From: a virus
Lineage: Duplodnaviria; Caudoviricetes
Strand: one strand, 5' to 3'
DNA length: 31,325 nucleotides
Virus record (IMG/VR): IMGVR_UViG_3300045526_000100
Coordinates: 1-31,325 of that record
Shown in pieces: positions 1 to 31,325 of this stretch. Each line of letters starts with the position of its first letter. The stretch's first letter is position 1. The notes under the pieces are model-generated. The model was given only the letters and a program-made list of their open reading frames with translations. It was not told where the DNA came from and did no database searches. Made by a program: the position numbers and the translations under genes.

Positions 1-109
1 GGCGATCACACTCAAAATCGACACCCACTACCCCCACCTCCTGAGGTAGCTATCCTCATAAGTAAGGGCCAGGTGGGGGTAGTGGGTGTCGATTTTGAGT
101 GTGATCGCC
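1..109. repeat. Perfect 39-bp inverted repeat (1-39 vs 71-109) with a 31-nt spacer, overlapping the terminase start
   Basis: GGCGATCACACTCAAAATCGACACCCACTACCCCCACCT (1-39) is the exact reverse complement of 71-109, checked base by base. Confidence 0.95.
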
Positions 110-2374
110 GGTGGGAACGTGCTGGAGCCTCCGCAGCGCACCAGCACCCGCTGCACCGAGAGCTACGCCTCGCTGAAGAAACGCATCTACGCGGGCCTAC
201 TCCCGGCCCAAAAAGAGTTCGTTGACGACAACGAGCACCTCATCCTGGGGTTTTGCGGGGGATTTGGCTGCTTGGCAGGTGAGACGCTGATTGGTGGAGT
301 ACCAATACGCGATCTCACCAGCAAGCCAATAAAGGTAGAGACCATGGCGGGAGCCGCATGGGCAACACCCGCCTACGTCAAAGGGTATGCAGCTCTTTAC
401 CGGGTTCGGACTCAAGGCGGTCGAGAGTTTCTGGCAACCAAAGACCATTTGTGTCTTTCGCCAGACGGCTGGGTGAGCGTTGGCCGCCTGTCGTCAGGTT
501 CTCTCGTTGCCGTTGGTGATAAAGCGAGTGATCAGACATTGAGCGAAAGAGCCACAGGTTGCTCAGGGTCTGATCAGTTGGACACTCGTTCATGTGATGG
601 ATCACCCACCCCGTGGGAAGTCTTTGCCCAAGAGCTGACTCAACGGCTCGTCGGGCCCAGTATTTCCCGGCATCCCGGTCTTTCGACCCAACGGTTCGCC
701 CCTTTGATTGAGGGTTCTCAATGCCAGCTTGGGCACCACGGCTCTTTAGCAAGCCTTGTGTCTGCAGAAACGTCCGCATGGTGCCTTCGTGAACACCAAA
801 GCGGTACTTCAGTTCACGCATATTCACACCTTCCTCTAAGTAGTCCCGCACAACGGCAGCTTTCAGGTCCAGCAGCTTTTCGTAGCCAGTCACCCGCTGG
901 GTTGGTCGCGGCAGGCTATAGCGTTCAACCCAACGCCCAATGGTGGCCTTATCAATCTTGTGCTTCTCGGCCAGAAACTGGTACGAGTAGCCGTCCGCCA
1001 AGTCTTGGAGAAGCAGCTTACGCCTCAGATCCGGCAACGTTTCCCAGCGAACCCTTTGCTGACCCATACCCAAGCGACGAGTATTACCAGTATAAGTGGG
1101 ACCGCGTTAAAGACGTTACCTATGCAAGGCACGACCTGTTCTACGACCTGCACGTCCCTATTTGGAACCATTACCTAGCTAATGGCGTTGTCCACCACAA
1201 CAGCGGTAAGACCAGAAGTTTGTGCGCCAAGGCTCTCAAACTGTGCATGGACAATCCAAACACCGTGGGAGCCGTCTTCGAACCCACCAACATCCTGCTA
1301 AGAGACGTATGGATGCGCAGTTTCGACGACTTCTTAACAGAACACCAGATTGAATACGACTTTCGGGTGTCCCCGCAGCCCGAATACATCGTCCATTGCC
1401 CTAACGGTCCCGCCACACTGATTTGTAGAGCTACCGAGACATGGAATAGGGTGCGAGGTTTTAATTTGAGCTTCGTTTTGGCCGATGAAATTGATACTTC
1501 TCCCATGGAAGTTGCGCAGAAAGCGAGTGAAATGTTTTTGGCCCGACTTCGTGGCGGCAAAAAGCCCCAGTTGGCAGTCGCCTCAACGCCTGAGGGCTAC
1601 AAGTGGATGTACCGCACCTTCGTTGAGAATGGTGACACCCCTGATCGTCGGCTGATCAAAGCCAAGACGACCGACAACCCCCACCTCCCGGCGGGTTTCG
1701 TCGAGTCGCTATACCAGAACTACGACGCCAACCTGATCGCCAGCTACATCAATGGCGAGTTCACCAACCTTGAGAACACCACCGTCTATCACCCGTTTGA
1801 CAGGGATCGGCATTGGTGCGACACGGAGATCCAGGCTGACGATCGCCTGCTGATTGGGGTGGACTTCAACGTCGGTGCCGTGTTCACCGAGGTAACGGTC
1901 CGTAGGGGCGAAGAGTTCCATGTGGTAGCGGAGCACTACCCCAAGGACACCCCTGCGCTGGTGCGGCTGCTGCAGGAGACCTACCCCCGGCATGTAGAGG
2001 CCGGGAACGTGGTGATCATCCCTGACGCGGCGTCACGGCAGCGCACCACCACCAACGCAGCGGAATCGGACCTGTCTCTGCTGCGCAAAGGGGGGTTCAC
2101 GATCAAGGCGCAGCAGGCCAACCCCCAGATCGCAGACCGGGTGAACTGCATCAACGTGCTGCTGATGGCGGATCGGTTGAAAGTCCACAACCGCTGCAAG
2201 TACCTGATCAAGTCGATGGAGCAGCAGTGCTACGCGAAGGACGGGAAGCCGGAGAAGGGGATCGGCGGCCTGGATGACGTGAGCGGCCCCGTGGACGCAC
2301 TGGGCTACTGCATCCACTACCTCGCCCCCCTACGCCGTTGGGCGACAGGTGGGTCTTCTTTCCGCACGTACTAA
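86..2374 (+). CDS. terL: Terminase large subunit, intein-containing precursor (762 aa; about 451 aa after splicing)
   Basis: Removing the intein restores Walker A GGFG|SGKT. Also seen: Walker B VLADEID, coupling motif ASTPEG, RNase H-like nuclease IGVDFN and C-terminal D(x)nDALGY. Lies upstream of the portal gene. Confidence 0.95.
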   Translation: MSILSVIAGGNVLEPPQRTSTRCTESYASLKKRIYAGLLPAQKEFVDDNEHLILGFCGGFGCLAGETLIGGVPIRDLTSKPIKVETMAGAAWATPAYVKGYAALYRVRTQGGREFLATKDHLCLSPDGWVSVGRLSSGSLVAVGDKASDQTLSERATGCSGSDQLDTRSCDGSPTPWEVFAQELTQRLVGPSISRHPGLSTQRFAPLIEGSQCQLGHHGSLASLVSAETSAWCLREHQSGTSVHAYSHLPLSSPAQRQLSGPAAFRSQSPAGLVAAGYSVQPNAQWWPYQSCASRPETGTSSRPPSLGEAAYASDPATFPSEPFADPYPSDEYYQYKWDRVKDVTYARHDLFYDLHVPIWNHYLANGVVHHNSGKTRSLCAKALKLCMDNPNTVGAVFEPTNILLRDVWMRSFDDFLTEHQIEYDFRVSPQPEYIVHCPNGPATLICRATETWNRVRGFNLSFVLADEIDTSPMEVAQKASEMFLARLRGGKKPQLAVASTPEGYKWMYRTFVENGDTPDRRLIKAKTTDNPHLPAGFVESLYQNYDANLIASYINGEFTNLENTTVYHPFDRDRHWCDTEIQADDRLLIGVDFNVGAVFTEVTVRRGEEFHVVAEHYPKDTPALVRLLQETYPRHVEAGNVVIIPDAASRQRTTTNAAESDLSLLRKGGFTIKAQQANPQIADRVNCINVLLMADRLKVHNRCKYLIKSMEQQCYAKDGKPEKGIGGLDDVSGPVDALGYCIHYLAPLRRWATGGSSFRTY
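269..1201 (+). mobile_element. Intein (311 aa, Cys1 to His-Asn, +1 Ser) inserted in the terminase P-loop
   Basis: Block A CLAGETLI starts at TGC 269. Block B ATKDH is at about 434-448. Blocks F/G FYDLHVPIWNHYLANGVVHHN end at 1201, and the next residue is Ser (SGKT). Confidence 0.95.
378..1067 (-). CDS. HNH homing endonuclease with two N-terminal HTH-like segments, encoded antisense inside the intein
   Basis: ATG at 1067, or TTG at 1073. RRAVESALGQRLPTGWVIHHMNECPTDQTLSNLWLFRSMSDHSLYH resembles phage HNH (HNH_3-like) nucleases. GYSYQFLAEKHKIDKATIGRWV and GVNMRELKYRFGVHEGTMRTFL are HTH-like. Confidence 0.85.
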   Translation of the reverse strand: MGQQRVRWETLPDLRRKLLLQDLADGYSYQFLAEKHKIDKATIGRWVERYSLPRPTQRVTGYEKLLDLKAAVVRDYLEEGVNMRELKYRFGVHEGTMRTFLQTQGLLKSRGAQAGIENPQSKGRTVGSKDRDAGKYWARRAVESALGQRLPTGWVIHHMNECPTDQTLSNLWLFRSMSDHSLYHQRQRENLTTGGQRSPSRLAKDTNGLWLPETLDRLESEPGKELHTL

Positions 2375-2709
2375 TGAAACGCGAACGACTTGCTTTAGGT
2401 CCTGCGATCAGCGTCGAGAGTGCTCTCGACACCAACGGCAGGTATTACATCACCTACGCGAAGGGAGCGAGTGTGTTCCTGCGGGAGGCGAAGGAGGTCC
2501 GGCGGTTCCTGAAGTTTGCCAAGAGCACGCCATCACGGGAGGCACTGGATGCGTGGTTAGAGGAGCTGGCCGCGGCGGACAGTGCCCGCCGGGAGCGCCG
2601 CGAAGCGGCGACCCAGGGCTTATCCGAGGAGGTGTTAGCGACGGGCTTTGGGCCTGAGTGTCACCTGGACGAGAGCGATCCGAACTATGCGACCCGGACG
2701 GTGGTGTAG
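2374..2709 (+). CDS. Hypothetical protein (111 aa)
   Basis: The ATG overlaps the terL stop (TAATG), suggesting translational coupling. It fills the gap before the portal gene. Confidence 0.75.
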   Translation: MKRERLALGPAISVESALDTNGRYYITYAKGASVFLREAKEVRRFLKFAKSTPSREALDAWLEELAAADSARRERREAATQGLSEEVLATGFGPECHLDESDPNYATRTVV

Positions 2710-2717
2710 GTGCTGCA

Positions 2718-2728
2718 GGAAATCTCGG
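2718..2728 (+). promoter_or_regulatory. Recurrent motif GGAAATCTCGG (putative late promoter)
   Basis: Intergenic, 21 nt before the portal start; one of about 14 similar copies. Confidence 0.6.
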
Positions 2729-2749
2729 CTATACGTGTGACTGCGAAGC

Positions 2750-4306
2750 GTGGCTGATAACAGCACCTACCCCCTGCGTGCGACATCAGCTGTTCCGCTA
2801 CAGCTGCAGTACGGCAATGCAGACGACCCGAGCGTTCTGAGCAGTGCGGTGTTGTCGATGCTGCCCCAGTGGGAGCCGATTGACATTTGCATTGGCGGCA
2901 CGGCTGTTCTCCGTGCCAACGCTGAGAAGATCATCCCCCGCGAACCAAGCGAAGCCCGCGAAAGCTACGAGCGTCGGATCTTCCACGCGACGATGCCGCC
3001 GTTCCTGCAGCGCCTGGCCTCCCAGGCTGCGGGCGTGATCCTGCGCAAAGGTATCCAGATTGAGGGGGACGAGTATTGGGAGGAGTGGATCAAAGATGTC
3101 ACCGGCGACGGCACCACCCTCAACGAGTACGCCCGACGCCAGTTGGTGACGGCGATCCTTTACGGCCACAGCAGCAGCATCGTTGATTTTGTCAACGACA
3201 CCACGGCCCGCACACTTGCCGAGGAGCGTCAGCTGAACCGCAAGCCATATCTGGTGCCAATCCACCCGCGTCAGATCATGGGCTGGCGCACCAGCAATGA
3301 CTCCAACAGCAGCGACCTTGCTCAGGTGCGTATCAAGGAGCGTGTCGTTACCGGCAAGGGCGCCTATGGCGAGGAGCTGATCGATCAAATCCGCGTCATG
3401 GAGCCGGGCCGCTACGAGCTATGGCGTACACCGGCGACGACCTCGCTAACGACGGTGGCGAAGTGGGAGTTGGAGCAGCGCGGCACGACCAGCCTTGACC
3501 GCATCCCGCTTGTCACGGTTTATGCCAATCGTCAGGGCAATTTGCTGAGCGTTCCGCCGCTGTTGGAGGTGAGCTGGTTGTGCATCGCCTATGCGCAGCG
3601 CTTCTGTGACTTCCACCATGCCGTCCACGTCAGCGCCAACCCCATGTTGGTGTTACGGGGGTTTGATCCCGATAGCGACGCTGAACTGGGCATCAGCGTC
3701 AACACGGCGCTTCTCCTACCCCCAGATGGTGGTGCGGAGTTTGTGAGCCCTACCACCGAAGCCTTTGACAGCCAGATGCGGTGCCTCCAGTCGTTGGAGG
3801 ATCAAATCAGCCGCCTTGGCATCAACACGCTCAGCAGCCAGAACCTCACCAACGCCGCTGCCGAGGCACGTCGTCTGGATCGCATCGACAGCGACTCGAT
3901 TATGGCGGTCATCGCAGGGGATCTGGAGCGGGCGGTGAGTCAACTGTTTGAGCTGGCGGCCGAGTATGTGGGCATTGAACCCCCGACTGTCTATATCCCG
4001 CGGGACTACGACAACCGCCTTGTTACCGGCAACGACATCACCGCCTACCTGCAGCTCTACATGCAGGGAGCGATCAGCCAAGAGACGTTGCTGGGGATTT
4101 TGCAAGACGGCGAAATCCTCCCAGCCACGTTGTCGATTGACGAGGAGATCAGCCGCACCAAGGAGATGTTGGAGGAGCAGCAGGCGATGGAGCGTCTTGC
4201 GATGGGGGATGGCGCTGACATGGCGTTCCAGAACGCGGGTCAGGGGGAGTCACTTAGCAGCCAGACGCTGCCCACACCTCTGCGTCCTGGCCGTAACGCT
4301 GACTGA
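2750..4306 (+). CDS. Portal protein (DUF4055-like)
   Basis: 518 aa, follows the terminase. IPREPSE...YERR, KPYLVPIHPRQIMGWR and PPLLEV motifs are typical of this portal type. Confidence 0.88.
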   Translation: MADNSTYPLRATSAVPLQLQYGNADDPSVLSSAVLSMLPQWEPIDICIGGTAVLRANAEKIIPREPSEARESYERRIFHATMPPFLQRLASQAAGVILRKGIQIEGDEYWEEWIKDVTGDGTTLNEYARRQLVTAILYGHSSSIVDFVNDTTARTLAEERQLNRKPYLVPIHPRQIMGWRTSNDSNSSDLAQVRIKERVVTGKGAYGEELIDQIRVMEPGRYELWRTPATTSLTTVAKWELEQRGTTSLDRIPLVTVYANRQGNLLSVPPLLEVSWLCIAYAQRFCDFHHAVHVSANPMLVLRGFDPDSDAELGISVNTALLLPPDGGAEFVSPTTEAFDSQMRCLQSLEDQISRLGINTLSSQNLTNAAAEARRLDRIDSDSIMAVIAGDLERAVSQLFELAAEYVGIEPPTVYIPRDYDNRLVTGNDITAYLQLYMQGAISQETLLGILQDGEILPATLSIDEEISRTKEMLEEQQAMERLAMGDGADMAFQNAGQGESLSSQTLPTPLRPGRNAD

Positions 4307-4309
4307 ACC

Positions 4310-4555
4310 ATGCGCCACCACCCCAGCTGGCGTGAAGTACGCCACGAGTACATGCGCAACCTTGTACCAAGTCACGCCAGCTGTGCGATCTGCCGGTGGT
4401 GGCATCCCGAGAGTTCAGCAGCTGCGGATCCTGTGGGTTTCTGCCACTTCAACCCACCGACTGTTGAGGGTTGGCCTGAGACCAACGGCGATGAGGACGT
4501 GTGCAGCTTCTGGGAGACGGACTACGACCCTACCCCTCGCGTTGAGGCAGCATGA
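4310..4555 (+). CDS. Small Cys-rich, putative metal-binding protein (81 aa)
   Basis: Pattern CAICRWW...FCHFNPP...WP...CSFW. Its stop overlaps the next ATG (ATGA). Confidence 0.7.
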   Translation: MRHHPSWREVRHEYMRNLVPSHASCAICRWWHPESSAAADPVGFCHFNPPTVEGWPETNGDEDVCSFWETDYDPTPRVEAA

Positions 4556-5379
4556 CCAACGAGGAGTATCTGCGGGAGCTGGCGGCTGCCATCACCCGTC
4601 AGGAGGACTTGAGTGACGAGGCAGCGCAGCAGGTGCTCTATGAGCTGGCGCTGCGCATTTATGCGTTGCTGCTGAAGCGTCTACCGGAGAACCGCTTTGA
4701 GCGATACCTGAGGTGGCCTGAGATTCGTCGTCAGATTGTGCCGTGGCTGTCGCGGGCCAACGACCTGCTGGCGGTGGCGGTATTCAACCGTCTGGTGGGC
4801 ACCGAAACCTTAGTGATTGCACCAACGGCACGGCGTTTTGGGTTGGTTGAGGGTCAGCTCACCCCCCGCCTGGTCACGCAGGTGATGGATGACACCCAAG
4901 TGGTGGGTGTCAGCGTGAGTGCGTTGTTCGCACGTAACCCGACGACAGGGCAGTCACCGTGGGTTACGCAGATGCTGCAGCTCTTGGAACGCAGTGTGAT
5001 CAGCCAGTTCTTCCAGGACCCACCAACCAGCGTGGTGGCGCAGAAGGTGGTGGGTGTCCGTACAAGCGCCGGCAAGGAAGTCCCAGTGGTGAGCAAGGGG
5101 ACGGTGGCTAATGCGTGGCGTGAACGTCAGCGGAACATTGTGGCTGCGGCGTTATGGGGCACGGTGGTACCAACAGCAGAGAGGGCTGCAGAGATTGCCG
5201 CGACGACTGGTCGTCCACCTGTTTTGATCTGGCGTTGGAACGCGATCCTCGATCCCAAGACTTGTCCGGTGTGTCGTCCGTTGCATCGAACAACCGCACC
5301 AACCCCTCAGGCATTTCCGCAGGGAGCACCACCGCTCCACCCCCGGTGCCGTTGTGTGGTATTGCCGGTGATGGAGTGA
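4552..5379 (+). CDS. Head morphogenesis / minor capsid protein (SPP1 gp7 / MuF-like)
   Basis: C-terminal WNAILDPKTCPVC...PPLHPRCRC signature; located after the portal. Confidence 0.88.
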   Translation: MTNEEYLRELAAAITRQEDLSDEAAQQVLYELALRIYALLLKRLPENRFERYLRWPEIRRQIVPWLSRANDLLAVAVFNRLVGTETLVIAPTARRFGLVEGQLTPRLVTQVMDDTQVVGVSVSALFARNPTTGQSPWVTQMLQLLERSVISQFFQDPPTSVVAQKVVGVRTSAGKEVPVVSKGTVANAWRERQRNIVAAALWGTVVPTAERAAEIAATTGRPPVLIWRWNAILDPKTCPVCRPLHRTTAPTPQAFPQGAPPLHPRCRCVVLPVME

Positions 5380-5397
5380 GTTACGTGTGTAGGTAAC

Positions 5398-5408
5398 GGA
5401 AACCTAGC
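5398..5408 (+). promoter_or_regulatory. Recurrent motif GGAAACCTAGC
   Basis: Intergenic, 21 nt before the scaffold ATG. Confidence 0.6.
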
Positions 5409-5429
5409 AACGTACTTCCAACCCATTGC

Positions 5430-6158
5430 ATGACTGAGCAGGTCATGGGTGCTCCTCAGGTAGAGGAGCAGGTTGATTCCGTGAATCAGCAGCCCGAAGC
5501 ACCCAGCAGCTCCGACGACGTTTCTGCGTTGCGGCGCAAGCTAGAGCTTGTCCAGCAGGACAGCCTTACCAAAGGCGAAGCGAACCGCAAACTGAACGAG
5601 CGTCTTGGGGAGCTTGAGCGTCAGCTCAGGGAGCGTGAGACAGAACTCAAGTCGGGTAAGCAGCAACAACTTGCTTCTCAGGGCGAGTGGAAAAAGTTAT
5701 GGGAGGACGCGAACGCGGACAATGCGCGTTTGCAGCAGCGGATCACCGAGCTTGAAGCCGCGCTTCAGGCAAAGGACTCCGAAGCGGAAGCCGAGCGACT
5801 TCGTGCCAGCGCCATGCAGATGCTCAGCCAAGCCTCAGCGCTTGCCCCTGAACAGCTGTACGGGCTCTTGGCCCAGAAGCTGCGCAACAGCGATTCCGGT
5901 CCAACGGTGATCGTGAACGGCATTGAGCAACCGCTGAATGCGTACCTCACCCAACTGCGTAATCCCGGCTCTGGCTGGGAGCACCACTTTGCTGCCACCG
6001 GCACCCGCGGTATGGGTAGCGCACCAAGCAGCAATGGCCTGCCTGGAGTTGCTAACCCCTACAAGCGGGAGACGTTCAACCTGACCGAGGCAATGCGGTT
6101 GGAAGCGGACAATCCCGATCTCGCCAAGGCGCTTAAAGCCGAAGCGGGTCGCGGGTAA
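5430..6158 (+). CDS. Capsid scaffolding protein
   Basis: Long E/Q/R-rich coiled coil with a C-terminal NPY...FNLTE...NPDLA tail; directly upstream of the capsid gene. Confidence 0.8.
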   Translation: MTEQVMGAPQVEEQVDSVNQQPEAPSSSDDVSALRRKLELVQQDSLTKGEANRKLNERLGELERQLRERETELKSGKQQQLASQGEWKKLWEDANADNARLQQRITELEAALQAKDSEAEAERLRASAMQMLSQASALAPEQLYGLLAQKLRNSDSGPTVIVNGIEQPLNAYLTQLRNPGSGWEHHFAATGTRGMGSAPSSNGLPGVANPYKRETFNLTEAMRLEADNPDLAKALKAEAGRG

Positions 6159-6187
6159 CTCACGGTAAACCCCGCAATTAGAGAGCA

Positions 6188-7264
6188 ATGTCTCTGCAGA
6201 ACCAAGGAGGAACATTCCTCACCAACCTGATCACCCGCCCGGAGTTCCTCGCTTACACGAGCGAGCGGATTTTCGAGATGTCTGCCTTTGTGCAGTCGGG
6301 TGTGGTGCAGCGTCTGGGCGCACTCGACGCCCGCGCTGGCGGCACCCGCGTGCGTGTGCCGTTCTTTGATCCGATCAACCCCACTGAGGAGCAGATCACC
6401 TCAGCCAACAACTGGGGCACCAGCGGCGCTGGCTATCTGACCTCGCAGAACGTCACTGCCGACGAGCAGATCATGACGATCCTGCACAGGGGCTTCCAGT
6501 ACGCCACCGATGACCTCAGCCGCCTCGGCTCGGGGGCTGACCCACTGGCTCACGTGCGTGACCAGCTGGCTGCTGCAATCGCCAAGAAGAAGACCGCAAC
6601 CCTGCTGGCCCAGCTCGGTGGTCTGTTTGGCAACATCAGCGGTTCCGGCGTGATCGGTGGCAACACCTACAACGCCAGCGGCACCACCACTGCCACCAGC
6701 GCCAACTACCTCACCGCAGCCAATGTGGTGAAGGCCAAGAACAAGCTGGGTGAGCGCGGCAGCGAGCTGACTGCGATTGCCATGCACAGCAACGTCGCCG
6801 CCTATCTGGAGGAGACGGGCTACATGCAGGTGCAGGTATCTGGCTCCACCGTTTCGGCTGCTTCTGGTCTGAGCGGCGTCAGCTACAACACCTTCGCCGG
6901 CCTGCGCGTCATCGTTGATGACCAGATCGGTGTGATCAGCGGCGGCACTGCCACCCACCTGAACAAGTACCCCGTGTACCTGTTTGGTTCGGGCGTGGTT
7001 GCTGAGGGTGTGCAGCAGGATCTGCGCGTTGAGACCGACCGTAACAAGAGCAGCTTCCAGGATCTGCTGATCGTGGATTACCACTACGGCTATCACGTAG
7101 CCGGCACCAAGTGGGCTGCTGCTGGTGACAACCCCAGCAACGAGGCGACCACCGGCAACATGGGCGCTACTGCGTCTTGGGGTCTGGCCTACAACACCGT
7201 CAAGAACATCCCCCTTGTGCGGATGTTGGTCAACACCCCCTACGACACCGGCGTTTACGCCTGA
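6188..7264 (+). CDS. Major capsid protein
   Basis: 358 aa. Motifs FVQSGVV...GGTRVRVPFF, IAMHS, TFAGLRVIVDD, VETDRN and HVAGTKW. Strong codon bias, position after the scaffold, and a terminator downstream. Confidence 0.9.
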   Translation: MSLQNQGGTFLTNLITRPEFLAYTSERIFEMSAFVQSGVVQRLGALDARAGGTRVRVPFFDPINPTEEQITSANNWGTSGAGYLTSQNVTADEQIMTILHRGFQYATDDLSRLGSGADPLAHVRDQLAAAIAKKKTATLLAQLGGLFGNISGSGVIGGNTYNASGTTTATSANYLTAANVVKAKNKLGERGSELTAIAMHSNVAAYLEETGYMQVQVSGSTVSAASGLSGVSYNTFAGLRVIVDDQIGVISGGTATHLNKYPVYLFGSGVVAEGVQQDLRVETDRNKSSFQDLLIVDYHYGYHVAGTKWAAAGDNPSNEATTGNMGATASWGLAYNTVKNIPLVRMLVNTPYDTGVYA

Positions 7265-7280
7265 TCCGCGTAGAGACTAC

Positions 7281-7310
7281 AAAGCCCCGCCATCGCGGGG
7301 CTTTTTTTTT
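7281..7310 (+). terminator. Rho-independent terminator after the capsid gene (possibly bidirectional)
   Basis: AAAGCCCCGC-CATC-GCGGGGCTTT followed by a T tract, between convergent genes. Confidence 0.9.
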
Positions 7311-7315
7311 ATGCC

Positions 7316-7612
7316 TTAGTCAAGCCCGAGGCGCATCCGTTCCTGCCGCTCAAAGAGGCCAACGGTATCCACGGTCATCTTGTAGCTCTGGAGCATGACC
7401 TGATTGACAAGGACATAGCTCAGCTCAAGCGCCTCAGCGATGTCAGGCACGGTTGCACCTTCTTCCTTCATGCGGCGGATTTCAGGCACCAGAACCTGCC
7501 AGTCTCGGATACTTTCAGACGCCGGGGGCTCGGTAGCTGACTTTGCTGCACGCTTCCGAGTGGGCTTTTCAGTAGGAGCCTCTACCACCGTCGTCAGATC
7601 AGCGTCAGACAT
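7316..7612 (-). CDS. Small HTH DNA-binding protein (98 aa)
   Basis: EGATVPDIAEALELSYVLVNQV is HTH-like. Has its own upstream motif copy. Confidence 0.7.
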   Translation of the reverse strand: MSDADLTTVVEAPTEKPTRKRAAKSATEPPASESIRDWQVLVPEIRRMKEEGATVPDIAEALELSYVLVNQVMLQSYKMTVDTVGLFERQERMRLGLD

Positions 7613-7627
7613 ACCTAAAGGCTTTAC

Positions 7628-7638
7628 CCGAAGTTGCC
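7628..7638 (-). promoter_or_regulatory. Recurrent motif GGCAACTTCGG (minus strand)
   Basis: 15 nt upstream of the ATG at 7612, oriented with the minus-strand gene. Confidence 0.5.
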
Positions 7639-7649
7639 TCAGCGGTCTT

Positions 7650-7660
7650 GGCTACCTAGG
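7650..7660 (+). promoter_or_regulatory. Recurrent motif variant GGCTACCTAGG
   Basis: 16 nt upstream of the ATG at 7677. Confidence 0.5.
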
Positions 7661-7676
7661 CGTCTGTTCTTGAGTT

Positions 7677-7811
7677 ATGGCAAAGGCAAAAGCGGGAGCC
7701 AGCCGTGTTCAGCATGTACCGGGCAAGCCCAAGCGCAGCCGCCAAGGTGACGGACAGCACAGCAAAGCAAGCCATGGGCGCAAGAAGAGCCGAGGGCAAG
7801 GTAAGGGATAA
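7677..7811 (+). CDS. Small, highly basic 44-aa protein (not in the ORF track)
   Basis: MAKAKAGASRVQHVPGKPKRSRQGDGQHSKASHGRKKSRGQGKG. It resembles small basic cyanophage proteins ending in RGQGK/R (recalled, not searched) and is preceded by a motif copy. Confidence 0.7.
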   Translation: MAKAKAGASRVQHVPGKPKRSRQGDGQHSKASHGRKKSRGQGKG

Positions 7812-7814
7812 CCC

Positions 7815-7825
7815 GGAAATCTAGA
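7815..7825 (+). promoter_or_regulatory. Recurrent motif GGAAATCTAGA
   Basis: 19 nt upstream of the ATG at 7845. Confidence 0.55.
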
Positions 7826-7844
7826 GGTGCCGCTGCCGTAAGTC

Positions 7845-8414
7845 ATGCCTGCACCCACCATTGTTGCGACTGCAGGCAGCGCCAGTGCCAATAGCTACCT
7901 CACGGTCGCCGGTGCTGACGCCATCGCCAACGGGATGGTCGGCACCTTGGCGTGGAGCACAGCCACCAGCGACGACAAGGCTCGCGCCTTGCTTACCGCG
8001 ACCAACGGCTTGGAGACGCTGGAGTGGATCGGCAGTCGGGCCAGTACCACCCAAGCACTGGCATGGCCGCGTAGTGGCGCCAGTTGCGGCGACAAGGCCC
8101 CAGCTGATGACGAGATCCCCCGTGAGCTGGAGCTGGCCACATTTGATCTGGCCAACGCGCTGCTGACCACACCGACGCTGCTGCGGAGTTCCAGCAGCTC
8201 AGCCGCTTTGGTGCCGGGTGTTCCGAACCGGGATCTTAAGAGCCTCAAGCTCGACGTTATGGAGATCCAATGGAGGACTGACGTGGGCAATAGCACCACG
8301 GAGGCCACCACACCACTGACGGTCCTGCCGCATCTGGCCACGATCTTGGGGTGTTTGACCACCAGCACCACCCGCGGCGGCATCGGCAGGATCTGCCAAG
8401 TAGTCCGTAGTTAG
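7845..8414 (+). CDS. Head-tail adaptor (DnaT-like phage family)
   Basis: ANSYLTVAGAD and QALAWPR motifs; position after the capsid gene. Confidence 0.75.
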   Translation: MPAPTIVATAGSASANSYLTVAGADAIANGMVGTLAWSTATSDDKARALLTATNGLETLEWIGSRASTTQALAWPRSGASCGDKAPADDEIPRELELATFDLANALLTTPTLLRSSSSSAALVPGVPNRDLKSLKLDVMEIQWRTDVGNSTTEATTPLTVLPHLATILGCLTTSTTRGGIGRICQVVRS

Positions 8415-8466
8415 TTAATTAGATAGCCAAGCAATCGCCTGTGTTGGTGGTCGCTAGGCTATCTAT

Positions 8467-9042
8467 GTGTCTAACACAGCTCTAGCTGACGAGCCGGTAT
8501 CGCCGGACAAGTCGGTGCGCCGCAGACCACGCACCGGCTACTTAGCCACGCCCCTCACAAAAGACGAGCAGCGGCATGTCGGGGACATGTACCGCAAGCA
8601 CCAAGGCATCTTGCGGCTACTGGGCCGCAAGCTCTGTCGCAAGTACCCCTTTGTCAGCGCAGAGGACATCTTCTCTTGCATCGACACCGCCTTCATCAAG
8701 ACCTGCCGCGCCTGGGATCCAGCTAAGGGAGCGTTCTCAACGCTGCTGACCGTCTTTAGTGAGGGTGATGTACTCCACTTCATCCGCGACCACAACTGGA
8801 CGGTCAAGGCACCTGGGGCCGTCCGGCGTTTAGGCCAACTGGCCAGGCGGATGCTGGAGAAAGGCCACTCCATGGGTGAGGTGCGACAGGAGCTAGGGAT
8901 CAGCGACGAACAGCTCAAGCTGGCGTTGATCGCCACCCAACCCACCGACCACGACATCCGAGGCTTTGACCTGCATATCTGCCCGCGACCCAACCCATGG
9001 GAGATGTTGGAGGAGACGGAGTACGGCTACGCGGAAAGCTAG
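8467..9042 (+). CDS. Truncated sigma-70-family factor (regions 2-3 only, SigF/group-3-like)
   Basis: AEDIFSCIDTAFIKTCRAWDPAKGAFSTLL...GDVLHFIRDHNWTVKAP resembles region 2 of SigF/SigB-type sigmas. SMGEVRQELGIS is a region-3 HTH. The protein ends at 191 aa without region 4. Confidence 0.75.
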   Translation: MSNTALADEPVSPDKSVRRRPRTGYLATPLTKDEQRHVGDMYRKHQGILRLLGRKLCRKYPFVSAEDIFSCIDTAFIKTCRAWDPAKGAFSTLLTVFSEGDVLHFIRDHNWTVKAPGAVRRLGQLARRMLEKGHSMGEVRQELGISDEQLKLALIATQPTDHDIRGFDLHICPRPNPWEMLEETEYGYAES

Positions 9043-9043
9043 T
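9033..9043 (+). promoter_or_regulatory. Recurrent motif variant GGAAAGCTAGT
   Basis: 20 nt upstream of the tail tube ATG. Confidence 0.5.
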
Positions 9044-9063
9044 GGTAGCACTCGCTTACCACC

Positions 9064-9540
9064 ATGGCAACCGGCGCGTTTTTCGCCTCGCTGGGCTACA
9101 AGTTTTACGTGAAGGCAGGCACCACTGCCTCTACCGCACCGACTACCAGCACCGGCATGACGGAAGTGCTGTCGCTGGTGAACGCCGGTATCCAGGGTTC
9201 TACCGACACCCAGGAAGTGATTGACTACGGCTCCAGCCAAGGTTTCAAGGCGCAGATTCCGGTGTCGCAGAGCTACACCATCCCCTGCCAGATGAACCTG
9301 GATCTCAACGACGCCGGTTATTTGGTCCTCAAGGATGCAGCCCTGAACGCCACCACCAAGACCGTGGAGTGGTATCGGGAATCGCCTGAGATGAGCGCCA
9401 CTGGCAACCCTGAAAAGCACGCTGGCGTGGCCTTCGTGACTGATTTCTCTGAGGACATCCAGGCTGGAAACATTGCTCAGGTCAACTTCACCCTCACCGG
9501 CTATGGCGCCTATGTCCATACCGCTGAGACCAACGTCTGA
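9064..9540 (+). CDS. Major tail (tube) protein
   Basis: 158 aa, beta-rich, ending AFVTDFSEDIQAGNIAQVNFTLTGYG. Strong codon bias, followed by a terminator. Confidence 0.8.
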   Translation: MATGAFFASLGYKFYVKAGTTASTAPTTSTGMTEVLSLVNAGIQGSTDTQEVIDYGSSQGFKAQIPVSQSYTIPCQMNLDLNDAGYLVLKDAALNATTKTVEWYRESPEMSATGNPEKHAGVAFVTDFSEDIQAGNIAQVNFTLTGYGAYVHTAETNV

Positions 9541-9629
9541 TCCTGACTAGGGGGATCTGCCAGGGCGTCCTCATGGGCGCCCGATTATGGATGGCAGCCG
9601 TCAAGGCTGCTACGATCCGCGAGTGCTCC

Positions 9630-9670
9630 AAAGCCGGTGCCGTCCTCATGGTGTGGGCACCGGCTTTTTT
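9630..9670 (+). terminator. Rho-independent terminator (possibly bidirectional)
   Basis: 12-bp stem AAAGCCGGTGCC / GGCACCGGCTTT plus T tract, between convergent genes. Confidence 0.85.
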
Positions 9671-9677
9671 ATGGTCG

Positions 9678-10124
9678 TTACCCGCGGTCGAGTTCCTTCC
9701 AGCGCTGGATGAAGTACCGATCAAATGGCTGTGCATCCAGCGCCGGCTTGATCCAATCGCGGGGCGGCAGGTCAACGTTGTAGATACCTCCGTCTCTTGT
9801 GACGAACTCGGCTTCATCCCCAAAGAAGATGTCCTTTGCGTAAGGCGCGGTCCAACCAATCTGCATCGAGACACCGCTGTCAGTTTCTGACACCTCCGGT
9901 TCGGTCTGGCTATCTGCGAACTCGCCGGTGTCAACAATGTTTCGTTTACCGGCCTTGACCCGTCTCCCGTTCTTGCGCAGGGTGTCCCGCGGCCAAGGGA
10001 ACTGCGAGGAGTTGATCTCGTTCTGGAGCTGAGGCCCCAGCACGTCGCCATAGTCCTCAAGGATTCGGCGGGGGACACGCCGCATCAGGCGATCAGCGTT
10101 CCAGCTAACCAGCCGGAAGCTCAC
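9678..10124 (-). CDS. Putative neck / tail-completion protein (HK97 gp10-like)
   Basis: NIVDTGEFADS and WTAPYA motifs are reminiscent of HK97 gp10-type proteins. Confidence 0.6.
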   Translation of the reverse strand: MSFRLVSWNADRLMRRVPRRILEDYGDVLGPQLQNEINSSQFPWPRDTLRKNGRRVKAGKRNIVDTGEFADSQTEPEVSETDSGVSMQIGWTAPYAKDIFFGDEAEFVTRDGGIYNVDLPPRDWIKPALDAQPFDRYFIQRWKELDRG

Positions 10125-10516
10125 GATTGACCTCGGCTGGTGAGTTGGATCTTCTCGCCCAGCACCGCAGCCAGGGTTGCACCCAGCAGACCGCTATTGC
10201 CGTAGGGCAGGCGCAACGCTTTGACTTCGCAGGACACCGGCCCCTCACCAGCGAAGGTCAGCGTCCCTTGAGTGCCCACTTGGATTCTTGGGTCCAAGGC
10301 CATCGGGTCAACCGCATAGCCCTCATAGAGGGTGTCGAGCTGATCAACGCCGGGGTAGCGCATGATCTCCACGGTTTCTGCCCGCAGGAATAAACCCACC
10401 GTCACGGTGGCTTGTGCGGGTGCGACGTTCCCGGTCTCTGGGTCAGTCACCACACCAACCCCTGCCACGGAGAAGGTGGCGGTGGCGTTAGCGAGGGCAG
10501 AAAGAGCGGATGCCAT
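10121..10516 (-). CDS. Putative head-closure / head-tail joining protein (131 aa)
   Basis: ATG at 10516. VVTDPETGNV-type N-terminus, beta-rich, coupled to the downstream gene by a 4-nt overlap. Function inferred from size and context. Confidence 0.55.
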   Translation of the reverse strand: MASALSALANATATFSVAGVGVVTDPETGNVAPAQATVTVGLFLRAETVEIMRYPGVDQLDTLYEGYAVDPMALDPRIQVGTQGTLTFAGEGPVSCEVKALRLPYGNSGLLGATLAAVLGEKIQLTSRGQS

Positions 10517-10518
10517 AT

Positions 10519-10529
10519 CCAAGGTTTCC
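10519..10529 (-). promoter_or_regulatory. Recurrent motif GGAAACCTTGG (minus strand)
   Basis: 2 nt upstream of the ATG at 10516; back-to-back with a plus-strand copy. Confidence 0.55.
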
Positions 10530-10533
10530 GGCA

Positions 10534-10544
10534 GGCAACCTCGG
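10534..10544 (+). promoter_or_regulatory. Recurrent motif GGCAACCTCGG
   Basis: 23 nt upstream of the tape measure GTG at 10568. Confidence 0.6.
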
Positions 10545-10567
10545 CTTACAGGCAGGCACCATCAGCA

Positions 10568-13500
10568 GTGGCGGAACTCGGAGAAGCCGTATTAAGAATC
10601 ACGGCAGATCCGCGGGAAGCACTAGCTGCGATTGAAAAAGTTAGGGACGCGCTTGGCCGCGGCACAGGTGGCAACTTTGACAACCTGTTTAATGGGCTAG
10701 AGCAGTCAGCTCGCCAAGCAGGTACACAGGCAGGTAGAGCTCTTAAGCAAAGTCTTGAAGCCGCATCTAAGACTCAGAAGCTAAAGTTCGCCAACTTCAC
10801 TGAGGCGCTGGAGTTCAACCCCAAGAACACCGTCAAAGGGCTGAACGAGTATGTTACTGCACTGCGAGAGTTGCGTGATAGTTCAGAGCTTTCGGAGCGG
10901 TCTACCCAGCTACTCACTGACCGTATTGGTGCATTAGAGGCTGCACTTGGGCGTGCCAAGCAAACCACAGCGCAAGCCTCTGAAGTTCAACGCCAGTTCA
11001 ACGAAGCACTTAATAAGGCGCAGACCAAGCGAGCAGCTGAGCAAGCGCGTGACTTAGCGGCGGCCACTGAAGACACGGCAGAGGCCCAGAAGACTTCAAT
11101 CAACTCTATTAACTCAGTTGGTAGAGCCGTTCAGCAGACCACCGGCTTCATTGAGCAACAGATCAGTGCTTACCGCGCTCTTGGAGCGATTGCTGGCAAG
11201 GGGATTGGTGACATCCGTGGCACAGCAAAAGTCGGCGGGAATCTGGTCAAAGGAGCAGTCAGCGCAGGCCGCGGTCTCTACAACCTTGGCGCTGAGTTTG
11301 GCGTATTTGAGGAGCCAAAGACTGGACCTATTAAGCAAGCGATTGCTCAGGTTGCTGAGCGCTTCAAGTTCCTCGGGGAGCAAGCCAAGACGACACGCGG
11401 CTTCATCCTGCGAACGTTTGTTGAAGGTATCCCTGCCGGTGCGGGCGTGGCCGCTCTTGCCCAGCAGTTACCTGAGATCACGAAATACCTAAACGACTTA
11501 AAAGCTGCGAGTGTTGCCACTAGCAGCTCGTTTGACTGGCTGGCGAAGGTGGCTCAAGCGTTTGATCGCTTTGTGCCAGACGGCCCCAGTGGTGGTCTGT
11601 TGGGGTTGTTTGCCAAGCTAGGCAATGTTGCAGCCACCTCCGCGTCAGGGGTGACTTCGCTGGCGGACTCGGCCGTTCAGTTGGGTAGCAACCTGATCAC
11701 CGGACCACTGGCGGGGATCCGAGAGCTGACGGACGTTCTGGGGCAGATCCCACCAGAGGCGCAGGTTGCGGTGTTGGCCCTGGCGGGGCTGTCTGCCGGC
11801 GTCAGCTCCGAGCAGACGGTCAACAGCATCAACAAGATCCTAGATGCGCTCGGCGATGTTGAGCTGCAGAGCCTTGAGGTCAACACGGCGCTTGACCGCA
11901 TCCTGAGTAAAGAGCTGCAAAGTTCTGGACTCACCTCCCAAGAGCGAGACCAGAAGCGCAGGAACGCGGACAGCCTGCGCGAACGTCGCCAAGCCATCCT
12001 GAACGCACGCGCAGTTGAAGAGCGCCTACGCAATGCACCGCTTGCGCTACCCAGCACCGAACTGCTGGCGCAGAGAGTAGGTACTGGAATTGCACCAGAG
12101 CGTTTAACACCTGGCATTAGCAATGTCTCTGCGTCACAGGCCGTTGCCGCTCTAAAGGAGCAGGTAGCAGAGGCACAGAAGCTGGCAGCGTCAGAGCGCC
12201 AAGCCCAAGGTGAGCAAACGCAACTGAACGCAGCGCTAGAAGCTGGTCTGCAAGTAATGCAGACGATGGTTGGCGTTATAGATGAGCAAGTACAAGGCTA
12301 CAAGTTTGAGAAGGAGCAGCTTGCAGACATCATTGCTGAACAACAAAAGCTAGTCGCTTTAGAGGCTCAGCGCAGCGCAGAAGCACGGAAGCGGACCGCC
12401 GCTGAGGCAAAGGATCGCAGGCAACGTCAACAGGCTGCTGACGAAAGAAGGCAGGAGATCCGAGCAAGGGGAACAGAAGACCGAATCCAGCGTGTTCTGG
12501 ATAGGAAGCAGGCAGAGAAGGACCTAAACCGCCGCCTTGGCGACGCGCAGGGGAGCGCTCTGATTGGTGGTGCGTTCCCGCTGCTGTTTGGCCAGGGGCT
12601 TGGCGCCAGCATCGGCGGTGGACTGGGGGGCGCTGCCGGTGGCCTGCTCGGGGGCCAGTTCGGATTTGGCCTCTCGCTGGTTGGGACAGCGATAGGACAA
12701 CTGTTTGACACCTTGGCGCAACGGAGCAAGGACCTAGCCAAGGCGCTGCAGGACCCCATCAAGAACCTGGAAACGCTTCGGTCGGCGTTTGTGTTTGCCT
12801 CCGCTGCGCAGGAGAGCTATGTGCAGGCGTTACTGGACTCAGGGCAGACCGCTAAAGCTGAAGAGGTTGTCAGAGGCGAGACAGCCCGCACCATCGAACC
12901 GGCCGCGGCCAATCTGTTATATAGGAGCACAGAGAAGCTCAACCGCTCTTGGTCAGACTTGAGTGACCGTCTGGGAGGGTTCGTATCGGGCCCTGCTGCT
13001 GCGTTCAACAACTGGCTGTCGGAGCTTATTCGACTCGCGGGGGGAGTACCGGGCAAACCGTTACCTGTCACCGGCCCAGAGGCTAAAAAGAATGCAGGCG
13101 ACAGAAGTCTCCGGGGAGGTGGGTTACTGAGCCTCGGGCTTGGGCTTGGTGCCACGGCGCTGGCGCTTGGAGGGGCTGCTGCCGCTGCAGTCCCCAGCGG
13201 TGGTCTCACATTGGCGGCAATCCCTGGGATCCTCTCGCTGGGAGCAGGTGCAACCGCAGCGGGCGTTGGGTCTGCTGCAGCGATTGGGTCAGGACTAGGT
13301 GAAGTTGACACCGCCGAGAAGCTCAGGAAGATTTCAATAGACCCACAAGTAAGGGTCGCAGAAGAATCACTGGCTAGCATCACCCAGAAGCGCCTTGATG
13401 TTGAACGACAAATTGTTCAGGCGAAACTCCAGGGGAAAGCCGCTGTAGCGGGTCAACTGGAGATTGAGGGTCAACTGCTAGCTATTAACGCCGACTTTGC

Positions 13501-14683
13501 TCGCAAGGCTTCTGCGATTGAGCAGGAGCGTGCGGCAGGGAACATTACATCGCAGGAAGCCACTGATCAGCAAAACCAGCTCGTTGAGGCTACTCGCGCT
13601 CAGAAGGTGCAGATTGCGGCTCAAGGTGCTGCCGCGGCCCGAGAAGCACGTCAGCAACTGAAGTACGCCCGCGAGCTGGTCGGTGTGTATGGGACGCAGC
13701 GAAGGATTCTTGAAGAACGACAGAAGATTGATGAAGCGCAGCGTACAAACAATGACGCCCAAGCAGTCTTCAGAGCACAGCAAGCGCGAGGCGCCTCCCC
13801 AGAGGATCTAGCTATTTACCAGAAGGCAGCAGAGAGGGCGCAGGCGGATCTGAATAGGATCCGACTGGAGGGAGAAGAGAACATCCGCCGACTGGAGGCA
13901 GAGCGTTGGGCTAATGCGCTTGCTGCAGCCAATAAGATCAAATCTATCCAAGAGCAGACCAAGATTGAGAGCTTGGGTACCAACATTGGGGGCACGGGCC
14001 GAGCTGTTCTGGAGCAACTCAAAGCGCGGCGTGACGCCCAGCGTGCGGTGCAGGAAGCGCAAGCCAATCTTGCTGCAGCACCGACTGATGAGGGTCTGCA
14101 GCAACAGGCGCAGCAAGCAAACGAATCACTGAAGCTGGCGTCAGAGGCGACAAAGAACAACCTCATCGCTGCCTATAACGCAGCGAAGGACTCGGTGCGT
14201 GCGATCAGCCGGAGTCTGCAGGACGGCGTGTTGGCACTGGCCCAGCTGCAGAACACCAGTGGCCAAGGGATCAACAAGTACCTATCACCGCAAGATGTCC
14301 AGCAACGTCAGGAGGCGCTCAACCCCGGCCTACTAAGAAGGGCGCAGGAAGCGGTAAACACCTTCAATTCACGTACCGGGATTCCGGTTGACATCAATGT
14401 CACTGGCACCACGGAGCAGCGCAACGCACAGCTTATTGACATCGCTAAAACGTTTGGCGAAGAGAACCGCGCTGTGGAGGATCTTGTAGAGGTCAACAAG
14501 TCGATGGTTGTCGCAACCAATGACCTTACGCTCGCAACAGCTGGGCTCACCGCCGCCAATATCAGCATTGCCCAGACTGTGCCTGTATTGATTCAGAGCC
14601 TTAACGCTTTGGTAGGTAAGGACTGGTCCGTGAACGTCAGTGTGCCGACCAAGACCTCCAACACCCCATTGCCGAGCTTCTGA
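10568..14683 (+). CDS. Tail tape measure protein (about 1371 aa)
   Basis: Largest ORF. Ala/Gln/Glu-rich helical sequence with Gly-rich hydrophobic stretches (GGAFPLLFGQGLGASIGGGLGG). Start MAELGEAVLRITAD at GTG 10568. Confidence 0.88.
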   Translation: MAELGEAVLRITADPREALAAIEKVRDALGRGTGGNFDNLFNGLEQSARQAGTQAGRALKQSLEAASKTQKLKFANFTEALEFNPKNTVKGLNEYVTALRELRDSSELSERSTQLLTDRIGALEAALGRAKQTTAQASEVQRQFNEALNKAQTKRAAEQARDLAAATEDTAEAQKTSINSINSVGRAVQQTTGFIEQQISAYRALGAIAGKGIGDIRGTAKVGGNLVKGAVSAGRGLYNLGAEFGVFEEPKTGPIKQAIAQVAERFKFLGEQAKTTRGFILRTFVEGIPAGAGVAALAQQLPEITKYLNDLKAASVATSSSFDWLAKVAQAFDRFVPDGPSGGLLGLFAKLGNVAATSASGVTSLADSAVQLGSNLITGPLAGIRELTDVLGQIPPEAQVAVLALAGLSAGVSSEQTVNSINKILDALGDVELQSLEVNTALDRILSKELQSSGLTSQERDQKRRNADSLRERRQAILNARAVEERLRNAPLALPSTELLAQRVGTGIAPERLTPGISNVSASQAVAALKEQVAEAQKLAASERQAQGEQTQLNAALEAGLQVMQTMVGVIDEQVQGYKFEKEQLADIIAEQQKLVALEAQRSAEARKRTAAEAKDRRQRQQAADERRQEIRARGTEDRIQRVLDRKQAEKDLNRRLGDAQGSALIGGAFPLLFGQGLGASIGGGLGGAAGGLLGGQFGFGLSLVGTAIGQLFDTLAQRSKDLAKALQDPIKNLETLRSAFVFASAAQESYVQALLDSGQTAKAEEVVRGETARTIEPAAANLLYRSTEKLNRSWSDLSDRLGGFVSGPAAAFNNWLSELIRLAGGVPGKPLPVTGPEAKKNAGDRSLRGGGLLSLGLGLGATALALGGAAAAAVPSGGLTLAAIPGILSLGAGATAAGVGSAAAIGSGLGEVDTAEKLRKISIDPQVRVAEESLASITQKRLDVERQIVQAKLQGKAAVAGQLEIEGQLLAINADFARKASAIEQERAAGNITSQEATDQQNQLVEATRAQKVQIAAQGAAAAREARQQLKYARELVGVYGTQRRILEERQKIDEAQRTNNDAQAVFRAQQARGASPEDLAIYQKAAERAQADLNRIRLEGEENIRRLEAERWANALAAANKIKSIQEQTKIESLGTNIGGTGRAVLEQLKARRDAQRAVQEAQANLAAAPTDEGLQQQAQQANESLKLASEATKNNLIAAYNAAKDSVRAISRSLQDGVLALAQLQNTSGQGINKYLSPQDVQQRQEALNPGLLRRAQEAVNTFNSRTGIPVDINVTGTTEQRNAQLIDIAKTFGEENRAVEDLVEVNKSMVVATNDLTLATAGLTAANISIAQTVPVLIQSLNALVGKDWSVNVSVPTKTSNTPLPSF

Positions 14684-14685
14684 TC

Positions 14686-15435
14686 ATGACAGTCACCATC
14701 GGCGCCTTCAGCACCAACCGCCTCAACGCTCAACCCTTTGGGTATGAGGGGGAAGCCCGCACCGGCCTGACGGCGAGGACGTTCCGCATCTCGGGGTTGC
14801 TTACACCAACGGAATGGCAGACGCTGGTGTCGGAGTACAACAGCTGGCGTGGCACCCGCATCACCGATCAGGACACGCTGCTGAGCGGTGTGGTGGGGAC
14901 AACGATCCCGCTAACGATCACCACCACCAACAACCTCAGTGTCAGCGGCCTGGCCTGTTGGTTTGCGGAGCCTCCCACTGGAGAGCAGGCGGGTGTGTAT
15001 GTCTCAGCTACGGCCACCTTGGTGGATGCAGCGCAGGCACTCCAGGTGCTGCTGCGGACCAAGGAGAAGGAGCGGCAGAGGACAGAAGCGGATCTGCCAA
15101 ACCTCGGCACGGTGACCTTGGGTAGCTGCGTTGTCACCTTGACCAAGCCGATGGATACCCGTCAGGACGGTCCCAACGTGGCATTGACAGCAACGGGTGT
15201 GAGCTACGTGACGGGCCCACTGGCCGCTCATAAGGTACGTCAGATCGAGGGCTACATCTCCAGTGGCACTTACACCGACCTGCTCAGTTGGTATGACACC
15301 ACCGTTGCGGCTGTGCCGCTGAGTACCAGCTGGTTCCCGATCAGCCCACCGTCAGCGACCGCTGAGGTCATCATCAGCGGCGGTGTGAAGAGCACCCGCT
15401 ACAACGTCTCTATCACGGCGCTGCAGATCATCTGA
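14686..15435 (+). CDS. Minor tail protein (distal-tail position)
   Basis: 249 aa, Thr-rich, immediately after the tape measure gene. Confidence 0.6.
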   Translation: MTVTIGAFSTNRLNAQPFGYEGEARTGLTARTFRISGLLTPTEWQTLVSEYNSWRGTRITDQDTLLSGVVGTTIPLTITTTNNLSVSGLACWFAEPPTGEQAGVYVSATATLVDAAQALQVLLRTKEKERQRTEADLPNLGTVTLGSCVVTLTKPMDTRQDGPNVALTATGVSYVTGPLAAHKVRQIEGYISSGTYTDLLSWYDTTVAAVPLSTSWFPISPPSATAEVIISGGVKSTRYNVSITALQII

Positions 15436-17756
15436 TGGCTATTGACATTCGCGCCACGGTCACCTGCAGCCTCGGCACGCTGATCAGCGGCAGCATCAGT
15501 GATGACTACATCCAGGGCAGCGGCCTCGTCAAAACGCGAGGCAGCATCGAGCTGAACGGCATTGTCACCCCAGCCGAGGGCACGGTTGTGACCTTCAGCT
15601 ACACCAAGGGAGGTGTGACACGGACGATCCCTCGCAAGCTGCGGGTGATGAGCAGCTTTGCCGATCCGTTCCGCCGTACCACCAAGGTGGAGTTGGGGTG
15701 CAAGCTGACGTACCTGTCCGACCTGAAGCCCGCACCAACGGTTGAGGGTGACTCAGACACAGAGACCGGCAAGCGTCAGCAGTGCCTCAACGGGTACTTG
15801 GAGTACCCAGCCGATGCACCGTATGGCGTGCCGATCTCGGCTGCTGACCTTATGAACCGCTGCCTGACACGGCTTGGCATCACGGCAAGCAGCAACCCGC
15901 TGACCAACAGGTTCAGCCAGGACACCTTTGACATGACCCCTGGCTACGTGACGATACTGGGGGATCTGCTTCTGTCGGAGAGCTACTGCGGCTATCTGAA
16001 CAGCAACGAGGTGCTGCAGGTGTTCTCGCTGGATCAGAGCGGCGGCACTGGCCCTGTAGTGGATTCCAGCAAGATCATTGATCTGGAGGGCATTGGCTTG
16101 GGGGATCGCCCTGGCGATGCAGTGGTGGTCAGGTATCAGTCCCTTAAGTACAAGGAGGACCTGGAGACCGAGGACACCACCTCCAACGACTACAAGCTGC
16201 GGAACTGGGAGTATGAGGAGAGCACGGGTGACCCTGAGTTTCAGTCAGTCGCATACACAACGAGTTCTGGCGTCAATGCCGTCGCCACTTACGGCTACAC
16301 GCCGTTTACCAGCACAGTTACGGAGTACGGAGAGGATCTGAGCTGGGATGACGATGTGTGCGTCATCTCAAGCATCGTGGGTGAGCGCCCTGATCTGAGT
16401 AACTCCGTTATCAGACGCACTACAAACACCCGAGTGCTCAAAGCTAGGGCGGCTACGGACTATTGCGCTCAACTGCTCGCGGCTGGGATTGATCCGGGTG
16501 GCGGCATTATTGGAACAATAACGGAGATTGAGGAATACGAGTACGACAGCAAAGGGTCTGTAGTCAGACAGACCAATAAGACCTATGAACCGTTCTACGC
16601 TTGGGTAGGGCGAATGAATCTGACGGTGGTGTTTTCGGGTGGCGGCGGGGCCGTCACGTTACCGAATACACAGGTTCTGGTCAGGGAAGTAATCACTGAA
16701 ATTGAGACGCTCTACGCACCAAGGCCCACGGGGTTTACCGTGCAAGCTGGAGAGAGGCTAGAGCCGTCGATAGCCGGCGAAAAACGTGTCACCACCAGCC
16801 GCGTCAACTGGGGACTGACCCAGCAGGGTTCCAATGGGATCGCGGGCAGGAAGGAGAACAGTCCTTTTACAACTGCGCAGCAGCTAGCGGATTACCTCAA
16901 CAACATCTCAACGACGATGGTGTTTGAGGATCAAGCCATCCAGACCAACCGAAACCGAGTCACGGCCTCTGTTGAGACACGGCCTGCAGCCTCAGATCGA
17001 CTGATCAACTCGACATCAGCGCAGAACAATACCGAGTCCACCAGTGAGCTGATCTACGCCACAGGCTCAGCGTTGGGGGAGCGGATCATTGAGCTGTCAA
17101 TGCCGTACCAGAGCGATGACTATTACACCGCCACTGGCACGCTGGTGAAGGGTGACGCAGCTGCTAAGGCATCGCGGTATGGGCGTTGCCAGAACCGTCT
17201 GCTGTTGGGCAACCGTTATGGGATGAACCTGCAGCTGGCGCCGGAGACGCTGCCAGCCGCACCGTTCTCCCCCATCGTTGTCCAGGCCAATGGCCTTAGC
17301 GCGTTGTACCGGGTCAACGGCACCAACTGGCAGCTGAGCAGCGACGGCGTGCTGGTGAGCACCGATGCGCTGTTCTGGGGTGCAGTCGGCGGCACGGGGA
17401 CGTTCTGGTTCCCCGTCGCACCTGGCGTCACAACCTTGCCCACCACGCCACCTGTGGTGAGTGGTGAGATGACGGTGAGCAACGTGGTGCCGGTATGGAA
17501 CGAGACGGTGCTGGCAACCGGCAGCGTGCGCGTAGGCGTAGGGGTGCAGCGGCTGGGGTATGCGTTGGAGGTGCTGACGCAGGTGAGCGTTGCGTCGAGG
17601 ATTAACGTCAGCAATCAACGGATTTTCCACGTGAACGTGCCGGTCACGGCATCGTTCACTTTGGCTGCTCTGGCACCCAGGGCCCCCGGCAGTCTGCAGC
17701 TGCGCCCACCATCCGCGAACATTGCCGTGACAGCCCTTGCGCCCATCGCTCCTTGA
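15435..17756 (+). CDS. Large tail / baseplate hub-like protein (773 aa)
   Basis: Coupled to the previous gene (TGATG); Thr/Ser-rich virion-type composition; position in the tail module. Confidence 0.65.
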   Translation: MAIDIRATVTCSLGTLISGSISDDYIQGSGLVKTRGSIELNGIVTPAEGTVVTFSYTKGGVTRTIPRKLRVMSSFADPFRRTTKVELGCKLTYLSDLKPAPTVEGDSDTETGKRQQCLNGYLEYPADAPYGVPISAADLMNRCLTRLGITASSNPLTNRFSQDTFDMTPGYVTILGDLLLSESYCGYLNSNEVLQVFSLDQSGGTGPVVDSSKIIDLEGIGLGDRPGDAVVVRYQSLKYKEDLETEDTTSNDYKLRNWEYEESTGDPEFQSVAYTTSSGVNAVATYGYTPFTSTVTEYGEDLSWDDDVCVISSIVGERPDLSNSVIRRTTNTRVLKARAATDYCAQLLAAGIDPGGGIIGTITEIEEYEYDSKGSVVRQTNKTYEPFYAWVGRMNLTVVFSGGGGAVTLPNTQVLVREVITEIETLYAPRPTGFTVQAGERLEPSIAGEKRVTTSRVNWGLTQQGSNGIAGRKENSPFTTAQQLADYLNNISTTMVFEDQAIQTNRNRVTASVETRPAASDRLINSTSAQNNTESTSELIYATGSALGERIIELSMPYQSDDYYTATGTLVKGDAAAKASRYGRCQNRLLLGNRYGMNLQLAPETLPAAPFSPIVVQANGLSALYRVNGTNWQLSSDGVLVSTDALFWGAVGGTGTFWFPVAPGVTTLPTTPPVVSGEMTVSNVVPVWNETVLATGSVRVGVGVQRLGYALEVLTQVSVASRINVSNQRIFHVNVPVTASFTLAALAPRAPGSLQLRPPSANIAVTALAPIAP

Positions 17757-17765
17757 TACTCCGCA

Positions 17766-17776
17766 GGTAACCTAGG
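17766..17776 (+). promoter_or_regulatory. Recurrent motif GGTAACCTAGG
   Basis: 16 nt upstream of the ATG at 17793. Confidence 0.6.
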
Positions 17777-17792
17777 GAGTCTCCGGCTAGCT

Positions 17793-18236
17793 ATGCCCGT
17801 AACTGTTTCACAGTTCGACCACAACGCGCAGAGGTTTGCCTCTGGCGCAAACAGCAGCAGCGATGTCTACAGGGTAGCACTTTATACCAGTGCTACGTTT
17901 TTGGCGTCTGCAACGACGTTAGCCGGCATCACCAAGACCGAAGTAGCGACTGGCAATGGATATACGTCTGGAACAGGCGGGGGCGTGCAGCTTACTACTG
18001 TAACTATTACTCAGGTTACAACTAACGACGCCAAGTTTAGCGCCAGCAATATAAGCTGGACCGTACCTGCGGGAGGAAGCCTATCCGCTGCATACGCTAT
18101 TTTATACAATGACACGGATAGCGGTGACCCTCCTTTGTTATTCATGGACTTTGGCGGCACGCAAACCGTAACGGACGGGGGTATCTTTCAGATCATCTGG
18201 GATGCCAACGGCATCTTTACCTTCACGGTGACTTGA
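17793..18236 (+). CDS. Virion structural protein (147 aa), paralog of 23271-23690
   Basis: Motifs RVALYT, TEVATGNGYT and AILYNDT; C-terminal IIWDANGIFT is shared with the 23271 ORF. Confidence 0.7.
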   Translation: MPVTVSQFDHNAQRFASGANSSSDVYRVALYTSATFLASATTLAGITKTEVATGNGYTSGTGGGVQLTTVTITQVTTNDAKFSASNISWTVPAGGSLSAAYAILYNDTDSGDPPLLFMDFGGTQTVTDGGIFQIIWDANGIFTFTVT

Positions 18237-18237
18237 T

Positions 18238-18642
18238 ATGGCCCAAACCACCAGCATCAGCCAGCAGGAACTTAAGCGTGTGGCGGGCTTGGCCTATGAG
18301 GGCCAGACACTAAAGGTCATGCTGTGCTCAGTAGGCACCAGCGGTTACACGGCCGAGAGCACTGTGGCTAACTGGCAGTCGGTGGAGCAGTCGGGCAATG
18401 GCTACGTGCGCTATTCCACCACCATTGGCACTGGGGCCTACGACGCGCTGACTGCGAAGTACAAGCTGCCGGATGTGGATGCAGCCTTCACCGCCACGGG
18501 TGCGGGGTACAACTATGACCGCGTGGTGCTGTATATCGACACAGTGACGTATCCGTATGCGGTGATTGCAGAGAGCCCCAACATCGTGATGTCTGCTGGC
18601 CAGACACAGACGTACCGCCTGAGCTTGAACACCGACGACTGA
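18238..18642 (+). CDS. Virion structural protein (134 aa), distant paralog of the 17793 ORF
   Basis: LKVMLC...EQSGNGY...FTATG...VVLY pattern parallels the neighbouring paralogs. Confidence 0.65.
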   Translation: MAQTTSISQQELKRVAGLAYEGQTLKVMLCSVGTSGYTAESTVANWQSVEQSGNGYVRYSTTIGTGAYDALTAKYKLPDVDAAFTATGAGYNYDRVVLYIDTVTYPYAVIAESPNIVMSAGQTQTYRLSLNTDD

Positions 18643-20048
18643 TGAGCACGCAGATCAACGTCACGGTTGATTCCGGTGGTCTGGCAGACGAGGACAAGCA
18701 ACAGCGCCAGTCAATGCGCTGGGCGAAGCTAGAGAAAGATGGCAAGTCCTTGGTCTACAGGACTGGCTTGGACGAACGCGGCAAGGCGCTGAATCAGCAG
18801 GGCAAGGACCCCACCGGCAAGCCAAAACCGAGCACACCAGCGCCTGTGCTGCGCAGGGATGAGCCGGCGGCGTTCAGGTTCGGCAAGACGCTTCCTTATT
18901 TTTACTTTTTGGCTGACTATGACAGTACAACAGGTAGCTGGACCTATACGATTACTAGCGGCAATAGAAATCTGACTCAAACCTACGTCTCCCCTGCACT
19001 TGTTACAATAGAGAACGCAAATCTGGGCACACGGGACACAAGTAAAACGGGGTTTGCTAGTGAAATCTTGATAAACTATGGCACGGGCACAGGGCTATAC
19101 CCCGACCTTATTAGGCAGTTGCGCAGAGGGACAGAGATAGACTACAGTACTTACTCATCAGATCGCCGAGTGAGCTGGTGCGCTCCGTTAGGCAATGGTA
19201 AAGCCATTTTGGTTATCAAGCACGCAGGATATGTTGAAAGAACAGACTGGACACACATAACGTATTACGACCGATATGTCAACTTTGACAACACTTTTAA
19301 TGCCAGCCATTTTATTAGCTTTGAGAAGACCTACACTGATAACCCGATACAGACCTGGGATGAGGCCAAGGCATACATAGTTGGCTATGATAGTCTTCAA
19401 GAAATAACCGTGCCGCCTGCCCTGAACGCCGCGCTAAATACCGGCTTCTGGGGGCCTGTTAACCAGGAAAGTGGGTCCTATGGCCTTAGCGAGTATGTTG
19501 TGGATTCCATAGGTAATAAAATCGGCTACCCAGTAGACGGAGATCCAATTCTTGAAGTCTCCTACACCGGCTTTGTATATTCTCAAAACCCTAACGACGA
19601 GGGTAATTACGATATTACCTTTTTGCCCCAAAACTATGGCTTCAGGACGGGACTGTACAGGGCTTTCACACCCATAAATTGGTATCAGCTTGATACCTCT
19701 GTTAGGTACGCGCTTAGGGTAGCTTTAGTGGGCCCCAGCGATAGTGCTAAGCACGATGCTTACAGACCCCAAACGATTGACGGCGTATCCGTCGCCACCG
19801 CTATCGGCACAAAGTACATGGCAGTCTTTGACAACAATCAACTAGTAGACCGCAACCCCTATAAATGGCTTGGAGACGCACCAACAGGCACAGGGTATCC
19901 ATCACTGACTGCCACGCCGGTACGATGGGAGAAAGACAGCTCCACAAAGATAAAGAAGCAAGCAGCTTCCCAAGGAGGGCAATGCTTTATCTACGACTGG
20001 GGTAACCCTGGATTCTGCCGACAGCAAGCCGCTAAGTACGGACTATGA
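18642..20048 (+). CDS. Putative tail / receptor-binding protein (468 aa)
   Basis: Coupled start (TGATG). GC-rich N-terminus followed by a Tyr/Thr-rich, lower-GC body. Confidence 0.6.
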   Translation: MSTQINVTVDSGGLADEDKQQRQSMRWAKLEKDGKSLVYRTGLDERGKALNQQGKDPTGKPKPSTPAPVLRRDEPAAFRFGKTLPYFYFLADYDSTTGSWTYTITSGNRNLTQTYVSPALVTIENANLGTRDTSKTGFASEILINYGTGTGLYPDLIRQLRRGTEIDYSTYSSDRRVSWCAPLGNGKAILVIKHAGYVERTDWTHITYYDRYVNFDNTFNASHFISFEKTYTDNPIQTWDEAKAYIVGYDSLQEITVPPALNAALNTGFWGPVNQESGSYGLSEYVVDSIGNKIGYPVDGDPILEVSYTGFVYSQNPNDEGNYDITFLPQNYGFRTGLYRAFTPINWYQLDTSVRYALRVALVGPSDSAKHDAYRPQTIDGVSVATAIGTKYMAVFDNNQLVDRNPYKWLGDAPTGTGYPSLTATPVRWEKDSSTKIKKQAASQGGQCFIYDWGNPGFCRQQAAKYGL

Positions 20049-20182
20049 CCACCCCAAACCCAAAGCCAGTCAACCCCCAGGCGCTTAGCGAAGCGGCCAA
20101 GGCTCAGACCGCTGCCAATCGCTACGGGCTGCTCCGCAAGTCCGCAGATGCACGGTTGCTCAACCAGATCAAGCAAAGCTAA
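20045..20182 (+). CDS. Small hypothetical protein (45 aa, not in the ORF track)
   Basis: ATGA overlap with the previous stop. MTTPNPKPVNPQALSEAAKAQTAANRYGLLRKSADARLLNQIKQS. Confidence 0.55.
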   Translation: MTTPNPKPVNPQALSEAAKAQTAANRYGLLRKSADARLLNQIKQS

Positions 20183-20219
20183 GCCCGCTAGGCTAACTAC
20201 ATAACTACGTCACAGCTTT

Positions 20220-20786
20220 ATGCTGTCTTTCGTCAGACCGCCCGCACCGACAAAGAAGCGGTTGATCGGCAATGATCAAGTCGGCGTGCTGGAGGTCGAG
20301 GAGCGCGGGGGCCTGACTGTTGGTGAGAGCGCCACCATCTCTGAGTTATTAGCGGATGAACAGAGCAGCTTTGTCCGCGGCGCTCAGATCGCTGATCAGA
20401 TTGCTACAGAGGAGCAGATCACGCTGAGCGAGGCGTTCTCCATCGTGGAGAAGGCGATCAGCGGTCAGGTGCTGGAGGAGAAGGCAGAAGCGATCCGCTT
20501 GAAGCACGCCGAGCGCATTAGCGAAGTAGCACGGGTGTACGCCCTAGCGGGTCAACGCAACCTTGAGGCCACCGTTACCGCCATCATCCGTAGCCGTTGT
20601 GGTGCTCCGGAGTGGTCGATGGATGACACCCGCAATCTGGCCAAGCCGTTGTTTGACGGGATCTGGGAGCTGGCGCAAGCCGAGAGCAAAGCGGAGGACA
20701 TGCCGTCAGAAGCGCCAAGTGCTGAGGAGCTGGGAAAGCAGCGGCGGGGACGTGGCAGAAGCCCCGCACCGACTGGGCAGCCATAG
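20220..20786 (+). CDS. Tail assembly chaperone (gpG-like, 188 aa)
   Basis: Acidic helical protein with a G GGA AAG slippery heptamer in phase near its 3' end. Confidence 0.7.
   Translation: MLSFVRPPAPTKKRLIGNDQVGVLEVEERGGLTVGESATISELLADEQSSFVRGAQIADQIATEEQITLSEAFSIVEKAISGQVLEEKAEAIRLKHAERISEVARVYALAGQRNLEATVTAIIRSRCGAPEWSMDDTRNLAKPLFDGIWELAQAESKAEDMPSEAPSAEELGKQRRGRGRSPAPTGQP
20732..20738 (+). other. Programmed -1 ribosomal frameshift site GGGAAAG
   Basis: Codons CTG GGA AAG give X XXY YYZ phase, the same heptamer as lambda G/GT. The -1 frame is open from here to 21394. Confidence 0.8.
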
Positions 20787-21394
20787 CGTTTGAGCTGTTC
20801 AGCGGCTATCCAGGCCAGTACCAACGCCATACCTTCCACCGCGAGCTGCGGCAGGAGGTGTTATCAGCGTGGCGTGAGCTGAGCCGAATCCGCCGTGATG
20901 CCGCGGCCATTGCTGAGCTACCAACGGCTCAGCTCATGGCACTCACCGCCAACCTCAACCGCGACACGCGCAAGAAGACCGAGCCATTTACGGCTGCGGA
21001 CTTCGCTTGCTACCGCGACCGTGAACGCCCTGAGGACGCGTTCACACCGGAGGTGGCATCGGTGGCGCTAGAGCTACGGGCCGAGAACAACGCCCCGAAA
21101 CTGCTGCTGGCGGTATGGCCGCAGATCCTGGCGAGTGCCAAGTCTGGGGTGACACCAGAGCCGCTGGAGGTGCGGGCGTACCGCACCGACGACGAGGCGG
21201 TGTGGGTGTTGGCACCCAAGTGGGAAGGCAAGCACTGCCGTGGCGGGTTGGTGCTTGTGCGGGGGCGTGTCACCGGAGAGGTGACAGTGCGCGACATTGA
21301 CAAGCCCTTGATCACGCACCGACTGAAGGTGCCCGACAAGCCAGGCGCCGGCTGGATCGAGGCAGGCTGCCTGCTGTTGGCGGCGGAATCCTAG
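20738..21394 (+). CDS. Tail chaperone frameshift extension (gpT-like part; fusion about 391 aa)
   Basis: The -1 frame reads AAAGTWQKPRTDWAAIAFELF... continuously into ORF 20858-21394, which includes ANLNRDTRKKTEPFTAADF. Confidence 0.7.
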   Translation, partial: AAAGTWQKPRTDWAAIAFELFSGYPGQYQRHTFHRELRQEVLSAWRELSRIRRDAAAIAELPTAQLMALTANLNRDTRKKTEPFTAADFACYRDRERPEDAFTPEVASVALELRAENNAPKLLLAVWPQILASAKSGVTPEPLEVRAYRTDDEAVWVLAPKWEGKHCRGGLVLVRGRVTGEVTVRDIDKPLITHRLKVPDKPGAGWIEAGCLLLAAES

Positions 21395-21395
21395 G
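21385..21395 (+). promoter_or_regulatory. Recurrent motif variant GGAATCCTAGG
   Basis: 3 nt upstream of the ATG at 21399. Confidence 0.5.
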
Positions 21396-21398
21396 CAC

Positions 21399-21809
21399 AT
21401 GGATGTGCTCACCCTGCGCCAGGAGTTAGAGAGCCTGCTCGTTGATGAGCTGGGTCGCTACACGCTGGGCAATGGTGCGATCACCCCTGCTGTAGCGGTA
21501 CGGGCCACGGGTGAACCAATGCCTGCCGGCACCCGCGTGGAGGGTGTGGAGCTGATCATTCGCCGCAACCCAGACGTGGAGCCGATCAACGCCTACCAGC
21601 GGGAGGTGGCGTTGCGTAAATGGCGGGTGTTCCTTGTGGATTGGGAAGGCGACCACAACTTGGATCAGCTGGCGGGGCGTGTGGTGTACGCCTATCCGGG
21701 GTCTGAGGTGCAGACGATCAACGTCCCTGAGGGTGCGGGGCCAAAGCATCAGGTGCGGGTGGTGATCACCACCGGCCCTGACGGGCTGATCGGTGACGGC
21801 GCCAGCTAG
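21399..21809 (+). CDS. Hypothetical virion protein, possibly the tail terminator (136 aa)
   Basis: Clean ORF with a motif upstream. The function is a guess from size and the lack of another terminator candidate. Confidence 0.5.
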   Translation: MDVLTLRQELESLLVDELGRYTLGNGAITPAVAVRATGEPMPAGTRVEGVELIIRRNPDVEPINAYQREVALRKWRVFLVDWEGDHNLDQLAGRVVYAYPGSEVQTINVPEGAGPKHQVRVVITTGPDGLIGDGAS

Positions 21810-21811
21810 GG

Positions 21812-21822
21812 GGAAATCTCGG
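21812..21822 (+). promoter_or_regulatory. Recurrent motif GGAAATCTCGG
   Basis: Identical to the 2718 copy; 2 nt upstream of the ATG at 21825. Confidence 0.6.
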
Positions 21823-21824
21823 AT

Positions 21825-22181
21825 ATGCCAGCTACTACGCCTGCAACGCTGAATATCCGGCCACAAAGGCGGGCGGACTATGTGCTGCGGCTGGTGCTGA
21901 AGGACGGTGATGGAGTGGCCCTGAACCTGGCGGGCTACTCAATCTATGCGAGTGTCTGGAACAAGGATCGAGACATCAAATACGGCGACTTTGTAAGCAC
22001 CGTCATTAGCGCAGCTACAGGCACGGTTGAGCTGAAGATGGGTTACGCGATAACAGCAACACTGCCTCTTAGCACCAGTGGCCATGCGTACTACGACGTG
22101 ATGCTGGTGGATCCGAGTGGAAATCGCACCTATGTGTTGGAGGGTTTGGTCCGAGCGTCTGAGGGGTACACAACGCCATAG
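21825..22181 (+). CDS. Small Ig-like adaptor protein (BppU N-terminal-like)
   Basis: LNLAGYS...GTVEL...YYDVMLVDPSG...VLEG pattern typical of phage fibre-anchoring domains. Confidence 0.6.
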   Translation: MPATTPATLNIRPQRRADYVLRLVLKDGDGVALNLAGYSIYASVWNKDRDIKYGDFVSTVISAATGTVELKMGYAITATLPLSTSGHAYYDVMLVDPSGNRTYVLEGLVRASEGYTTP

Positions 22182-22183
22182 CG

Positions 22184-23236
22184 ATGACCACTGAAGTAGG
22201 GCTGCAGATCATTGAGGTCACCGCTACCCCCGCTCCGGTGGTGGTTGAGGTCGTCGTACCGGGTCCCCAAGGCCCCGCTGGCACCAGCACGGATCTCACC
22301 GATGTGGATGTGCTGGGGTTTGACACGTCGGCGGGCGAGAGCGTTACGACAGGGCAGGTGGCATGGAACAGCCTTGAGGGGACGCTGGATGTCGGGGCCT
22401 CGGGCGTTACCTATCAGCTGGGGCAGGAGCTGAGCTTCCGCTGTAAGAACGTTTCAGCCGACCCGATTCTCAACGGTGAGGCAGTGATGTTTATGGGTGC
22501 CGACGCCAGCACAGGCCACATCGAGGTGGCCCACATGATTGCGGATGGCACGTTGCCGGGTTATGTGTTCTTTGGGGTAGCGACAGAGGTCATTGGTGTT
22601 GGCGGGTTGGGATATGTGACGACGCTCGGCAAGGTGCGAGGTGTAGATACCAGCGCCTATGCCGACGACGCCACGCTGTACTGCGACCCCAGCAACCCAG
22701 GCAGTTTTACGGAGACAGAGCCAAACGCCCCCAACCTCAAGCTGCTGGTGGCTGCAGTCGTCAAATCACATCCAACAGAGGGGATTCTGTTTGTCAGGAG
22801 CAACAACGGTCAGCGGTTGCAGGACTGCCATGACGTTGATGTCACGACTGTTAGCGACGGGGATGTGCTGACTTGGGTGGACGCGCAGAACCGTTGGGAG
22901 CACCGCCCACCTGCCAATGGTCCTGCTCCGAGGAGTATCACGATTGCGGGGCCGCTGGCAGGGGATAGCTTCACGCTGTTCCGTACCACGGTTGAGACGA
23001 CCGTGGAGAGCGTGACGGCATTGGTCTCTGGCGGTTCAGTGGCGTATGAGATCCGCTATGCCACTGACCGCAGCACCGCCGGCACCCTTGCGGCCAGTGA
23101 CACAGTGACCAACACCACCACTGGGGACAGTGCCACGCTTCAGAACCAGCCGATCCCAGCTGGCCGCTACGTGTGGGTGCAGGTCACAGCGGTAACCGGC
23201 ACCGTCAACGAGTTCAACCTGTCTATCGGCTTCTAA
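22184..23236 (+). CDS. Fibre-like structural protein (350 aa)
   Basis: VVPGPQGPAG collagen-like hinge; LQDCHDVDV...DGDVLTW...RWE fibre repeat unit. Confidence 0.65.
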   Translation: MTTEVGLQIIEVTATPAPVVVEVVVPGPQGPAGTSTDLTDVDVLGFDTSAGESVTTGQVAWNSLEGTLDVGASGVTYQLGQELSFRCKNVSADPILNGEAVMFMGADASTGHIEVAHMIADGTLPGYVFFGVATEVIGVGGLGYVTTLGKVRGVDTSAYADDATLYCDPSNPGSFTETEPNAPNLKLLVAAVVKSHPTEGILFVRSNNGQRLQDCHDVDVTTVSDGDVLTWVDAQNRWEHRPPANGPAPRSITIAGPLAGDSFTLFRTTVETTVESVTALVSGGSVAYEIRYATDRSTAGTLAASDTVTNTTTGDSATLQNQPIPAGRYVWVQVTAVTGTVNEFNLSIGF

Positions 23237-23240
23237 GCGC

Positions 23241-23251
23241 GGAAACCTAGG
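23241..23251 (+). promoter_or_regulatory. Recurrent motif GGAAACCTAGG (consensus copy)
   Basis: 19 nt upstream of the ATG at 23271. Confidence 0.6.
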
Positions 23252-23270
23252 CCACTGCTCAGCCGATTAA

Positions 23271-23690
23271 ATGGCCACCTTCAACAAGTTCAACTCGTTT
23301 GTCGAGGCCCTGGCCGAGAAGGTGCATAACCTTGGCAGCGACACGCTGACAGTGGCACTGACCAACACGCTGCCGGTGAGCACCAACACGCAGCTGAGTA
23401 ACATCACCCAGATCAGCTACACCAACATCCAGAACGGCGCGACCACGGGCCGTGACCTGACTGGTGTGACCTCGGCGCAGACCAGCGGCAGCTACAAGCT
23501 GGATGCCAACGATCTGGTGCTCACTGCCACGGGCACGGTGCCGACGTTCCGCTACGTGGTGCTCTACAACAACACCGCCACCAACGATGAGCTGATTGGT
23601 TGGTACGACTACGGCGCTGCTGTTGACCTGCTGAACGGCGAGACGTTCACGATCACCTGGGACGCTAACGGCATCCTGACTCTGAGCTGA
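23271..23690 (+). CDS. Virion structural protein (139 aa)
   Basis: Strong codon bias; C-terminal ETFTITWDANGILT shared with the 17793 ORF. Confidence 0.75.
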   Translation: MATFNKFNSFVEALAEKVHNLGSDTLTVALTNTLPVSTNTQLSNITQISYTNIQNGATTGRDLTGVTSAQTSGSYKLDANDLVLTATGTVPTFRYVVLYNNTATNDELIGWYDYGAAVDLLNGETFTITWDANGILTLS

Positions 23691-23713
23691 AGCTGACCTA
23701 AGGAGGCGGGACC

Positions 23714-26700
23714 ATGGCCGTTGCCCATAGTGCTGCCTCGGAGTCCCATACAGGGACAACAGGCTCAACCAACCAAGCGTCGTTCTCGTGGACGCATACG
23801 CAGACGGGCACGCCTCAGGGTGTGCTCGTTTTTGTGCACACAATCAGCGCAACCGATACGGTCACCAGTGTCACCTATGGCGGCACTGGCTTAACCCGCG
23901 TAGACGGCGGTGCTGCGATTGACAGTGCTGGCGAGCCGGGCCGGACTGATCTGTTCTTCCTTGGCTCGGGCCTGGCATCTGGTAACCAGACCATCACGGT
24001 CAACCGGACCAACAACGCCACGGTGATGTACGCGGCGGCGGCGACAGTCACCGCTGCCACCGCCACGAACGTCACTGGCATTGTGCTGCTGGAAGGTGAC
24101 GGCACGATGACTGTGCAGAGCGTCACCGATGGCGGCGCTCCAACCAACAGCCTTCGCTACGCGGGTGCCTATTCGGGCCTTCAGGCACCACCGCCGGCCG
24201 GCACTGGCAGCACGCTGCTCACCAGCATTGACTTCGGCAACTTCGGCGCCGCACTGGTCCGTGAGACCACCGCTGGTACGGGTGCCCGCGACGTTGGTTT
24301 CAACTCAAACTCAGATGACCGCGCCGCTGTCCATGTCGCGGTCCGTGAGCTGTGGAACCGCACTGACACGCAGACGGTCGGCGCTTTCACGCTGACGGGC
24401 GTCGCCGCCACTTTTGGGGTTAATCATCCAATCTCCGGCGGAACAGGCAGCTTCAGCTTTGTAGGTCGAGACACAACGCTCACCAAGGCTGAAGGCCCAG
24501 CGACGTTATTCGCAGAACCAGGGTCAGTCACCCTGACTGGAAACGACGCCACTACGCTACATAATGTCAGCTTGGTCGGAAATACAAGAAACATTTTCCT
24601 GCCTGAGCGCAATACGATAACGCGCAGCAGCGAGCTAAACGCACCAAATATAAGTGAGGGATTTGCCCGATCTAACTGCACTGTTTCGGTAAGTCCAGAC
24701 ATTCTGGCTCCAAATGGAGAACTGCAAACTGTTCTCTTTAAGGAAACAAGCGACGTATCAAACAGTCAACACCGTCTGCAGCCAATAAATCAAGTTACTT
24801 TCTTGGTCGGGCGGTACTACGGGCTTTCACTTTACGTTAAGCATTACGCAGGAACAAGCCCGCGTGGCATCAAGCTGTATTTCAACAGCAGCCTCAGCTA
24901 CGCAACCTTTTCTATATCTGAAAGCGGTGTCACACTTATCGCCAGTAGTGGCACCCTTGATAGAGGATTCATTGGTCAAGGCAACGGTTGGTATCGATTG
25001 TTCCTAGTCGATAATGTTAACACGAACCAGACAACTACGCCCTGCTTTTTTTATCTGACAAATGGCACCAGCGATTCATACATCGGCGATGGTGAATCCG
25101 GCGTCTATGTCTGGGGCGCTCAGCTTGAGGAAATAAGCAAAGAATTTTATAGTTATGAAGCGTATCCAAGCACCTATGATCCTACAAACTTCACCGCTGT
25201 TAATAGCAACAGCCTGCTACATAACTCTAGGATCGTTGCCGACATTGGGCCGCTCGCACTCACAGGCCATGATGTAACACTTGCCAAGGGCACAGCTGGC
25301 ACGCTAACTCTTCCTGCCGAAGTTGGCGCTTTAACTCTTACCGGCAATCCGGCCTCTACTCGCCACAACCCGAGCATTGACGCGGGGTCTGGCGTATTCA
25401 GCCTGACGGGGCAGCCAGCCACGCTCAGTAAGACAAGCTCCACAACTCTCATTGCTGAGACTGGTGCGTTTGCGCTGACGGGCAATCCAGCTGACACGCG
25501 GCATAACCCACGCATTGATGGTGGTGTCGGTGCAATCAGTTTTACAGGCCAACCAGCAACATTCACTCGTTCACGAGTAATTGCTGGCGACACTGGTGCG
25601 TTCGCCACCGCCGGTCCGCCGGCACTACTTCGTCATAACCCGCGGATCGAGGCTGCCACCGGCTCGTTTGCACTGACCGGCGGCAGCCCCGCCCTGCTGC
25701 GCGGGCGATACCTCAGCGGCGGCGCTGGCACGTTCACCGAGACCGGCCAGCCCACCACCTTCCGCCGCACTCGGGCGATCCAAGGCGGCACTGGTGCGTT
25801 CTCACTGACGGGCTACCCGGCAGCCCTGACAGAGATCAATGCGTATCAGATCAACGCCTTAGTTGGTGCGTTCAGCCTCACCGGCAATGCCGCACAACTG
25901 GCGCGGAGTCGTCGATTCTCTGTCGTCGCCGGAGGCTTCAGCTTTACAGGACAAGCTGCAGGGCTACGCCAGGCGTATGCACTTACAGCAGACCGAGGGC
26001 AGTTTGCGCTGACGGGTGGTAGCCCGTCGCTTACTTGGTCTCGGCGCAGCACCTTCAATACCGGCAGCTTTTCGCTGACCGGCAACACTGCTGCGCTGCT
26101 GCACGCGACAAAGCTCACCGGAGAAACCGGAGCCTTTGCGTTAACAGGACTGGTTGCGGGACTAGCGAAGCAATCGGCCCGTGAACTTGCTGTTAACACC
26201 GGCCTTTTCAGCCTGACGGGTCGTCCTGCAACGCTTAAGCGGGCACTCCTGTTTGGTGTCAGCAGCGGCAGCTTCACCCTTGGCAGCCCAAGTCCTGTTC
26301 TGCAGCGGGGCTGTGTCACCACCGGCGGGCGTGGCGAGTTCTTGCTCAGCGGGCAGCCGGCCGCGCTGCTGAAGGCGTATGTGCTGGACGCGTCAATGGG
26401 CGCGTTCGACCTAACTGGGCAAAGCGCCAACCTCACCGACACTGACGAGCTGTACCCCGCAGCGGGTGCGTTCAGTCTCAGTGGGCAGGACGCAGGGCTG
26501 GCGAGAAGCCGCACCATGCCGGTCTCGGCTGGTGTGTTCTCCCTCAGCGGCCAAGCAACGGCCCTTCTGGAGGGGCGCGGACTGACCGCCGAGCGCGGAA
26601 CCTTCTCGCTGTCTGGTCAGCAGAACACACTGCGGCAGGGCTACCTGCTGAGTGGTGCTGCAGGCAGCATCTCGCTCATCGGCAACGCTGCTGGCCTCAG

Positions 26701-27022
26701 CAAGCAGACCGCTAGGGAGCTGCTGGGAGGTGTTGGTGCCTTTAGCGCAACAGGCCAGGCGGCCTCGCTGCGACAGAACCCTGCGAGCGCTGCCGATCGC
26801 GGTCAGTTCACGCTCTCGGGTCAACAGGCAACACTGAAGCAGGGCTACCTGCTCACCAGTGCAGCTGGCACCTTCAGCCTCACCGGCAACCCCGCCACTC
26901 TTGCCAAGCAATCGGCCAAGCAGCTCACGGCCGAAGCTGGAGCGTTGACGCTGACCGGCCACGCGGCAAGTCTTACGGTCTTGGGGACGGTAACGAGAAG
27001 AAGGAACGTCCTAATCTTCTGA
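23714..27022 (+). CDS. Large repeat-containing fibre/spike protein (1102 aa) with an inserted CBM-like domain
   Basis: AAGGAGG RBS upstream. More than 25 repeats of about 22-26 aa with core G-x-F-x-L-T/S-G-x-x-A-x-L. Internal domain with GNGWYR...GDGESGVYVWGAQLE. Confidence 0.8.
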   Translation: MAVAHSAASESHTGTTGSTNQASFSWTHTQTGTPQGVLVFVHTISATDTVTSVTYGGTGLTRVDGGAAIDSAGEPGRTDLFFLGSGLASGNQTITVNRTNNATVMYAAAATVTAATATNVTGIVLLEGDGTMTVQSVTDGGAPTNSLRYAGAYSGLQAPPPAGTGSTLLTSIDFGNFGAALVRETTAGTGARDVGFNSNSDDRAAVHVAVRELWNRTDTQTVGAFTLTGVAATFGVNHPISGGTGSFSFVGRDTTLTKAEGPATLFAEPGSVTLTGNDATTLHNVSLVGNTRNIFLPERNTITRSSELNAPNISEGFARSNCTVSVSPDILAPNGELQTVLFKETSDVSNSQHRLQPINQVTFLVGRYYGLSLYVKHYAGTSPRGIKLYFNSSLSYATFSISESGVTLIASSGTLDRGFIGQGNGWYRLFLVDNVNTNQTTTPCFFYLTNGTSDSYIGDGESGVYVWGAQLEEISKEFYSYEAYPSTYDPTNFTAVNSNSLLHNSRIVADIGPLALTGHDVTLAKGTAGTLTLPAEVGALTLTGNPASTRHNPSIDAGSGVFSLTGQPATLSKTSSTTLIAETGAFALTGNPADTRHNPRIDGGVGAISFTGQPATFTRSRVIAGDTGAFATAGPPALLRHNPRIEAATGSFALTGGSPALLRGRYLSGGAGTFTETGQPTTFRRTRAIQGGTGAFSLTGYPAALTEINAYQINALVGAFSLTGNAAQLARSRRFSVVAGGFSFTGQAAGLRQAYALTADRGQFALTGGSPSLTWSRRSTFNTGSFSLTGNTAALLHATKLTGETGAFALTGLVAGLAKQSARELAVNTGLFSLTGRPATLKRALLFGVSSGSFTLGSPSPVLQRGCVTTGGRGEFLLSGQPAALLKAYVLDASMGAFDLTGQSANLTDTDELYPAAGAFSLSGQDAGLARSRTMPVSAGVFSLSGQATALLEGRGLTAERGTFSLSGQQNTLRQGYLLSGAAGSISLIGNAAGLSKQTARELLGGVGAFSATGQAASLRQNPASAADRGQFTLSGQQATLKQGYLLTSAAGTFSLTGNPATLAKQSAKQLTAEAGALTLTGHAASLTVLGTVTRRRNVLIF

Positions 27023-27044
27023 TTAGGAGTACAAGATAGAACAA

Positions 27045-27055
27045 GGAAACCTTGT
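27045..27055 (+). promoter_or_regulatory. Recurrent motif GGAAACCTTGT with no ORF directly downstream
   Basis: Intergenic; lies within the hairpin AACAAGG-AAA-CCTTGTT. Confidence 0.5.
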
Positions 27056-27057
27056 TA

Positions 27058-27127
27058 TAGAGCTGTTCTCAATCCCAGGGGCTCAGCAGCTCTACGAGGG
27101 GCGCGGCTCGTTAAAAACGCGCACCTC
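27058..27127 (+). ncRNA. Candidate structured small RNA (two adjacent hairpins)
   Basis: Stems TAGAGCTG/CAGCTCTA (27058-27094) and GAGG-G-GCGCG/CGCGC-A-CCTC (27096-27127) directly follow a motif copy. Confidence 0.35.
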
Positions 27128-27139
27128 TGACAGTTTACA

Positions 27140-27150
27140 GGCAACCTACG
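27140..27150 (+). promoter_or_regulatory. Recurrent motif GGCAACCTACG
   Basis: 24 nt upstream of the first lysis-region ORF. Confidence 0.55.
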
Positions 27151-27174
27151 GGGTAGTGATCCCCGATCAGCGTT

Positions 27175-27447
27175 GTGGTTGAGGTCATGGCTGCCGCTAT
27201 CGGGGCCTCGATCACCGTTGGAGCCATGGGACTTGGAGCCATGGGCAGTCGCTCCCGTGAAGGTCGGGATGCTGTGATCCGGCTAACAGCAGCCGTTGAG
27301 AACGTCGCCACTCGTTTGGAGTCGCTTCACATTGACATCAAAGCCGACCGCAAGGAGACCACGGGCAGACTCAGCGAAGTTGAGCAGCGCATCTCCAAAC
27401 TTGAAGCCTCGGGCTTCTACGGCAGGCGCTGCACAGACAATGGCTAA
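27175..27447 (+). CDS. Small membrane-anchored coiled-coil protein (lysis region)
   Basis: Hydrophobic N-terminus followed by a heptad pattern (RLSEVEQRISKLE). Confidence 0.65.
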   Translation: MVEVMAAAIGASITVGAMGLGAMGSRSREGRDAVIRLTAAVENVATRLESLHIDIKADRKETTGRLSEVEQRISKLEASGFYGRRCTDNG

Positions 27448-27691
27448 CCCCACCGTCGTAGCACTGGTGTTACGGCTACTGGTGGGTTGCTACAGCTACC
27501 AGCTGGTGATGGCAAGCGCCAATGTCGCCAGTTGTGAGTGGCGTCGCCCTGGCCAGTGCGGCAACCAGTGGACGCAGGCGTTCACCGTGGCTGGTGGTGC
27601 TGCCAGCACGCTCTGGGCGTATGTCACCGACAGCCCCAACCAAAGCACCAGCACCAGACGGCGAACCAGGAAACCCCCGACGACACCATGA
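27440..27691 (+). CDS. Putative holin-like membrane protein (83 aa)
   Basis: ATG at 27440. Two hydrophobic segments flank a Cys-x7-Cys loop, with a basic C-tail (RRRTRK). Upstream of the endolysin. Confidence 0.5.
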   Translation: MANPTVVALVLRLLVGCYSYQLVMASANVASCEWRRPGQCGNQWTQAFTVAGGAASTLWAYVTDSPNQSTSTRRRTRKPPTTP

Positions 27692-27990
27692 TGCGAGCTG
27701 TCAGCGATGCTGTGGTGACTTTTGTCACCTTGGGCTTCACCGAAGCGGTGGTGAAACCGATTGCCAAGGCACTGGTGCAGCGGTCCCTGAAGCGAGCGCT
27801 GCCCTACGTCTATGAGCGGCTTGACAACGAGATGCCAACGCTGCTGAAGACCACGCCGATTGAGATGGTGGCGGAGTTTGGAGCAGCGATTGAGCAGGCC
27901 ACAGGTCAGCCTGCCACTAGAAAGCAGATTGCCTACGTGGCTCGCAATTACGACCCATTGCGAGCTGTCCTCCGCAACGTCCAGCAATGA
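27688..27990 (+). CDS. Hypothetical lysis-region protein (100 aa)
   Basis: ATGA overlaps at both ends; hydrophobic N-terminus. Confidence 0.6.
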   Translation: MMRAVSDAVVTFVTLGFTEAVVKPIAKALVQRSLKRALPYVYERLDNEMPTLLKTTPIEMVAEFGAAIEQATGQPATRKQIAYVARNYDPLRAVLRNVQQ

Positions 27991-29042
27991 AGCTGCGCCT
28001 TACAGAAGCGGCCAAGTGGTACAAGGGCCAACCACACCAGCTGGCAGCGTTCAACTGGCTGGAGGAGCAGTTGAGTGCAGAGGTGCTGGAGGAGTTTGCG
28101 GAGATGTTTCGGGCCGCACCAGCGGTGAAGTCCCCGCTGCCCCCGCCGTGGCTGACCCCAGCACTGAAGATCATCCGCGAGTGGGAGGGCCTACGCCTAG
28201 AGGCGTACAAGTGCCCTGCGGGGATCCCAACGATTGGCTACGGAACGACCCGCACCAAGAACGGCCCTGTGCGGATGGGCCAGACCATCACCCAGCAGGA
28301 AGCGGATGAACTGCTGGCCCATGACGTAGAGCAGCTCTTTGGACCCGGTGTCTTGTCTCTGCTGCCAATGGCAGCGAAGTGGTCACCCAACCGAATCGCT
28401 GCGCTGGTGAGCTTTGCCTACAACCTCGGCCTTGGCGCACTGGAGGAGTCAACCCTACGCAAACGTCTCTTTGCAGGAGATGACCCGTTCACGGTGGTGC
28501 GTGAGGAGTTCCCCCGCTGGGTGTATGCCGGTGAGGCGGTACTGCCTGGCCTAGAGCGTCGCCGTGCTGCTGAGGTAGCCCTGTTCTGCAGTGGCGCACC
28601 GGCCAAGCCGTCTGAGCCACCAACGCTGACACCACAGTCGTCGTTCAGCGCCAAGATCACACCTAACATCCGGCTGGGTGAGTTTGCGTTGGATCAAAAG
28701 GAACGGCAGTTCAAGCAGCAGCACCAGATCGAGACAGCAATGGAGCTGGCCAACTTCATGGAGCGTGTGCGGCGTAACTTCCATGGGATGCCAGTGATCA
28801 TCACCAGCGGCTACAGACCACCCGCCGTCAACAAGGCCGTGGGTGGTGCCAAGGAGTCAGAGCACCTCTACTCAAAGGCCGGCGAGGGTGCTGTGGACTT
28901 CTACCTGGACGGAGCTGACATCAACGCAGTACAGCAGTTCTGCGATAAATACTGGCCCTACAGCGTCGGCTATGGAGCCCCGAAGGGTTTTGTCCACCTT
29001 GGGCGCAGGGCAGACGGCAAGCATCGCCGCTGGGTGTATTGA
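27987..29042 (+). CDS. Endolysin: GH24 lysozyme fused to a peptidase M15 domain
   Basis: WEGLRLEAYKCPAGIPTIGYG (E-x8-C-x5-T), ALVSFAYNLG and GLERRRAAE for GH24. IITSGYR...GGAKESEHLY...AVDF...FVHLG for the Zn peptidase. Confidence 0.92.
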   Translation: MKLRLTEAAKWYKGQPHQLAAFNWLEEQLSAEVLEEFAEMFRAAPAVKSPLPPPWLTPALKIIREWEGLRLEAYKCPAGIPTIGYGTTRTKNGPVRMGQTITQQEADELLAHDVEQLFGPGVLSLLPMAAKWSPNRIAALVSFAYNLGLGALEESTLRKRLFAGDDPFTVVREEFPRWVYAGEAVLPGLERRRAAEVALFCSGAPAKPSEPPTLTPQSSFSAKITPNIRLGEFALDQKERQFKQQHQIETAMELANFMERVRRNFHGMPVIITSGYRPPAVNKAVGGAKESEHLYSKAGEGAVDFYLDGADINAVQQFCDKYWPYSVGYGAPKGFVHLGRRADGKHRRWVY

Positions 29043-29045
29043 GGT

Positions 29046-29216
29046 ATGGACTCAGTTAGCTGGCAGGTGCAGGAGGGACTGGTGTTAATCCGACGCAAGA
29101 GCACCGGCGTGGAGCTATGGCTTGCGGTCCACCGAGGCCACACGTACATGAGCTACAGCGAGGTCGCCGCACGGCTGTGGCTATTCCGCGCTAAGGACGG
29201 TGATCAGGCGTGCTGA
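29046..29216 (+). CDS. Small hypothetical protein (56 aa, not in the ORF track)
   Basis: ATG 3 nt after the endolysin stop; MDSVSWQVQEGLVLIRRK... Confidence 0.45.
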   Translation: MDSVSWQVQEGLVLIRRKSTGVELWLAVHRGHTYMSYSEVAARLWLFRAKDGDQAC

Positions 29217-29359
29217 TCTCCTTTTGAGGAGCGCAGACACTCCCAGGTCACCTCAGCCTGCCAGCGCTGGCGGTGCTCAACGCAATAGCCGAGCCCACAA
29301 ACTCTCCAGAATGTCTCCCCATTCTTTTCTATTTGTTCAATCCGCACCTCATCAACCAC
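29204..29359 (-). CDS. Small hypothetical protein (51 aa, not in the ORF track)
   Basis: MVDEVRIEQIEKNGETFWRVCGLGYCVEHRQRWQAEVTWECLRSSKGDQHA, with a minus-strand motif copy upstream. Confidence 0.55.
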   Translation of the reverse strand: MVDEVRIEQIEKNGETFWRVCGLGYCVEHRQRWQAEVTWECLRSSKGDQHA

Positions 29360-29360
29360 C

Positions 29361-29390
29361 GGAAACTTAGGCGCAACCGTCTAGGTTCCC
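29361..29390. promoter_or_regulatory. Opposed motif pair: GGAAACTTAGG (+, 29361-29371) and GGGAACCTAGA (-, 29380-29390)
   Basis: Each copy lies 20-22 nt upstream of the start of one of two divergent ORFs. Confidence 0.55.
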
Positions 29391-29393
29391 GCG

Positions 29394-29744
29394 ATGGCTT
29401 GGGGTGAGTGGATGGTCGCTAAGCCGCAGCCGGAGCACCTGCTGAATCTGGAGCAGCAGCGGCGAGTGATCAAGACGATCAACCTGGAGCAGGCCCGTGA
29501 CATGCTGTGGCGGCTATGTCAGCTGACGCTGCACCAGGATCTGATCTTGCGTGCTGCGACTAAGCGGATTGCAGAACTGGAGCTTTCCATCGAGCTTGGC
29601 GTTCCTTCATCGGCAGGGTCTCCGGTATCGGGGGAGCCAGCCGCACCGGCGGCTGAACAGGAGGAACCACCGGCTCAGGGGCTGACGCATGTGCCGTGGG
29701 CGCTTCGTCTTGTTCGCACGGTTCTTGCATTGCGAGGGGGTTAA
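29394..29744 (+). CDS. Hypothetical protein (116 aa)
   Basis: MAWGEWM...ILRAATKRIAELE helical core with a motif upstream. Its C-tail overlaps the sigma gene. Confidence 0.65.
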   Translation: MAWGEWMVAKPQPEHLLNLEQQRRVIKTINLEQARDMLWRLCQLTLHQDLILRAATKRIAELELSIELGVPSSAGSPVSGEPAAPAAEQEEPPAQGLTHVPWALRLVRTVLALRGG

Positions 29745-30660
29745 GGCCCGCACGCCCCAGCTGGAAGCGGAGTTTGCGAACGGCACGCTCAGTGATTTGC
29801 CGCACCCGCTCACGGGAGGTGCCGGCCTGACGGGCCAGCTCTGCGTTGGTCATGCAGACACCATCCACAAGGCCGTACTTGCTCACAAGGAAGTCACGCT
29901 CCCGCTCGGTGAGGTGCTCCATGGCAGCCACCAACACCGGACGCCGCAGTTCCAGGTCCAGAGCGATGTCAGCGTCGTCGCGGTCTTTCTCGTCCTCATA
30001 AACGATCAGATCCATCAGACGGGAGCAATCGTGATCAGCAAGCACCTGTGAGTCAAGTGAGATGGTGCCGTTTCCGCGGTTACGCAGCAGCACCAGCTCC
30101 TCAACGGGGACGTTGAGGTCATCTGCCAGCTCCTGCATCGTGGGCTGTCTATGCAGATCGTGCATAAGCCGCTCATAGGTTTTGGCGAGCTTCCCCGCCA
30201 GCTCTGCGATGTGGTGGGGGCGACGGATCGCCCACTCCTGTTGCGCGATGGCGCGGGTGATGGCTTGGCGAATCCACCAGTAGGCGTAGGTGGAGAACTT
30301 GTAGCCGCGGGCGGGGTCGAACTTCTCAGCGGCACGCACCAACCCGCTGGAGCCCTCCTGGATCAGGTCAAGCATGTCCAGCGACTGCAGGCGACGCTGG
30401 ATGTACTTACGGGCGACAAAGACGACAAGGCGGAGGTTGGCGGTCACCATCCTCTCCTTGGCGCGTTTGCCCTTACGCACCAGCACCTTCTCGGTCTTGG
30501 TGAGTTCACGGGTTTCGGCTTCGACTTCCAGGGCTATGGACTGTTGGATCAAGCGACCGAGGGTGATCTCCTCGTCATTGGTGAGCAGGGGGATGCGACC
30601 AATGTCATCGAGGTAGCGATCAACGCTGGAGCGTTCGTGATTGGCAATGCGAGCGGTCAT
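29560..30660 (-). CDS. RpoD/SigA-family (group 2-like) RNA polymerase sigma factor
   Basis: YLDDIGRIPLLT..EEI (region 1.2), ANLRLVV, DLIQEG, EKFDPARGYKFSTYAYWWIRQAITRA (region 2) and SRERVRQI (region 4.2). Confidence 0.95.
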   Translation of the reverse strand: MTARIANHERSSVDRYLDDIGRIPLLTNDEEITLGRLIQQSIALEVEAETRELTKTEKVLVRKGKRAKERMVTANLRLVVFVARKYIQRRLQSLDMLDLIQEGSSGLVRAAEKFDPARGYKFSTYAYWWIRQAITRAIAQQEWAIRRPHHIAELAGKLAKTYERLMHDLHRQPTMQELADDLNVPVEELVLLRNRGNGTISLDSQVLADHDCSRLMDLIVYEDEKDRDDADIALDLELRRPVLVAAMEHLTERERDFLVSKYGLVDGVCMTNAELARQAGTSRERVRQITERAVRKLRFQLGRAGLNPLAMQEPCEQDEAPTAHASAPEPVVPPVQPPVRLAPPIPETLPMKERQARWKAPVLQSA

Positions 30661-30809
30661 GCGCTTGGGCGAGGAAGGGTGTCAATGGCCGCGGCCATAC
30701 GGCGAGGGGAGTCGAGGGGTTCATCGTTGAACGCCTCAGCCCAGAAGGCATCAAGGGCGGCTTGGAGGATCTCGGGCGGGTGAGGGTCAGGGGCTTCAGT
30801 CGTCGCCAC
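30657..30809 (-). CDS. Small hypothetical protein (50 aa)
   Basis: GTG at 30809 with an AGAGGAG RBS; the stop overlaps the sigma ATG (ATGA). Confidence 0.55.
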   Translation of the reverse strand: MATTEAPDPHPPEILQAALDAFWAEAFNDEPLDSPRRMAAAIDTLPRPSA

Positions 30810-30942
30810 GTGACTCCTCTTGCTTTTGCTGCTCCAGCAGCCACAGGCCAAACGCCACGTAGTTCTCACGGGCTTGGCGGTTGGCGGGGGCCATGGGGAA
30901 CGACTCACCCCACCACTTATCAAAGGCGTCTGCGACGTTCAC
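30796..30942 (-). CDS. Small hypothetical protein (48 aa, not in the ORF track)
   Basis: MNVADAFDKWWGESFPMAPANRQARENYVAFGLWLLEQQKQEESRGDD; GTGA overlap with the upstream ORF. Confidence 0.6.
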   Translation of the reverse strand: MNVADAFDKWWGESFPMAPANRQARENYVAFGLWLLEQQKQEESRGDD

Positions 30943-31100
30943 TGCCCCACCTCCTGGGGCTGAGCAGCGGTCCACTCCTGATAAAGGCCGGTGTAAAGGG
31001 AGTAGAGGGGGTGCTCCTTACGGTCGCGCCCAGACCGGCGGAACAGGTCATCGAGCAAGTCTTGGCGAAGTTGCTGCTCTACGGGGTCACAATCTCTCAT
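30939..31100 (-). CDS. Small hypothetical protein (53 aa, not in the ORF track)
   Basis: MRDCDPVEQQLRQDLLDDLFRRSGRDRKEHPLYSLYTGLYQEWTAAQPQEVGQ; first of a chain of overlapping ORFs leading to the sigma gene. Confidence 0.6.
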   Translation of the reverse strand: MRDCDPVEQQLRQDLLDDLFRRSGRDRKEHPLYSLYTGLYQEWTAAQPQEVGQ

Positions 31101-31158
31101 AACTAAGTGGGGTGGGATGGGGGCAGAAGGAAGGGGGCTGCTGCCCCCGAGGTTCCCG

Positions 31159-31325
31159 CTAGATGGCGGGCATGGCGTAGTTGCCGGTGGTAGCGGCGTA
31201 GTGCTTCCAGCAGACCTCTGGACTGTTGCCAGCCCAGGAGGCGATCTGCGCCACGGGCACCCCGCGTTCCAGCGCCACGGAGATTTGAGTGTGGCGCAGG
31301 TCGTAGGGGCGGAAGCGTGCGGGGA
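31159..31325 (-). CDS. int: Tyrosine recombinase/integrase, C-terminal fragment (5' part outside the window)
   Basis: The minus strand reads ...RFRPYDLRHTQISVALERGVPVAQIASWAGNSPEVCWKHYAATTGNYAMPAI*, with the box II (Y/H)xLRHT and catalytic Tyr. Confidence 0.85.
   Translation of the reverse strand, partial: PARFRPYDLRHTQISVALERGVPVAQIASWAGNSPEVCWKHYAATTGNYAMPAI

Follow-up and report, generated by a model that had tools for sequence, protein, structure and literature searches.

The window analysed here is the whole of a 31,325-nt metagenome contig (IMG/VR record IMGVR_UViG_3300045526_000100) assigned to the Caudoviricetes. Its first ~27 nt resemble a fold-back artefact. A (+) strand reading frame at 83..2374 carries the gene of the terminase large subunit, terL (86..2374, a precursor of 762 aa if the GTG at 86 is the start), which matches Pfam Terminase_6N and 6C as well as the PHROG terminase. 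Downstream lie the portal, scaffold and capsid genes and other head and tail genes. The closest terminases of isolated phages are those of cyanophages (~41% identity) and the best-matching sequencing runs carry the label freshwater metagenome. Together these matches and this label allow a weak guess at the host, which might be a picocyanobacterium.

The terL frame remains open through an intein of 311 aa (269..1201, + strand) located in the Walker A motif (GGFG|SGKT). Its ends are set by empty alleles, compared to which it is a precise insert at a conserved motif, and it matches the Pfam profile Intein_splicing (36.7 bits for a cut-off of 35.8). All residues of a class 1 (Hint) intein are present from C269 to HHN1201: C1, T57-K-D-H60, D293, H310-N311 and S+1. 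The N-terminal splicing region (aa 1-84, 269..520), which includes block B (T-K-D-H, 437-448), is conserved among 16 alleles and aligns with the DnaB and RecA inteins of the PDB. The C-terminal splicing region (1097..1201) carries blocks F and G, with the block F Asp at 1145-1147, and was defined from the same structures and alleles. They are separated by a sense "shadow" linker of ~190 aa (521..1096), which is stop-free and shows no conservation of its protein sequence; searches with the middle part (518-1087) gave no match in Pfam or PHROG. A canonical bifunctional intein was rejected since neither collection identifies an in-frame endonuclease domain between blocks B and F and the middle is unconserved. 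A split intein or fractured gene was also rejected: the host gene is unbroken and none of the 16 complete inteins contains a stop. The intact splicing residues, in an essential gene, suggest that the intein is competent for splicing. No second copy of the element was seen elsewhere in the contig.

The opposite strand of the intein carries the gene of P0001, a protein of 229 aa encoded without internal stop (378..1067, - strand, read from 1067 to 378). Two tandem helix-turn-helix (HTH) domains (aa 13-51 and 61-103; 759..1031, - strand), the predicted DNA-binding part, are followed by a linker, an HNH core (aa 139-184; 516..653, - strand) and a C-terminal tail (378..515, - strand). P0001 matches Pfam HTH_Tnp_1 (E 1.5e-5, over the cut-off), PHROG 7545 HNH endonuclease (E 5.6e-11) and, under the cut-off of 24.8 bits, Pfam HNH_3 (E 0.0012, 18.8 bits). 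The HNH_3 match is found at E <=0.01 in 29 of 30 family members (best 2.2e-9). An earlier note, made from the letters of this DNA, had described a terminase intein with intact splicing blocks, a sense middle part lacking any endonuclease motif and an antisense 229-aa ORF with HTH and HNH segments; the searches agree with this description, with the HNH_3 score as a reservation.

The best match of a 68-sequence profile of the HNH core is I-HmuI (E 0.0035), an intron-encoded enzyme. The AlphaFold2 model of the core (pLDDT 82.7) consists of two strands and a helix, and its fold matches are headed by I-HmuI, although weakly (Z 4.3 with an rmsd of 7.1 over 73 residues). Judged by their titles, five of the six best matches are HNH or His-Me nucleases, the highest Z being 4.3. 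The HTH domains are modelled with pLDDT values of mostly 82-94 and their fold matches are HTH proteins (best Z 6.2), the only part matched in whole-protein fold searches. With the HNH domain Foldseek returned nothing at E 0.001, and phmmer searches of the PDB with the HNH part gave chance matches only. The catalytic residues of I-HmuI in the beta-beta-alpha-metal site, given as D74, H75 and N96 in the accessible part of PMC12724721, align to H157, H158 and H180 of P0001, while I-HmuI N87 aligns to N170. These four P0001 residues, as well as H184, are invariant in 15 close sequences. The close family has D-Q in place of I-HmuI N82-N83, with Q166 at the N83 position in 15 of 15 sequences. Position 166 is Asn in 53 more distant sequences, whose selection pattern allowed only N or Q there. 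The replacement of N83 by Q166 may have altered the nuclease activity. P0001 is likely, as a prediction, an HNH endonuclease of the I-HmuI type.

A protein search with P0001 retrieved 31 homologues (46-73% identity) among 422 candidates, and locus searches of viral and metagenome contigs gave 28 loci. One of them (L028), a 48-residue HTH-only match (E 6e-4) in a different HNH-type ORF with no visible intein, was left out of the counts. All 27 remaining loci (24 complete, 3 cut by contig ends) carry an antisense HNH gene inside a TerL intein. Once 9 exact duplicates are removed, they correspond, window included, to 16 distinct complete alleles. The insertion site is the Walker A motif (G-F/Y-G|S-G-K) in 15 of these and lies elsewhere in L027; the antisense register is identical in all 16. 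Ten pattern-matching stretches in bacterial and archaeal genome contigs included no true relative and none of 50,697 annotated phage records matched P0001. Neither a mini-intein at the same site nor a close free-standing HNH relative was found in the locus searches.

A profile search for the wider HNH family gave 108 cluster representatives at E <=1e-10, the closer members of which also possess the C-terminal tail. Among the best 80 loci of these distant relatives, 13 (11 distinct) are antisense HNH genes in intein-like inserts, three of them (L081, L103 and L107) on weaker evidence. In two others an in-frame match to Hint is present, a weak one, and no intein is visible in the remainder. L064 is one further distant antisense case, while in L063 the HNH is in frame within an intein of an SbcC-like ATPase. 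The register of the window is common to all 12 distinct distant antisense cases.

Conservation of the two frames was compared across those HNH codons that do not overlap the N-terminal splicing region, in the 16 distinct complete alleles (120 pairs). Identity is higher in the HNH frame than in the sense frame in every pair (medians of 53% and 26%), and the median pN/pS is 0.51 versus 1.27. For the window and its nearest allele (L001) the HNH frame gives a dN/dS of 0.22, the sense frame one of 1.64. Sense-frame values above 1 are a by-product of selection on the opposite strand. None of the 16 alleles has a stop in the sense frame, where random synonymous recoding of the HNH gene leads one to expect 3.3-8.3 each. 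For the allele of the window 4.6 are expected on average, and only 8 of 2000 recoding trials gave zero. The antisense register used here is the most stop-prone of the three: in the other genes of the window (14 coding stretches) it contains ~12 stops per 229 codons and is open in none of 381 overlapping 229-codon control windows. These comparisons support purifying selection on the HNH gene, opposite a sense shadow peptide that appears unconstrained yet stop-free. Both the opening of the two frames over ~690 nt and the purifying selection on the minus frame had been put forward in the earlier note and are upheld.

The same figures bear on the suspicion that the double open frame is due to chance or to assembly, to which the metagenomic origin of the contig and its fold-back-like first ~27 nt might lend some credit. 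That explanation is refuted, its probability being practically nil. Besides the closed control windows, the layout is common to 15 other distinct alleles, and a contig of 2246 nt from run X1 spans the whole element without differences, three short contigs from another sample also matching inside it.

The HNH gene extends beyond the shadow linker, as the final ~45 codons share their DNA with intein residues 37-84, block B included. In this tail overlap synonymous change in the sense frame amounts to 0.34-0.41, versus 0.60-0.69 in the stretches devoted to splicing only (10 of the 16 alleles, excluding two with indels and four near-duplicates). This depression implies that both proteins are under selection there, the tail region being dual-coding with selection acting on the two strands.

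Empty alleles were found close to the window. One contig (L029), 96-97% identical to the window on both flanks, reads GGFG|SGKT without insert. It possesses the closest extein (99% aa identity) and is sister to the window on the extein tree (SH-aLRT 99 on a quick tree). A contig of run X3, from another study, also skips exactly 933 nt at the insertion site. The intein-less allele anticipated in the earlier note therefore exists, in a near-identical phage. A search with the C-extein gave 32 loci; the insertion site is included in 29, every one of them empty. This ratio is no estimate of frequency, since near-copies occur among these loci and intein-bearing alleles already known escaped the search patterns.

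The history of the element differs from that of its host gene. Over 9 alleles, a set without near-duplicates, short exteins or L027, identity of the splicing domain correlates with that of the HNH protein (rho 0.85; 1 of 2000 permutations as high) and not with that of the extein (rho -0.07), while the correlation between HNH and extein is not significant (rho 0.22; 282 of 2000 permutations). For example, L008 and L010 are 83% alike in the splicing domain and 36% alike in the extein. Judged from the sequences, the splicing domain and the HNH gene travel together and separately from the terminase, having moved jointly and horizontally. This inheritance, which follows the intein, makes it very improbable that the HNH protein is a terminase helper acting in the cleavage of genome ends, in the manner of the small HNH proteins that cos phages possess, with the intein merely housing it. 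The gene does sit in a packaging gene and HNH helpers of terminases are known (PMC3592412 and PMC11855218, in their available parts); but P0001 lacks the CxxC zinc sites described for those helpers, and the 29 related terL loci covering the site are all free of such an insert.

Domestication is a somewhat less remote idea, albeit an improbable one. The antisense protein would have lost cutting and would bind DNA, or its transcript would dampen terL. Q166 in place of a usually conserved Asn, the presence of two or three regulator-like HTH domains and a tail conserved over block B for no evident reason could all be read in this way. They are opposed by the invariance of all putative metal and general-base histidines, by the 97% identical phage without the element at the same site and by movement of the element between terminases only 36-40% alike.

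Intein presence on the sampled extein tree requires only 2 changes, and a gain in the line of the window is consequently not separable from a loss in its relatives. SNPs relative to L029 occupy 4 of 30 positions within 15 nt of the site and 48 of 1594 elsewhere (p 0.014), a weak hint of co-conversion near the insertion site. The +1 residue is Ser in all 16 intein-bearing alleles. It is Ala in 11 of the 29 empty alleles, which could not support splicing as they stand.

A predicted -10 box, TATACT, is located 21 nt before the HNH ATG (1094-1089, - strand), inside the codons just before block F. A TAnnnT motif occupies the homologous minus-strand place in 16 of 16 alleles, compared to a background of 58 in 16531 positions, although these alleles are related and do not amount to 16 independent trials. 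The sense residue beneath the box varies (Tyr, Phe, Ala, His) but its codon always ends in T, versus 9-55% in exteins. The same region of the 12 more distant antisense inteins includes four perfect TATAAT and two TACAAT, which are not aligned. A -35 box could not be recognised, and the two-hexamer promoter scan gave no site. The minus strand also carries one terminator-like hairpin (234-219), no more than chance would give (1.5 expected). The conserved box is a good hint that the HNH gene may be separately transcribed from an internal antisense promoter. The antisense expression independent of late terL that the earlier note had proposed is thereby favoured as far as the -10-like box is concerned, and is not backed by a two-hexamer promoter.

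Selection across the family does not prove that the copy of the window is itself active, and it could be a recently inactivated relic passively carried by a splicing intein. This seems unlikely, to about the same degree as domestication or slightly more so: the reading frame, the active-site residues and the -10-like box are intact, dN/dS to the nearest allele is as low as given above, and a near-identical phage supplies an empty target.

With the anatomy, the two-strand selection, the exact empty allele and the joint movement established by observation, the interpretation we retain, and regard as quite probable, is that of a homing element. The terL mRNA would be translated across the stop-free shadow linker, and the intein, through Cys1, the block B His, the block F Asp, His-Asn and Ser+1, would excise itself together with the shadow peptide and restore the Walker A motif. 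A dedicated antisense promoter, with its -10 box lying in the codons of the intein's C-terminal part, would drive the HNH gene, which need not wait for late terL expression. By analogy with known homing systems, the tandem HTH domains may attach close to the intein-free Walker A site in a co-infecting phage, the I-HmuI-type core may nick it, and repair templated by the intein-bearing genome would copy the 933-bp element across.

As for origin, an HNH gene may plausibly have invaded a mini-intein; a tail that reaches into block B would be consistent with loss of the gene's original stop. An in-frame HNH that became inverted is another possibility. More tentatively, with a confidence a little short of even, antisense-HNH inteins could form an old and populous class of selfish elements that code on two strands, reside in phage terminases and are mobile to this day. 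C-terminal codons of the intein would have been shaped into the nuclease promoter and the block B region would double as the nuclease tail. A sigma70-type polymerase would allow early synthesis of the nuclease, soon enough for recombination, instead of late synthesis along with the terminase. They would then constitute a design in its own right and not a rare intermediate toward in-frame inteins.

Several consequences may be drawn. An active nuclease may lie concealed opposite inteins that are classified as "mini" or "decayed", and gene callers will report one frame and overlook the other. In this family, ~690 nt naturally code on both strands; ~140 nt of them are selected for protein function in both directions, and the likely promoter sits within the splicing region. 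The element bears on the acquisition of nucleases by inteins and on the timely expression of a nuclease housed in a late gene. The window is a good test case since the 97% identical phage supplies a natural empty target.

The earlier note considered the architecture undescribed, a view that has to be abandoned. [quoted passage not shown] The element of the window resembles them in its contiguous intein, unstructured sense middle, opposite-strand nuclease ORF, terminase host, signs of continued spread and proposed origin. It combines, as they do, an opposite-strand nuclease ORF in a contiguous intein with a patchy spread and a history unlike that of the host gene. It can be considered a variant because its matches are to HNH and HTH only, not to LAGLIDADG or VSR-like nucleases. 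Within the same text HNH occurs in frame only, without an antisense HNH type being listed, and no internal antisense promoter is described.

I-HmuI and its family (Pfam HNH_3; PDB 1U3E) provide the best profile and fold match for the core, with D74/H75/N96 corresponding to H157/H158/H180; P0001 differs by its tandem HTH domains before the core, by Gln at N83, by His at D74 and N96 and by its antisense position in an intein. An out-of-frame LAGLIDADG in the DnaX intein was reportedly described by Gorbalenya in 1998, a work we know through citations. In cyanobacteria, the DnaX intein with its out-of-frame LAGLIDADG is under frame-specific selection (Phillips et al., bioRxiv 10.64898/2026.09.14.751524, available part). 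As in the window, a separate overlapping nuclease ORF is under purifying selection with a raised host-frame dN/dS, the nuclease and splicing domain share a history, and empty alleles occur alongside. However, the DnaX nuclease is a LAGLIDADG in a bacterial gene and is read, in the accessible sections, as a +2 ORF by Phillips et al. (antisense according to Gosselin et al.).

Two further systems share part of the layout. The ShiLan insertion in phage methylases, as presented in the available part of PMC11855218, also conceals an HNH ORF beneath a host frame devoid of stops, but on the same strand, with no splicing domain and with a zinc-finger HNH. Fractured genes (Dassa et al. 2009, as reported in the accessible text of Gosselin et al.) likewise place a nuclease gene between two splicing halves; they differ by a host gene split into two pieces and by a VSR-like nuclease, whereas the intein of the window forms one continuous frame. 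No antisense HNH intein was found in the literature searched, a body in which most subscription journals fall outside coverage, and the available parts of PMC1635734 and PMC4760082 contain nothing on antisense intein nucleases. The two-strand layout is itself known, and what the present element appears to add is the HNH type, a splicing region that codes for two proteins and a probable promoter inside the intein.

Eleven of the 29 empty terL alleles that cover the insertion site (L029-L060, loci found with the C-extein) carry Ala at +1 (G|AGKT), the position of the first extein residue after the intein. Splicing in G|AGKT alleles would be impossible with Ala at +1 unless the intein brings in a Ser. 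The Ala is possibly a route to immunity.

The contig starts with a perfect inverted repeat of 39 nt (window 1-109). Its first ~27 nt are likely a fold-back artefact, since the sequence there is different both in L029, a near-identical phage with an empty terL site, and in run X3, a sequencing run of another study. A natural hairpin, strong at about -40 kcal/mol in L029, spans the terL start region and could limit terL translation.

Two sigma70-like genes are present in the window: one (29560-30660, minus strand) includes regions 1.2 to 4 and the other (8467-9042, plus strand), located among head-tail genes, has region 2 only. In L027, an intein-bearing allele at a site other than Walker A, and in L065, a locus from the wider HNH family searches, an in-frame ATG of the antisense gene lies only 6 nt after a TATAAT. 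With this spacing the transcript would be leaderless.

The L028 HNH-type ORF (1404-2078, plus strand) carries an HTH at its C-terminal end and shares an FGVHEGT motif with the antisense HNH family of the window; its surroundings contain no visible intein. Among the loci from the wider searches, L081 (1194-3965, minus strand) and L107 (1119-3755, minus strand) each have an antisense HNH gene in a Hom_end-type intein near an apparent Walker B motif, and the last residue of the L081 intein seems to be Gln. In L063 (2348-4945, plus strand), an SbcC/Rad50-like ATPase is interrupted at its Walker A by an intein with an HNH in frame. In L064, a terminase-like gene (2156-4882) has a Walker A intein; the HNH gene antisense to it, at 2565-3323 on the minus strand, is a different one.
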